From positions 1,824,001 to 1,888,000 of the forward strand of contig CAXXGO010000006.1 in assembly GCA_963666835.2 (NCBI GenBank): a DNA stretch of 64,000 nt, written 5' to 3'. The notes beneath the pieces are model-generated. The model was not told the DNA's origin. It searched no databases and saw only the letters and a list, made by a program, of their open reading frames with translations. Positions within the stretch are counted from its first letter, which is position 1; the number at the start of each line of letters is the position of its first letter. Source of the DNA: Phycisphaerae bacterium (GTDB taxonomy: Bacteria; Planctomycetota; Phycisphaerae; UBA1845). A program made the translations under genes and the position numbers. This document shows positions 1 through 64,000 of this stretch, piece by piece.

Positions 1-2108
1 TCGATACTCACGAGACCGGTTCCGACGGAGCCTATATTGCACGACGTGACCGTGAGCTCACAGGGCCGACCCACTTCGCAAGGGTCTGGCGAAGCGGAGA
101 TTTCCTGCACGATCAAGTCTGGCCCCACCACTGCAACCTGTTCCGTGCGTTCGTTGTTTCCCTCGTTGCTCTCACGAACTTCGGCGCTTGAATCGGCGAC
201 CACCTTAAGGCTGTAGGTGTCGATTGCCTGAAACGTGTAGCCGATGCTCTCGTCGTTGGAATCCCCCGCGTCGAGACCGAAACTGATACGGTCAGTGCCG
301 ATAGAGCTTCCATCGACGTAGTATCTGATGTTGAACGCTGACGCGTCTGTGCCCCCCTGGTTCTTGATGCGGGCATGAATAGTCGCCGGATCATCCACAC
401 CTGGATTCGTTGGTGTCGTCCAGATGTCCTGGACGATTAGATCGGGCTCACAGATTGTGAGGTTCTCAGTGCGATCGTTGTTGTTCTCGTTGCTCTCCGA
501 CACCTCGTAGCTTGAGTCCGCAAAGATCTTGACGCTGTGGGATTCCCCGCTCTGAAACGTGTAGCCGATGCTCTCGTTGTTGGAATCCCCCGCGTCGAGA
601 CCAAAACTGATACGGTCGGTACCGATAGAGCTTCCATCGACGTAGTATCTGATGTTGAACGCTGACGCGTCTGCGCCCCCCTGGTTCTTAATGCGGGCGT
701 GAATCGTCGCAGATTCGCCCACCCCTGGGCATGAAGGTGTCACCCAAATGTCTTCAATGATGAGGTCAGGCTCAGTGACTGTGACGTTCTCCGTCCGTTC
801 GTTGTTGTTCTCGTTGCTCTCCGACAGCTCGTAGCTTGAGTCCGCGAAGACCTTGATGCTGTGGGATCCCCCGCTCTGAAAAGTGTAGCCGATGCTCTCG
901 TCGTTGGAATCCCCCGCGTCGAGACCGAAACTGATACGGTCGGTACCGATAGAGCTTCCATCGACATAGTATCTGATGTTGAAGGCGGATCCGTCACCGT
1001 CACCCTGGTTCTTGATGCGGGCGTGGATTGTCGCCGACTCACCAGCTTCTGGATTGGCTGGTGTAGTCCAGATGTCCTGAACGATCAGATCAGGTTGGGG
1101 GATGTGGACCGTCACATCCCAGGTATGCCAATACATGAAGCTCCAATCGCCATCGTAGTTGTTCGCGTCAATCGTTGTCGTGCCCGAGCCAAAATACCGG
1201 CAATACTCCGGATCCGTGTAGTTGTTTCCCCACCAAGTATGATCTTCGTCGACCTCCGTGTCATTCGCCCACCAAACAGTCCATACCTCTTCACCCCAGA
1301 TGCCGTCAACGCAGAAACAGTTCGTGCCCGGCGTAACCGTCACAGACTCGTATTGTGACGAGCCCCAGTCATGACAGTACGTCGTACGGGAATCGGCGAC
1401 ATTGGCGAGCAGTCCACCACGGGCATCCAGTGCGTTTTTCTCGTAACCGAGCAGGTGCGCCGTAACGAGCATAACCTCTCGACCTAAGTGACGACTCAAC
1501 GTGTCAATGTCCGTATGTCCATGCACGAGGTAGTCGCTGAAAACAAACCCCCGATCTGCGGGATCTGTGTTTCCCACGTCGACCTTCTCGGCAACGGCAA
1601 AGAACGCACCATAATCTCGAAACGAGGAATCGTTTCCGCCTACAAACACCGTTGAGTACGCGAATGGGGCGTCGGGACGCTCCGTGGCGAATGTCACGCC
1701 AACGTCATCAAAGGCCTGTTTGAGCATGAGTAGGACGCGGTCGATGACTTCGGCCTCTCTCCCTCTAAGGGGTGGATCTGGGATAGCGAACGGCTGGATG
1801 TCTATGTGCTCGATAGTGACGGAGCCCCGGTAGCTGACGTTGCGTGCCCCATTGAATTCCAGAACAACGAGCTGCCCGCTTTGCCCAATCCCTTCTGAGT
1901 CGGCCAACTTAAGGCCCGAAACATACTCGGGTCGCGAGGAAGAGTCGACCTGTTGCTGCTGTTTATCGCTCCTTGATAATGACTGGGCTGGTTCTTGCCG
2001 GCCGTGCTCTCCAGCATGTGAAGACACGGCAAGCATAAGTACTAGTATCAACGCCCCGTTTCTGGTTGCGAAGCTGGAATGGCAAGCTGCTCGCATTAAC
2101 TTAGACAT
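1..2108 (-). CDS. Secreted multidomain protein (partial, runs off window): degenerate metalloprotease-like N-domain plus CARDB (Ig-like) repeats
   Basis: Manual translation from ATG 2108 (GGAGG upstream): MSKLMRAACHSSFATRNGALILVLMLAVSSHAG..., then PDLIVQDIWTTPANPEAGESATIHARIKNQGDG...ELSESNENNNERT repeats typical of CARDB. Missing from the ORF track, presumably because it has no stop inside the window. Confidence 0.85.
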   Translation of the reverse strand, partial: MSKLMRAACHSSFATRNGALILVLMLAVSSHAGEHGRQEPAQSLSRSDKQQQQVDSSSRPEYVSGLKLADSEGIGQSGQLVVLEFNGARNVSYRGSVTIEHIDIQPFAIPDPPLRGREAEVIDRVLLMLKQAFDDVGVTFATERPDAPFAYSTVFVGGNDSSFRDYGAFFAVAEKVDVGNTDPADRGFVFSDYLVHGHTDIDTLSRHLGREVMLVTAHLLGYEKNALDARGGLLANVADSRTTYCHDWGSSQYESVTVTPGTNCFCVDGIWGEEVWTVWWANDTEVDEDHTWWGNNYTDPEYCRYFGSGTTTIDANNYDGDWSFMYWHTWDVTVHIPQPDLIVQDIWTTPANPEAGESATIHARIKNQGDGDGSAFNIRYYVDGSSIGTDRISFGLDAGDSNDESIGYTFQSGGSHSIKVFADSSYELSESNENNNERTENVTVTEPDLIIEDIWVTPSCPGVGESATIHARIKNQGGADASAFNIRYYVDGSSIGTDRISFGLDAGDSNNESIGYTFQSGESHSVKIFADSSYEVSESNENNNDRTENLTICEPDLIVQDIWTTPTNPGVDDPATIHARIKNQGGTDASAFNIRYYVDGSSIGTDRISFGLDAGDSNDESIGYTFQAIDTYSLKVVADSSAEVRESNEGNNERTEQVAVVGPDLIVQEISASPDPCEVGRPCELTVTSCNIGSVGTGLVSI
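123..1094 (-). repeat. Three tandem 324-bp (108-aa) CARDB-coding repeats; a fourth, diverged copy starts at 122
   Basis: PDLI codons start at 1094, 770, 446 and 122; segment tcgac(g/a)tagtatctgatgttg recurs at 313, 637 and 961. Confidence 0.9.
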
Positions 2109-2994
2109 TCATGAACCTCCTCGCCTGCTGTCGCAGGTTTTAGATCGTGCTGCAAAACCACGAGACGAAGGGATACTCCACCGTCGGGCGGCATTGCCGT
2201 CGAGCCGGAGCCGCGTCTGTGCGACGGCCTTTAACAGCGACGCCCCGGCTCCATGCCGGAACATAGTTCATGGCCGCTTTGTTGCATGATCGATCTTTGT
2301 TCTCATTGCCCAACGACGCACCGGGGCACCTGGCGCTTCCACCGAGGACGACAACTGTACCGGGAGTCAGCGATGCGAGTATCGCGAGGAAAGCCGTGCT
2401 TTCTCTTCCGAAACAACGACCTAACGGCCACAATAGGAACGATTTTGCCGGTTCATATGGTGTCTTTGTGGCTCGAAACGCCCGCTCTACATATACATGC
2501 GTGAAACGGGTGAAACGGGCGCAGTGAAAAGTCAAAGTTCCTTGTGGGACTGCCGGCACCGGATAACGCATGTTGGGGGTAGATCGGTAGTTACTTTGCG
2601 CGACGCAGTAGCTTGAGCTGCATCTCACAATGTGCCAATCGCAAAACACGAAGCCACGAACACCAAAGGGAAGAACGCTGTGCGGTTTCGGTGCAACGCA
2701 GTTCCTTGCGGACGGGGGAGGGCAAGGACGATGGCTCAGGATGCCCGACCAGTCAAGAATCGCCCCGGTGGGCGTTTACGGGCCACCGGCGCGCGGATCG
2801 GAAAGCCCACCGCAACGAGGCGTAGCAACAGGTACTCGCGACGCCGGGACAGTAGGGCCGCAACAGACCCGAACACATCCTCCCAAATACACCACCAACG
2901 GAATCCGCTAAAGTGCTACTGTGGAGGGTTGTCGTGGGCTGCGAGACCTGTTACAGTGAACTGATGAGGTTTTCAGCTCTCTCGTGAGATGTGC

Positions 2995-3585
2995 ATGTCT
3001 GCGCACAGGGATAGTCCGGTGACGGAGCTACTGGCCGCGGTGGGGCGGGGGGAGGATTCCGCGCAGGAGGCGCTTTGGGCGGTGGTGTATGACGAATTGC
3101 GCCGCGTAGCTCGGGGGCAGATGGCCGGAGAGGCATCGGACCTCACTCTCCAGCCGACCGCCCTGGTTCACGAGGCGTACTTTCGTCTGTTTGACTCTCA
3201 GGACGTCCAATGGTCGAGCCGGCGACATTTCTTTGCGGCCGCGGCGAAAGCGATGCGTCGTATTCGCATAGATGACGCACGTAAGAGAAAGCGCCTTAAG
3301 CGCGGCGGCGCCGAGCGGCCCGCGCATCTGGCGGAGGAGCCGCCGCTGTTCGATCAGGATCCGGTCGAGGTGCTGGCCGTCGATGAGGCGGTGGACAAGC
3401 TTGAGCAGCTTGATCCGCGCAAGGCCCGGGTCGTAATGCTGCGCTACTTCGCGGGTCTGACCGTAGACGAAACCGCTGATGCCCTCGATGTGTCACCACG
3501 AACGGTGGACAACGAGTGGCGGCTGGCCCGGGCGTGGTTGCACCGCGAATTGAGCAAGGGCGACACCGTAATGGGTGACAAGTAG
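2995..3585 (+). CDS. ECF sigma factor, kinase-associated type (TIGR02999/ECF43-like)
   Basis: VTELL...VYDELRRVA...TLQPTALVHEAYFRL...RRHFFAAAAKAMRRI...LRYFAGLTVDETA...WRLARAWL. Confidence 0.93.
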   Translation: MSAHRDSPVTELLAAVGRGEDSAQEALWAVVYDELRRVARGQMAGEASDLTLQPTALVHEAYFRLFDSQDVQWSSRRHFFAAAAKAMRRIRIDDARKRKRLKRGGAERPAHLAEEPPLFDQDPVEVLAVDEAVDKLEQLDPRKARVVMLRYFAGLTVDETADALDVSPRTVDNEWRLARAWLHRELSKGDTVMGDK

Positions 3586-3588
3586 CCG

Positions 3589-6500
3589 ATGTTGGCCGGT
3601 CAGTGGGAGCGCGTGCAGGAGCTTTTCGAAGCGGTCGTAGCACGCTCGCCTAAGGACCGGGCCGCTTACCTGGCTGAGGCCTGCAAAGATGACGCGGAGC
3701 TGCGGGCCGAGGTCGAATCGCTCTTGGAGCACGACGCGCGGGCTTCTTCAGAGTTTCTCCTTCCTCCCCGGCTCGGGTCCGGGGCGGCGCGTGGCAGCGC
3801 GGACGACGCCCCGGACCCTCTCATTGGCAAACGTGTCAACAAGTATCTGATCAAGAAGGTGATCGGCTCCGGCGGGATGGGCACGGTGTACGCGGCCGAG
3901 CAGATCAGGCCCAGCCGCATCGTGGCCCTGAAGGTCATGCGGGCCTGGGCCTCTACACGGTCGGCGTTGCGCCGTTTCGAGTATGAGTCGGAGATCCTCG
4001 CCCGACTGACGCACCCGCATATCGCCCAGATCTACGAGGCCGGTACGCATCGTGATCCTGAAGCGGGACGCGGCGTTGTGCCGTTCTTCGCCATGGAGTA
4101 CATCCGTGACGCCAGGCCGTTCATCGCTTATGCCAACGAAAAGAAGCTGGGCACGCGGGCTCGACTGGAGCTGTTCACCCAAGTCTGCGACGCCGTCCAC
4201 CACGGCCACCAGCGCGGTGTAATCCACCGAGATCTCAAGCCCGGCAACATCCTGGTGGATTCGTCGGGGCAGGTGAAGGTCATCGACTTCGGGGTGGCCC
4301 GCCTGACGGATTCGGACATCGCCGTGACCACGATTCGAACCGACGTCGGACAGTTGATCGGCACGCTGCAATACATGAGCCCGGAACAATGCGACGCGAA
4401 CGTTCTGGGCTTGGATACGCGCAGTGATGTCTACGCGTTGGGCGTGCTGGCGTACGAGCTTATCACCGGACGGTTGCCCTATGACGCGCGGAGTGAAACC
4501 ATCTACCGGGCGACGAAGGTCATTCGGGAAAGCACACCGCCCCGGCCGTCCTCGATCAACCCGAAGCTGCGTGGCGATGTGGAGACGGTTGTCCTTAAGG
4601 CGATGGAGAAGGACCGCGACCGGCGGTACCAATCCGCCTCGGATTTCGCGGATGATATTCGCCGGTACCTCAATAAGGCCCCGATCAACGCCCGTCCGCC
4701 GAGCATGTACTATCAGCTATCGTTGCTCGCCAGACGCAACAAGGCCGCCGTCGGTGCTCTTGCCGGCGTGTTCGTTGCGCTGCTTTTTGCGCTGGCGGGA
4801 ATCAGCTGGGCATACACTCAAACCCGTGCGGCCCGGGATGAATCCCGGAAGAACGAGCATGAGGCGCGGTGGAAGGCCTACGTTGCCGGCATCACTGCGG
4901 CTGAACTGGCGTTTCCATTGAATGACTTCGCAATGATCAATGACAGCCTCAACCGTGCGCCGCGCGAGTTCCGAGACTGGGAGTGGTCGCATCTGCACGC
5001 CGAAACCGATTACAGCCTCAAGACGATTCGTCTCGACGAGTTTGGTTTTGACGGCCGTTGCATAATAACGATCAACTCGATGGGCACACATATCGCGGCG
5101 GGCGCGCCGGATGGATCGATCTGCTTGTGGAGCACCTTGACCGGAGCGAAACTCGTCACTCTTCCTGGCGACGGGCAGCAAGTACAGTCCGTAGCTTTGA
5201 GCCGCGACGGATCGCGAATCGCGGCGAGGACGTCGGAGGGAGCAATCCGCGTGTGGGATGCTGCCGGCATCCCAAAGGTCGACGCCTCGTGGCGGCCTGA
5301 ACGGAGCTATTGCCCTCCGGCATTCAGCTCTGACGGCACCCGGGTGGCCTCCGTATCCTCTAGCGGTTTGGCTTGCGTGTGGGATACCTTAACCGGTCAT
5401 GAGGTCTGTGTCTCCCCCATCCACGATACGACGGTTCTCACTTTGGCCCTGAGTCCTGATGGCATGCGTATGGGAGCCAGCTCAACTGACGACACGATTC
5501 GCTTTTGGAACCTGGGCTCCGGTGATGAAGCGCACGTTCTGGCCGGGCACGATGAGGATGTCAGATCCCTGGCCTTCAGCCCGGACGGTGACTACTTAGC
5601 GTCTGCGTCACTGGACGGCACGGTGCGTCTATGGAGTATTGACGATGGCGCGGAGGTGCGGCGAATGGAGAGAAGGGGAGAGGGCGGCGGCTTCGTTGCA
5701 TTCAGTACGGACGGTAGTCGCCTTCTGTGCAAGAGTATGAACGACTACCTCTGCGTTTGGGATGTCGCCACCGGTAGCCGCATCGCGGAGATTCGCACGC
5801 GCGGCCATAGTCCGGATCAAGTGGCGTTCACGCCGGATGGCAAGGGACTTGTTTCTGGTAGGCATGACGGCACCGTGACATACTGGGGTCTCTTCCCCCC
5901 GGAAGGACTGAGGATCTATCGGGGTCACCAAGCTGCGGTTCGTTCAGTTAAGTTCAGCGCGGACGGGACGCGAATCGCATCGGGAGCGACGGACAAGACT
6001 GTACGGCTTTGGGACTCATCCACAGCGGAAGAGCTGGCCGTGCTGGCGGAACATAGCGACGTGGTGATTGCCGCTGCGTTCAACCGAGACGGCACCCGCG
6101 TGGCATCGGCGTCGTGGGACGGCACAGTACGGCTGTGGGATACCAGCACCGGCGAACAGACCGGCGTTCTGCTTCACGGCAACGAGATGGTCTTCTCCGT
6201 AGCATTCAGCCCAGAGGGCACCCGTTTGGCTTCTGGAACGTCGGAGGGAGCGTTACGTCTCTGGGATGCGGCTACGGGCCGCCTGCTGTGCAAGCAGGAC
6301 CTGGGAACGGTCGTCAAGTGCGTTGCGTTCAGCCCCGACGGAGTCAAATTGGCGTCCGGACTCGAAGATGGAACCATGCACGTCTGGGATGTCTCCTCGG
6401 GTGAGCACATGTCTCGTCTAGACGAACGAACCTGTGGGAACATCTCGATTGAGGACATCGCCTTCAGTCCGGACGGTGCTCTTCTTGCACCGGTCGGCGG

Positions 6501-6984
6501 AAACGGCATGTGCCTGTGGAACTTGGCCACGGGGGAAACCGTCGCCTCCCCGAGCAAGGTGCATAGCTTCTCCTCTGTCGAGTTCAACCAGACCGGTACG
6601 CGCGTGGCTCTGGGCTCGTCCGTCTCAACGGCGTGGATCGCGGATACGTCCACAGGTGAACGGGTCCTCACCCTTCGAGAGTATCAAGACTCGGTGAACT
6701 CCGTGGCGTTTAGCCCGGACGGCACGCGTTTGGCTGCAGCACTGGGCGACGGCACCGTGTGCCTGCGGGACAGCGTGCCGTTCAGGGATCGCTATGCGCA
6801 ATACCAAGCCATCCGTAACGCCGCGCCGGAAGCCCGGCAACTTGTGGAAGACCTTCACCGTGAGATAAGAGAATGGGGCGACGTAGTTGAGCGCCTGCGG
6901 GACGACACCACCCTGACCGCCCCCGTCCGCCGCGCGGCTCTCAACGAAGTCCTCCGCCGAGCGTCCGGCCACGGCGATGGATGA
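3589..6984 (+). CDS. Ser/Thr protein kinase with one TM segment and WD40 repeats
   Basis: IGSGGMGTVY, VALK, HRDLKPGN, DFG, GTLQYMSPE; TM AAVGALAGVFVALLFALAGISW; many 'VAFSPDGTRLAS...VRLWD' repeats; starts 3 nt after the sigma stop. Confidence 0.95.
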   Translation: MLAGQWERVQELFEAVVARSPKDRAAYLAEACKDDAELRAEVESLLEHDARASSEFLLPPRLGSGAARGSADDAPDPLIGKRVNKYLIKKVIGSGGMGTVYAAEQIRPSRIVALKVMRAWASTRSALRRFEYESEILARLTHPHIAQIYEAGTHRDPEAGRGVVPFFAMEYIRDARPFIAYANEKKLGTRARLELFTQVCDAVHHGHQRGVIHRDLKPGNILVDSSGQVKVIDFGVARLTDSDIAVTTIRTDVGQLIGTLQYMSPEQCDANVLGLDTRSDVYALGVLAYELITGRLPYDARSETIYRATKVIRESTPPRPSSINPKLRGDVETVVLKAMEKDRDRRYQSASDFADDIRRYLNKAPINARPPSMYYQLSLLARRNKAAVGALAGVFVALLFALAGISWAYTQTRAARDESRKNEHEARWKAYVAGITAAELAFPLNDFAMINDSLNRAPREFRDWEWSHLHAETDYSLKTIRLDEFGFDGRCIITINSMGTHIAAGAPDGSICLWSTLTGAKLVTLPGDGQQVQSVALSRDGSRIAARTSEGAIRVWDAAGIPKVDASWRPERSYCPPAFSSDGTRVASVSSSGLACVWDTLTGHEVCVSPIHDTTVLTLALSPDGMRMGASSTDDTIRFWNLGSGDEAHVLAGHDEDVRSLAFSPDGDYLASASLDGTVRLWSIDDGAEVRRMERRGEGGGFVAFSTDGSRLLCKSMNDYLCVWDVATGSRIAEIRTRGHSPDQVAFTPDGKGLVSGRHDGTVTYWGLFPPEGLRIYRGHQAAVRSVKFSADGTRIASGATDKTVRLWDSSTAEELAVLAEHSDVVIAAAFNRDGTRVASASWDGTVRLWDTSTGEQTGVLLHGNEMVFSVAFSPEGTRLASGTSEGALRLWDAATGRLLCKQDLGTVVKCVAFSPDGVKLASGLEDGTMHVWDVSSGEHMSRLDERTCGNISIEDIAFSPDGALLAPVGGNGMCLWNLATGETVASPSKVHSFSSVEFNQTGTRVALGSSVSTAWIADTSTGERVLTLREYQDSVNSVAFSPDGTRLAAALGDGTVCLRDSVPFRDRYAQYQAIRNAAPEARQLVEDLHREIREWGDVVERLRDDTTLTAPVRRAALNEVLRRASGHGDG

Positions 6985-7099
6985 AGCCACTCCACCGTGT
7001 GTCGCCCGGCAGCTCCCATTGAACATCTGCGCGAATAGGCTCTGCCGGTCACCGCGCAATACGACCGCTTCCGCCCAAAGCGGCGCCGCACAACCCGCC

Positions 7100-7360
7100 T
7101 CAACTCCCCGGCCGTTCGTCGCAGGAGCACTCCTCGCTCAATTCCGCGGCAAAGCGGCGTAGGGCGGCCCACTTGCCCTCTGCGAGCATGAGCGCCCTTT
7201 GCTCCTCCGACATGATCGTGTCATCGTCGCCTTCGGGTATGCGGCTCACGATCTCTTCTTGGAGGATGTCCAGGAACCTGAGCTGATACTTACGATCCAG
7301 CGAGTCAGCCAGGGCGATCGGCGTTGCCGCAGTGCTTTGCGGTTGTTGTGTCTGAGTCAT
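7100..7360 (-). CDS. Hypothetical protein (86 aa), last gene of the phage-like cassette
   Basis: ORF with AAGGAG-like RBS, overlapping the end of the upstream gene; no recognisable motif. Confidence 0.5.
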   Translation of the reverse strand: MTQTQQPQSTAATPIALADSLDRKYQLRFLDILQEEIVSRIPEGDDDTIMSEEQRALMLAEGKWAALRRFAAELSEECSCDERPGS

Positions 7361-8042
7361 TCGAATTATCTCCTTCTTTTGAGCCTGCCAAGGACACGAG
7401 GTAGTTCCGGTGTTCGCTAATGCGTTTCCGCACTGCCGCTTGGGCGGTAGGCATCGTCAAGACCTTGCCCGCGATCGTCGGAGCAAGGAGGGCCGGAAGC
7501 TCCTCCAGAACGCTCACGAACCATTCAATCAGCTCAAGGCGGTTTCGCTTGAGTTCTTCGAGCGTCACCAGCAGCCCGGCCTCCTCCTGGTTCTTCCGCT
7601 CTTCCCGTTCAGCCCGGGCTTGCTTGTACCGGCGATCCGCCTCACGGCTGCTCACCCGGCCGTCTTTTCCATCGCCGGCAAGCCGGTGCTTGTTACTGGC
7701 CAGGAAGTCATGCAGTGCGGCCACGACCGCGGGCAGGTCGATCGTCCGACCGAGCAACGGCAGACCGTACCGATGGGCCTGCTCGTTGATGACCTTCACC
7801 TGTCGCCCGGACATCGTCTGCCAATCCCGCTTCGGGATCGACCTGTAATGCTGCCAACGGAGTTGAGTTGCACGCGCCGCCTCCGCCCGACGCAGAGCGG
7901 CCAGCTCCCGCCCGGTGGGTTTCTCGCCCGCCCGACGCTTCGCCAACGCCGTAGCGGCCAGCTCGCGATCGATCTGATCGACCACCGTGAGCACCGGCTC
8001 CCCGGGCTTGGTTGCCTCCCGTGTGGTTTTTGGATTCGCCAT
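7305..8042 (-). CDS. Putative phage terminase small subunit (Nu1-like)
   Basis: Start MANPK 2 nt after the radical SAM stop; HTH-like region then 'RRYKQARAEREERKNQEEAGLLVTLEE...LEELPALLAP', resembling the Nu1-type coiled-coil tail; lies downstream of a cos-like site. Confidence 0.6.
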   Translation of the reverse strand: MANPKTTREATKPGEPVLTVVDQIDRELAATALAKRRAGEKPTGRELAALRRAEAARATQLRWQHYRSIPKRDWQTMSGRQVKVINEQAHRYGLPLLGRTIDLPAVVAALHDFLASNKHRLAGDGKDGRVSSREADRRYKQARAEREERKNQEEAGLLVTLEELKRNRLELIEWFVSVLEELPALLAPTIAGKVLTMPTAQAAVRKRISEHRNYLVSLAGSKEGDNSNDSDTTTAKHCGNADRPG

Positions 8043-8044
8043 GA

Positions 8045-9049
8045 CTATCCCCTCAATCCCATCACCTTCCGATAGGTCGGCGTCTGCTTGATGGCGTCCA
8101 TGCACTCCGCGTACGACATCTTCGGCAGAGTCCGGGTCGACCGCGTATCCTGAGCCATGGTCTTGAAGCAATACGCAGTGCCCGGCTTCCGCATTCCGTC
8201 GGAGTATTCAACCCGCCCATCACGGGCGATGTGGTTCATGTTGGCCGTGAGAGTCTGCCAGCCCAGGCCGTCTACGCCGCAACAGCACGGATGATCGCCG
8301 AGCGACCGCAGGCGGTTCTCCGCACAATAGAACCGGAGCCCCAACTCGTGACAGCGCTGCCGAATCCGCCGGAAGTCCCGCTCCAAAGCCGCAGCCGGAT
8401 AGCACCAATCGCCCGCGACCTTCACGAACCCGTCGGCCCTGCGACCGCGTTTGAGACCCTCGATCGTAACGCCATACACCCCGGCCTCCGCCAGCTTTTC
8501 GAGGTTTGCCAGCACGTCCCGGCACAAGCCCAGCGCGTACGGCTGAATTCGCGCGATGGTGCGCGGCACTACCGGAGAGATCTTCCGCATGAGCTCGAGT
8601 CGCTCATGGTACCGCGGCGCTCCGGGCTCCAGCTTGTCGTATTGCGGCGAGACCATCGACACCTGGAACACGACGTTGGCACGGCCGAGCAGGCTTAGGT
8701 ACGGCTCCTCCCCCGGGAGCGTGGCCTTGGTGGACACCACGAACGGGTATTTCGTCTTTACCAGAATCTGTAACGCCTCCAGGGATCGGCGGTGCTTCCG
8801 CTCGGCCGGCTGGAAGGGATCGCTGGTTCCGCCCCAGTGAATCGGGATGTCCCAGTCACACCAGGCCGTCTCCAGGGTCCGGTGCCCGTTGATGAACCGC
8901 CGGAGCGAATCCGCGGACTCGCCCAGCTTGACGCTCAGGTCCGCTTTCCGCCGCACGAAGCAGTAGGCGCATTCATGAGTACACCCCTGGTACGTGTCGA
9001 AACGCACCGGCAGGTCGCACAACACTACTTGTGATCCGGCTCGGGGCAT
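8045..9049 (-). CDS. Radical SAM protein (SplB-like, phage-associated)
   Basis: CTHECAYC (CxxxCxxC), GGTSDPFQPAE, VSTK motifs; C-terminal CCCG; AAGGAG RBS. Confidence 0.9.
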   Translation of the reverse strand: MPRAGSQVVLCDLPVRFDTYQGCTHECAYCFVRRKADLSVKLGESADSLRRFINGHRTLETAWCDWDIPIHWGGTSDPFQPAERKHRRSLEALQILVKTKYPFVVSTKATLPGEEPYLSLLGRANVVFQVSMVSPQYDKLEPGAPRYHERLELMRKISPVVPRTIARIQPYALGLCRDVLANLEKLAEAGVYGVTIEGLKRGRRADGFVKVAGDWCYPAAALERDFRRIRQRCHELGLRFYCAENRLRSLGDHPCCCGVDGLGWQTLTANMNHIARDGRVEYSDGMRKPGTAYCFKTMAQDTRSTRTLPKMSYAECMDAIKQTPTYRKVMGLRG

Positions 9050-9136
9050 TGTCGCTCCTTCGGTGAATGCCGCGTCTTAATAGCCAGCCCGCACACGCGA
9101 TCCAGCTCACTCTCCGGTAAGGTCGGCCAAGGCCCT

Positions 9137-9290
9137 TCCCCCCTTACCAAGGGGGGATCGAGGGGGGTCTGCTACCACGCAGAAAGACCCAACAAGATCC
9201 GATCAGCGCCAGCATTACAGCGTATTCCGTCGCCTGTGCGTTGCAGCGACGAAGAACCTCCCCCAGCTTCTCCTTGGTAAGGAGGGGAGG
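9137..9290. repeat. Inverted pair of REP-like palindromes
   Basis: TCCCCCCTT-ACC-AAGGGGGGA at 9137-9157 and the related inverted copy CTCCTT-GGT-AAGGAG at ~9270-9284, between the ParB and radical SAM genes. Confidence 0.7.
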
Positions 9291-9335
9291 AAGAAGTACG
9301 ACTACCTCTGAAAACAGCGCCATTCCTTTGTCACC

Positions 9336-9911
9336 TCACGCCATCTCCGCGCACAGCGCGGTAATCCGCTCTGCCACCGTTGTCTTGCTGTGATCCGAAC
9401 ACGCCCGTCGAACCACCGCAGCATCCTCAGGCGGGAACAGAAACGTAATCTGCTCGCAGTCGGCAGACTCGGAGATGCGGTCGACGAAGCAGCCCTCGAG
9501 ATCCCCCTCGGCCAGTACGGCCGGCTGGGCGAGATCGTCGAACAGAAGTTCGTCGTACAGGTCAACCGCGCTGCCCCGGAGCTCTTCGAGGATCGCGTCC
9601 AACTCCGGCGTGAACTCCCCGGCAATCGTCGGCGAGTTCAACGCAATGTTGAGCGCCTTCTCCTCGGTCTCCGACAGGTCGACGACCACCACATCCGCCT
9701 CGACCTCCCCGGCCGCCAGCATGGCCCTCAGCCGCTGATGCCCCCCGACGACGTTTCCGGTCCGCTTGTTCCAGACGATCCGCTCGACATACCCGAACCG
9801 CTTCAAAGACGCAGAGAGCCCCGTAAACGCCCGATCGTCGATCCGCCGAGGGTTGTAGCCCGCCGGCCGCAGATCGGCCAAACAAACGCGCTCGGTGTGG
9901 TGCTGTTTCAT
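9336..9911 (-). CDS. ParB/sulfiredoxin-like N-terminal domain protein of phage type
   Basis: LADLRPAGYNPRRI...SLKRFGYVERIVWNKRTGNVVGGHQRL...EEKALNIALN; short acidic C-terminus with no methylase domain. Confidence 0.9.
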   Translation of the reverse strand: MKQHHTERVCLADLRPAGYNPRRIDDRAFTGLSASLKRFGYVERIVWNKRTGNVVGGHQRLRAMLAAGEVEADVVVVDLSETEEKALNIALNSPTIAGEFTPELDAILEELRGSAVDLYDELLFDDLAQPAVLAEGDLEGCFVDRISESADCEQITFLFPPEDAAVVRRACSDHSKTTVAERITALCAEMA

Positions 9912-10091
9912 CGCCCCTAAACCTCCAACGTCGCCCGGTCATCATCGTTCAGTGCGGGCATCGAACGACTCCAAGGTGGCACTCTCTTCAACCACATATA
10001 CCCGACATTAGGAGCGGTGTCGAGCCTATGTCACGCGATTTGTTACTTACTTAGTCAAAACAACCCCCCCGCGCGCGTTTTTCAGCCGATA

Positions 10092-10134
10092 CCCCGCGGT
10101 CCCCGCCCGCGGGGGGGGGCGTCCAAAAGGACCC
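10092..10134 (-). other. Putative lambda-like cos site (cosQ plus cosN-like 12-mer)
   Basis: Minus strand GGGTCCT (10134-10128), 19 nt, GGGCGGGGACCG (10108-10097). Lambda has cosQ GGGTCCT and cohesive end GGGCGGCGACCT (10/12 match). Confidence 0.55.
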
Positions 10135-10150
10135 GAACCGCTCTCCCGGC

Positions 10151-10242
10151 GGTGACACTACCCCCTGAAACCGCCTTCGCCGGTGCCACTACCCTCTGTC
10201 TGTGGCCCCAATTGAGGGTTGTGTCACTGTCACCAGTGTCAC
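10151..10242. repeat. Iteron-like GTGNCAC repeats
   Basis: GGTG(A/C)CACTACCC at 10151 and 10182; GTGTCAC at 10221 and 10236; TGTCAC at 10228. Confidence 0.55.
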
Positions 10243-10581
10243 CTACAAGTCGTTTCCCCCGCTCTCTCGCTGTGTGTCTGATCCGAACCGGTGGATTCCG
10301 GATCATGTGAGGATGCGTGAACCTTCGGCCGGTCAGTGGATCGCGACTACCAGTGCGACCGGCACTACGGAGCTTCGGGCGTCTCCGGAAAACACGCCGG
10401 ATCGCATCAAAGCGATCTCTGGTTCATTTGGCCGGAAAGCGGGGTCCTTAGACTCTGCTTCCCCGGACTGCGGGGCGGGATAGCGCGCGGACGATAAACG
10501 TGCGCTTCGCACAAGAACTTGTCCGAATCTGGCGGTTTCTGGGCTCAGAATCGGTGTTTTTTCGTGTTTAAACGCCTATGG

Positions 10582-10628
10582 GCGGTTTCCTAAACCGGGG
10601 GTCGCAGGTTCGAGTCCTGCCGGGCGCA
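10582..10628 (+). mobile_element. 3' fragment of tRNA-Arg(CCT): probable att site of an integrated element
   Basis: Anticodon arm CGGT-TTCCTAA-ACCG, T-arm GCAGG-TTCGAGT-CCTGC, acceptor 3' strand CGGGCGC-A; no matching 5' strand (GCGCCCG) or D-arm upstream. Confidence 0.8.
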
Positions 10629-10827
10629 GTTTGACTGGGCTTGTAACCCTTTTCAATCGCGACAGTTACAGCGTTCTGCTTTTCTGGGGCAACTGACGAG
10701 GTTTTGTCAGCAGATGTCCCTGATGCGCACGGGTTGCCGGAATCCGGTACAATTGCTGGTAGAAGCGAAGCCGGTCTGTTCTCAGGGGGGCGATCCGTCC
10801 GGGCGTGGTCGGCCGGCGCTTTGTTCC

Positions 10828-11562
10828 TCACTCCGTTTTCGTGAACCAGAACCGTGCCAGTCTCTCGTCTCCGCGGCTGCGAGGCGTGTCACTTGGCCGG
10901 TAGACAAACCCGACTGGGTCAAACCATCCCAGCCATCCGGCGCGAAAGAAGATCACACCGGTTCCCCAATCAGAGATGTCATGCACTTCATACAGCCCGA
11001 TCCACCCTTGCAGGGTCTTCGGGTCCGCTCCCGACTGGATCTGCTGCACTGCCCGGGCGAACGCGGGTCGGCTGAGGTGGAACCGCCCTCGCAACGGCCA
11101 GGACCAGAGATGCACGGACAGGATCAAGGTGAGAAACAACGGCAAGACGCTCCACCGCCAACCGCGCCCCTGGGTCCTTTCTCCCCGGTCGAGCAACGCT
11201 CGGGCGCGATCGGTCCGCACGGCCACGCTGCGTCCGAAGTAATCGAGAGCCAGGACGCAGACGGTCGCCCCTGCGACCGGGATGATCAGGCACGCGCCAA
11301 AGTCCAGGGAGCCGGACAACCCTCCGGGTCCGCCGGACCAATAGACGTAGAGCGCGCCGGCAACAGCAAGAACGGGAGCTTGCCATCTAGGCGGGGCCTG
11401 CGGTCGAAACGGCCATGGCCACTTTGCTGATCCGTCTTGGTATGTCGTGGGATCATCCGGAATGAACGCCCGCCCACATTCCGGGCAGACCGCCTCCGGC
11501 AACCCGCGAAGGGCGTATCCACAACCGAGGCAGTAAGCGGTATCGGGAGCTTCGCCGGTCAT
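10828..11562 (-). CDS. Membrane protein with N-terminal zinc ribbon
   Basis: CLGCGYALRGLPEAVCPECG plus about 3 hydrophobic segments; start overlaps the upstream stop (ATGA). Confidence 0.8.
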   Translation of the reverse strand: MTGEAPDTAYCLGCGYALRGLPEAVCPECGRAFIPDDPTTYQDGSAKWPWPFRPQAPPRWQAPVLAVAGALYVYWSGGPGGLSGSLDFGACLIIPVAGATVCVLALDYFGRSVAVRTDRARALLDRGERTQGRGWRWSVLPLFLTLILSVHLWSWPLRGRFHLSRPAFARAVQQIQSGADPKTLQGWIGLYEVHDISDWGTGVIFFRAGWLGWFDPVGFVYRPSDTPRSRGDERLARFWFTKTE

Positions 11563-12536
11563 CTTGTTGTTGGAGCAGGTTCACTCCCTCCGCCGTCCGA
11601 TGTTGCTCCGTCCGTGCCGTCTCTCCAGTTGTAGTATTCCGTCGCCAGCCAATCATTGATAGGCTCTCGCCTTCGAATCGAACTCCGGATTCGGTCCAGG
11701 ATGCCAGGGTGATCGTCCAGAAACTGCATGTAGTCGGCATTATACTCGGCGGAGCTTCGACAGAGATCAGGGCCGGTTCCCCGCCAGCCTTGCATACCTT
11801 CTTCGTCGGAACCGTTGCAGACCCAGTTGTGTGGGCATTCTTCGCGCGGATCGAGGAGCGGTGTCAGTACGCTTGTTAGCTCCCGGTTCTTCTCAAGACC
11901 CCCGGATATCTCAAACAGCACCGGGCCGCCAAATGGAAGTCCGAATTGATGGCGGACGCGGAATTCACGCCGGCAACACTCGGAGCACTGCCACGCTTCG
12001 GTAATCCTGATGTATCCGAGAAGCCCGGCGACCAGAACGACTGCCAGCAGCCACGCCGGTAGGACTATGCGCCAGGGCAGCGCCTTGATGGGATGACAAG
12101 AAGAGGGCACTTCAGCCGCAGGCTCTCTTATCGGCGTGCCGCATTCGGGGCAGATTCCGCTAACGTTCCCGGTGAGGTTGTAGCGGCACCGCGAGCAGAG
12201 ATTCACGGCCGACGCCTTGGCTCCAACCACCGCGAGTAGGTATTGAGCCAGAAACGGGCCAGCGAATGCCAGGGCGAGAAGGGTGAATCCGGCGATCGGC
12301 CCGAGCAGACGCAATGTCTTGTAGTCGAAAAACGAGCGAAGAGTGCCGTCAGATCTGCCCAACTCTACCCCCGTAAGAACGAGAAAGGCTATGGCCGCAT
12401 AGTAGATTATGATCGCGGTGCGCCGGCGACTCATGACCGCGCCGCATCTTCGCCGCCCGACCACGAAAGCGATGAGGGGGCATAACGCCAGAGCGGCAAG
12501 ACATGCGAGAAACGAGATCAACACAAACAGCATCAC
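11559..12536 (-). CDS. Membrane protein with internal zinc ribbon
   Basis: About 4 TM segments; CSRCRYNLTGNVSGICPECG; further CSECC and CPH motifs. Confidence 0.75.
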   Translation of the reverse strand: MMLFVLISFLACLAALALCPLIAFVVGRRRCGAVMSRRRTAIIIYYAAIAFLVLTGVELGRSDGTLRSFFDYKTLRLLGPIAGFTLLALAFAGPFLAQYLLAVVGAKASAVNLCSRCRYNLTGNVSGICPECGTPIREPAAEVPSSCHPIKALPWRIVLPAWLLAVVLVAGLLGYIRITEAWQCSECCRREFRVRHQFGLPFGGPVLFEISGGLEKNRELTSVLTPLLDPREECPHNWVCNGSDEEGMQGWRGTGPDLCRSSAEYNADYMQFLDDHPGILDRIRSSIRRREPINDWLATEYYNWRDGTDGATSDGGGSEPAPTTR

Positions 12537-12944
12537 GATAGCGTTTCCTCGTCGTCAATGGGCATGCAACGTCCGCCCGACCCAATCCGCATCAGATTAT
12601 AGCCAGTCCCCGACGAGGTTTCGAATGGCGAAACGGTACGAACGTGTCGTGGGTGCAGGATCGTGCCTCGACCGTGCCGTAAGTTAAGCCCCTTGGGGCG
12701 ACAGGTTCTCGAGCCCCACGGCGTAAGCCTGGGGGACTGTGCGGTGGCCTCGCGCCAAGCCCCTACCTGTGGGCGGCAGAAGGCATCGAGGCATCGATCG
12801 GACGCCGGTGATTCAACGTCATACGGCGGCACGATGGCGAGCGCCGAGACTTCCTCGATCATCGAAGTGCCGCCCTGACGGGCTGGTTCCGCGAGACACG
12901 CGCGTGGCACGTTTTCGTGCGATTCGGCCCATTGTGGCCTTGAT

Positions 12945-12975
12945 GGCAGGTCTCGTACCTCGACCATGCCCTACC
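12945..12975 (-). repeat. GTAG-type REP element (family B); related copies near 12655, 14926, 21346 and in the 22.9-23.2 kb array
   Basis: ggcaggtctcgtacctcgaccatgccctac. Confidence 0.75.
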
Positions 12976-13004
12976 CAACTCCCCGGTGGACATTCCGCAA
13001 GCGA

Positions 13005-14375
13005 TCATAGTTCGACCCGCAAGCGCAGCCCGGCCACGAATGCGTTGCGATCTCCTTTATCACCTCCGGCGTTGGCAATGAACTGCAGGTCCGGCGAAAT
13101 CACGCACCACGGAGTCGCCTGGATGGAGTAGTAAAGCTCGTAGACCGTTTCGCGGTCGGCTCGGTCATGAATCTCGTCGTGATACTGGTTCGAGAGGATC
13201 GCCTGGGCTATGCCCAGTCCGAGCGTGTCCTTGTCGCGACCGGAGATCAGCCCTACATACTGCGCCCCGCAGGACCAAAAGTGCTCGATTTTGTTTACGT
13301 CGCCGCGTGCGAATCCGTACCGGGCGAAAACGGAGGCACCCTGTTTGTCCTTCGGGTCATCGTTCTCCTTCCAGACCATCTGATCACAGCCGAAGTAGTA
13401 CCCGACGTCGCCGGACCGCGACCGTGGGGCCAGCAGACCGCCGAGGTCGTCTCGGAAGATGCTCTGCGGATGCGGGCGGTACCACGAGCCGAACCGATAG
13501 TGCCCGGCCAGCTTGCCGTTGGCCGATTCGAACTTCGGGGCGAGTCCGATCTCCGCGAAGAGACGGATGCGGTCCTCGCCGTGAAACGCCGTGTCGAACC
13601 CCGTTCGGCGGTCCCGCGCCTCGGGGTCCATGGCCGCCGCACAGATGTATAGCCAGTCGGTTGCCCATACGTTCACGAACGCGCCCAGCGCAGTCTTGTG
13701 AGGAATCGTCGGGTTCCTCACCAGGGCGGTGTTCATGAACTGCTTATCCTCGCTGCCGGCCACCATGTTCACGTCGATGAAGTCCTTGTCCGTCCCGATT
13801 TGCCCGAGGACAAACTTGACCCGATCATCCAAGAGGCGTTGCTTCCACCACCACTTGTCGACGTAGATCGGCTCCTCCGTCTTTGCGTCCTGATTGGTTT
13901 TGAACAGCGCGCCGATTTTCTCCTTGTCGAAGTCGCTGGAATCTCCGCCCGAGGTGCCCTTGGCCTGGAAGTAGATCTCACCACCGGGTATGAGGTTCAT
14001 CTTGCCGAGGTCGAGGTAGATCTTGAGATCGTAGCAGGCCGCGGAATCATGCCCGTTCTTCGTCTCCAGCCCGCCGTACATGTTGGTCATCAACTGAGTC
14101 GTGCTCCGCAGCGCGAAGGAAATGCCCGCGTCCTCCAGATCGGTTCGGAGCCCGCCCCAGTCACCGGTGAGCTTCTTCGCGGTCCAAGGGTCATAGGGTT
14201 TGCGGGCCGGGATGGTGGCTGCCGGCTGCTCGGCCCGTTCGACCTTAGTCGCCGGCTCGCTGTTCTGGTCGCCCGGTTCCTGCCTGGCATCGGCCAGCGC
14301 GTTCGTCGCTCCAAACACCAAAAGGCACGCAAACCCTGTTACCAACAGGCCCATTACCCACCGTGTTTCGGTCAT
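13005..14375 (-). CDS. Carbohydrate-selective porin, OprB family
   Basis: Signal peptide MTETRW...ALA; KLTGDWGGLRTDLEDAGI; ETVYELYY...ISPDLQFI...AGLRLRVEL. Confidence 0.92.
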   Translation of the reverse strand: MTETRWVMGLLVTGFACLLVFGATNALADARQEPGDQNSEPATKVERAEQPAATIPARKPYDPWTAKKLTGDWGGLRTDLEDAGISFALRSTTQLMTNMYGGLETKNGHDSAACYDLKIYLDLGKMNLIPGGEIYFQAKGTSGGDSSDFDKEKIGALFKTNQDAKTEEPIYVDKWWWKQRLLDDRVKFVLGQIGTDKDFIDVNMVAGSEDKQFMNTALVRNPTIPHKTALGAFVNVWATDWLYICAAAMDPEARDRRTGFDTAFHGEDRIRLFAEIGLAPKFESANGKLAGHYRFGSWYRPHPQSIFRDDLGGLLAPRSRSGDVGYYFGCDQMVWKENDDPKDKQGASVFARYGFARGDVNKIEHFWSCGAQYVGLISGRDKDTLGLGIAQAILSNQYHDEIHDRADRETVYELYYSIQATPWCVISPDLQFIANAGGDKGDRNAFVAGLRLRVEL

Positions 14376-14881
14376 CGTTCGACTCCGTTCGCCCCGCTGC
14401 GCCCCGTTTCGTAGGCACCGCCCCGTTTGGTCCGGATGTTCGGTATGTCCGCCGGAACCAAGGGGAACGCAATGCCCGCCAAGTACCGTGGACCATGGCG
14501 TCCTATAATCTACCCTCAGGGGCGAACCACGGCCTTTCAAGTCAGCCCAGATCTAGGTGATCGCCCGCACTTCCAAATCGCCGTCCGGCAAGGAATACCG
14601 CCCGACCGTAGAGCAACTTATGGCCGAAATACACTTCAAATGCAACCTCGTGGCAAGGAAATGGAAAATCACAGCCCTTCGGCGACCGTTTCCGTGCGCC
14701 CATGGTCGATGTGAAGCCGAGAGCGTCTGCCCATGCCGCATGCGCCGGCTGTTACGCGGTTTCGATGGTCTATTAACGCGCAGTGACGGGGGATTGATGG
14801 GGGCGCTGCGACGCAGAAGGACTCTCCCCAGCTCCTCTTTGGTGAGGAGGAAGAGACGTGACTGCCCTCTCGGAAACGGGA

Positions 14882-16174
14882 CTAGTTTGTCGTCGCACGG
14901 GCAACTCGCCCGCTAGCAGTGGTTGCGGCAGGTCTCGTTTCTCGACCATGCCCCACAAGGCCGACTTCATTCTCCCGGATCAGCTCGAGCAGAACGGTTT
15001 TGGCTTGCCGGAGTTGTTCATCGTGTCCGGCAGTGTACGGGAGGCTCCTTTCAACCATGATGTCCGGATTGGTGGGGTGTCCTTCAAGCGCAAAGCGGTC
15101 GCCGGGCAACATGATTAAGCCGTCGGATCCGATACGCCGGAACCCGCCTACGGAAATAACATGCCCCGGCGTTGGAGTGCCGAGCAGAGGGGCAACGTCA
15201 TGTCGCTGAACGGCGTCGACCACAATCTCTTTAGCGCTGCGGGTCCCGTCGGCGACCAGGATGACCGCCGGTCTGGTCCAGCATTCGTCGGGGTCGCGAC
15301 CGTCCTTGGGGCGGCTGGAGCCGAAGAAGAACCGCATGGCCGGGGTGGACACCCCGCCGAATCCGTCACGATAATCGAGCAACAAACCATCAACCTCGTC
15401 TTGCAGGTCCAACAGTTGGCGGTACTCGCCGCCTCCGCCGAGCAGGCTCCAGCCGTGCAGATAAGCGAAGCGATGACCTTCGTGTTCAATAACGCGAATG
15501 CTACGCCGGATTGCCCGCTGCACGGCATCATGCAGCGATTCTCGCACCGGAATAATCTCGACGTTCAAGACCAAGCCCGGTTTGCGACGGACCCGGACGG
15601 TGACCGGCTTGCCCGCCTTGCCGCTAAAGCTGCCGATCGGCTCGAATGGCCGGCCGTCAACCGAAAGGAGCTCATCGCCGACTCTGAGGGCGGAATCGGT
15701 AGCCGCGGACCCTTCGAGGATCCCGCGTACGAACCAGTTTCCGTCTATTCGTTCGGTCATCAGTCCGATGTGATCCGCATGGGATTCCGACCCGCCGCCG
15801 AAGGCCGATCGCAGGTGCCAGAAGAACCAGTCTTGATCCGTGTAGTAGTGGAAATGTGATAGGCCGGTTGCCCCGAATAGGGCGTTGACGGCCTCGGCAA
15901 ACTCCTGATGGTTGAGCGTTCGCTCTATCAGCGGGCGGTGGAGGGCTACGAGATCGCGCCAACGTTGCCGGCCGATGAGGTTCGGGGCGTTCGATTTGTC
16001 TACCAGTCTGATTACGCGATCCAGGCGGCGTTGGATCTCCGTCTGTTCCGATGGGGCGGTTGCGGCGGCGTTCTTCTCCGGGATCAGCCGGGCTTGTGCG
16101 CCAGGCACCCCGGCCGTGAGTCCGATGATAACTGCGAAGCAGAGACTCCACCGTAGTTGCCAATCTGTTCTCAT
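14882..16174 (-). CDS. S41 family peptidase with PDZ domain
   Basis: Signal peptide; PDZ GSAA..LRVGDELLSVDG; LLLDYRDGFGG; catalytic TRSAKE; GTPTPGHV. Confidence 0.88.
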   Translation of the reverse strand: MRTDWQLRWSLCFAVIIGLTAGVPGAQARLIPEKNAAATAPSEQTEIQRRLDRVIRLVDKSNAPNLIGRQRWRDLVALHRPLIERTLNHQEFAEAVNALFGATGLSHFHYYTDQDWFFWHLRSAFGGGSESHADHIGLMTERIDGNWFVRGILEGSAATDSALRVGDELLSVDGRPFEPIGSFSGKAGKPVTVRVRRKPGLVLNVEIIPVRESLHDAVQRAIRRSIRVIEHEGHRFAYLHGWSLLGGGGEYRQLLDLQDEVDGLLLDYRDGFGGVSTPAMRFFFGSSRPKDGRDPDECWTRPAVILVADGTRSAKEIVVDAVQRHDVAPLLGTPTPGHVISVGGFRRIGSDGLIMLPGDRFALEGHPTNPDIMVERSLPYTAGHDEQLRQAKTVLLELIRENEVGLVGHGRETRPAATTASGRVARATTN

Positions 16175-16553
16175 GGTATGTTTCCCTGTTGTACAGTCGC
16201 GCCGCTGCGCGCCGTCTGAAGCACCCATCTGAAGCGGGCCGGCCTTCGCCGTTGTCGCCCCCGGCGCGATACTATCAAGTCGATGGCGTTTGGTGCAGTA
16301 CCCTGCCCCGTTTCAAACGCCGTATCATCAATCCAGACTATCCTTCGGACGACCGCTCATGTGTTGGGTTGTCGCACAATCCTGTGTTTATTTGTCTGTC
16401 GCTTAGCATCAAGCAATCCTGCACGGCGTGGCGAGCTCGGCCGGTGGTGGGCGTGTACCTTTTTTAGTCGGAGCAAAGCGTTGCGGTCAGGATCCACCCG
16501 CACACACCTGCGGACTGCGGCGACAGCCGACGGACCTCGTATATCGATCCGGC

Positions 16554-19175
16554 CTACGGCCACGCGAGGCTCGTCTGATACGCGGCCCAATCGAATAGAT
16601 CGCAGTCGCCGTCGCTGTCGAAGTCTGCCAGGGCGCAGCAACGATTCTCATAGAGCGTCGGCATACAGGGCGGGTCCGCACAAGGGGCGGTGGCACACGC
16701 GGCGATGCCGAGCCAATCATCCAGATCGATTGAGCTGTCACCGTCGATGTCCCCTATCTCGCATTCGTCGGGGGTTTCGTTGAGGTTGCAGTCCAGGCTG
16801 GTTCCTCTCGACCGATAGGTGACGACGACGGATACATAGGTCTCGTTGGAACATCCTTCGGGGTTCACTGCGTCGGTTGGCACCAGGTGGATCACCGCGT
16901 CATTGTCGTTGACGATACTCTCGAACACGTCGGGGGCGATGATCAACTCGTCGGTATCAGGAGTGGCGGGGCAGTCCGTCAGATCGCCGGTGAAGACCGC
17001 GCCGACGGTCGTTCCGTTGATATCCACGTTGATGCACTCGCCTGCTCCGCCGGCTAAGTCGGCGTAGGCGGTGAACGAGAGGGTCACGTCGGTGTCAGGT
17101 GGTGGGGGATCATCGAGCGTGAAGGACTGCTCCGCTCCCACCCCGATCGGCGAGAGCCGGCCCGAAGATACGCGAAAATCGTGGCCGACATCACATTCAT
17201 CCGGTGAACCGTTGTTGTTGCAATCCGGGCTCAAGGCCGTGGATATGTCACACTCGTCGGGAACGTCGTTGCCGTTGCAGTCGGAGGCGGTTCCCGCAGT
17301 CTCGTGGTGAACTGTAACGGTGATGAACGACGGCACCATGCAGTAGTCGGCGGTGACCCACTGAGTTGGCGCCATGCGGATTACGACCTCGCCGTCGTCA
17401 TTGGCGGCGTTGTTGAATGTCTCGGCGGGGACGACGAGCCTCTCGATGTCCGGCTCCGTCGGGCAGTCGTGAGCCCCGCTTACGAAGATGCTCCCGACCT
17501 GCCGGCGGTCGATGAAGATGTCGATCGCCTCCGCAGGGTCGCCGAGAAGATCGGCGGACGCGGAGAAAGACAGAACTACGTCGTCGATCGCCGGCGGGGG
17601 AGCAACAATCGTATGGCTCTGTTCGAAACCGTCTCCGATAGGGGAGAACACTGGAGATGTTTCAAGGAAGATGCCCCCGAACTCGCACTCGTCGGGGGTG
17701 CTGTTGAAGTTGCAGTCCTGGCTTTCGGCCGATGATAGATCGCATTCATCGGGGACTCTGTTGCGGTTGCAGTCCGAGCAACTGCCGTCACCGATTTCCA
17801 CATAATCCCAGATGTCGTTTTCATTGCAGTCCTTCAGGACAACTCCCAAGGCCTTGATACAGAAGTTAGCCGTGTGGTCCCATGAACTGTTGTCGAATTC
17901 GTACTCATACAGGTCCCGCCAGGTCGTACCCACTCGGTAGTAGCTCTCGCCCGGGCCGGACGCGGACTGTACGATAGTGCGGTAGTGCGCCCCCAGAAGC
18001 ACGGGGACATTGGACGTTCGATCGAACGGCTGCCCGCCGGCGGAGAGTTCCAGATAGACGTAGAAGTCGTCGCCTGCGAGAACCTCCAGCGGTTCGGGAA
18101 GGTCTACCGTGTGGAAACCGCGACGGGCGATGGTGTCGGTGATGGACGACAGTTCGCCGGTCAAGACGCCGTCTTCGAACTGATCGAAGACCTTAACCGT
18201 GAAGCTGACGGCGTCCTCGGCGGTGTAGAAACTGACGGCCTGCAGCAGCTCGTTCTCGGCTGCCGAGAACGCGTTGAAGGCGGTGGAGACGTCGGTCATC
18301 GTATCGCGCCAGCCGTGATAATCGTGATAATGGAAGACGTTGTACGAAGAACGCTCCACTCCGGAAAAAGACACGGCTCCCATTTCGGGTTCCGTTGCCG
18401 CCCATTTGTCATAGTAGGAGATCCAGAAGTACCCGTCGAGGCCCCAGTTTACCCCCCAACTGTTCTTGCACAGCCACGCTCCGCGGTACCAAGCCTGTGT
18501 CAACTTATTGTCATCCCAGCCGACGATGGCGACGGCGTGGTTCGGCGGGGTAGCGTCGGACGGTGATTGGTAGTGAACGAAGTCGGAATTAATGAACTGG
18601 CTATTGTAGGCCAGGCACGTGCCGATGACTCCGTTTCTCATCAGAGCGGACTTGACCACGGCCATGCCGCTGTTGTCTATCCCGATGGTGAGCCACTCGA
18701 TGTCGCGAACGTAATAGTAATGATAACCGGGATCCGACCGGGGAGGGGCCGGGTCATACTGCCCGCCGTCCGACTCGCGGACCGCGCCTTCTCCCCGGCT
18801 CAGGTAGGCGGCGGTCATGAGGTAGTCACCGCCCTGATGTACCTGGAGCCCGCCGCCGGTGGGCGGATTGGTGTCATCGTTGTTGTCGCGGTTGAAGCCG
18901 TTCCACCAATCGAGATGATACTCGGCCAGGTCCGGTACGCCCGGCTCCCCGGCGATCAGCCAGGCATCCGTCATAAGGAGGTTCCCCTCCATGGCCGCCA
19001 TGGCCCCGTGCGTCCAGCAGGTACCGCCCGTTTGGTCTTTGACGGGCGTCACATAGTTGACACCGTCGACGTCCCGCAGGTCGAACGCGGACGGCAGGTC
19101 GTCGGCCGCAGTGTGCGCGGCGGCCACCACGGGTGCAAACATTAGGAACGTTCGGATTCGGAAAGCGGTTCTCAT
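16554..19175 (-). CDS. Secreted C1A (papain-like) cysteine peptidase with lectin-like domain, Cys/Asp repeats and dockerin-like tail
   Basis: [26 protein letters not shown]; DCNxNxxPDEC repeats; GDIDGD and DFDSDGD at the C-terminus; start 19175 or 19181. Confidence 0.92.
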
Positions 19176-19697
19176 CGTCATATCCCCCAAAGATGATTGA
19201 TGCGTCGCTGCGCAGTCACCCCTTGCCGACGGCGGGTCGCCCACGCCGCCCGGCGAGAGCGGATCTGCGCACGTTCGAACCGCGGCTCGCCTGACTTGCC
19301 GAAAGGGCCACCACCCCCGCAGAAGACCCTTCGACCCCAACCATCGAGCCGAGCGTCTATTATATAGCAGAACGCGGGCGACGCGAGAGATTTCCCCGAG
19401 ATTGAGGGGCAGCGGCGAAATCGTCGTGCCCCGGAAAAGCCTTCGCATGACGGAACCGAATCAAGCAAGGCTCTGGTGGGCGCTTACCGCGCAAAGGCCA
19501 AGCGTGATTCGCCCGCAGAGGCCCAGCCCCCGCTGAAACAGCCCTGGCGGTGTCATGAAACGGGGTGGTTCCCGTGTCCCCGGGGCGGGGGCGATTCCGC
19601 CGAGGCAAGCGTTGGCTACATTGCGAACAAAAAAGACAGCCCGACGTCACAGGCAGCCTCGCAGCGCAGCCATCCGCACGTAACGCAGGCTTCCTGC

Positions 19698-21234
19698 CAA
19701 TAATGTCCGGAACCCGTTGATTTCACGGCGGATCCGGGCTCGCTGGCGTGAGCCGCGAGCTGAGGCGGTGCGCGGGCGGCGCAGGCCCCGTGGAGCGACG
19801 GGCGCAAGCTGCCTTACTCGGCGCATACCGATAGCCGCGCTGGTCGGGCTGCGGACCGGCGCGGAACGCTACTTCCTGTTTTTTTCGCGTTGCCGTTCGG
19901 CGGCGCGGCGGCGTTCACGACGCCGTCGCTCAGCAATCTCGAACGATCCTTGCCGCGGCATTAACCCGGAAACTACGGCTGAGACAATCACAAAGTCGTA
20001 TTTCGATGGCCGCGAGCCAGTCTCGACCGCGATCAGCAGCAACGCCACCATCATCACGTAGACCTGCACGGTCATCCCGGATTCGTCTTCCGAGAAGAAA
20101 TGCTGGAAACTCGCAGAACTCTTCAGCCATCGGAAGAACAGCTCTACTTGCCACCGGTGCTGGTAGATCAGCGCGATCATCCAGGCCGGGATGTCCAACA
20201 AGTCCGTAAGCAAACGCATCCGCTTCTGTTTACCTTCGCGGTCGGTGAACTCGACCACTACCTCACGTAAACGCGGTAAGTCGTGCGCCTCGGGATCAAC
20301 GCCCAAGGTAACCTCGGTGTCGATCGCAACACCTGCGGCCACATCCTCATCGCTGAGCGGTTTGACCCTTACGGAATTGGTATGCACGTTCTTACGCAAA
20401 CGCACGACGAAGGAACTCTTGACCTTAATGATTTCCTCGAGGAGGCCATACGATTGAAAACCGCGGTCCATGACGTACAGGCAATCGGGCTCAAGATGCG
20501 TTCCGAGCACCTTGGCTTCACGCATCTGTCCATCCGTGACCGTGCAACATTCGGGAACGCCCTTGAGGACATCGAAATCGACGTGCACGCGGATCTGGCC
20601 CTTACGGACCCCCTTCTTCTCGGATTGGTTGTACAACGCCCAGGCGATTCGCGGAGCCACCGCGAAGAAGGTGCCGTCGACGGCCAGGAGCTTCTGTGTC
20701 AGGCTATCCAGGCGGTTGTCATGTGGTTGGATGTCGGCACGCTCCACAAGCGAGTCGATCAACGGCAGCAGTAGGGCCGGGTCGAAGATCTTCTGGGCGT
20801 CGGAGACTGTGCTCTTGGGCATCCGAGGGATTCCATACCGCTTTCGAATCCGAGGATGTTCGAAGAGATCCTCGATGCTGCGCAGGCCTGTAACCGACGG
20901 GTTGAAGAAGGCCAACAGGTGAGCCACCACCAGTTGATCGTAGAACACGTCCCGGTTGGCGTGGGCCGGCTGGTCATGGAGGTGTTCGAGGTAGTCTTCG
21001 ATCAGTCGTGTGTAGCGGATTCCGATCAAATCGGGCGGCAACTTGGCCCGGCGCGCACGCCTTTTGCGCTTCTCCTCTGCTTTCTGGGCTTTCTTTCGCC
21101 TGCGCGTCATCGTGCCCAGAGTAGAGCACAAAGTGAGGCTGGGCGCAAGTTTGGTTTATGTTAGGTTGGCTGCACGCCTTCTGAGGGCCCGCGCCCACCG
21201 CCCCGAACTCCCCCGAGAATCCCGGACACTATTG
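19698..21234 (-). mobile_element. IS4-family insertion sequence (~1.54 kb)
   Basis: Terminal IRs CAATAATGTCCGG (19698-19710) and CCGGACACTATTG (21222-21234), 12/13 match; flanked by imperfect 9-bp repeats gcttcctgc / gcatcttgc. Confidence 0.9.
19869..21110 (-). CDS. IS4-family DDE transposase
   Basis: AVDGT, VMDRGF, IYQHRWQVELFFRWLK (YREK signature). Confidence 0.95.
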   Translation of the reverse strand: MTRRRKKAQKAEEKRKRRARRAKLPPDLIGIRYTRLIEDYLEHLHDQPAHANRDVFYDQLVVAHLLAFFNPSVTGLRSIEDLFEHPRIRKRYGIPRMPKSTVSDAQKIFDPALLLPLIDSLVERADIQPHDNRLDSLTQKLLAVDGTFFAVAPRIAWALYNQSEKKGVRKGQIRVHVDFDVLKGVPECCTVTDGQMREAKVLGTHLEPDCLYVMDRGFQSYGLLEEIIKVKSSFVVRLRKNVHTNSVRVKPLSDEDVAAGVAIDTEVTLGVDPEAHDLPRLREVVVEFTDREGKQKRMRLLTDLLDIPAWMIALIYQHRWQVELFFRWLKSSASFQHFFSEDESGMTVQVYVMMVALLLIAVETGSRPSKYDFVIVSAVVSGLMPRQGSFEIAERRRRERRRAAERQREKNRK

Positions 21235-21471
21235 GCATCTTGCCTGCAGTATGACGCACACGCAGAACGACGCTTACGTGCCTTCGGAACGGATTGCCGT
21301 GTGGTTGCCTGATGATATTAGGTCTTCGCGCGATATGCGTTGTCGCGGCAGGTCTCGTTCCTCGACCGTGCCCTACGGGTGGCACCTCGCATCGTCGCAG
21401 GTCTTCTGCCTCGATGCTGATCTACGGGGCTGATACGCCCGGGGGGCGTTCGTGACCCTTGTGGGATTGCT

Positions 21472-22719
21472 CTAACGCCGCCTCATTGGTTGGGCTTGTC
21501 CGTACGTCAGGGTCCGCCAGAGCCACTCGAACGGGCCGAACCGGTAGTAACGAAGCCACACCGCTGACACCACAATTAACGTCACCCAGATAGCTATGGT
21601 GATCCCGGCTTGCCCGGTTCGCTCCACTTTGCCGAACAGGCCGAATCCGTGGCCGTAGAAAAGCGTGGTGCAGATGATAGTCTGCAGCAGGTAGTTGGTT
21701 AGTGCCATCCGCCCGACGGATGCCAGCGGCTTGGTTATGGCGGTTATAGCACCCGTTCGGCAAACGAGCATGACGGTGCCGACCCATCCCAGGCTGACCA
21801 GGAGACTTCCCCAGTAGTTGTATTGCGAGCCCCGGAACAACGAATATTGCATGTCCCACCCGGCCGCGAAGTTGCTTTGAACCCCGAGCAGGATGATCGG
21901 AATACCCGCGCCGAGGCCCACGGCGATCATCACGAGGTACTCTGCGGTGGAGCGCCGGGCACTGAATACGCCGAGCTTGAACAGCCCCATGCCGATCAGC
22001 ATGAGCCCCCCGGCCCGCCAGAACACGTGAAGGGCAAGCATAAAAGTCTGGACCGCAATCGAGGTTAACGCCCGATGGGGCATCTGGTGCAGCCAACCGC
22101 CGCGATAGGTGTCCAGTTGCACGGCGATGGTCTCGGCGCTGGGAGCCCAACTGTCGACGAACCCCTCGATGGCTTTCTCGGGCCAGTAGGGTATCGACAA
22201 TCCGAGCAGAGTCCAGATTCCAGCGCCGACGGCGACGGTTAGAAGCCCCACGGTTATCAACGAACGAGCTCGCCAGTGCCGCGCCAGGTAGATGAGAAAA
22301 CCGCTCATGGCATAAGCGAAGAGGATGTCCCCGTACCACAGAAGATATGCATGGAGTAGGCCGAACCCCAGCAGGATGGCCATGCGGCGGTAATGGACCC
22401 CGGCCGTGTATTGCCCGGAGGCTTCGCGTCTCGAAGTCATCAGCACGATGCCGGCTCCGAAGAGCATGCTGAAGATGGTCATGAACTTCTGATCGGCGAC
22501 GACGTGCCCGACTACCCACACGACGTAGTTGGCCCCGTTGAGATCGCCGTAGGCGGTAGGGTTCATATACGCCGCGTCGATCATCGAGAACGACTGGATG
22601 TTCATAATCAGGATGCCGAGGATGGCGAAGCCGCGAAGCACGTCAATCGAGGCGATCCGCTCTTGCTCGGTGACCGGACCAGTGTTCGACGGTAACAGAT
22701 CGGTGCTGCTCAAGAGCAT
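21472..22719 (-). CDS. DUF418 (YeiB-like) membrane protein
   Basis: RIASIDVLRGFAILGIL, KFMTIFSMLFGAG, GRMALTNYLLQT, GPFEWLWR. Confidence 0.93.
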   Translation of the reverse strand: MLLSSTDLLPSNTGPVTEQERIASIDVLRGFAILGILIMNIQSFSMIDAAYMNPTAYGDLNGANYVVWVVGHVVADQKFMTIFSMLFGAGIVLMTSRREASGQYTAGVHYRRMAILLGFGLLHAYLLWYGDILFAYAMSGFLIYLARHWRARSLITVGLLTVAVGAGIWTLLGLSIPYWPEKAIEGFVDSWAPSAETIAVQLDTYRGGWLHQMPHRALTSIAVQTFMLALHVFWRAGGLMLIGMGLFKLGVFSARRSTAEYLVMIAVGLGAGIPIILLGVQSNFAAGWDMQYSLFRGSQYNYWGSLLVSLGWVGTVMLVCRTGAITAITKPLASVGRMALTNYLLQTIICTTLFYGHGFGLFGKVERTGQAGITIAIWVTLIVVSAVWLRYYRFGPFEWLWRTLTYGQAQPMRRR

Positions 22720-22915
22720 GCTCCAGTACTTCGGTGCTTGGTGTTAGTCGTGCCGCACGACAATTGTACGGGCCGATCAGCAACAAGGCGACAAGTTGTT
22801 CAGGTAAGGAACAGTCCGATGTTGTGTGGCGGTGGTCAGCAACCCGGTGTCGCCCGTCGGACCAGATCCGGGATGTAGGTATGTTCTCGCCCGACGTGCG
22901 TTATCGCGCAGGTCT

Positions 22916-23188
22916 CGTAGCGCAGGCATCTTGCCTGCAGAATGATGCGTAACATACTGTATTGCGGCAGGTCTCGTACCTCGACCTGCCCTACGGGGTT
23001 TCGCGGCGGCTTCGTAGCGCAGGCATCTTGCCTGCAGTGTGATGCGCAACGCGCGGTATTGCGGCAGGTCTCGTACCTCGACCTGCCCTACGGGGTTTCG
23101 CGGCGGCTTCGTAGCGCAGGCATCTTGCCTGCAGTGTGATGCGCAACGCTCGGTATTGCGGCAGGTCTCGTACCTCGACCTGCCCTAC
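22916..23188. repeat. BIME-like tandem array: about 3 x 97 bp units, each with two different, oppositely oriented GTAG REPs
   Basis: cgtagcgcaggcatcttgcctgcag at 22916, 23013 and 23110, each followed by ggcaggtctcgtacctcgacctgccctac. Confidence 0.92.
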
Positions 23189-23249
23189 AAGAGTGGTTTT
23201 CAGACCGTGCGCCGATGTTCTTCAACACGATGCTGGAGCGATCGGGGCG

Positions 23250-24143
23250 TCATTCTCCGGCAAGAGACAGCAGAGCCCGGATGATCCCGAGGCACTCGCC
23301 TTTCTTCTTGACGGACAATACCGGCACGGGGCTGTGCCGTATGAGCCGTTCGGTGACTTTGCCCAACAACACTCCGGCCGTCCCGGTGCGCCCGCGAGCC
23401 CCGATTACAACCAGGTCAGTCGCGTCGGCGGTTACCTCGTCCAGAATGACGGGTGCGGGCTTACCGTGAAGGTCGGGCACGCACTTGCATTGAACGGTTG
23501 TAGTGTTGGCGTCCACTCTTCCGAGAAGGTCGTCGCACTCGCGCTGGGCGGCGGTGTCGAGCAGGGCTTCGTGTTCTTCAAGTGAGGTGCCGACGCGCGA
23601 GTACCCCGGATGGACTTGGAATACGTTCAGTGCGGTGACGGACGCTTTTGCCGCCGCCGAGATGGCGCACGCCACGTCGAGAGCGTTCGCCGAACACTCC
23701 GAGTCGCGGACCGGCACCAGGATTCTGTTGATCTTCACCGGGGCGTTTTCTGGAAGGACCAACACGGAGCAGGTGGCCTTACGCGTGACGCGACGCGGCA
23801 GCAGTGCTTCCTCGTCAGTCTCCGTTCGATCGCCGTAGTGGCGTCCGATGACGATAAGATCGATATTGCGATCATGTGCATAGCGCAGGTTCTCGAGAAG
23901 CGGCGTGCCACGGACCACAGTGCAGGAACTGGCCCACGTTCCGGACTCGGTAAGGTGAGCGGCCGCGAACGCGTCGAGGTTCCCCTGGGTGATGTCAGTT
24001 TCAGGGGGGTGATTCTCCGCAACGTGCAGGAGGTGGATCTCCCGCGCTCCGGCCAGTCGGGCGATGTTCTGGACGTAGTCCAGCATGTGAGAATCGCGTT
24101 GGAGATTGTCGATGCAAACCAGGATGCGTTCGAACCGTTTCAT
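23250..24143 (-). CDS. Universal stress protein (tandem Usp domains)
   Basis: FERILVCID...DLIVIG...RKATCSVLV; RILVPV...DLVVIGARGR...LLGKVTERLIRHSPVPVL. Confidence 0.93.
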   Translation of the reverse strand: MKRFERILVCIDNLQRDSHMLDYVQNIARLAGAREIHLLHVAENHPPETDITQGNLDAFAAAHLTESGTWASSCTVVRGTPLLENLRYAHDRNIDLIVIGRHYGDRTETDEEALLPRRVTRKATCSVLVLPENAPVKINRILVPVRDSECSANALDVACAISAAAKASVTALNVFQVHPGYSRVGTSLEEHEALLDTAAQRECDDLLGRVDANTTTVQCKCVPDLHGKPAPVILDEVTADATDLVVIGARGRTGTAGVLLGKVTERLIRHSPVPVLSVKKKGECLGIIRALLSLAGE

Positions 24144-24797
24144 GATGAGGTGTCCTTCTCTAGCGATTGCGAGCCGACCCAGACGGAAAGGTCGAGGGCC
24201 GATCTTAGCCTCAGGACCGGGGAGGCTGCAACGTACGCTGCTCCGCAACGAAGACGCATCCCCAAGGATGTAGCGGAAAGTTGTGGGTCTGACATTGACT
24301 AGCGCATCGCGACTAGCAGCGGTCCGAGTCTGATCCACGCCGTGTGCCGTAACGCGAGGTTTGCCCTTACCCGGACCGTTACGCTGTAACGAGGGATCGC
24401 GGCTACCGGGATCTCCATTGGCCGAGGCGGCGGTCGTCCGCATGCTGGTTCGAACGGGTGATACTCCGCAACCAGAGTCTCATGACGCGGCTGCGGCTCC
24501 GCATATCGATAGGGTTACGGTTTTCGATTGGGGTGGGGGCGGTGTGCAGTGTGGGTGTACTTTCGCTTTCTGGACAGGGCTGGAGTCTCGGGTAGGCTGG
24601 ACGACCGCGTCATTTGCGCAGAATTCTGCGGGTCGCTGTTGCGGGATTCCGGCGATGGGCGCGGGGGTCAGTGGAGTTTGGGGTATTACCGCGGTGAGTG
24701 GGCCGCGAGGCCGGCTCGTGGTTCGCGGGGTCGCCCGTTGGGGCTACGGAGCGCGGGGGAGAGCCCATCCCGCCGCCTGTTCGGGCGGGAGTTCTGC

Positions 24798-24826
24798 TTG
24801 ACTTGGGGACGTCGTCCCAGCATACT
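24798..24826 (+). promoter_or_regulatory. Sigma70-type promoter of the cold-shock gene
   Basis: TTGACT-17 nt-CATACT about 95 nt before the csp ATG. Confidence 0.6.
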
Positions 24827-24919
24827 GCGCGGGTGCATCGCGTCGATCGGGCTCGCGTTGTACGGAAACAGCGTTTGTTTCAGCGGGTCTGTCCGGTGTG
24901 CGAGTATAAGGTTGTGGCC

Positions 24920-25123
24920 ATGCAGGGTACCGTCAAGTGGTTCAATGACACCAAGGGTTTCGGGTTCATTACTCCCTCAGATGGAGGCGCTGACGTTTTC
25001 GTTCACTATAGCGACATCGACGGCGAAGGACGCAAGACGCTTCGCGAGGGCGACCGCGTCGAGTTCGAAACTACTCAGGGTGAGCGAGGGCCCAAGGCAA
25101 CCACAGTCCGGACAATCGAATAG
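24920..25123 (+). CDS. Cold-shock protein (CspA family)
   Basis: [17 protein letters not shown]...DVFVHYS...GPKA. Confidence 0.97.
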
Positions 25124-25159
25124 CCGGTATTAGGATTAACCACCCCCGGCGGGCCGCGG

Positions 25160-27487
25160 CTATGCCGGGCGGTGTGTTTTGGATCCGGGCGTACGTTCTA
25201 TAGTTACCGGTCCACGATGGGCCGGAGGGTCTCCGTACGTCTCGGCAAAAACACCAGCGGCCTGTTCCTGTCCTACTCTTGCGGGATCGTCGGGATCCGA
25301 CCCTATTACGAGTTCGCTGGCGCCCTTTTGTTCGCGGGTATTGCGCTGAAGCCACAGGGTCTGCGTCGGGAAGGCGAATTCCACGCCGAGTTTGCGGGCG
25401 AGGCGCAGGATGTCCAGGAACAGCATGTGTCGTTCGCGCAGCTCAGTACTCCAATCGGGCGCCTCGAAGAAGATATAGAGCAGGATGTCCAGCGACGAGG
25501 CCGCGAACTTGTTGAAGTAGACGTGGTAGTAGTCTTTGCGGGTGTATGGGTGGAGGCGGACCAGTTCGCGGATGCCTTCGCAGAAGGCGTCGATCTTCTC
25601 CGGCGGGGTCGAATAAGTGACCGAGAGCATTATCTTGGCCCGGCGGTACTGGCGGGCTCCGAAGTTGTCGATCGTGGCACTCATCAAGCCCGAGTTAGGT
25701 ACGACGACCTGAGAGTTGTAGAAGGTCCGCACGCGCGTGCTGCGGAAGCCGACGGATTCGATCGTGCCCTCTATGTCTCCGATCAACACCCAATCCCCAA
25801 CCTTGAAGGGCCGATCTATGATCACCGTGAGTGAGCCGAAGAGATTCTTCAACGTGTCCTGGGCGGCGAGAGCCAGGGCCAAGCCTCCCAATCCCAGCCC
25901 GGCCAGAAGCTGAAACGGCGGCTCCTCCGTGAACTGCTGAACGACAAACAGCACGCCGAGAACCGTCACCAGGATTTTGGCGGACTTGCGCGCGAACGGT
26001 ACCAGCAGATCGTCCACGGTGGTGCGGGTGGTTTCGGCCAGCGATTTGAAGTAGTCGGCCAGCAGGTCCACTGCTCGATAGACCGTCCAGACCACCGCCC
26101 AGCAGGCGACGAACTTCACCGCGTACATAAGGACGGCCAGTACCTGCGGGGGGAGGGTCAGTTGCTGCAATCCCCAATAGCAGATGCCGGTTTGGACGAG
26201 AATTCCGACCGGCCTGAAGGACTTCACTTGGACCTGTTGATCGACGGACGCGCTCTTGTGTTTGAGCCAAAGGCGGGTGACGCCGTGCATGATCGTAGTG
26301 ACCAGCCAATGCGCCGCGGTGCCCAGTAACGCCAGGACAACCAGCCCCAGCCACTGCCAGTGGGCCAATAGGAACCAGGTGTTGCGCAGCCCGTCGGGGA
26401 TGTGTTTTCGCATTCGCATCGAAAACGAGCGGGGGGCGGCTGCTCCGGGGTCGGTTTCTTGGACATCTTCGCCGGCCGCGCGGCGCGCCGCTATCTTCTG
26501 CTCAGCCTGTGCCTCCAGCGTGTCATAAAGATCTGCGATTCCCTTGACGGTCGTCTTCGTGAAGAGCCAGCAACCCTGGCGATCGCCTTGATTCTGGCGA
26601 GCGATGACAATAACTCCGGCATCATCCTGTCGGAAAATATAGGGCTTGCCGTCGGGAGTATCGGGAATCAACGGGAGGGCCACGTCTTTGGTCCGGACGA
26701 TGGATCCCTGCAGGAATCCGACCAAATCCCTGCCGGTTTCGCCCCGACTTACCACGGGGATCTCGGATAGGTCCAGGCACTTGGCCGCATCGTCGGGCCG
26801 ATCGCTCTTCATCGCATCCAGAAAGCTGCGCATCGTTGCGCGGGCTGAGCGATACTCTGCGGGCACTTCGGAAACGGCTGCTGCAGTGGTCGAGGCCGGC
26901 GTTGACTTGACCGGAGCCGGCTTCTCGATGACCGGCTTAGCTGCGGGTGGAGCCTCTCGCGACGCAACCTCGATCGCTTCCAGGGATTGCCGCGTGAAAC
27001 GCCAGATGTCGTCCTCTTGCGGCTCGATCCGGACTATGGGGTCCGTCTCATGGAAGATGTATGGTTGCCCCTGCGGATCGTCGGGGATCAGTTCCAACTC
27101 TACGGCGTGAGCTACGATGAACTCCTTGAGTATAGAAGCAAGCTTGCGGCCTTGCAGTGCTCGACCGTCTTCCGGGAGTTCTTCCAGTCCGGTCAGGTCC
27201 ATGCACGCCAGCGCGTCGGCGTAGCGTTCGACCTGACCGCGTTCCGCCTCGTCTACCGCGCTGAGGAACGTCGCCATCGTGGCCCGCGGACTGCTCCGAT
27301 CCAGCGACTCGGCCGCTGCCTGAGGAGGTTGACCGGTATCGGTAGGTTGAGTTCCTTCTGTTTGTCCCGGGGCCGGATTCGCGTCAGCCGGACGGACGGG
27401 CACTTGGGCGAGCGTGTTCAGTGGGATTGCGGCGAATCCCGCCATCCATACAGAGAATCCGATCAATAGTCGCGGTTTTTTGTTCAT
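25160..27487 (-). CDS. MscS-family mechanosensitive channel with large duplicated periplasmic domain
   Basis: GLGLGGLALALAAQDTLKNLFG, DRPFKVGDW, GFRSTRVRT, EFAFPTQT; two S(P/A)RATM..FL repeats. Confidence 0.93.
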   Translation of the reverse strand: MNKKPRLLIGFSVWMAGFAAIPLNTLAQVPVRPADANPAPGQTEGTQPTDTGQPPQAAAESLDRSSPRATMATFLSAVDEAERGQVERYADALACMDLTGLEELPEDGRALQGRKLASILKEFIVAHAVELELIPDDPQGQPYIFHETDPIVRIEPQEDDIWRFTRQSLEAIEVASREAPPAAKPVIEKPAPVKSTPASTTAAAVSEVPAEYRSARATMRSFLDAMKSDRPDDAAKCLDLSEIPVVSRGETGRDLVGFLQGSIVRTKDVALPLIPDTPDGKPYIFRQDDAGVIVIARQNQGDRQGCWLFTKTTVKGIADLYDTLEAQAEQKIAARRAAGEDVQETDPGAAAPRSFSMRMRKHIPDGLRNTWFLLAHWQWLGLVVLALLGTAAHWLVTTIMHGVTRLWLKHKSASVDQQVQVKSFRPVGILVQTGICYWGLQQLTLPPQVLAVLMYAVKFVACWAVVWTVYRAVDLLADYFKSLAETTRTTVDDLLVPFARKSAKILVTVLGVLFVVQQFTEEPPFQLLAGLGLGGLALALAAQDTLKNLFGSLTVIIDRPFKVGDWVLIGDIEGTIESVGFRSTRVRTFYNSQVVVPNSGLMSATIDNFGARQYRRAKIMLSVTYSTPPEKIDAFCEGIRELVRLHPYTRKDYYHVYFNKFAASSLDILLYIFFEAPDWSTELRERHMLFLDILRLARKLGVEFAFPTQTLWLQRNTREQKGASELVIGSDPDDPARVGQEQAAGVFAETYGDPPAHRGPVTIERTPGSKTHRPA

Positions 27488-27547
27488 GGCACGCGGATGT
27501 TACACCATCCGGTGCGGACGATCCACGGATCGACCATTGCATAGAAA

Positions 27548-27574
27548 ACGGGGCTCGCCGTAGCGGAGCCCCGT
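27548..27574 (-). terminator. Intrinsic terminator after clpC
   Basis: Minus strand ACGGGGCTC-loop-GAGCCCCGT followed by a T run. Confidence 0.7.
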
Positions 27575-27604
27575 CTCTTATCCTCAGTTGCGGCGCCGTC
27601 GCCG

Positions 27605-30133
27605 TCAGGTCTCGTCGGTGTTGCCGGCGCCGACCGGTTCCGGTTCTTTGTCGTTCCCGACAGTCACACCTTCGAGCAGCAGTCCGAGTTCCTGTTCCTC
27701 GCCCTCCGTCTCCGGCTTGGCCGAGGCGATGACCTTGTTGTTGCCGGCGAACTCTCCGCGGAGCATTGCCTCGGACAAGGCGTCTTCGAGGAACTGCTCG
27801 ATAGCACGACGAAGCGGCCGGGCTCCGAATTTCTCGTCCGTGCCGTGCTCGATCAGGAAATTCTTGGCGTCCGGGCGGACATCCAGTTCCATGCCCTGGT
27901 CTTTCAGACGCTTGGCCAGCTTAGCGAGTTCGAGATCGATGATATCGATCATATCCTCGTGGGTGAGCTTCCGGAACACGATGATCTCGTCCAGTCGGTT
28001 GAGGAACTCCGGACGGAAGTAATCCTCGAGCTCGTTTTTGAGGGTGTCCTTCATCTTGCCGTAGGTGACGTCCACATCGCGCTTCTGGAACCCGAACTCC
28101 TCCTGATGAGTGATACGGTGGGCCCCGATGTTGCTCGTCATGATGAGGATCACGTTCTTGAAATCAACGTGGCGGCCGAACGAATCGGTCAGGCGACCTT
28201 CTTCCATGATCTGCAGGAGCATGTTGAAGACGTCCGGGTGAGCCTTCTCGATTTCGTCGAGCAGGATGACGGTATAGGGTCGGCGGCGAATCCGCTCGGT
28301 TAGCTGTCCGCCTTCTTCATACCCTACGTATCCCGGAGGTGCTCCGATCAGCCGCGAGACGTTGTGCTTCTCCATGTATTCCGACATGTCGAGCACGAAA
28401 AGCGCTTCCGGATCGCCGAACATGAACTCCGCCAGGCACTTGGCGAGATAGGTTTTCCCTACACCCGATGGCCCCACGAAGACGAAGCTGCCCATTGGCC
28501 GGTTCGGGTCCTTCAGGCCGCTTCGGCTGCGCCGTACGGCGCGGGAGACTGCTTCGACGGCCTCGTTCTGGCTGACCACGCGCTTGTGCAGTTCGGCTTC
28601 GAGCTGGAGCAAACGCCCGGCCTCGTCGCTGCCCATACGGGTAAGCGGAATGCCGGTCATACTGCTGATGACCTCGGCAATGACCTCATCGTCGACCACG
28701 CCGTCGATTTCCTTGCTGCGCTCCCGCCACTCTTTCTGCATGGCTCGTTTCTTCAGCTTGATTGAGTCAATCTGGTCGCGAACCTGCGCCGCCCGCTCAT
28801 AGTCGGCGTTCTTGACGGCCTCGTCCTTCTCTGCGGCGAGCTGCTCCAGTTCATGTTCCAGATCAGTAAGATCCGGCGGCTTAGTCATGGACTTCAGCCG
28901 GACGCGGGCTCCCGCCTCATCCATAACATCGATCGACTTATCCGGCTGGACGCGCGGGATGTAGCGGTTGGACAGATCAACCGCTGATTCCAAGGCGATG
29001 TCGGTGATCTGGACCCGGTGATGGGCTTCGTACCGATCGCGCAGCCCCTTGAGGATCTCCATTGTCTCGTCCCGATTGGGGGGTTCGACAATGATCTGCT
29101 GGAAGCGGCGTTCGAGGGCGGTGTCTTTCTCGATGTACTTGCGATATTCGTCGAGGGTCGTCGCCCCGATGCACTGGATCTCACCGCGACTCAACGCGGG
29201 CTTGAGCACGTTGGAAGCGTCGATTGCACCCTCGGCCCCTCCGGCACCGACCAGAGTATGCAGCTCGTCGATGAACAAGATTACGTTACCCGCCCGGCGG
29301 ACCTCGTTCATCACCGCCTTGATGCGCTCTTCGAACTGGCCGCGGTACTTGGTTCCTGCCACCATCATCGCCAAATCCAGCACGACGATGCGATGATCGG
29401 CGAGCAGCTCCGGAATGTCATTCATGACAATCTTCTGGGCGAGCCCCTCGACGATAGCGGTCTTGCCCACGCCGGCTTCCCCGAGCAACACGGGGTTGTT
29501 CTTCTGTCTCCGGCAGAGAATCTGGATGATCCGCTCGATTTCGGGATGGCGGCCGATGACCGGGTCCAGTTTGCCCTGGCGAGCGTACTCGGTCAGATCA
29601 CGTCCGAACGAATCGAGAGCGGGGGTCTTGCTCTTGCCCTTCTTGGGCTCAACGCTGCCGCCCACGACGGGACCGCCGACTTCCTCGGTCTCATCCGACG
29701 CTCCGAGGAGGTTGAGAACCTCCTCGCGAACGTCCTCGAGACGGAGGTTGAGATTCATGAGCACTTGGGCGGCCACTCCGTCTTGCTCGCGCAAGAGTCC
29801 GAGCAGCAGGTGTTCCGTGCCGACGTAGTTGTGATTCAGGTTCCGGGCTTCCTCGATGGCGTACTCGATCACCTTCTTGGCCCGCGGGGTCTGCGGTAGC
29901 TTGCCCATGGTCACGGTCTCGGGTCCGCTCTTGACGAGCTTCTCAACCTCGAGCCGCACCTTGCGCAGGTCGACATCCAGGTTCTTCAGCACGTTTGCGC
30001 CGACCCCTGATCCTTCCTTGACCAGACCGAGGAGGATGTGCTCCGTACCAATATACTCGTGGTTAAAGCGCTGTGCCTCTTGATTGGCGAGCGCCATCAC
30101 CTTGCGTGCACGGTCCGTAAAACGCTCGAACAT
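27605..30133 (-). CDS. clpC: ATP-dependent Clp protease ATP-binding subunit ClpC
   Basis: [12 protein letters not shown], Clp-N repeats, [11 protein letters not shown]-like motif, [12 protein letters not shown] loop; AAGGAG RBS. Confidence 0.97.
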
Positions 30134-30680
30134 CTCTGCGCCTCTCCTTGGTATCAGCGCCGACTGAATCCGCCCCAACGGAGGAGGAACCATGTCGGAA
30201 TCGCAGTCTCTCTCGGCAGCAGCCTATTGCCATACCGACAGACTATCGCAGGCAGATCGGCGACCGTAACGGCAGCCCCGGACGTGCTGCTCCAGGGTTT
30301 AGTCCACCCGCCGGCTCTCCATGCAAGCCTGTTGTTCACTTGAAGCAGCGCGGCGGATTCTATCACTGCCCCTTGTCTTGCTCAACTTACGGTGCGCCTC
30401 TCGTCGACCGCTGCTATGGATGTATCGACATCCTGCCGCCATCTAATGAAAGCCCGTCGGCTGGTTCCGGCCGTCTCTGCTTATCCGCTCTCAGCAAGAA
30501 GTACCCGGACGCTGCCCGTGCAATCTGTGTTCTCCTTCCGCCGAGAGTGGTATTTGTGGGCCTAACCGGTAGACTTCCCGGTAAGGAGCCTGCGGGCTGC
30601 CGAGACCTTCGGGAGGCTATCCGGACGTTCCTTGTGCGCAAACATTGCCGAACAGACCGCGAATCCCCGGTAGAGGCATT

Positions 30681-32462
30681 ATGAACCAAGCCATCACCGA
30701 AGCGTTGGAGATCGTGGCTCGCGAAGGGGTCTGTTTGCGCCGTGACTGGCGTTTGGCTTGGCCTGCGCCGATGCAGGAACTTGTCTACCGTTTTAGGCTC
30801 TGGGAACCGGGGTCTCCGGGGCCGATACTCGTGGCGGTAATGGGCGGGGCGTCGTCGGGCAAGAGTACGGTTTTCAATAATCTGCTTGGCGGGCATCTCA
30901 CCAGTCGGATCACTGCTCGAGGGCACGCGACGCGGGGCCCGATCCTGGCGGTACACGAGGACCAGCGGGAGCGAATCGAGCAACTTCTGGGCGACGGGCG
31001 GCTGCTGCCCGGGCTCCGCCGTGTTCCAATCGAGCTGGACGGCAATGTGTCCGGAGAGCCGGATGCGGTGGCTATGCTGTACCACCATCTGGATCCTCTT
31101 CGCAATATACTACTGTTCGACATGCCGGACCTGACCTCCCAGGCATCGGCGACCGAAGGTGAGGTTGCTCTTACCTTGCTCCCCTGGTTTGACCGGCTCG
31201 TGGTAGTTGTGGACCACGAGCGTTGGTTCGATCGCCAGACGGTCTCCGAACTGCGCGCCTATTCGGTTCGCTCCGGGCAGGATCGCCTGGTTCTGTTCAA
31301 CCGGACCCGCGAGGAAGATCTTGCCGACGAGGACGAGGCTGCTCTTCGCGTTCAGGCTGAACGGCTTGCTGCTCAACGTATGCTCGTTCTCGGGTTTCGC
31401 CGGGGGCGGGGTTTCTGTCTGTTCGTCCCCGGCACACTGGATGAAGTTGTCGCTTTTCTGGCGACCCCCGGGCCGAAGCGAACGGGAGCGATGATCCGCC
31501 AGTTGTCCGAGGCCGCCAACCGGGTGCTCAACGAGAACGAGGAGAGGGCGGTTGGGTTGGCCAAGCTGCACGAGTCCCTTGGTGCGGCGGTTGCCCGAGT
31601 TTTGCCTTCGACGTGGGATTGCATGACGTCGCAAATGACCCCGCGGGAACGCAAGCAGCTCGAGGTGTTTTCCCGGATCTTCCGGCTCTACGAGACAGGG
31701 AGTTGGTTCACCGCCCAGACGCGTCGCGTCCGCAGTGCGCTGCAGGGCATTCCGGGGATTGGGGTGCTCCTGCGGTCTGCGCCGCCGCCGGATGAACCTA
31801 TTGATGACAACGCGGACCGGATTACGGTGACTAAGGCGTTCTACCAGTCGACGGCCCAGCGTCAGATTCACGAGGTTCAACGGGTGGTCCGAGCCAGCAA
31901 GTTCTGGAGCGAGCTGGAACGATGGACGGGGCAGCGACCCTCGGCGCGGGCTTTTGAATGGACGCCCGCGCTGGTAAGTGAGGTTCAGGGGGTGGCGGAG
32001 AGATTCGACGCCGCGCTGGATCGGTGGACCGAGAAGGTCAAGTCTGAGTGTCAGGGGATTAGCCCGACAATCCACGGAGCGGTTGGTGCCGGTGTTATTG
32101 CCTTGGCAGTCGTGCTGATAGCTGTACCGGGTCCGATTACGGCTCTTACGCTCGTATCTGCAAAAGGGGCGATTGGCGCGGGTCTGGCGCACCTGGCAGC
32201 TAGTACGGGAGCGGGGGCGGTACTGGGTCGGCATATCGGTCGCCTTAGCGCCGTCATTCAGGAGAAGCTGCTGGGCAGCGCGGAGTTCGAGGCTGTGCAG
32301 GCCTCGGCCGCAGCCTTTCGTGGTCTGCTCGAAGACGCCGGCCGGGAGCTGGTGGCGGCTGCCGCTGACGAAGCGGCGGCATATGTCATGCCGTCCGGCG
32401 ATCGACTAACGGCGGCTCTGGAGGTTCTGCGTAACGGGTCGGAGGATGAGGTCGATGACTGA
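30681..32462 (+). CDS. Dynamin-like GTPase (first of a pair) with C-terminal hydrophobic hairpin
   Basis: G1 GGASSGKST, G2 ATRGP, G3 DMPD, degenerate G4 NRTR; helical stalk; hydrophobic VGAGVIALAVVLIAVPG. Confidence 0.8.
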   Translation: MNQAITEALEIVAREGVCLRRDWRLAWPAPMQELVYRFRLWEPGSPGPILVAVMGGASSGKSTVFNNLLGGHLTSRITARGHATRGPILAVHEDQRERIEQLLGDGRLLPGLRRVPIELDGNVSGEPDAVAMLYHHLDPLRNILLFDMPDLTSQASATEGEVALTLLPWFDRLVVVVDHERWFDRQTVSELRAYSVRSGQDRLVLFNRTREEDLADEDEAALRVQAERLAAQRMLVLGFRRGRGFCLFVPGTLDEVVAFLATPGPKRTGAMIRQLSEAANRVLNENEERAVGLAKLHESLGAAVARVLPSTWDCMTSQMTPRERKQLEVFSRIFRLYETGSWFTAQTRRVRSALQGIPGIGVLLRSAPPPDEPIDDNADRITVTKAFYQSTAQRQIHEVQRVVRASKFWSELERWTGQRPSARAFEWTPALVSEVQGVAERFDAALDRWTEKVKSECQGISPTIHGAVGAGVIALAVVLIAVPGPITALTLVSAKGAIGAGLAHLAASTGAGAVLGRHIGRLSAVIQEKLLGSAEFEAVQASAAAFRGLLEDAGRELVAAAADEAAAYVMPSGDRLTAALEVLRNGSEDEVDD

Positions 32463-34335
32463 ACGCACCGCATCTTCATCGTTGACTCACGAGATGCAGG
32501 CCATCAACCGCGAGCTGGCTGACCTGGTCGGGGTCGAGCCGGTGGACCTTGCCCTTGGGTCGGAGGCTGCTCTGGTTGATGATCTCGTAATCTGCGGGAT
32601 CCTCGGGGGGAAGGACGTAGGCAAGTCGACATTGATCAACGCTCTCGCCCGCGAACCGGTATCGGTCGACGCGCGCGAGGTGGGTCGTGGTACCGAGCGG
32701 CCGATGGTGTTTGTACACGGGGACGTGCGGACGATTGTGGGTGATCGCCTCTCCGCACTCGGGCGACATGTTCCGTTTGATGTCGCGTTGCACCGGGCGG
32801 ATCCGATCCGCAACGTTGTGTTGGTAGATCTTCCGGATTTCGACAGTGAGTTTCGCGAACACCTCCAGGTTGTGCGGGTTGTGGCTCCGCTGCTCGATCG
32901 GGTGCTCTGGGTGCAGACTCCCCGTAAGATCGGTGACCGTGTACTGGCGGAGATGTTCCACGACGTAATCAAGGATGCCGGCAATGTTCTTTGCGTTCTC
33001 AACAAGGTGGACGAGCTGCTGGCCGACGGTGATCTGCCGCGGGAGACTGAAGGGCAGACCCTCGGCAGTGCGGACGCGGCGGATCTGTTCTGGCGGTGGC
33101 AGAGCGACTGGGTAGCCCGGGTAGTTGAGGGCATCGGTTTCCCGCGCGGTGACGAGCATCGCTTCTTAGTGGCCGCGGCATTCTCGGATTCCGCCGCGTT
33201 CACCGCCCACGTTGGGCGGCGCTGGGGTGATGCCGATTGGTCACGATACGAATCCGACCATGACATAGTGACGCGGATCGCCGGACGGGCCCTCGATGAC
33301 CTTGATCGATTGCGGGCGGCGGTACTGGGTCCGGTGTCTGCGGATCAGGCACGCTGCTTAAAAGAGGCGAATCGTCGGCGCGAGCGGCAAGCCAACACCG
33401 AGCGCATCCGGCGGCACTACGACGTTGACGGCAATGCCGAGCTTCTGTCTCTGGCGTGCGATGCCGCATATCATCAACAGGTTCTTGCGGAAACCGTCGG
33501 AGCGAATTTCGCCGCGGCCGTCGCAGCCCGCCTGGCCGGGTACGTGCGGCCCGATACGGCCTTGGCTGACGAGCTGCTCGAACACCGGTTAGACCGTTGG
33601 CCCTTGCTGCGCCTGGCTTACTGGCCCTTCGGCTGGTTGTCGCGTGCTCTTGGCCGTCGGTTTAGTGCCTCGCACACGGTGCTGCCGGAGAGCACCGAAG
33701 ACCCGTTCGAAGTTGAGGGTCGCAGTTTGCTCGATCGGGCGGAGTTGGTCCGAAGTCGAGTGCTGGCCGATCACGCGGTGGTTGCGTCGCGCCTCCGTAT
33801 TGACGCGGCGCTGCCGACCGCGGCCAAGCTCTCGAAGAATGCCTCCTCTGCCGCGGCGGGCCTTATCCCGCGGTTTGAGAGAGGTCTGCTGGAGGGCATT
33901 TACGGTCGCGATTGCCGGCCTGGGTTCATCGGCAAGGCCGCGCTGTGGTTCGTCCTGCTGTGGTTCCCTTTTCTGCAGCCCGTGCTGGAGGGGGCGTTGG
34001 CGATGTACGTCGAAAGCGGGGCGTGGCATTGGGCACACGGGGCGTACCGCGTTGTCTCGGCGTTCAGTGCCGCTCATCTGCTGATGGGCTTCGCGGTGGT
34101 GGCGGCGGTGTACGTGGCGGTCCTTGCGGGAATGTACGCGCGCGGATTGCGCGCCGTGCGGTCTGCCCTAACGGGGCCCGGTGACGGAGCGCCGGGCACG
34201 CTTCTGGCTGACTCCGTTGACGAGGTTCTGGTTGTTGAAATCCTCGTTCCGTTGATCAGACCGTTCCAGGATAGTCTAGATCGTCTGTCAGCCCTTCAGG
34301 ACAGACTTGATCGCCAGAGTTCAGATCCAGCTTGA
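32455..34335 (+). CDS. Dynamin-like GTPase (second of a pair) with two TM segments
   Basis: G1 GGKDVGKST, G3 DLPDFDS, G4 NKVD; start overlaps the upstream stop (ATGACTGA). Confidence 0.82.
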   Translation: MTERTASSSLTHEMQAINRELADLVGVEPVDLALGSEAALVDDLVICGILGGKDVGKSTLINALAREPVSVDAREVGRGTERPMVFVHGDVRTIVGDRLSALGRHVPFDVALHRADPIRNVVLVDLPDFDSEFREHLQVVRVVAPLLDRVLWVQTPRKIGDRVLAEMFHDVIKDAGNVLCVLNKVDELLADGDLPRETEGQTLGSADAADLFWRWQSDWVARVVEGIGFPRGDEHRFLVAAAFSDSAAFTAHVGRRWGDADWSRYESDHDIVTRIAGRALDDLDRLRAAVLGPVSADQARCLKEANRRRERQANTERIRRHYDVDGNAELLSLACDAAYHQQVLAETVGANFAAAVAARLAGYVRPDTALADELLEHRLDRWPLLRLAYWPFGWLSRALGRRFSASHTVLPESTEDPFEVEGRSLLDRAELVRSRVLADHAVVASRLRIDAALPTAAKLSKNASSAAAGLIPRFERGLLEGIYGRDCRPGFIGKAALWFVLLWFPFLQPVLEGALAMYVESGAWHWAHGAYRVVSAFSAAHLLMGFAVVAAVYVAVLAGMYARGLRAVRSALTGPGDGAPGTLLADSVDEVLVVEILVPLIRPFQDSLDRLSALQDRLDRQSSDPA

Positions 34336-34365
34336 TGAACCTGCGGTGAGGGGACGCCGGTGCCG

Positions 34366-34394
34366 TTGCAGCTCACGGGCCGGTCTCGTAAACT
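34366..34394 (+). promoter_or_regulatory. Putative asnS promoter (leaderless-type)
   Basis: TTGCAG-17 nt-TAAACT, ATG 8 nt later, no SD. Confidence 0.5.
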
Positions 34395-34402
34395 CACTCC
34401 CC

Positions 34403-35914
34403 ATGGAAACGACAGCAAGAACGACAATCGACCGGCTCGGGGAGCATGTGGGGAAGGTCGTCACCCTCAGCGGTTGGGTCTATAAGACGCGAGCCAGCGG
34501 GAAGATCGCCTTCATTATCGTCCGAGACGGCACCGGTTTGTGCCAGTGTGTTTTGGAGAAGAACGAGCAGACCGCGTCGTTCTTTGACGAGGGCCGCAGG
34601 CTTCCGCAGGAGTCATCCCTGCACATAACGGGCACTATCTCGGCCGAGGAGCGGGCGGTCGGGGGGCACGAATTGAGGGTCACGGGTCTGCAGGTAGTGG
34701 ACCCGGCCGGGGATTATCCGATTACGCCTAAGCCGCACGGGGTCGAGTTTCTCATGGGGCATCGGCACCTGTGGTTTCGATCCCAAAGACAGTGGAACAT
34801 CCTGCGCATCCGCGCGACGATCGTCGATCAGATCCGCCGGTTCTACAACGACAACGGCTTTGTCTTGATCGACACGCCGATCTTCGCTCCGGCCGCGGGA
34901 GAGGGCGCTCAGACTTTGTTCAAGGTCGACTATTTCGGCGACCCGGTCTATCTGGCCCAAACTGGGCAGCTCTACGTCGAAGCGGCTTGCATGGCCCACG
35001 GCAAGGTTTACTGCTTTGGGCCCACTTTTCGGGCGGAGCGGAGCAAGACCCGCCGGCATTTGACCGAGTTCTGGATGGTCGAGCCGGAAATCGCCTACGC
35101 CAGTCTTGATGACGTGATCGGGGTGGCTGAGGATTTCGTGTTTTCGATCGTTCGGCGGGTGCTCGCCGACCACCGCGACGCTCTTATCGAGTTGGGGCGC
35201 GATGTTGACGAGTTGGAGGCGGTCCAGAAGCCCTTCCATCGGGTTACCTATACCGAGGCGGTGGATCTGTTGCGCGGTCCTAAGGCCAAGGAGCTTCTCG
35301 AACGGGACTTGGCGGAGAAAACCGCTCGGGTGGCCGAGTTGGACGGGAAGATCGATGAACTGGAGGCGGTGGCCAAGGGCGGCGGCAAGCAGTGGCAGAA
35401 GGACAAGGCGGCGGCCGAGGTTATCGAAACCCGCGAGCAACGGGCCGAGTGCCAGGAGCAGATTCGTAACATTCCGCACCACCTGGAGCTGGCCGCGAGT
35501 TTCGAATGGGGCAGCGACCTGGGTGGATCGGACGAGACGATTATCTCGCGCTTGCATGATCGACCGGTGTTCGTCACCCACTACCCCAAGGATGTCAAAG
35601 CGTTCTACATGCGCGAGGATCGTAACGATCCCCGGGTGTTTGAGTGTTTCGATCTGCTGGCTCCGCAAGGTTTCGGTGAGATCATCGGCGGGTCGGCGCG
35701 CGAAGAGGACTACGATCGGCTGCTGGCCCGGATCAAGCACGAGAACCTCCCGCAAGCGGACTACGAGTGGTATCTTGACTTGCGGCGCTACGGCAGCGTT
35801 CCGCACGGCGGCTTCGGTTTGGGGGTCGAGCGGACCGTGGCGTGGGTGTGCAATCTGAAGCACATTCGAGAGACCATTCCCTTCCCACGCATGATGGGGA
35901 AGTTCTACCCGTAG
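34403..35914 (+). CDS. asnS: Asparagine--tRNA ligase
   Basis: OB-fold N-domain, FRAERSKTRRHLTEFWMVEPE, GEIIGGSARE, LRRYGSVPHGGFGLGVER, IPFPR. Confidence 0.93.
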   Translation: METTARTTIDRLGEHVGKVVTLSGWVYKTRASGKIAFIIVRDGTGLCQCVLEKNEQTASFFDEGRRLPQESSLHITGTISAEERAVGGHELRVTGLQVVDPAGDYPITPKPHGVEFLMGHRHLWFRSQRQWNILRIRATIVDQIRRFYNDNGFVLIDTPIFAPAAGEGAQTLFKVDYFGDPVYLAQTGQLYVEAACMAHGKVYCFGPTFRAERSKTRRHLTEFWMVEPEIAYASLDDVIGVAEDFVFSIVRRVLADHRDALIELGRDVDELEAVQKPFHRVTYTEAVDLLRGPKAKELLERDLAEKTARVAELDGKIDELEAVAKGGGKQWQKDKAAAEVIETREQRAECQEQIRNIPHHLELAASFEWGSDLGGSDETIISRLHDRPVFVTHYPKDVKAFYMREDRNDPRVFECFDLLAPQGFGEIIGGSAREEDYDRLLARIKHENLPQADYEWYLDLRRYGSVPHGGFGLGVERTVAWVCNLKHIRETIPFPRMMGKFYP

Positions 35915-36016
35915 GTCGCCATCCGGGGGGGGCGAGGATAACGGCGCCGCAATCGTCGCTGACATTGTCGGGCGCCGTCTGATTCGGCGGGTTGAACCGG
36001 TAATATATCAATGGTT

Positions 36017-36046
36017 CGGGGGCGGCGTTTGCTGACGCCACCCCCG
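36017..36046. terminator. Hairpin between convergent asnS and S8 peptidase genes
   Basis: CGGGGGCGGCGT-loop-ACGCCACCCCCG, followed by GTTT on the plus strand. Confidence 0.45.
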
Positions 36047-36077
36047 GTTTCTCACTCAGATATCGCAATCGAGACTA

Positions 36078-39000
36078 CTACGGGCAGGGGGACTCGCATT
36101 GTACGCCCCAGTAGTCCTGACCTTGGAAGGACAGGACCGCCCATTGGATATCAGTCATGTTGATGACCCCGTCGAGCGTACACCCGGCTTGATCCGTAGC
36201 TTCCATAGTGGCGTGACTGGTATCGCCCTGGAAAGCCAGGGTGAGGATCTGGATGTCGGCGATGTTGACGATCAGATTGTGATCGATGTCGGCCCACAGC
36301 CAGGTAGTCACGGAACGCGCCGGTGACAGGATCGGTGCACCGGGCGCACCGTAATCACCTTGCACGCTGTACCGGGTACCGGGACCGATCTCGGCGCCAC
36401 TAACCAGGATGGTATTCCATCCGGCGGGACCGTCCGGCATGAGGAACACCGGAGAATCGTCCAGCGTGCCATCCTCTTGCACGTACTGCGACAGGCACGC
36501 CACGGCGGGATCCCTTGAATCTCCGGTCACCAGCAGGGCGACGGGATCCGGACCGACCTGAGGTTGGACGCTCAAGTACCGCGCCCCATGGACGTTTACG
36601 GTCAGAGTGGCGCACGGGGGGAAGCTCGGCGGATCGCCGGATGTCCACCGGTTCTTAAGTTCACCCCAATCCTTGCAGTCCACGTCGCTATCGCCATCGA
36701 AGTTGACGCACCGGCATCCCTCCCCGACTCCGCCGCCGGGTCCGGAGAAGCAACTCCAGAGCACGGCGAGATCGTCCTCATCGGTGTCGCCGTCCGCGTC
36801 ACAGTCGCCCAGCGCAACACATTCGCCGGCTTCCGACAGATCACTCTCCATGAAGTCCGCGGATAACCCATCGCCGGTTGAAATGCCGACGATGCCGTCC
36901 TCGGCGGCAATCGCCAGACGGGTAAGCTGAATGAGCCCGTCAAAGAACATCTCGATCTGGAACGTGTTCTGGTTACTGGTGTTGTACTCGGGGACGTTTT
37001 GCCAGGTGACCACGACGCGATCGGCGAGCTGTTGCCATCGCACTGACCCTCCCTCTCCGGGGTCCAGATCGTCGAACAGGCCGGCGATTCGGGGTTTGCT
37101 GAAGTGGTTGGTTAGCGATTCGAGGTGCTCGTCGTCGCCGCTGCCGAAGGTAACGTATCCGTTAGTGCCGACGTAGAATGTGTCGTAGTCCGTACCGTAG
37201 AATGGCAGCGTTACGCCTCCGGTCAGGGCAATTGTGCTATAGTTGTCGTCGTCGTTGCTGGAATCCCAGGTCACGGTCGTTCCGCCCGAAGGATCAGTCG
37301 GCAGTGAGGTGACGTCGGTCTCGATACAGGACTGATAATGATCGAACGACCCGTTGGGCGCGAAGCTGAGGGTCACGTACTCGATGTCATTATCACTGTC
37401 GAATTCCTCGGTGAAGAAGTCGGGGATGTCCGGTGTTGTGAAGTTGTAACAAGCACCGCCATTGTCGTCGGATGCGCTGTTGCCCGCCACATCGACCACA
37501 TCGATAGAGAAGAAGTACGTCCGGTTGTCCTCCAGCCCCGTGAGCAGATACTCGTGGTAGGACTTGTGACCATAACCAACCTTCGTTTCGGTCAGCGCGG
37601 AACAAGTTGTGCCATAATGCAGGGTGGACGAGGTGTCCTCGTTTGTTTGGAACGTGACCTTGGCACTGCGCGGCTCAAGATCCGTTGTCTGTACGAAGTA
37701 GACGTTCGGAGGGTCGCAATCCACCACGCCGGTCGCTTCGTTGACCACATCGAAGTTGCCGAAGCCATCGTCAGCGTCGACGTAAGTAACCGTGATGGTG
37801 TCGCCGTTGGTGATCTGCAGAGTACCGACCGCATCGGTCTCGCTCATCACAATACTGCCGCGAAACGCCGCAGTCTCCGCGGAGGTCTCGGTCAAGGTGA
37901 CCACCTCGCCGGCCGGCTCGGTTTCCGAGACGATAGTCACTTCGATGGTCTCGATTACACCGTTGTCGGTGTTCAGATCGCAGTCCACCACCTGGATGTC
38001 GGCTACGCTCTCGCACGCGTACTTCTTGCTGTCCATCGAAACCACGCCTACCGTCGAGCAATTCACCAGCATGGGGGAAGCGGCCACCGAGAATACTTGT
38101 GGTCCCTCGGGTACGTTGAAGCCGTGAACTTCGACTTGCCAGGCACCGGTCTGCGGCGCCTCGACGAACACTTGCTCGATATTATTCACGTGGTCGGCCG
38201 CCGTACGCACCGCGGCGTTACTGGGGTTGGCCGGATCGAGCGTCCATGGATAGTGCCGCCCGCCGGACGGGTCGAATACCACCAAGTCCAGGTCGTTGAC
38301 CAGAGCCGGGTTGACGTTTGCCGTGCCCGGGTAGTCATCCCAGGCCAACGTGATCTTCAGTTGCTCGCCCGCCGTGACTACGACCAGCATCGAATACACT
38401 TCGCCCTGGCTGATCTCGTCCTCAAGGAAGTTGCCGGTACGCATGAAGTCTACCGCGGCCTTGGCTCGTACCGATCCGTAACCGGCGCGATAGTCGGGCC
38501 CTACCGTATCGAGATCCTCGCAAGTGTGGGTCAACAACGCCTTGAGCGTGGACCCGCGGAAGTCCGGCTCGCCAGGGAACTGGGTTCGGAAGTCCTGTAG
38601 CAGTAAAGCGCTGATACCGGCCACGGTCGGGGCGGCCATGGACGTTCCGGATTTGCCGGTGTAGGCCGTATCGCTCGAACTCGAACAGGAGGTCACGTCG
38701 TAGTCACCGTCACTCTGGCTACCGGGGCCGGCCAGGTCCGGCTTGATCCGCCCGTCATCAGTCGGACCCCAGCTTGTGAAATCGGTCTGGGAGTCGTCGT
38801 TGGAGTTAAGGGCCCCGACGGTAATGTGGTTCTTGGCACACGCGGGGGGGGGCGGTCGAATGGTAGCCGTTATCATGCTCCCCGGGGCAACCGGTGCAGC
38901 TTCGCTCGTTGCCGTTGGCCCAGACTATTCGGAACGGATCACCCAGGCTCCCGCCGACGATGGCGTCGATAAGAGCCGCGGTTACGCCGTAGTCTCCGGT

Positions 39001-40098
39001 GATCGAACAGGGGAAGCCGTTCCAGCAGGTGTTCGTGCCGATCGAGTTGTTGGATATGTCGGCCCCGTACGTGTTGATGGCTTCATCGTAGTCATCTTCC
39101 ATGTCGCCGGGGTTACTGTAGAGGAATATGCCCGATCCGTCATAGTCGAAACCGTAGGATTCGATCGTCACGCCCGGGGCCATTCCCCGGTATTGGCCGG
39201 AGCTGGCCGCCCCGCTGCCGCCTACGGTGCAGGCTACGTGAGTTGAATGGTCGCTCGTTCCGGACGAGTCGCGGACGGTCAAGCGACCACCGAAGTCAAC
39301 GTGGGTTTGCCGGGCGTCACCGCCGTCGTAGACCAGCACCGTAACGCCGGATCCGTCCAGTCCGTACGGCGGCTCGTTGACAATGTCGACTCCGGTCCGG
39401 TCCCGGTTGCTGTCGTTGACCTCGCTCATTCGTGGCAGGGCCGGCTCGATCCACATCACGCCGTCTTCGTCGGCCAGGGTCGGGATTTTCTCCAGCGGGA
39501 GCTCGATGACCAGTCCGTTGATACTCTCTAAGTGCGAGCGGATCACCGCTCCGTGCTTAACGGCCAAGCCGGCTCCGCGGGAGGCGAGAGGGACGTCGCG
39601 ATGAAAGAGAACATACGTGCCGACGATTGTCGGCTCGTCCTTGCCTTCGGGCTCGGCGGCGGAAACCACGGCCCAGGTCGGTACCTCTCGGTCGGCCAGG
39701 ATCGGGTGCAATTTCCACGTTTGCTCGATCGTCCGGGCGTCGACCAGAGACTCTGCCCGTGCGAGGACTGCGGAATCTACGCCATCTGAGCCGACGGCAG
39801 CGAAGTAGGCGTTATTACCCAGGTAATCGAGCAAGCGTACGCCGGCATCCGCCAGCTCCACCCGCAGCGCGTCGTCAACCGGGGCACTGAACTGGACAAC
39901 CACGTGGTTGCCCTCCGCGCCCGACGTTTTCCGGCTGAGGACGTCGGCGATCTCCGCCGAGGTTCTGGTTGGCGCCTCCATTGCTCCGGTCCGCCAGTCG
40001 ATACGATTGGCCGCCTGAGCGACACTGCCGATCACCAACGTGACCGTCATTGCCAAGGCACAAGTAATCTGCAGGTGAGTAGTACGATTCTTTAGCAT
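36078..40098 (-). CDS. Secreted S8 subtilisin-like peptidase with FN3-like, NIDO-like and dockerin-like modules; +1 frameshift in a C9 tract at 38844-38852
   Basis: VLVYDGG, HSTHVACT, ANGN in ORF 38806-40320; CAKNHITVGA and GTSMAAP in ORF 36078-38876. Removing one C gives GYHSTAPPACAKN. Confidence 0.88.
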
Positions 40099-40505
40099 GA
40101 CAAACCTTCCCGAAAAACCAAGGCATGACCAGAGGTTTGGACTGTTTCGCAAGAGCCACGTTTGACTCTGCCGCCGGAGGAGTGCCACGAGGTCAGGCAC
40201 TGCGCCGGATCCCGTGATCCCAGCTATGGCCCGCAAGCTACACAACTGCCGAAACCGTGCGGTTCTGCTTGCGCGGTCCACGGTACGGCTGCGGCTTGCC
40301 TTCCAGCTCCCTCCTCCCACTGATCCTCCACAAGGAACCCACTTACCTTAAGTTTACCGGGCGACGTGGTCGTTTACAACGAAGAAACCACTGGACACTC
40401 GGCAGCGGCGCTGTAAGTTCTTAGTGAGCGGCCCGGCTCCACTCGACGATGCCCGGGAATAATACGCCCCCGGCCGTTTGTCTTTTTTTGTAAGGCGATT
40501 CAATA

Positions 40506-40886
40506 ATGGGGAAGATTAGGGCAGGTTCCGCCCGTGGGCCTCGGAAACGCCGGTCTCCTGCGCGGTCGCATGGGACCGATAGTACGCGTTTACTCCGCGG
40601 ATCGGCTGGCGCGGGTCACTGGGGACGGGTTGGTGCTCTCGCGATGGCGTTTGGCCTGGTGGTTATGGGTCTTTTAGTTTCCGGCTGTCGCACGGCGAGA
40701 CCTGCGACATCCACGTCCCCCAGCGTAGCCAACGGGGCATCACCCGCCGACGGCGCGCTTGCCAACGAAGCTGCGAGCATGGCGGTCCACGACCAGAAAC
40801 GGGCCGGCGACGCCTATCTCCGGGAAACTCCCGAGCCATCGGTGCGGCCGGAAGACCGGCCGATTCGTCCGGTTCGTCGACCCTGA
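40506..40886 (+). CDS. Hypothetical small lipoprotein-like protein
   Basis: Basic N-terminus, hydrophobic stretch ending LLVSGC; start uncertain. Confidence 0.4.
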   Translation: MGKIRAGSARGPRKRRSPARSHGTDSTRLLRGSAGAGHWGRVGALAMAFGLVVMGLLVSGCRTARPATSTSPSVANGASPADGALANEAASMAVHDQKRAGDAYLRETPEPSVRPEDRPIRPVRRP

Positions 40887-40985
40887 GGGTCGATTGTCGG
40901 GTGGGGGGATAGCAGAAGCGCCCGACCGGAGCCCCGGCGGCATGTCGATTAGTGATGCTCCGCTGTGCGTGGGGGGCGATCCCAT

Positions 40986-42890
40986 CTAAATTCGGCGAGT
41001 TCTTCGCCGCAGAAGCCCAAGCCCGAGCCCGATGGCCAGGAGCGTCACCATCCCGATACCTCCGCAACCGATCTGTTCGATGAACCGCGTAAGGGCTTCC
41101 ACCTCGATGATGCCATCGAGCTTGGGATCCGAGGCTTCTACGTCTTCGATGATGGTGATACGATCATCAAAGGGCCGGGCGGTTGTATCGCTGGAACTCA
41201 CCGTTGCCTCAAGCGCCGTGTAACTGCCCCGCGAGCCCGAGCGAAGCCCCACGGCTGCAATCTGGGTTTCGGCCGTATTGCCGGTACTTGCCGGCTCGGT
41301 ATTGGCTGGAGCGGTTGAGGACAGGTTGGGTACGCCGACGAAGCCGTCTCCGTCGATGTCGAAACCCGGCATCCGCCAGGCATAGAGGATTGCCCAGATC
41401 CGCTTGTCCGGAATAAATTCCGTAGTACTCGGCGGTCGGAGCACGTCCTGCCAGCCCAGCCCAATACCGCGGCCGGCGTAGTGACGGTAATCGACACTGT
41501 TGAACCTGTTCTGGAGGTACTCCAGGGTTTGCTGAACGAACAGGTTCGTCTCTTCGTCGTTCGGGTCCAGGCGGAAGAACTGGCTCGGCGGCTGAGTGGC
41601 TTCATCGCTGGGGTCGATGATAATCGACCAGTTGCGTACGTCGGTGGTCCGCCACAGACCGTTACCGTCCCAATCGGCCCCGAGAAGGTCTTCGATTACG
41701 GATTCAGGGGCGACATCCTCACCGAGCAAGTCCGAGCGAAACAGGCGGAGCAAGTCGCTGACGTTCTCCGGGTTGTCGATGCCTTCATAGTCGAGGACTC
41801 CCGGTCCGTCACTGCTTACCAGGTCATTACCCATGTCCATGCCGTTGCCCAGGCCGTCCAGGTCGATGTCGGGGTTGTCCTCGGCTCCGAAACGGATGAT
41901 GAAATCGCTGGTATTGCCGAACGAGCGCGGGTTTATCAAAGGTTCGAGGTCTTCGCTGTCGGAGCTGCTATCTCCGTCGGTATCGGGATTCGTCGGATCG
42001 GTGAAGATGAAGCCGTCGAAATCGTGAAGCATCGTGAACTCGTTGGGAACGTAAGCTCCGTCATCTTCGCGGGTGTTATCTAGGGGGTACTCTCCGGGGC
42101 TGGGCAGTCCGTCGCTGTTCGTGTCCTGCCACTCATCCCGGTCCAAGAGGCCGTTGCCGTCCTCGTCGATAAACGCCAAACCGAAGACCTCTATGTAGTC
42201 GCTAAGCCCGTCGCCGTCGGAGTCCCACATGAATGCGTTGGTGGCGACCGCCCGGCGGGTGAAGATCGGAGTAGGCGGCGTGCCCGGGATGATTGCCGAC
42301 GGAGCCGGGAAGAACACGACCCGATCGTTCGTGTCGTCTTCGGCGATACCGCCCAGCTCCCAGTTGTCCGGCAGACCATCGCCATCGGTATCCGGCGAGT
42401 TGTCCGGCAACCCGTCCCCGTCGATGTCGAGCCGGCTCAGAATGCTGGCAACCGCCAGGTTGTCCGTGGAATTGTCTTGACTGTCCGCCAGCCGGTCGGC
42501 GGTGATCTCGACGAACACCTCCGCCGTTGCCACGGATTCCGAACCGTCGACCACGCCGACCTCGAATTCCGCGGTTCCCACCGCGTCGCTGGGCGCCGTG
42601 TAGCGGAAGGTAACTGACAAGTCTTCGGCACTAGACAAAATGACCGTTCGTTGTTCGAAGAAGCCGCCGGACACTCCGTTGATGTCGGTTATGGTGACGG
42701 TGTATGGCTCCACTCCGCCGCTTACTTCGACGGTGATGTCGATCGACTCGGCGACCGTGACGGCAAGGCCGTCCTCGCCACTCAATCGAACGGCCAGTTC
42801 GTCGTTTCCATTGGACTGGCTGTGGACGGCTGACTGAGTCAGCAATAACAACCCGATGGAAACGACCGCTATGGTGGTGCGAAGGCTCAT
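40986..42890 (-). CDS. Secreted acidic protein with Ca-binding DxDGDG repeats and a C-terminal GC-TM-basic tail
   Basis: Signal peptide MSLRTT...VHS; DIDGDGLPD, DTDGDGLPD, DSDGDGLSD; tail IGCGGIGMVTLLAIGLGLGLLRRRTRRI. Confidence 0.85.
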   Translation of the reverse strand: MSLRTTIAVVSIGLLLLTQSAVHSQSNGNDELAVRLSGEDGLAVTVAESIDITVEVSGGVEPYTVTITDINGVSGGFFEQRTVILSSAEDLSVTFRYTAPSDAVGTAEFEVGVVDGSESVATAEVFVEITADRLADSQDNSTDNLAVASILSRLDIDGDGLPDNSPDTDGDGLPDNWELGGIAEDDTNDRVVFFPAPSAIIPGTPPTPIFTRRAVATNAFMWDSDGDGLSDYIEVFGLAFIDEDGNGLLDRDEWQDTNSDGLPSPGEYPLDNTREDDGAYVPNEFTMLHDFDGFIFTDPTNPDTDGDSSSDSEDLEPLINPRSFGNTSDFIIRFGAEDNPDIDLDGLGNGMDMGNDLVSSDGPGVLDYEGIDNPENVSDLLRLFRSDLLGEDVAPESVIEDLLGADWDGNGLWRTTDVRNWSIIIDPSDEATQPPSQFFRLDPNDEETNLFVQQTLEYLQNRFNSVDYRHYAGRGIGLGWQDVLRPPSTTEFIPDKRIWAILYAWRMPGFDIDGDGFVGVPNLSSTAPANTEPASTGNTAETQIAAVGLRSGSRGSYTALEATVSSSDTTARPFDDRITIIEDVEASDPKLDGIIEVEALTRFIEQIGCGGIGMVTLLAIGLGLGLLRRRTRRI

Positions 42891-43074
42891 TGATAGGTTT
42901 CCTCCCGCGTTAGCAAGCCCGATTTCTAAAGGACTCGACCGACCGGTCATTACAAGTGTAGTCGATAGGCGATCTTATAACGTCATTGCCGGGTATTAGT
43001 CAACCGCCGGGCGGTTGCCTCACCAGGTTTACGGGGCCGGGACTGGCTATGCCGGTGCGGTGGTCTATCAAACA

Positions 43075-43106
43075 CCGGCGGCGGCAACCGCAGTTACCGC
43101 CGCCGG
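43075..43106 (-). terminator. Hairpin/terminator after the Cys-rich lipoprotein gene
   Basis: Minus strand CCGGCGGCGGTAAC-TGCG-GTTGCCGCCGCCGG followed by TGTTT. Confidence 0.6.
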
Positions 43107-43165
43107 GCCAAGGAGCTTCGGGGGATTGTCGCTCCCATGTTCAAGCAATGTCCGCCCTCCGGCGG

Positions 43166-46100
43166 CTAATCATCAATACAGATGCCGCTGTCGCAGTGGC
43201 ACGCCGGAGTGCCGGCGCAGGTCAGGCACCCTGTTCCGTCTACGAGCGGGGACCAGTCCTCCTGATCGAGACCACTGTTGCACTCCTCGCAGTCATTGGC
43301 CGGGTTTAAGTCGCCGTCGGTGTAGCATACTACGCCGATCGAGCACATTCCGGCATCGATGGAGTGGTCGCACTCGTCGTTCACCTCGTCGCAGGTGTCC
43401 GTTGTGCAATCCAGAGTGTCGGCACAATCTCTCGTGGTGCCGCCGCCGCATATCCCGGCCGTGCACTCCTGGTTTACCATACAGAACTCGGTGTCGCACG
43501 GCGTCGTGTCCGCGGCATGGTTGTCAAGGCACAGACCGAACCCGTCGCAACTGTCGGGATCCGTGCAGTCATCGTCGGTCGGATCACCGCAGGGCGTGCC
43601 GGCCGCCAAGTCCGGGTGAGTGCAGACCGCCGCCGCACACAGATCGTCCGTACAGTCGTTGCCTTCGTCCGGGCAGGCGGTGCCGTCGGGCTCGTTGTTT
43701 GCCAGGCATACTCCGGCGCCGTCGCAGGTATCGGGGTTATCACAATCGGAGTCGGTCGGGTCACCGCAGGACGTGCCGGCCGCCAAGTCCGGGTGAGTGC
43801 AGACCGCCGCCGCACACAGATCGTCCGTACAGTCGTTGCCTTCGTCCGGGCAGGCGGTGCCGTCGGGCTCGTTGTTTGCCAGGCATACTCCGGCGCCGTC
43901 GCAGGTATCGGGGTCATCACAATCGGAGTCGGTCGGGTCACCGCAGGACGTGCCGGCCGCCAAGTCCGGGTGAGTGCAGACCGCCGCCGCACACAGATCG
44001 TCCGTACAGTCGTTGCCTTCGTCCGGGCAGGCGGTGCCGTCGGGCTCGTTGTTTGCCAGGCATACTCCGGCCCCGTCGCAGGTATCGGGGTCATCACAAT
44101 CGGAGTCGGTCGGGTCACCGCAGGACGTGCCGGCCGCCAAGTCCGGGTGAGTGCAGACCGCCGCCGCACACAGATCGTCCGTACAGTCGTTGCCTTCGTC
44201 CGGGCAGGCGGTGCCGTCGGGCTCGTTGTTTGCCAGGCATACTCCGGCGCCGTCGCAGGTATCGGGGTCATCACAATCGGAGTCCGTCGGGTCACCGCAG
44301 GACGTGCCGGCCGCCAAGTCCGGATGCGTGCAGACCGCCGCCGCACATAGATCGTCCGTGCAGTCGTTGCCTTCGTCCGGGCAGGCGGTGCCGTCGGGCT
44401 CGTTGTTTGCCAGGCATACTCCGGCCCCGTCGCAGGTATCGGGGTTATCACAATCGGAGTCCGTCGGGTCACCGCAAGCCGTTCCGGAAGCCTCGTAATT
44501 GGACGCGCAGATGCCTGCCCCGTTGCAGGTGTCGGGGTTGTCGCAATCCGAATCGACGATGCTACCGCAGAGGGTCCCTGAGGCCTCGTGGTTATCCAGG
44601 CAGACCCCGTGTCCGTTGCACGTGTCCGGGTTTGTGCAAACGGTATTGTCCTGATCGCCGCACAACGTGCCGACCACAGAATGCGGATGCACACAATTAC
44701 CGGCTAGGCACACGTCATCCGTGCAGTCGTTGGTATCCGGTGTGCAGGCGGTTCCGTTTGCCTCGTGGTTGCCCAGGCACACCCCGGCGCCGTCGCAGGT
44801 ATCAGCAGCCGTGCAATCCGTGATGCTGGAGTCGCCGCAGAGATCACCGAAAGACGCGAAGTTGTCCATACATACACCCGCTCCGTTACACGTGTCCGCC
44901 GGGTTGCACGTGGTGTCGGTCGGATCCCCGCACGCAGTTCCGGGCGGATGATTCGGGTGGGTGCATACCGCGTTTGAGCAGACGTCGTTGGTGCAGTCGT
45001 TTCCGTCGTCGCTACAAGGGGCACCGTTCGCAACGGGGTTATTCTGGCACACACCGAGACTGTTGCAGGTGTTGGCCGCATCGCACTCTCCGCTCGACTG
45101 ATCGCCGCACGGAGTGCCCGCCGGCATGTACGGATGATCGCAGGAACCTGCGGCGCACACGTCATCCGTGCAATCGTTACCGTCGCCCGAGCAGGGAGTG
45201 TCGTCGGCTGCGTGGTTATCCAGGCATACACCTGCGCCGTTACAGGTATCCGGATTGGTGCATACAGTGTTGGTCTGATCACCGCAGGATGTTCCGATCG
45301 GGGAATTCGGATGATTGCATACGCCGGCGGCGCACACATCGTTCGTACAATCGTTCGTATCGGCGGTGCAGATCGTACCATCTGCCTCGTGGTTATCCAG
45401 GCACGATCCGGCTCCATCGCAGGTGTCAGGATCCGTGCAATCGTCATCTGTCAGGTCACCGCACGGAGTGCCACTCGTTTCGTGGTTCGCCAAGCAAACC
45501 CCGACGCCGTCGCACGTATCCGGATCCGTACACTCGTCGTCGATACCGGAGCCGCATGGTGTGTTGGCGGGTAGGTTCTGATGGTCGCATACCCCTGCAA
45601 GGCACAGATCATCCGTGCAGTCATTACTATCGTCCGGGCAACTTGTACCGTCCGGCGCATGGTTGGGCACGCAGACCCCGCCGTCGCACGTGTCAGGATC
45701 CGTGCAGGCGTCATCAAGTGGACTACCGCATGACGTACCGGCTGCTGCGTGGTTATCCAGGCATACCCCCGCGCCGTTACACGTATCCGGATTGGTACAC
45801 ACGGTGTTGGTCTGATCGCCGCAGGATGTTCCGATCGGGGAGTTCGGATGAACACACGTGCCGGCATCGCACACATCTACCGTGCATTCGTTCCCATCAT
45901 CGGTGCAACCCGTACCGTCCGCCTCGTGGTTATCCAGGCATGTTCCGGCTCCGTCACAGGTGTCGGGATCCGTGCAATCTCCATTATCCGAGTTACCGCA
46001 CGAGAAGCCGGCAGCTTCGTGATTAGCCAGGCAGACCCCGGCGCCATCGCACTTGTCGGGATTCGTACAGTCGTCATCCACGGTGCTGCCGCACGGATCA

Positions 46101-48151
46101 CCTGCGGGCAGATAGTCGTTATTGCACACTCCAAACGTGCAGGTGTCAGGACCGGTGCAATCGTTGCCGTCTTGGCAGGTGGCTGGGTCGGTAGTCCGGA
46201 TCTCGTACTCGACTTCCGCTCGACTGCCTCCGCTTTCTTCGACGATCACCTTGATCTTACGCGGAAGAGCTTGGGTTTCCGACGGTGTATACCGGCGCTG
46301 GTTCGTGGGCAGCCCTATCTGGTCCAGCTTGTCGTCCGAAGGGCCTACCCCCACAAATGCGAACGTGTAAGTGTTGATCCCCGAACCGCCAACGGTGGTA
46401 GCGGTCAGAATCGCCTGTTCCGGGGCGATTCCATCGCTGAGGCACAGCATGGGATGGTCGGCTGAGACCGCCAAGCTCACGGTACCTCCTCCGCTTCCAC
46501 CGTGCGAGGACGAGATGTTAATGCTCAACGAGCTGGAGCCCTCCGCACCGGTAGCGTCCGTGACCCGCACTACAATAGCATCCGATCCCGCTCCCGCGGG
46601 CGCGGAGTAATTGCGCAGAACCTGAACGTCTTCGAGTCCGTCCTCGTCGAGGTTACCCACACCACAGTCGCACTTGGTGAAGCCCTCGAGGAACTCGTCG
46701 TCGGCGTCCGGGGTGCAATCGGACTCGCGCGTCGCGAGACGACCCAGCCCGGTGCCATCGCGGAAGCCGTAGCACACCGTGTACGGCGGGGTCCCTCCGG
46801 AGATGTTGGCAGATAACTCTGTTATAGTATTCGGCTGAATCGCCGGACTGGCGCTGGACAGCTCAACGTCCAGCCGTTTCGGGGCGGCGACCGTCAAGGA
46901 TACGACTGAAGTCGCCACGTCTCCAACGCTATCCTGGACGCGAACCGTGATGCTGTCGGTGCCGGTGTCGTCGGCCGGGGCGGTGTAGGTCCGTTCCGGA
47001 GCGTCGTCGCCGGCCTCCTGGCAAGAGCAGTTGTCGTAGCCGGTCATCGGTTCGCAGGCGGAGTTTCTGCTCAATGCCGCCGTCGCGAGAGTCCCGCCTT
47101 CTACCAGGGTGTCGGCATCTCCCTTTTTGAAACAAACTGTATACGGCGGGGTGCCGCCGGCTACTTCCGCAGCGATGGTTGTGGTCCGTCTGGGAGCGAC
47201 CGTCAGATCCGAACTGAACGCCGACAGCCGAAGCTCGTCCTCCGAGCGCACGACAATCGGGATCGAGGTCGAATCGCGGTTTCCGGCCGCGTCCAGAACG
47301 GTCACTCTTATAGTGACGTTGCCGGTTTCGACCGGAGCGTGATAGGTCGAACGTGCTACGGTAACCCCGTCCTCCTCTGTCAACGGTTCGGCCGTGAATG
47401 ATGTTCCCTGAACACCCTCTACCGCCCAGAACACGCAATAAGGACTGCCGTTGCCCTCCGGGGCGACCACATCCAGACCGGCAAAGCTGGCCGGGGCCGC
47501 ACACTCCGTCGAGCTCTCCGCCGAAAACGGGCTTCCACCGGAGATCGCGGCCTCCAGGGTGATCTCCTCACCGGGGACAATCGTGCTCTTTGCCTCTGCG
47601 GTCGAGCCGGTAAGGGTCAAGGGTGCCTCGGGGCGGACGATCGTCAGAGTTATCGTCGACTCGCCACCTTCTGTCCTAGCCTCTGGGTCAGTAGCCTGTA
47701 CAGTCACGTTGACCTTGGTGCCGTCGACCCCAGGGTCGGTCAAGACCTCGTCGATGGTCAGAACGCTCGTTTGGGTCGGCTCGGTATCATCCGGAAAAGT
47801 GATGTCCAACTGGGCTTGCGGAACCTCGGGCGCGCCTGGTTTGGCCGCGAACCCCGTTTCGTCATTGTGATCCCAGTCCGCAGTTGCCACGGACCAAGTG
47901 AAGATGGCGTCTCTGGTGGTGGCGGCGCTGATACTGACCTTGCCAGTCTTGGCGTCGCCTCGGACCAGTACGGTTCGATCGGACGAGAGAAACACCGTTA
48001 TCGGGGGCAAAGGTCGCGGCCCGGGCTCTTCCCAGTCGTCAGCCGGTTCGTCCGGCACCACTAGTTGAGTTTCATAACACCCCGGCTGCAGCAGCAGCAA
48101 TCCCGACGCGAGCAGGATCCCGACCAGCAGGGTCGACTTGATAGAACTCAT
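43166..48151 (-). CDS. Large putative lipoprotein: Ig-like domains followed by about 1000 aa of Cys/Asp-rich repeats
   Basis: MSSIK...LLLLQPGC lipobox-like; GGTPPYT repeats; CGD..D..CT.PDTCDGAG.C repeats; GGGGAGG RBS. Confidence 0.9.
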   Translation of the reverse strand: MSSIKSTLLVGILLASGLLLLQPGCYETQLVVPDEPADDWEEPGPRPLPPITVFLSSDRTVLVRGDAKTGKVSISAATTRDAIFTWSVATADWDHNDETGFAAKPGAPEVPQAQLDITFPDDTEPTQTSVLTIDEVLTDPGVDGTKVNVTVQATDPEARTEGGESTITLTIVRPEAPLTLTGSTAEAKSTIVPGEEITLEAAISGGSPFSAESSTECAAPASFAGLDVVAPEGNGSPYCVFWAVEGVQGTSFTAEPLTEEDGVTVARSTYHAPVETGNVTIRVTVLDAAGNRDSTSIPIVVRSEDELRLSAFSSDLTVAPRRTTTIAAEVAGGTPPYTVCFKKGDADTLVEGGTLATAALSRNSACEPMTGYDNCSCQEAGDDAPERTYTAPADDTGTDSITVRVQDSVGDVATSVVSLTVAAPKRLDVELSSASPAIQPNTITELSANISGGTPPYTVCYGFRDGTGLGRLATRESDCTPDADDEFLEGFTKCDCGVGNLDEDGLEDVQVLRNYSAPAGAGSDAIVVRVTDATGAEGSSSLSINISSSHGGSGGGTVSLAVSADHPMLCLSDGIAPEQAILTATTVGGSGINTYTFAFVGVGPSDDKLDQIGLPTNQRRYTPSETQALPRKIKVIVEESGGSRAEVEYEIRTTDPATCQDGNDCTGPDTCTFGVCNNDYLPAGDPCGSTVDDDCTNPDKCDGAGVCLANHEAAGFSCGNSDNGDCTDPDTCDGAGTCLDNHEADGTGCTDDGNECTVDVCDAGTCVHPNSPIGTSCGDQTNTVCTNPDTCNGAGVCLDNHAAAGTSCGSPLDDACTDPDTCDGGVCVPNHAPDGTSCPDDSNDCTDDLCLAGVCDHQNLPANTPCGSGIDDECTDPDTCDGVGVCLANHETSGTPCGDLTDDDCTDPDTCDGAGSCLDNHEADGTICTADTNDCTNDVCAAGVCNHPNSPIGTSCGDQTNTVCTNPDTCNGAGVCLDNHAADDTPCSGDGNDCTDDVCAAGSCDHPYMPAGTPCGDQSSGECDAANTCNSLGVCQNNPVANGAPCSDDGNDCTNDVCSNAVCTHPNHPPGTACGDPTDTTCNPADTCNGAGVCMDNFASFGDLCGDSSITDCTAADTCDGAGVCLGNHEANGTACTPDTNDCTDDVCLAGNCVHPHSVVGTLCGDQDNTVCTNPDTCNGHGVCLDNHEASGTLCGSIVDSDCDNPDTCNGAGICASNYEASGTACGDPTDSDCDNPDTCDGAGVCLANNEPDGTACPDEGNDCTDDLCAAAVCTHPDLAAGTSCGDPTDSDCDDPDTCDGAGVCLANNEPDGTACPDEGNDCTDDLCAAAVCTHPDLAAGTSCGDPTDSDCDDPDTCDGAGVCLANNEPDGTACPDEGNDCTDDLCAAAVCTHPDLAAGTSCGDPTDSDCDDPDTCDGAGVCLANNEPDGTACPDEGNDCTDDLCAAAVCTHPDLAAGTSCGDPTDSDCDNPDTCDGAGVCLANNEPDGTACPDEGNDCTDDLCAAAVCTHPDLAAGTPCGDPTDDDCTDPDSCDGFGLCLDNHAADTTPCDTEFCMVNQECTAGICGGGTTRDCADTLDCTTDTCDEVNDECDHSIDAGMCSIGVVCYTDGDLNPANDCEECNSGLDQEDWSPLVDGTGCLTCAGTPACHCDSGICIDD
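43592..44476 (-). repeat. Five near-identical 177-bp (59-aa) coding repeats
   Basis: CGDPTDSDCD(D/N)PDTCDGAGVCLANNEPDGTACPDEGNDCTDDLCAAAVCTHPDLAAGT(S/P) x5; period 177 nt (e.g. 43721 and 43898). Confidence 0.95.
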
Positions 48152-48267
48152 CTCGGCAAACCTCCCCTTCACTACCGCGAAGCGCAGTTTCGATTACTTA
48201 CGTATCAGCCGGCATCCTTGCTAGTACGGATGTTCGCCGCGATGTCCTACCGACGGCGAATGCGAGG

Positions 48268-49302
48268 CTATTGCCCCGCTAGACGAATGAGCAGCTCGGC
48301 GTTTGGATTAATCATGAGCCCGCCGGTCCCGGGATTCCCTATAATAATCGAGCGTCGGAATCTCTGTCCGGCAATAACCGAACCGGGAACGGTCGATTCG
48401 AGCAGCCCCTGGGCCGGGCTGACCACCGCCCGCAACGAAGTCACGGGAGCGCCCAGCGTGCTGGTCACGGCCAGCAACTGCTGTGGCTGGTCAAAGGTCT
48501 GTGGAGCATTGAAATCCGCCCCGACCAATTCTATCGCGGCCCGGCCTTCGCCCGCCCGCACGGGGGTAAAGTCCCCGCTTTCCGCCCGCTCTACCCATCG
48601 GGTGCTCTGGGTCAGACCAAAGGCATAGACGCTTCGCTGCATAAGAGCCGACAACTCAGCCACCGCGTCGTCGTCACCAGGGGCAACCGTTGCCGGGGCG
48701 GCAGTTGAAATACTCTGTCCCGCAGCAAGTTGCACCCGACCCGCCACGGCGTCCGGGCGCGTGTTCGACAAATCGCCGGGAACAAAAGACGCGGTCCCTC
48801 GTTCAACCGTAAACGTTACCACGCCTTCTTGGGCGACGATGTGGACGATCCCCTCCGTGATGGCGACGCTGCCGACCGCTCCGCCGTTTTTGCCAACCAC
48901 GGCCAGAGACTCTGCCTCCCGGTTCTTCCGGGCGGCGGTAACTCGGCCACGCACGACTTTCAGGACGCAACTGTTGGGGGCCAACCACTCCGGAGCAGGG
49001 TCAAACCGGATCTCGGACGACGTTTGAAGGTGCACCGATGCTCCGGAATCGGGAAGGACGACGACGGCCGTACCGTCCTTTGCGGTGGCTAGAGCCTGGC
49101 CGACGCTGAGGCCATTCTCTTCTGGATGGAAAGACGTGGGACTGACTCGCGACGGCTCACCCGCACCGACGCGCAGGGCTCCGCCGCCGGTAACGACGGT
49201 GGCAAACGCGACCGGATCCGCAGATTGGGCCCGAGTGAGTGCTCCTCCCACGCTGATTATAACGGAAACGAGAACCAGATTGCCAAACCCTCGAACGATC
49301 AT
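48268..49302 (-). CDS. Secreted FecR-like domain protein
   Basis: Signal peptide; LSVGQALAT...AVVVLPDSGASVHLQTSSEI...LKVVRGRV...FTVERG...VQLAAGQ pattern of FecR beta domains. Confidence 0.65.
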   Translation of the reverse strand: MIVRGFGNLVLVSVIISVGGALTRAQSADPVAFATVVTGGGALRVGAGEPSRVSPTSFHPEENGLSVGQALATAKDGTAVVVLPDSGASVHLQTSSEIRFDPAPEWLAPNSCVLKVVRGRVTAARKNREAESLAVVGKNGGAVGSVAITEGIVHIVAQEGVVTFTVERGTASFVPGDLSNTRPDAVAGRVQLAAGQSISTAAPATVAPGDDDAVAELSALMQRSVYAFGLTQSTRWVERAESGDFTPVRAGEGRAAIELVGADFNAPQTFDQPQQLLAVTSTLGAPVTSLRAVVSPAQGLLESTVPGSVIAGQRFRRSIIIGNPGTGGLMINPNAELLIRLAGQ

Positions 49303-49323
49303 CAATCACCTCGATCGCGCGAA

Positions 49324-51663
49324 CTAGTTGAACTCGAAACCCACGGTAATGCCGTAAACCATCCGATCATACTCGAATATGGTCTGACCCATCTGGTCGA
49401 CCACGTTACTGTCGTCGTCCGTCCATCTGGCGTGGAGCCGGATCGACATTACCGACCTGTCAAACTGCGGGGTGTACCGATTGGCCAGTTCCCCCTCCCG
49501 CAAGACGAAAGTTCGTGACAGGACGAGCCCGTACTCTTGAACAAAATCACGCCGGGGCCGCCGGTGGAAGTCGATCAGACTTCCATGAGAATACTCGCCC
49601 CATTCAAATGACGCGGTCGCGTCCAGCTCCAACCCCCACGGCAAGGGTACTTCCACACCTGCTCCGAACTCGTAGGCAGTGCGGTCGAACTCGTCTCCCT
49701 TGGTGGCGTCCCACGAATACCGTAGCCCCACCCAGGGCGTCAGGTACCGTTTCGGGTAATCCGCATCCTCCTGACGCAACCCTTCGTCGCCGGAGTACCC
49801 CCACGGCTCGAGCCCGTGCCGGTGATAGAACTCCGCCAAGTCGACGCTCTTGTGCCGATGGGTCAATCCGAAAGCCGGATAGCAACCATCCCGATTGTAG
49901 CGTTCATCGTACAGGTCTTCTCGATAATCTCTGATGTCATAAGAGAAATAAAGGTCCGTTTCCGCGTGGCGGTCCGCCCAGAACACCCTTACGCTGGGGC
50001 GGATAACCTGCGACTCCAAGAAACCGGATCGTCCGAGAAGCGTGTAGTCGTAATCGTACTGCAACGACAGGTAGATGGGTCCGAAATCTCCCGTCTTGCG
50101 GCGGGCTTCGTACTGTAATGCCACCGCTCCACCGTAGGTTTGCAGGTCATACTCGTCCACGTCGGCATGCCACAATTGCGACATCCGCCCCTGGAGACCG
50201 AACGTGAGACGTTCGGTGAGGTCCTTGGTGTAGTCCACGGCTGTTGTCTGGTAGAAACCGAAGTCCTTTCGACGCGAGATGTCGCGCGGCATGTCCGTGC
50301 GCTCTCCGAGCAACACTACATTCGTATCGCGGTGAAATCCGCTGATTAATGACAAGCGCACGTCATTCATCGGCGGCACCACGGCCGTGGTCTGCCGACG
50401 CAGACCCGCAATCTCCTTACGCTGCCGGGCAACCAGATACGGAATGACCTCGCAGCTATGCGAACCCGGATTGCTCTGTTCGTCCGCCGCGGGCCGCACG
50501 TCCAGGCGGGCGGCCATCTGCAGATACTTCTCCGCCTCATCCAATAACTGCGAACGTTTTGCAGGGACCGCCTCCGCCGAGGCTTGGAACGGGTAGATCA
50601 GCCCGAGGTACAGAGCCGCGTAACTGCGCCACGTGCGCTCCGTCGCGGGATCATCTACCAGCTCCGTCATGAGGGCCTGTGCCTCAGCCAGTTGCCGGCG
50701 CCCCGTCGAACTCACCGCGGCCCCTTCGCTCGGTGCCCGTACGGGTACCGCTTGACGGAACAAAATGACGCCCCGGAAGAACTTGGCCCGCGTTGCCTGA
50801 TCGCCGGCCAGTCCCTCATCGAGCATCGTCTTGAGGATCCCGGTGGCGCGGGCCAGACTTCGAGACGCTTGGCTTCGGAGGGCCTTCACCGGTCCGGGGG
50901 CCTCTTCGCGATCGTAGTCTCCTGCGACGATATCCCGGGCATTGGTCTCGTCGATTCGGGCGATCTTGGCGTTGGCCACTACCTCAAGTAGGCGAAGCAC
51001 GGCATCGGGATGTTCCAAGATGCCTACCAGGTGCTGCAAGTCCGCCGCCATCTTGCGATAGTGGTCTTGCTCCTGTGCAGCGGCTTCATGGGCCTGCTCC
51101 AACGCACTTATGCGCAACTCGATCAGTTCTTCGATTGAGAGCTCGGCGCGGCGCTTGAGGGCATACTCTTGCCTCTTCAGACCGTTCAACATGGCCTGGG
51201 CTACGATAGTCTCCGCGGCGGCGTCCGCTCCGGTTGACGACTCCCGGAGTTCCCGGAGCTTCAGCCGGAGCTGTTCGATTTCCTCGCCGGCCGACTTCTC
51301 TTCCCCCTCGGCGGACCGAGTCTCGATAGCCTGGGCGCAGGCCAGCGCGGAACTCTCGGCACTTTGCTTCGCGCGCAGTTCAATCAACCCCAGTTCGCCA
51401 TAAGTCAATGCTCGGAACAGGCGGGCGGTTTTGTGGTCGGGCTCTCTGTCAATGACCGAAGTGAACAGCTTCTCAGCCTGCGTAAGTCGCGCGGCATCGC
51501 CCGGACCCATTGCCTCCAGGTCGCCTTGGCCGTCCAGGAAGCAATAGATCCCCTCGTTCAGGTCTACGAGCACATCGGCCGACGGACCTTCCTGGGCCGA
51601 GGACGTTGCAGTGAGACTCCAGACCACCAGCAAGACAGGCACAGCCAGGCAGCTTCGATCCAT
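49324..51663 (-). CDS. Outer-membrane protein: helical TPR-like N-domain plus C-terminal beta-barrel (DUF560/Slam-like architecture)
   Basis: Signal peptide; Ala/Leu-rich helices; barrel starts at SGFHRDTNV; alternating aromatic strands; ends YGITVGFEFN. Confidence 0.7.
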   Translation of the reverse strand: MDRSCLAVPVLLVVWSLTATSSAQEGPSADVLVDLNEGIYCFLDGQGDLEAMGPGDAARLTQAEKLFTSVIDREPDHKTARLFRALTYGELGLIELRAKQSAESSALACAQAIETRSAEGEEKSAGEEIEQLRLKLRELRESSTGADAAAETIVAQAMLNGLKRQEYALKRRAELSIEELIELRISALEQAHEAAAQEQDHYRKMAADLQHLVGILEHPDAVLRLLEVVANAKIARIDETNARDIVAGDYDREEAPGPVKALRSQASRSLARATGILKTMLDEGLAGDQATRAKFFRGVILFRQAVPVRAPSEGAAVSSTGRRQLAEAQALMTELVDDPATERTWRSYAALYLGLIYPFQASAEAVPAKRSQLLDEAEKYLQMAARLDVRPAADEQSNPGSHSCEVIPYLVARQRKEIAGLRRQTTAVVPPMNDVRLSLISGFHRDTNVVLLGERTDMPRDISRRKDFGFYQTTAVDYTKDLTERLTFGLQGRMSQLWHADVDEYDLQTYGGAVALQYEARRKTGDFGPIYLSLQYDYDYTLLGRSGFLESQVIRPSVRVFWADRHAETDLYFSYDIRDYREDLYDERYNRDGCYPAFGLTHRHKSVDLAEFYHRHGLEPWGYSGDEGLRQEDADYPKRYLTPWVGLRYSWDATKGDEFDRTAYEFGAGVEVPLPWGLELDATASFEWGEYSHGSLIDFHRRPRRDFVQEYGLVLSRTFVLREGELANRYTPQFDRSVMSIRLHARWTDDDSNVVDQMGQTIFEYDRMVYGITVGFEFN

Positions 51664-51780
51664 CGTTAGGTAACCCTCGCGCTAACTTCACCGGAGGGGT
51701 CTCCGGCTTCGTTGCGACCTCCAAACGTGAGCAGTCTGCAATACCCGAACCCACGAGCCCGCATGTCAAGCGGCGCGACT

Positions 51781-51990
51781 CTAGCTGCCTTCTTCGACGC
51801 CGGGCTCCTGGTCCGCCGCGATGATGGCGCTTTCCAGCATACTGGCCAGGGTGGTCACCGTGGTCCGAATGATAGTCGAGGTGGCGAAGTCCTTGAACTG
51901 CAAGGTCGTGATGCCGCAGGGCCCGCTGAGCAAGCAGCCGCTGGCCAGCAAGATCCCAAGACAACCGCGACGCCATCGGGCGTTCCTCAT
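51781..51990 (-). CDS. Small putative lipoprotein (69 aa)
   Basis: MRNARWRRGCLGILLASGCLLSGPCG...: basic N-terminus, hydrophobic core, Cys. Confidence 0.55.
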   Translation of the reverse strand: MRNARWRRGCLGILLASGCLLSGPCGITTLQFKDFATSTIIRTTVTTLASMLESAIIAADQEPGVEEGS

Positions 51991-52043
51991 ATCGCTTCCC
52001 TTTCCCTGCCAACGCCATGACACGACCGGCGCGGCACTTTCAA

Positions 52044-52205
52044 CTACACGGATGCCGCCAGATTCTGCAGCAGAAAAATGGCCAGATCTGAACCCGACGA
52101 AAGAACCGCGCGAAGCCCAATGTCCGGATCAATGATGCACCCCTGAAAAGTGCAAGCACTCAGGATACATCCCCACTGGAGTATTCGATAGTAACGTGTC
52201 CTCAT
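52044..52205 (-). CDS. Small putative lipoprotein (53 aa)
   Basis: MRTRYYRILQWGCILSACTFQGCIIDPD...: FQGC lipobox-like, amphipathic tail. Confidence 0.55.
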   Translation of the reverse strand: MRTRYYRILQWGCILSACTFQGCIIDPDIGLRAVLSSGSDLAIFLLQNLAASV

Positions 52206-52516
52206 TTCACGTGCTGCCCAAGCAAACCAGAGTCGATATCTGTGTCCGCAGGTCAAATCAGACCGATGAGCTTACGGCTACGCCTGTGTGAAAACGCGCT
52301 ATGCCCAAGCCGGCTCGTTGCCGGACGACCTGCACGAAAACTCATTGAAGCAACGTCCACGGATATTGTCAAGCTCTATCTTACGAGGTTCGGCGAGGCC
52401 AAGCGGCATCCGTGTGCGAGCCGGTTACGGCCCAAGCTCGCGTGGCGCCGACATCCTGTCTGCATCTTCGGACATCTCGGTGGTCTATCGCCCGTCGAGC
52501 GGACGGGAATCCGGCG

Positions 52517-53770
52517 TCACGTGTCCACGCCGGTCGCCGCTTCGTCCTCCTCGGGTACGTCCTCGCCGGTGTATACGTCTCCCACGTCCGTCTTATCCAC
52601 GTCGCGCCGCAGAAGGAAGTAGATCACCGTGCTGCCGGAGAAGTAGAACGAGCATCCAAACGCCAACAACAGTCCGAACATCACCAGTACGTACGCCGAA
52701 ATGAAAGACGCCGAGAAGTACTCGTACCAGACCAGCCGGCTCCAATCTGGCCAGAACTGCAGGCCGCCCGAACCGGTGAACGGCCAGAGCAAGTCAAGCT
52801 TGGCCAGCGGAGCTTCCTCCGTTCCGCGGCTCCACCAACCGAAAGGTGAAGTGCCGAAGGCTACGACTCGGTGCGTAATATTCAGCGAGAAGATCAAAAA
52901 GAACTTGGCGAAGTACCAGCAGATGTGGCCATAGACGACTGCGATGAACCCGTACAGGATCGTCTTCCACGGTCTGGTGAAGGCGTAACTCAGTGACCGG
53001 GAGAAGGCATCAAAGGCGTCCTGCCCTTCCGTAACCACAGCCGGCCAGAATAGGTGTCCGCCCACCGCTAAGCCGAGGAACAGAAGCGTAATCACCAAGC
53101 CACCGATCAAACAGAGCCCGAACGCAATCCCTCCGATCAGGTCGCCAAGCACCGGTATGCGCAAGAACACCCCCGAAGCTACGAGTAGCAGGCCGATCAG
53201 GACCACAAACACAAGCGGCAGTAGGGGGGCGAGCAACGTGCCTCCCAGAAGGTGGGTTCCCGCAAAACGCAAGGCCTCGCGGGCGGAGACCTTCTCGTTG
53301 CGTGCAAACTGGAGAGCAGCGATTCGGCATATTGCTCCGCCGCCCCACGCCCAAATCACGAGGGAGCCCAGACAGAATAAGGCAAAGTACACGGGGTGGG
53401 AGTGCGCCAGCCAGATAGTGCTCGGCATTGCATGCGCGACACACCAACCAGATGGGTTCATGGAATCCGAGTCCGCTGTCTGCTGTATCGACCACCAGGC
53501 GGAAAACACCCCCTGACCACTGACGGGACCATCATAATGGCGGCCAAGCTGATCCACGACGGCCGCGGTCGGCATGGCCGAATCTTCCACCCCGCCGCCG
53601 AGGGTCGATACGAAATTCAGACAGATGCCCAGTGCGAACGTCGCAATCAATGCCGCCAAGGCGATCCCGAGCTTGGCGGGGTGCAGGGCGATTCCCAGAA
53701 TCCGCGCAAGATGGGGCAAGCCGGTCTCCTCAAGCCATCCGATGCCGGTTGGGGGTTGCTGGTCGTGCAT
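52517..53770 (-). CDS. Polytopic membrane protein of unknown function
   Basis: GAGGA RBS; many TM segments; EGQDAFDAFSRSLSY and IYFLLRRDVD. Confidence 0.85.
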   Translation of the reverse strand: MHDQQPPTGIGWLEETGLPHLARILGIALHPAKLGIALAALIATFALGICLNFVSTLGGGVEDSAMPTAAVVDQLGRHYDGPVSGQGVFSAWWSIQQTADSDSMNPSGWCVAHAMPSTIWLAHSHPVYFALFCLGSLVIWAWGGGAICRIAALQFARNEKVSAREALRFAGTHLLGGTLLAPLLPLVFVVLIGLLLVASGVFLRIPVLGDLIGGIAFGLCLIGGLVITLLFLGLAVGGHLFWPAVVTEGQDAFDAFSRSLSYAFTRPWKTILYGFIAVVYGHICWYFAKFFLIFSLNITHRVVAFGTSPFGWWSRGTEEAPLAKLDLLWPFTGSGGLQFWPDWSRLVWYEYFSASFISAYVLVMFGLLLAFGCSFYFSGSTVIYFLLRRDVDKTDVGDVYTGEDVPEEDEAATGVDT

Positions 53771-53999
53771 CGTGGGATCCTCCTCGTAACTTGCCGCTGT
53801 TTCCCGATCGTCGTGTTTTGCTTGCCAAGCCGTGCCGTGGTGGTCGGGAGCGAATGCTCGACTTGCACGGCCATCCTGTGACGAGTGACCGTAAGACTCG
53901 ATCCGCAAAGAACGGCACACCCGCCGATAGTTATGATTATAGTAACCGCTCGCCGATCGGCAACGCTACAACTACTCGGCGGAGGTTGCGCGCCGGTCT

Positions 54000-54824
54000 T
54001 CAATGTTCGCCGGTTGCCGTACCGGTCATCAGTTCGGCAATGAAATCGGCGACGGAGTTGATCAAAGCCTCGCGCGGCAACCTGTTGTTTATCCCGTCCG
54101 CTACCCGGCGAACAATTGCGCTGCCGACGACCGCGCCGTCGGCGTACTCGCAGACGGCTCGAACGTGTTGTGCGTTGCTTATCCCAAAACCAACGCATAC
54201 CGGCAGATCGGATAGCGAGCGTAGCTCCCCAACCACTTCCGGCAATGCCGATGAGATTGCCGTTCGTTCGCCCGTCGTCCCCGCTACCGCAATCTGGTAA
54301 ATGAACCCCGTCGATTGACGTGCGACGGCGGCGCGGCGCGCCGCTGACGCGGTGGGGGATACCAAACCAATGTAGCCCAGGCTCGCCGCGGCTGCGGCGG
54401 CCGAGGTGGGGGCGGACTCCTCGAGAGGGACGTCGGGGAGAATGACTCCATCGAAGCTCGAACCGGCGGCCTGATCCATGAACATCTGCAGGCCCGTGCG
54501 GTGTACGACCGAGTAGGACACCATCGCCACAATGGCGCAATTGACTTCGGGCCGTACTCGGCCGACGAGTCCGAACACATCCGCTACCGTTTGGCCGCGA
54601 GCTAGTACGTGAGTGAAGGAACTTTGAATCACCGGTCCGTCGGCGATCGAATCGGAATACGGAATGCCGATCTCTATCACCGCGGAACCAAGAGCATCGG
54701 CCCGGCGGATAAGTTCCGCGGTCGCCTCCAGATCCGGGAACCCGGCCGTGAGGTAGGGGAGCAGGGCCCCGCGCCCGGATCTTCTGGCGTCACCGAGTAT
54801 CTTCTCGATTCGAGCTGTCGTCAC
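54000..54824 (-). CDS. trpA: Tryptophan synthase alpha subunit
   Basis: PYLTAGFPD, IEIGIPYSDSIADGPVIQ, GTTGER, VGFGIS, DGAVVGSA. Confidence 0.97.
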   Translation of the reverse strand: MTTARIEKILGDARRSGRGALLPYLTAGFPDLEATAELIRRADALGSAVIEIGIPYSDSIADGPVIQSSFTHVLARGQTVADVFGLVGRVRPEVNCAIVAMVSYSVVHRTGLQMFMDQAAGSSFDGVILPDVPLEESAPTSAAAAAASLGYIGLVSPTASAARRAAVARQSTGFIYQIAVAGTTGERTAISSALPEVVGELRSLSDLPVCVGFGISNAQHVRAVCEYADGAVVGSAIVRRVADGINNRLPREALINSVADFIAELMTGTATGEH

Positions 54825-55311
54825 CGTTGTAGCCCCATCATATTGGCGTCGAGTTCAGTACTTTGCCGGAATCGCCTGCAACTCCGCAAGCCCTATGTCG
54901 CGTTCACCGCCAGTTCGAGTTGCGACGATTGTGTCGGAAATCGTGGCTGCGCGAAAATAGTGTGGGCCGACTTTTTTCGGAGCCTTGATCATTCGTCCGC
55001 AGATAGAAGGGGGTTAGACGATGAACCAAGGACGCGGTGAGCCTGTGTAAGTCTCGTGTGGCCAGCATGTTACAGCGGGCACGGGGCGTCCACGACACGC
55101 TCTCGGGTCCTCTTCGCCGGTCTCAATAATGTCGCCGGGGATTGGGACGCGGCAGGTGATGCAACCACCAACGATAGCATAGGTTACGGCAGGCCGGGCA
55201 CGCGGGGGCGGTCGGTTGCGGATGAAGCGAGACGGAGCAAAGCGAGTTTACGGTTTTTCAGGGCGGCATTCGATCGAGGATCACGACCCGCGAGATTATC
55301 GCGTTTTTTTC

Positions 55312-55340
55312 TTGGGCGGCTACCAGGACGGGAGTATAAT
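55312..55340 (+). promoter_or_regulatory. Promoter upstream of the 6S RNA candidate
   Basis: TTGGGC-17 nt-TATAAT. Confidence 0.6.
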
Positions 55341-55361
55341 TCAATAGTCTGATTCGGTGCG

Positions 55362-55533
55362 GCTGCCGTGCTCGACGGGGAGCCCACATTGGCTGAACCG
55401 ATAACAGAACCGGTGGAGGCTTTGCTCGGAACCAAACGACGTACCGACCCCTTTGAGGTTGGCGGTCTGGGATTCGGCGAGCCACCCACGTTTAACATAG
55501 GGTTCTGTCATTGGCTCCCATCGGCACAGCGGC
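55362..55533 (+). ncRNA. ssrS: Probable 6S RNA
   Basis: Long irregular hairpin (GCTGC..GTGC/GCAC..GCGGC, GGGAGCC/GGCTCCC, ACAGAACC/GGTTCTGT, GGCT/AGCC). CTGAACCGATA and CCAC...AAC..AGGGTTC resemble E. coli 6S CTGAGCCGATA and CACC..GAACCAAGGGTTC. Confidence 0.75.
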
Positions 55534-55704
55534 GGTTGCCCGGACGGACCTTGTAAACCGCGGGCTTGCGGCTTGATCGCAAGCCCCTTTTTTGCGCGCT
55601 GCGCAAAGGGGGCAGTGCCGCGGGCGCGACGCCGGAGACCGCCTCTTCTGATCCCCGTTTATGCCTTCCGTGCAATCGAAGTTTCCGGTGGTATACTCTC
55701 AGCC

Positions 55705-56928
55705 ATGAACGCGATGGTGCTTTTCGAGGACGTCGGGTATGCCAACCTCCAGCCGTTGCTCGGTTGGCGTTCGCTATTTGAGCTGCGGATCGGACGGAAG
55801 ATCGTCCTCGATAGAATGGCCCAGATTCTGGGCTTGCCCGTTGTCGGAGTCTGGACGCGCCCGCGGATGGCGGGAGTGGCGGCCCAGCGTTGCGGTGCGC
55901 CGGCCAACGGGCGGTTGCCCGAGAACACTCTTCTCGTCAATGGTCGCTGGTTGCCGAGCGGACCGGTTGATTTCCCTGCGGCGCCGTGCGCCGGAGTCGT
56001 CGGGGATGACGTTGCCTTTGTCATTTGTGATCGCAAGCTGGCGGAGAGGCTGGCACCGGAAGAGATGCTCAACCGGGAACGACTGCGCGGGGCTCTGTAC
56101 GGGGTGCCGCGAGTTGCCGCCACCGGTCGGCTTATCGGATATCCGTGGGATGTTATAGCCAACCTCCGTGATTCCTTGAAAGAGGACTGGTGCGAGCCCG
56201 ACGCCTGCATCGAGACCGAACTGGACCCGCGAGTTGATCTGGAGCACGTCGACCGGATCCACATCGGGCAGAATTCGCAGATTCATCCGACCGCAGTAAT
56301 CGACGCGTCCACCGGCCCGGTGTTCATCAGTCACAATGTGCATGTCGGGCCTTACTGCGTGATTGAGGGACCGGCCTACATCGGGCCCGGGTCGCGAATC
56401 AACCCGCATGCCTGGCTGCACGACGGCGTCGCCACCGGAGCCTGCTGCAAGATCGGCGGCGAAATAGACGGCTGTATTTTCCATGGCTACACGAACAAGC
56501 AGCACAACGGCTTTCTCGGGCATGCATACGTCGGCAGTTGGGTCAACATCGGGGCCGGGGCGAACAACTCCGATCTCAAGAACACTTACAGCAGCGTGCG
56601 GGTGACCCTGGAGAACGGCGAAGTCGATACCGAGCAGATGTTCTTTGGAGCCGTCATCGGTGATCATGCTAAGCTCTGTATCAACGCTTCGTTGCCTACC
56701 GGAGCGGTGGTCGGAGTTGCTGCGGTGGTGGCCACGACCCGGTTCACTCCCAAATCCGTGCCCGCGTTCGCGTGGCTGACGGACGAGCAACTGTCACCGG
56801 GCAAGCCCGACCTTCTCCTTGATGTGGCGACCCGGATGATGGTGCGGCGCAATGTGGACATGACCGACGCCGAAGTGGAGCTATTCCTCGAACTCGGCGA
56901 ACGCCAGTCAAACGGCGACGTCTGTTGA
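55705..56928 (+). CDS. GlmU-like putative sugar nucleotidyltransferase with hexapeptide repeats
   Basis: LFED...NLQPL...FELRIG, LVNGRW, KIGGEI, NKQHNGFLGHAYVGSWVNIGAG.NNSDLKN. Confidence 0.9.
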   Translation: MNAMVLFEDVGYANLQPLLGWRSLFELRIGRKIVLDRMAQILGLPVVGVWTRPRMAGVAAQRCGAPANGRLPENTLLVNGRWLPSGPVDFPAAPCAGVVGDDVAFVICDRKLAERLAPEEMLNRERLRGALYGVPRVAATGRLIGYPWDVIANLRDSLKEDWCEPDACIETELDPRVDLEHVDRIHIGQNSQIHPTAVIDASTGPVFISHNVHVGPYCVIEGPAYIGPGSRINPHAWLHDGVATGACCKIGGEIDGCIFHGYTNKQHNGFLGHAYVGSWVNIGAGANNSDLKNTYSSVRVTLENGEVDTEQMFFGAVIGDHAKLCINASLPTGAVVGVAAVVATTRFTPKSVPAFAWLTDEQLSPGKPDLLLDVATRMMVRRNVDMTDAEVELFLELGERQSNGDVC

Positions 56929-57444
56929 GAAAGGGCGACCGGCTCCGGACCTATTACCGCTGACGTTATCAAGAGACGTCCTCGACGAGGTGTGTGCATC
57001 GCACGGCCGTGCCGTGATCTCATTTCCGCGCAGGATCGCTCCGCTGCGAGAGAGTGAACTGCGGGCAATACGCCGGCGTTGCGTCCTCCAGCCCAGGGTT
57101 GCCGCGCGGCGGCTACCCTGGGATCACGGTCGGATGAGAGATCAACCCCAACCGGGGTTGCGTCACTGTGACTGGTCTTTGGCACCCCGTGGGCGCGACC
57201 CAGGTTGGGGTCGATTCAGAGGATTCGCCTGTACCCAGGGTGATCGCCACACGGTCGCGGTGGACATATGTCACTATCTTCGGCGTAAGGTCGAGAACCA
57301 GACGCCGACGTTCCCCGGCCGTCGCCGACGCTGAATCGCGGACAGGTGCCAAACCGCGGCCGCACGCAACCCGACGATCCCTCCAAAGTGCGGCAGTGCC
57401 GTTGCTGCTGCGGTTGTCCAACGACCGCTGGCGATTCCCTTCGC

Positions 57445-57741
57445 TTACGACTTCTCGCGAACGCTGCGGAGTTTGTCCTCGATGGTCTGCGCGCGGTCGG
57501 TGCGGGTCCCGAGCTTGATCGTCGTGGAAATGCGCGGCGCCCCCATGGCGTGTACGGTCTCATGGCAGCGCTTTACCGCGGCCATGACCGTATCCCAATC
57601 CCCTTCGATGTTCGTTCCGTACCCGTGCAGGTGCGGCGTCAGCCCCGCCTCAGTCAACACCTTCTCGCAGGCGACGACGTACTTAGAGACCGACACGCCG
57701 ACCCCGACGGGCACCACACAGAGATCCATAATCACATTCAT
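57445..57741 (-). CDS. MTH1187/YkoF family thiamine-binding protein
   Basis: VIMDLCVVPVG..SVSKYV...HGYGTNIEGDWD...GAPRI...GTRTD; AGGAGG RBS. Confidence 0.93.
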   Translation of the reverse strand: MNVIMDLCVVPVGVGVSVSKYVVACEKVLTEAGLTPHLHGYGTNIEGDWDTVMAAVKRCHETVHAMGAPRISTTIKLGTRTDRAQTIEDKLRSVREKS

Positions 57742-58051
57742 CTTCGAGCCTCCTTGAGCAACCTGCCTATTCTAAGGCGGTTCAAGGCGCGGGGCCACCA
57801 GGGGTAGGAGATTGGAGCCGTCTTAGAGCGAACCCGGGACGCGTGTTTGCGTCGCGCCGATTCTGGATGTGGACCGGAGGCCGGGGCAACGGAGAGCTTC
57901 GAGCAGGTTGATTGCGCCAGACCGAGGGCGAGAAGATACCCGGTGTTTTGGGGATGCTCGCCTTCACCGTATTATCCTACTACGATTCGAGTATGGGGGA
58001 CAAGAACGCCCGGAACACGCGTCAGCTACGCAAAGAGACGGAGACGTTCAG

Positions 58052-58531
58052 ATGAAACGAAAGACCATCATCCTGGTTTCGATTGTCTTGGCGGTTCTTC
58101 TGCTTTGGTACGTGTTTGTCCCGGAGGTTGGTTGGGATGGCAGCGTTATGAGCCGGATCGTAATAACGGTTGTCGATGGGCAGACGCGAACGCCGATCGC
58201 GAACGCTGCCGTCGAACTGCGCCGTCCTCGCAGGGAGAAAACTCGGGCGGGCTTCAGCCCGGACTTCTATGACAAGCTCGTGGCGAAAGCCGGCACGGAC
58301 GAGTCCGGTACGGCGACGGTATCAGCGGCTTTTGGTGCCGGCGGAACCACCGGAATTCTCGGTCGATCCGGACGAGTGGTGTACTTCGATACTTGGTTGC
58401 AGGTGTTTGCCGACGGATACGAGACCACGCGCTCACCTCTCAGTCGATACACTGGGAGCACGCGGTCTGTCGGGCGCAGTCAAGACATCGAAATCGTCAT
58501 TGAGCTTGCCGCGGTACGGCATGACCCGTAG
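58052..58531 (+). CDS. Hypothetical membrane-anchored protein with an Ig/transthyretin-like domain
   Basis: MKRKTIILVSIVLAVLLLW; VVDGQTRTPIANAAV...GTDESG...ADGYE. Confidence 0.7.
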   Translation: MKRKTIILVSIVLAVLLLWYVFVPEVGWDGSVMSRIVITVVDGQTRTPIANAAVELRRPRREKTRAGFSPDFYDKLVAKAGTDESGTATVSAAFGAGGTTGILGRSGRVVYFDTWLQVFADGYETTRSPLSRYTGSTRSVGRSQDIEIVIELAAVRHDP

Positions 58532-58649
58532 CGGATGCCGAGGTGTTTCCGAACAAAGAGCGTGGAAATACGAGACCGTTCCCCAGGAGCCGAGGATCTA
58601 CTGTGTTCAATGGTACCAACCTCATCAGGCGGTCACGCGGTAATCCGTT

Positions 58650-58952
58650 CCGAAGGGCCGCGGGATGGCGGTTCTCGAAGCAGCCTGGAAGTCCACGCTA
58701 CGAGGTGTCGGAAGCTTGCGTTCCGGAAAGACGGACGGTTCAATCGCCACGCCCCGCGAGCAATGGCCCCGAAGGGGCCGGGGCATGTAGCCACGGGTGG
58801 AGCGAAGCGTAACCCGTAGGGACGATTGACTCTCTCGACATGCCGCCCCGAAGGGCCGGAGGACCGCAGCTCGCGATGCAGGCTGGAAGCCTACGCTACG
58901 GACCGGCCCGAAGGATGGCAGCTCTCCAAGCAGACTGGAGGCCTGCGTTACG
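58650..58952. repeat. Cluster of degenerate REP-like elements
   Basis: gcag(c/g/a)ctgga(a/g)g...cg(c/t)tacg x3 (~58680, 58878, 58930) interleaved with ccgaaggg(g)cc and gtagccacgggtggagcgaagcg. Confidence 0.6.
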
Positions 58953-59041
58953 GGCCACGCGGCGGAAGGGCATGGTCGAGGCGCAAGATGCGCGTTGGGT
59001 TGCAGTAACGACGAAAGGTTGCTGCGGCGTTCGATGGACTG

Positions 59042-59761
59042 TTACGGCGGGGTGTCGAAGTCGGCCAGCTTGAGATCCTCGGCGGGATCGTCCGTGCGGA
59101 CGTAGAAATCGTTGATGCGTTGGCGGTGGAACTTGCGGTAACCGCGGGCGGTGAGGTACGGTTCGATCTCATTCCCGGTGGGACGGTCGTTCTCGACAAC
59201 CAGAACTCGCGGACGGAACCGGTCCAGATCAAGCCCCTCGAGGACCTCCAACTCGCAGCCCTCGGTATCAATCGAAACCAGATCGATGGACCAACCGGCG
59301 TTGGGAACCCACGGACCGCGACCCGGCGGGGGGTTCTTCCGCTCGTGGCGGAGAACGTCGTTGAGCGTAACGACCGGCACCTCGATTTCCACGAGCGTCG
59401 CGCCCTCACGCCGGCAGCGGTCGACGTGTTCCTGGTCGGCCTTCAGGAACGACAGAACGGGACGGTTCTGGGCCACGGTGAACTTGGCCGTGCGCGGGCT
59501 GCCCGGCTTGCTGACCGCGGCGTTGATCACTCTGCTGCGGACCCGGGCGGTCGCGGCCTTCTCGCACAGCTCGCGGATCGGCTCGATTAGGATCCCGTGC
59601 CATCCCATCTGCTCTAGAAAGTACGTATTGCTGATCGTAACGCCGTCGAAGGCCCCGACATCGATGAAGTAGCCGCTCGGTCTTTGACGAAAAACCTCCC
59701 ACAAGACCCGGTCTTCACCGAATTGGGCCTTGTATAGATGATCGATCGAAATGGTTGTCAT
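59042..59761 (-). CDS. FkbM family methyltransferase
   Basis: AQFGED, FIDVGAFDGVTISNT, GILIEP, SIDTEGCE, VVEN. Confidence 0.93.
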   Translation of the reverse strand: MTTISIDHLYKAQFGEDRVLWEVFRQRPSGYFIDVGAFDGVTISNTYFLEQMGWHGILIEPIRELCEKAATARVRSRVINAAVSKPGSPRTAKFTVAQNRPVLSFLKADQEHVDRCRREGATLVEIEVPVVTLNDVLRHERKNPPPGRGPWVPNAGWSIDLVSIDTEGCELEVLEGLDLDRFRPRVLVVENDRPTGNEIEPYLTARGYRKFHRQRINDFYVRTDDPAEDLKLADFDTPP

Positions 59762-62602
59762 AAGGGAGGCACCTCCGCGCATTCCGGCGGCACTACCGCC
59801 GCGCAGAGTCGGTCCGCCCCCCCCACGGCACTCGCCGACTCCGCCGCGGGAGGCACCACTTCCGATAACGGTGCCGTAACCGGGGCACTTGCCCCCGGGG
59901 TCGTCGGGAGGACCCCGCCGCGTTGCAGCTCCTTTACCAGCGAGGTAAGCCGGTGGCTGTACAGGTGCTCCGCCAGAGTCCGCCGTTGACCGGCCAGGGC
60001 AATCTGCCTGCGGTCATCCGGATGGGTCAGGTAATACGAGGTCTTCTCCAACAGCTCCTGTTCATTATGGAAGACCTCGCACTCCTTGCCGATCTCGAAG
60101 AACTCTCCGAGTTCGGCTGTCGGGTAGGTCAACATGAACCCGCCGTGGGCCGTGATCTCAAAATGACGGAGAATCAGCCCGCTTTCGAGATTACCCTTGA
60201 TCATGTTCAAGCAGACCGGAACCTGCCGCATGCGTTTGTGGAGCAGTTTGAGATCCCAGATTCGCGGAGTGTGCTTCAACCCGCACAGATTCTCCCAGTG
60301 ATCGCCGATCAGCTCGAAGTTCTCCCCCAACTTGCGCTTGAGGAACCGGGCGAACCGGTCCCGCTGTTTGACCGCAAGATACGCGTTGTATACGAACTTG
60401 TCGCCGTAGTATCCGGCGGCTTTCCGCGCCCGGACCTCCCGAGAGTCCTGGGGAGTCGGCGGATCAGCGAATCCGTATAGATCAAAGTAGATGCTGTGAA
60501 ACGGCACGTCTGGCAGATCCGCCCGCACGGCCGCGGCCGTCAGGCCCGGCAGCAACTGCCCCGAGCCGATCGTCTGGTTGGACTTGAACCACGACGAACC
60601 CGGATGGCCCATGAACGCCAGAACCGGACCGGACTCGTCAACGACGGCCGGGCTAGTGTCGTATTCGCCGTCACCGGCCGCCATGGGCACTCTGATTACG
60701 TTGGGAACGCCCAGTCGAATCAGTTCGTCGGCGTGGGCACGCTCCATGACTCCCTTAATCCAGGTCGGGCTTTCCAACAGGTGCCAATGATCCGCCCACT
60801 CCACCTGAGCCATTGTGGAGGTGATCGGATCCAGGTAGCACGCGACATAGGGGATCCCCAACGCGGCCGTCGTCAATTGCATCTGCCCGGCGTTTTTGCC
60901 CGACGGAACCAGGGTAAGGGCACTGGTGTTGAAATCGACAACAAGCTCGATGTCGTGTTCTTCCAGAAACGGTCGGTAGATTGCTCCGTCACGCAAACGC
61001 GCGTCCAAAGAGCGGTTGAAGTCCGGGTTCGGCACCTCGGGAAGCAGGTAGGTATCGAAGCCGGCGACGCGTGCGGCCCGCTCGAGTTGCGCCGTAGTAG
61101 CCACCCGGAGCCGCCGCCGGACGGATCCACTTCCTCCCGGACACTCGGCAGACTCTACTCGAAGAACCGGCGGTTTTGCCGGACTTTGAGGCGGCGGGCA
61201 AGTGATGCTCGGAGTCGGCTTGGCAGGGCTTGTGACGACAATACGGTCAGTCTCGTCTCCCTGTTTCACCCGACCGGCAGACGTTGCTTCCCGAGTGGAA
61301 GTGAAGCAGTCAAGCCGGGCATGCTTGAACATCCGCTGGAGACGATCCTCCCAAGTATGGTCGCGCCGCAGGCGCGCAAGGGCGGCGGTACCAAGAGCCC
61401 GTCGTCTCGCGTCATCGGCGAGCAGCTCGGCGATAATCGCACGAGCCTGCCCCGGAGTGTCAAATAGTCCGATTTCCTTGTGCGGTTCGAACAGGTCCGC
61501 TAGACCCCGGCGGTTGATGTGGACCTGAGCAACCCCCGACGCCGCAATCTGAAACGGCTTATGACTGGCGCCTTCTTCCTCGCCGCCCTGCGAGATGTTG
61601 ATGGCGATCTTACCGCGGGCGTACACGGCGGCTTGATCGCGATAGTCCACCCATCCGCCCCCGGGTATGCCCCGCGAGGACCAGTCCGACCCGAACACCG
61701 CCAGGCGGAAATACCGGGCGAGATACGACAAGATGAAGGTGCGTTGCCAGGAAAGGAATGACCAGAGGATCTCGGTCGCGGCGAAGTAGGTGTGATGGTT
61801 GGCCAGCAGCCAGCGGGATGCTTCGGCGTGGTCGTTCTCCAGTTGCTCAAACAGGTCGAAACCCGGGGTGTTCGGAGAACTCTGCCGATGTTGCGTCCAT
61901 TCGTTGCCCAAGGCAGTCAAAGGACCAACAAGTGAATCCGGAGCGTCCTTCCGCCAGAGTTCGTCCAGCCTCGTCCGGACTGACTCAGCCACGATGGCGC
62001 TGATCGCGTTTTGGTCGGGCTCGTTTTGTTCGAGGAACGGCTCCAAGGCGGGGATGGGGGCCGGGGGCGACCCGACGACTGCCACCACGTCGTACTCCGG
62101 GTTCACCGGTCCGACGGGATTCATAAACTCGGGATCTTCAGCCACCGGCACCCCGAAACAGCTCCGCCAGCCCAGCAGACGCTTGAGCTCTCGAGCGTGG
62201 ACGTCACTCTTGAGGAAGTGGTGCTTCGCCCCGCCGCGCAACATCGGCTGAAAGTCGTCTCGCAGTGATTGTCTCTCGAGGAACCACTGAGGGATGGTCC
62301 GTCCACCACAGCAAGTGGGGGATTCCCATTCTGTCGAACAGGGTCGATATCTCGCCGCTCGGCAGTGTTACGCAAGGCCATTCCGTTGTGCCATTGGTCC
62401 CCAATCCGATGACGGCCTGCACGTTTTCGCGGCGTAAGCCCGCTTCCATCCGGGCCGTGATTACGTCGAGGCTCTCCGTCGGCACCTGACGCATCTCCAG
62501 CATCTGGAACACCGCCGTGCGAATGCCCATCCTCCGGGCAGCCTGCATCATCTGGGCAATGTAGAAGCAACTGACCCGTCCGGGACACTGCAGGAACAAC
62601 AA
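59758..62602 (-). CDS. Double-domain CgeB/Glyco_trans_1_2-like glycosyltransferase; frameshift at ~62291-62293; start uncertain
   Basis: Two 'KPFQIAASG / RHFEITAHGG ... HTWEDR / HLYSHR' modules; removing one C joins WWTDHP to QWFLERQSLRDDFQPMLRGG. Confidence 0.8.
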
Positions 62603-62754
62603 GGTCGGGGGTAACGTCGCGCTTCCACCGGGGTGGGATTACCGGCGGAGCTGCGTCCGTCGTTTTCTCACTCAGATCAACCGAGTGGGCCGCCTGACGT
62701 CGGGAAGTCAATGCCGCGTTGCGGATTCTGTTCGTCCATCCTTTTTCGTATCAC

Positions 62755-64000
62755 CTATGCCTTAATGTAAAGGGCATCGCCCCAATTGTGCGGTTGGTCC
62801 GAGGGGTAGACGGCGTGCCGCCGATAGCCGCACTCCGTCATGAAGCGATCGATCTCATCGAATAAGGGACAGTCCTTGTAGATCGGTACGAACGAGACCT
62901 CGAGATAGACGAGCTTCGTGGTCTCAAGCAGCTTGCGGGCGCCGTACAGGGCCTTCAGCTCCGCGCCTTGTACATCCAGCTTCAACAACCCGACTTTGCG
63001 CGGGTCCACCCCGGCCTGCTCGCACCAACGGTCCAGCGTGCAAACCTCCACCTCCTCCTTGCCAACGATTCTGGTCCACTTGGCACAAGGATTACCATCT
63101 TCGTAACCCAAAAGAGAATTGGCTTCCGGAGAAGGTCGTCAGGTTTATCCACGACTTCCCATCATGATCGGCCACCGCCTTTTTGACCGGAGTAGCATTG
63201 ATCGCGGCGCACTTGGCCCGAAGCTGCTCGAACACCGCGCTGACCGGCTCGAAGCTGTAGATCTTGGCATTCGGGTACGTGTTGCGGAGCATACCCGCCA
63301 TCTGGCCGACGTTTGCCCCGCAGTCCAGAACGACCTCGGGTTCAGGGTTCAGCAGCTTGAAGTCATATGTCGCGGCGGCAGAAGAGAACTCGACCGGGGC
63401 GGGCCTTGACATTGGCCAGGCTGTTGAGAAGGGCCCCCAGGCGATGGCTGAACAGGTGCTCGGACAAGGTCCGCCTCTGCCCGGCAAGCGCAATCGCCGC
63501 CCGCGTCGTCGGGACGACCCAGGTAATACCGGATCTTCTCTAGCAGGTCCTGCTCGTTACGAAACGTGATGCACTCCTTACCAACCTCAAAACACTTGTC
63601 GAGTTCCGGCTGCTGATAGCAGAGCATGAAACCCCCGGCCGCGGTGATCTCAAAATGCCGCATGTTCAGCCCGGTCTCGCCGTTGCCGTTTACGAGGTTC
63701 AGATTGATCGCCGCCTCGCGGAAGTGGGCGAAGTACTCTTCCACCGTCGGCAGGGGACCTGCGGCCGGCAATCCGTAGGCCCGGTCCCAGCCGGTGCCGG
63801 CCAGGTGGAACTGGTCGCCCAACTTCCGTTTCAGGAAGATGACGAACCGGTCACGTTGCGGATGCACTGCGTGGCATTGAAGAAGAGTTTTGCGTTGAAA
63901 TACGCGGCGGCCTTGTTTGCGCGGATGTTAAGGTCGTCGCCCGGGGTGGGCGGCTCGCCCAGCCCAAACACCTCGTGGTAGGCATCGAAGAACGTCGCCT
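62755..64000 (-). CDS. CgeB-like glycosyltransferase C-terminus followed by an FkbM methyltransferase domain (fused or overlapping genes); partial, several frameshifts
   Basis: RDRF...NMRHFEITAAGG...GQRRTLSEH; LDCGANVGQ, YSFEP, LKLDVQGAE. Frame breaks at ~63855, ~63505, ~63133 and possibly ~63410. Confidence 0.75.

Follow-up and report, generated by a model that had tools for sequence, protein, structure and literature searches.

A cos-like site and a small terminase gene at the right end of a 47-kb planctomycete island: probable packaging module of a helper-sized phage satellite

The window analysed here is a stretch of 64,000 nucleotides from a Phycisphaerae bacterium, and its position 1 corresponds to position 1,824,001 of contig CAXXGO010000006.1 (C6). 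The segment 7100..10628 is the right end of an island that we named E1. The features that concern us, in window positions unless C6 is given, are the following.

10583..10628, plus strand: attR, which repeats 46 bp from the 3' end of tRNA-Arg(CCT), 46/46 identical to the intact gene
10147..10242, no strand: candidate origin of replication, with iteron-like heptamers repeated in direct and inverted orientation
10128..10134, minus strand: cosQ-like heptamer, identical to the heptamer upstream of the lambda cohesive end (J02459)
10097..10108, minus strand: putative cosN, starting 26 nt after the cosQ-like heptamer, 10/12 letters as in the lambda cohesive end
10045..10053, minus strand: conserved downstream motif, found in related phage loci at 76-82 nt behind cosQ
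9336..9911, minus strand: ParB-N domain protein, 191 aa (PF02195 E 2.7e-4, below the cut-off; PHROG E 2.5e-29)
9072..9323, no strand: dispersed host repeat, REP/MITE-like, present here and not in the sister copy
8045..9049, minus strand: radical SAM protein, 334 aa (PF04055 E 1.5e-4, below the cut-off; CxxxCxxC present)
7305..8042, minus strand: TerS, small terminase, 245 aa (phrog_57 E 6.5e-11)
7100..7360, minus strand: orf86, 86 aa, in the place that TerL occupies in phages
3589..6984, plus strand: Ser/Thr kinase with WD40 repeats, cargo, convergent to the cassette, 84% identical in the sister island
2989..3585, plus strand: ECF sigma factor, cargo, with an identical copy in the sister island
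1..1907, minus strand: 5' part of a CARDB-repeat protein, cargo (full protein 2691 aa, continuing left beyond the window)
C6:1787427-1787500, outside the window: intact tRNA-Arg(CCT), left end of E1
C6:1787455-1787500, outside the window: attL, 47,128 bp left of attR

The initial annotation had taken the tRNA-Arg(CCT) fragment as the right end of a tRNA-integrated element, and indeed the intact tRNA, an integrase and a primase-helicase were found to the left, giving E1 a length of 47,128 bp from att to att. Its left end is a five-gene module of integrase, putative HTH regulator and primase. The integrase (PF00589 E 1.1e-7, phrog_1 E 1.2e-34) lacks the first His of HxxR, the usual integrase motif, and is conserved relative to that of island E2a (dN/dS 0.11), while the primase-helicase contains DUF3987 (E 2.3e-67) plus Toprim. 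A 79-aa ORF of E1 without Pfam or PHROG match is grouped by the Atlas with viral HTH proteins (0.93-0.95), and AlpA matches are present in islands E5 and E2b. About 36 kb of cargo sits between the replication and packaging modules: a type III-B CRISPR-Cas system with RT-Cas1, a type I RM remnant, and the ECF/kinase and CARDB genes, whose proposed status as cargo agrees with their position inside the att sites. The length of 47 kb, the CRISPR-Cas on board and a sister copy of the cassette go beyond what was first described. One Logan contig with zero differing letters crosses the kinase-orf86-TerS junction and a second crosses attR; thus the layout is no artefact of this assembly, although the runs may be the source sample.

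E1 keeps only the specificity part of packaging, cos and TerS, as had been suggested. Ten island sequences, translated in six frames, gave no match at E<=0.05 to TerL, portal, protease or capsid profiles built from the TerS family's own phages, and Pfam searches of 29 of the 31 called ORFs of E1 found no head, tail, lysis, holin, portal or TerL genes. E1 is an att-bounded element with an integrase, a putative HTH regulator, a primase-helicase, a cos-like site and TerS, and without head, tail or TerL. The alternative named in the initial annotation, that the segment is a simple deletion remnant of a prophage once integrated at tRNA-Arg(CCT), would be in keeping with the gene order cos, ParB-N, radical SAM, TerS, which is that of phage operons, with the length of E1, which equals a phage genome, and with the TerL that follows TerS family members in 38/38 evaluable viral loci, as expected for lambda-like phages. 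However, the left end of E1 is the five-gene module and not the early region of a prophage, the 29 ORFs scanned include no head, tail or lysis gene, TerS borders on the cargo at the same junction in two islands, and two more have TerS without TerL. This alternative is largely refuted, and we assign it a very small probability.

The cos-like site proposed initially was recovered by a profile trained on related phage loci only, which matched 10138-10041 with E 0.0046 and whose 2 matches in the 6.02 Mb genome are both cassette copies. Likewise, a composite cos motif was seen 2 times in the genome versus 0.08 expected. Three related phage contigs begin 25-26 nt after the cosQ-like heptamer, matching the offset of the putative cosN. 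Of the 650 such heptamers of the genome, 4 are followed by a match to the lambda cohesive end as good as 10/12, and a scan of viral contigs for the exact cos pattern gave 0 matches. The motif at 10045..10053 is a candidate cosB element or part of a promoter.

The iteron-like repeats described at first are present, but they are part of the replication module and not of the shared packaging cassette. They comprise a direct repeat of 21 nt (10147/10178, 86%) together with five related heptamers between 10152 and 10242, the sole five-in-120-nt cluster of the genome for a motif defined on the same site. A homologue of this region (75% over 98 nt) is located close to the attR of island E4, and the second cassette copy has none. 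Circularisation would place the repeats beside the int-primase module, and a role as origin is suggested.

The ParB-N and radical SAM genes were correctly recognised from the outset. ParB-N shows 61% identity over 116 aa to the gene that phage locus L062 has between cos and TerS, and the radical SAM protein 46-48% to genes located behind ParB-N where phage packaging operons begin; among 400 other genomes of the phylum the latter had no match at E<=1e-30. A literature search with thin coverage of subscription journals found nothing linking ParB, radical SAM and terminase.

The putative TerS was confirmed by its phrog_57 match. Its N-domain is 67-69% identical to phage TerS of L051, L127 and L129, versus 48-53% to TerS of headless islands. 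Its C-domain is closest to the TerS of island E5 (49% over 67 aa), an HTH-type TerS with 0 matches in viral contigs, and a C-domain alignment searched against 400 other genomes of the class matched 3, two of them at prophage-like loci with TerL and portal and one in a small island without TerL. A strict claim of a TerS chimera was dropped, because C-domains are just 15-28/98 identical across all 15 loci compared, so this domain simply evolves fast. The structural model (pLDDT 83) has a helix-turn-helix-like core and long C-terminal helices; fold searches returned nothing at E<=0.001 in PDB or BFVD, with several of the weak rows being small terminases, and a predicted complex of the C-domain with the N-terminal part of TerL from phage L019 scored 0.00.

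Directly behind TerS are orf86 and the convergent kinase, as annotated. Homologues of orf86 were found only in the genome's own cluster, and the Atlas gave no match. That orf86 could be an N-terminal remnant of TerL was ruled out by comparison with 115 TerL N-termini (score 0.2 bits, hhalign 0.7%), 121 of 484 shuffles scoring equally well. The cassette constitutes the left end of a planctomycete phage chromosome of the lambda-like type, severed where TerL would start, and no close copy of it was found outside this genome.

A sister island of the same genome, at a different tRNA, carries the second cassette copy, and the shared sequence runs from about 10 nt before cosQ to 6.2 kb into the cargo. 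Comparison of the two copies shows purifying selection on all four cassette genes, with dN/dS of 0.07 for ParB-N, 0.16 for radical SAM, 0.27 for TerS (p 0.011, both domains under selection) and 0.14 for orf86 (p 0.024, few changes). Part of the synonymous divergence may be recombination import from phages. The cassette is thus kept by selection in two islands. These values, well under 1 even for the island-specific orf86, together with a cos intact in both copies, argue against the cassette being a relic, taken from the left end of a phage or from a headless TerS+TerL island minus TerL and now a passenger or decaying.

The distribution of the TerS family bears on the same question. It had been proposed as a refuting case that homologous loci always continue with TerL or portal; viral contigs do so with TerL, but head genes accompany cellular TerS loci in only 4 of 23 evaluable cases, so the rule is not general. 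Headless TerS+TerL islands occur often in cellular genomes (15/23 evaluable loci), TerL is broken in 5 of these 15 (two probably by assembly indels), and TerS-only derivatives exist. Island E3, with a truncated TerS and an orf86 stub without TerL, shows a related cassette decaying. A relic derived from such islands would be consistent with these findings; however, the nearest N-domains of E1 TerS are those of phages, orf86 has no detectable trace of TerL, and in the TerS tree (37 rows chosen after a first tree was seen, two of them, L057 and L090, labelled phage with no head gene within 10 kb of either) the headless group forms a 93/96 branch that excludes E1. An AU test does not reject E1 inside that group (p 0.14). 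In three public runs of one study, available as contigs only, no attP junction, empty site, cos end or other sign of mobility was seen, and loose ends at att matched other tRNA contexts and not attL. Taken together, we consider the relic explanation unlikely, although it is the strongest of the alternatives. In run X3, one contig leaves TerS at the border of the N- and C-domains and one joint skips 2551-9968; being single contigs, they were not used.

The six att-bounded islands of the genome longer than 20 kb (E1, E2a, E3, E4, E6, E7) all fall within 40.9-47.4 kb, a narrow range (p about 7e-5 under a null model with log-uniform lengths of 20-75 kb, which takes no account of the relatedness of the islands). 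Among ten long records of phages with the same TerS family, three have terminal repeats, measuring 42.4, 43.9 and 44.2 kb, and E1 is 6-11% longer than these complete phages. Four of the six islands (E2a, E4, E6, E7) have no recognisable cos or TerS, so size by itself does not require the cassette. These four, the large size and secreted-protein cargo resembling ICE/IME islands, and the lack of packaging genes in most tycheposons according to the available text of a preprint (bioRxiv 10.1101/2020.12.28.424599) would agree with an integrative element moved by conjugation or vesicles, for which the cassette is incidental. We regard this as highly improbable, since no relaxase or T4SS gene is found among the E1 ORFs scanned, the VirD4-type coupling protein family searched, PF02534, is absent from the genome, and conjugation would leave the narrow length range unexplained.

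An element with a packaging signal and TerS, but without capsid or motor genes, probably travels in the particles of another phage. We therefore favour, with a probability of roughly 60%, a reading in which E1 is a PICI-like cos/TerS satellite of 47.1 kb that loads a full-size helper capsid with cargo, and the cassette its packaging module. In this mechanism, infection by a cos phage of the same TerS family would cause E1 to excise and to replicate, starting at the iteron region, into concatemers; its own TerS would bind its cos, TerS would, through its C-terminal half, recruit the helper TerL, and one cos-to-cos unit would fill one full-size head. Because cos-to-cos packaging needs a unit of near-helper length, E1 would reach that length by cargo and not by capsid shrinkage or multimers. 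The ParB-N and radical SAM genes probably form a phage module for DNA modification retained beside cos, the weakest step of the proposal. The genome, which is 92% complete, contains neither a GpA-type TerL nor a lambda-type portal, and its two TerL genes are both Mu-like, hence there is no resident helper; none of the 26 E1, 18 type I-C and 24 type I-G CRISPR spacers matches the phage loci compared here. The predicted helper would be a cos phage with a genome of 44-50 kb.

The E1 cos region is close enough to the consensus of the phage family for a helper TerS to read it, and packaging by cos alone has been demonstrated for EcCICFT073 in the available text of that report (PMC6092414). With defence cargo on board, TerS, perhaps with orf86, might then mainly tie up the helper TerL and cut phage yield, as Rpp does for EcCICFT073, E1 being packaged through its cos alone or not at all. 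We hold this to be improbable, as TerS is full length, with both domains selected, unlike a DNA-binding-only partner, and lies in its normal operon position behind cos.

Beyond the satellite reading of E1 itself, it is conceivable, with odds somewhat below even, that the 41-47-kb islands (E1, E2a, E3, E4, E6, E7 and probably E2b, with a predicted length of about 45 kb) are one helper-sized satellite family. Their integrase, replication, packaging and cargo modules would be swapped and their length fixed by unit-length packaging into unmodified heads, so that 30-40 kb of cargo per particle, including three CRISPR-Cas types, would be ferried between planctomycetes; E1 would be the minimal TerS-plus-cos form, with a TerS C-domain common to satellites to dock one helper TerL.

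[quoted passage not shown] If our reading is true, a satellite filling a whole helper head with cargo breaks this rule, the movement of large relaxase-free genomic islands is accounted for, and phage particles are a route by which complete CRISPR-Cas systems spread, in E1 type III-B with RT-Cas1. The virion DNA expected in that case has unit length and its ends at the predicted base. No literature on planctomycete satellites or large terS-bearing satellites was found in a search that covered subscription journals thinly.

Compared with known systems, E1 showed in these searches none of the TerL, portal, capsid, tail and lysis genes or remnants of an intact or cryptic lambda-like prophage, nor the TerL, portal, capsid and head-tail genes of cf-PICIs. 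Among the E1 ORFs scanned there is no Pfam or PHROG match to the P4-like traits psu, sid, delta and alpha primase, and no Stl/Str pair or capsid-remodelling gene was found in E1. A capsid morphogenesis gene, a type A PICI trait, was not matched either, and its absence is shared with type B PICIs. SaPIs and other TerS-encoding PICIs resemble E1 in having their own TerS, which would recruit helper TerL, and an int, xis-like, pri-rep, ori and terS set. SaPI TerS is pac-type and many SaPIs shrink the capsid, whereas E1 has a cos site and cargo between replication and packaging modules. At 47,128 bp against phages of 42.4-44.2 kb, E1 departs from the PICI size rule of about one-third of the helper. 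The median PICI core is 9.5 kb long, with just 17 of 1435 cores in the range of 20-28 kb, measured from integrase to last core gene, in the main text of a survey whose supplements may list larger ones (PMC10085698).

According to the accessible text on the Gram-negative cos-type PICIs, with EcCICFT073 as their prototype (PMC6092414, PMC9026076), these share with E1 site-specific integration, an HTH regulator (putative in E1), a primase-replicase, lambda-like cosQ/cosN, the lack of TerL, tail and lysis genes and, as proposed for E1, full-size helper capsids. However, EcCICFT073 redirects the helper TerS by Rpp and has about one-third of helper length, whereas E1 encodes a full TerS of its own behind a cos of phage type and has full helper length. 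VEIMEs and PICMIs, as portrayed in the available text (PMC9618062, PMC10803314), also fill full-size, unremodelled helper heads, the packaged length being that of the phage, but they do so with concatemers of monomers of <5-16.8 kb, whereas a single monomer is predicted for E1. Island E5 (11,693 bp, with another integrase and a similar cos motif, and without TerL) would fit that packing mode, four units making 46.8 kb. Tycheposons, in the accessible preprint text (bioRxiv 10.1101/2020.12.28.424599), exchange tRNA-targeting integrase and primase/helicase modules of the kind found in E1, and their terS-bearing and cargo-bearing types share one gene pool, as do the islands of this genome; they measure 10-20 kb, and extra cargo was never observed by the authors in PICI-like ones, whereas E1 combines TerS and cos with its large cargo. 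The planctomycete headless TerS+TerL islands are similar to E1 in TerS family, cos-like motif before TerS, ParB-N gene and in having cargo, CRISPR-Cas among it, instead of head and tail; TerL and a ParB-methyltransferase are retained there, whereas E1 has radical SAM and no TerL, and its TerS lies outside their branch, although the AU test would tolerate it inside. The logic of TerS domains was worked out in lambda, as the available text of PMC9026076 describes, and the model of E1 TerS is consistent with the lambda-like (Nu1-type) plan of an N-terminal DNA-binding part followed by a helical C-terminal part.

All 46 bp of the tRNA fragment at 10583-10628 match the 3' end of the intact tRNA-Arg(CCT) at C6:1787427-1787500. 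This repeat defines the borders of an island of 47,128 bp, E1, whose right end lies in the window (C6:1824001-1888000). Every feature named in the initial annotation is present at its place; the integrase and intact tRNA that it expected to the left are there, and the ECF/kinase and CARDB genes, proposed as cargo, lie between the att sites. The kinase-TerS junction and attR are both spanned without differences by Logan contigs from runs of one study, which may be the source sample. With our own gene caller, 31 ORFs were called from one att site to the other:

tRNA end: tyrosine integrase, 358 aa
tRNA end, strand opposite the integrase: TubC_N protein
tRNA end, same opposite strand: Toprim/DUF3987 primase-helicase, 815 aa
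tRNA end, same opposite strand: topoisomerase-VI-like protein
tRNA end, same opposite strand: HTH-like ORF, 79 aa
cargo: HsdR, HsdS, DUF4145
cargo: type III-B Cmr1-6 operon, Cas6-RT-Cas1 fusion, Cas2, 27-repeat array, Csx3
cargo: CARDB protein (2691 aa), ECF sigma factor, kinase
attR end: iterons, cos, ParB-N, radical SAM, TerS (7305-8042), orf86 (7100-7360)

The Cas6-RT-Cas1 fusion (C6:1808257-1810971, left of the window) belongs to a type III-B locus adjoining the type I RM operon, for which gene calling gave no HsdM; none of the 26 spacers matched the phage loci fetched. Dispersed palindromic repeats with many genome copies and high read depth occur at 9072-9323 and 12660-12975, the former being an insertion between ParB-N and radical SAM found in E1 only.

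A Pfam scan of 29 of the 31 ORFs detected no head, tail, lysis, TerL or relaxase gene, which makes both a plain prophage remnant and transfer by conjugation or vesicles very improbable explanations of E1, the former for want of head, tail or lysis genes and the latter, as regards conjugation, of a relaxase. Ten island sequences, searched in six frames with TerL, portal, S49 and capsid profiles derived from related phages, gave no match at E<=0.05. The genome, 92% complete, had no match to GpA-type TerL, PF05136, PF03354 or PF04860, and its two Terminase_6N genes lie within Mu-like head clusters. A Mu-like prophage at C5:285900-307000 extends in the direction of the contig end. At C6:199800-205600 a short Mu-like cluster of TerL, portal, protease and capsid genes stands alone and lacks tail genes; either could possibly be a helper for islands lacking cos.

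The ORF at 7305-8042, previously a putative TerS, matches phrog_57 (E 6.5e-11) and is a TerS; its structure model is confident (pLDDT 83), and fold searches with it returned no significant match. Searches with an alignment made of the query and 69 of its 88 matches (70 relatives in all) found 39 viral and 39 genome loci, 35 of the latter with Planctomycetota titles, and metagenome loci of which the best 80 of 110 were taken, 69 being too short. The 38 viral loci that offer 600 nt or more of downstream sequence all have TerL there within 2.5 kb, and head genes are visible in 30 of 39. Sixteen of the 39 cellular loci were too short; the 23 evaluable ones comprise ten with intact TerL and no head gene within 7-10 kb, five with broken TerL, four with TerS alone and four with head genes. 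The possibility that homologous loci always continue with TerL and portal thus holds for TerL in the viral loci but fails in the cellular ones, and the family serves both real phages and a common class of headless islands. Loci L035, L036-L037, L038, L041 and L094-L120, from many planctomycete genomes, show the order ParB-methyltransferase, TerS, full TerL and cargo (CRISPR-Cas in one) with no portal or capsid.

In related phage loci a heptamer identical to lambda cosQ lies about 90-230 nt before TerS, with a second motif 76-82 nt beyond it. Contigs begin near TerS in 22 loci; of 12 measured, 11 start 48-58 nt before the second motif, and three loci for which an intact counterpart was available start 25-26 nt after cosQ; this clustering points to physical genome ends. 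The 12-mer lying 26 nt behind cosQ in E1 shares 10 of 12 positions with the lambda cohesive end. Twelve phage loci, selected for carrying the heptamer, served to train a profile that gave only two matches in 6.02 Mb, E1 and its sister copy; judged by this comparison, the cos-like site of the initial annotation is real. ParB-N and then radical SAM (46-48% identical to E1's) precede TerS, TerL and portal candidates on three unrelated viral contigs (two mapped), and in phage L062 a ParB-N 61% identical to that of E1 lies between cos and TerS. The shared cos and gene order thus identify the cassette as the left end of a phage chromosome cut at TerL.

The second cassette copy (C1:2141614-2144389) lies behind a tRNA-Arg(ACG) fragment in the sister island E2b. 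Homology starts about 10 nt before cosQ and extends through the kinase and ECF genes, and the att-proximal parts differ. Between copies dN/dS is 0.07 for ParB-N, 0.16 for radical SAM, 0.27 for TerS and 0.14 for orf86; the cassette is maintained and common to more than one island. The N-domain of the E1 TerS shares 67-69% identity with phage TerS, against 48-53% with those genome loci compared that are headless or have TerS only; in the tree the headless loci sit on a branch of their own (93/96) that leaves E1 outside, but placing E1 within that branch is not rejected by an AU test (p 0.14). This last result would suit a carried relic, which the dN/dS values across four genes render unlikely; a role of the cassette in interference seems improbable. 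Two further islands bear related parts: E5 (11,693 bp, tRNA-Gly) encodes AlpA, primase, helicase and an HTH-type TerS whose C-domain is related to that of E1, with no TerL, and has a similar cos motif that BLAST detected by comparison with E1 (the phage profile gives only E 0.29), and E3 (47,358 bp, tRNA-Asp) retains a truncated TerS and an orf86 stub.

Islands above 20 kb measure 47,128, 47,358, 44,806, 43,081, 43,708 and 40,935 bp from att to att, and smaller ones 16,362, 11,693 and twice about 3 kb. Among ten long phage records examined, three carry terminal repeats (44,219, 43,868 and 42,409 bp), and the other seven, linear or proviral, span 34-47 kb. No cos or TerS was recognised in islands E2a, E4, E6 and E7, which counts against the size argument; these may use another helper, have lost the module, or match in size for another cause. 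E2a (C5:29465-30300) and E4 (C3:446150-447000) have 837 nt in common at 93%, a non-coding stretch and a 116-aa ORF without family match; lying where E1 has its cos cassette, it is a candidate for an unrecognised packaging module.

Several observations concern the other islands. A 16.4-kb primase island (C1:2070204-2086566) is bounded by a 46-bp repeat in a gene labelled by eye as elongation-factor-P-like; three such units would add up to 49 kb. The assembly breaks E2b into pieces (C1:2140917-2168828, C2 and C5:24400-28992), with a CRISPR array at a contig end. C2 holds a type I-C-like cas operon whose last gene is cas2 (labelled by eye), and we infer that the C1 end, C2 and 4.6 kb of C5 probably make up a single island of about 45 kb arranged in tandem with E2a. 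The Firmicute-like genes of C5:1-24400, with tetranucleotide correlation to the genome of 0.71-0.80 versus 0.93-0.97 elsewhere, likely reflect a chimeric join or contamination. E7 (C1:473459-514412, 40.9 kb), located at what we take to be a tmRNA-like 3' end, has a type I-G-like CRISPR-Cas operon whose first spacer matches 31/31 nt inside a large RHS gene of E3 (C6:384873-384903), which might reflect either inter-island conflict or self-targeting. Four-helix-bundle genes, Avd-like by eye, adjoin repeated sulfatase-modifying-factor-like cargo in E6 (C1:463550-465897) and E7 (C1:484531-485271), possibly as diversity-generating elements.

The satellite reading is supported by att sites, gene content, cos homology, selection and length, and we give about 60% to E1 being a cos/TerS satellite that excises and is packaged into unmodified helper heads. 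After excision, E1 would replicate as concatemers starting at the iterons and its TerS would bind its own cos; the C-terminal TerS half, to which TerL recruitment has been mapped in lambda (PMC9026076), may by analogy recruit a helper TerL, and one unit would fill one head. Three public runs of a single study, available as contigs, contained no attP junction, empty site or cos end.

Literature searches, in which most papers were assessed from the title and the opening of the abstract, listed no satellite of helper size or from planctomycetes. Described satellites average 10-18 kb, and those using full-size heads pack as concatemers (PMC6092414, PMC10085698, PMC11389934, PMC9618062, bioRxiv 2020.12.28.424599, PMC10803314). 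Although E1 departs from the PICIs in size and no AlpA/Stl regulator was confirmed in it, it has the integrase, replicase and TerS and lacks structural genes as they do, and would work like a cos-type PICI.
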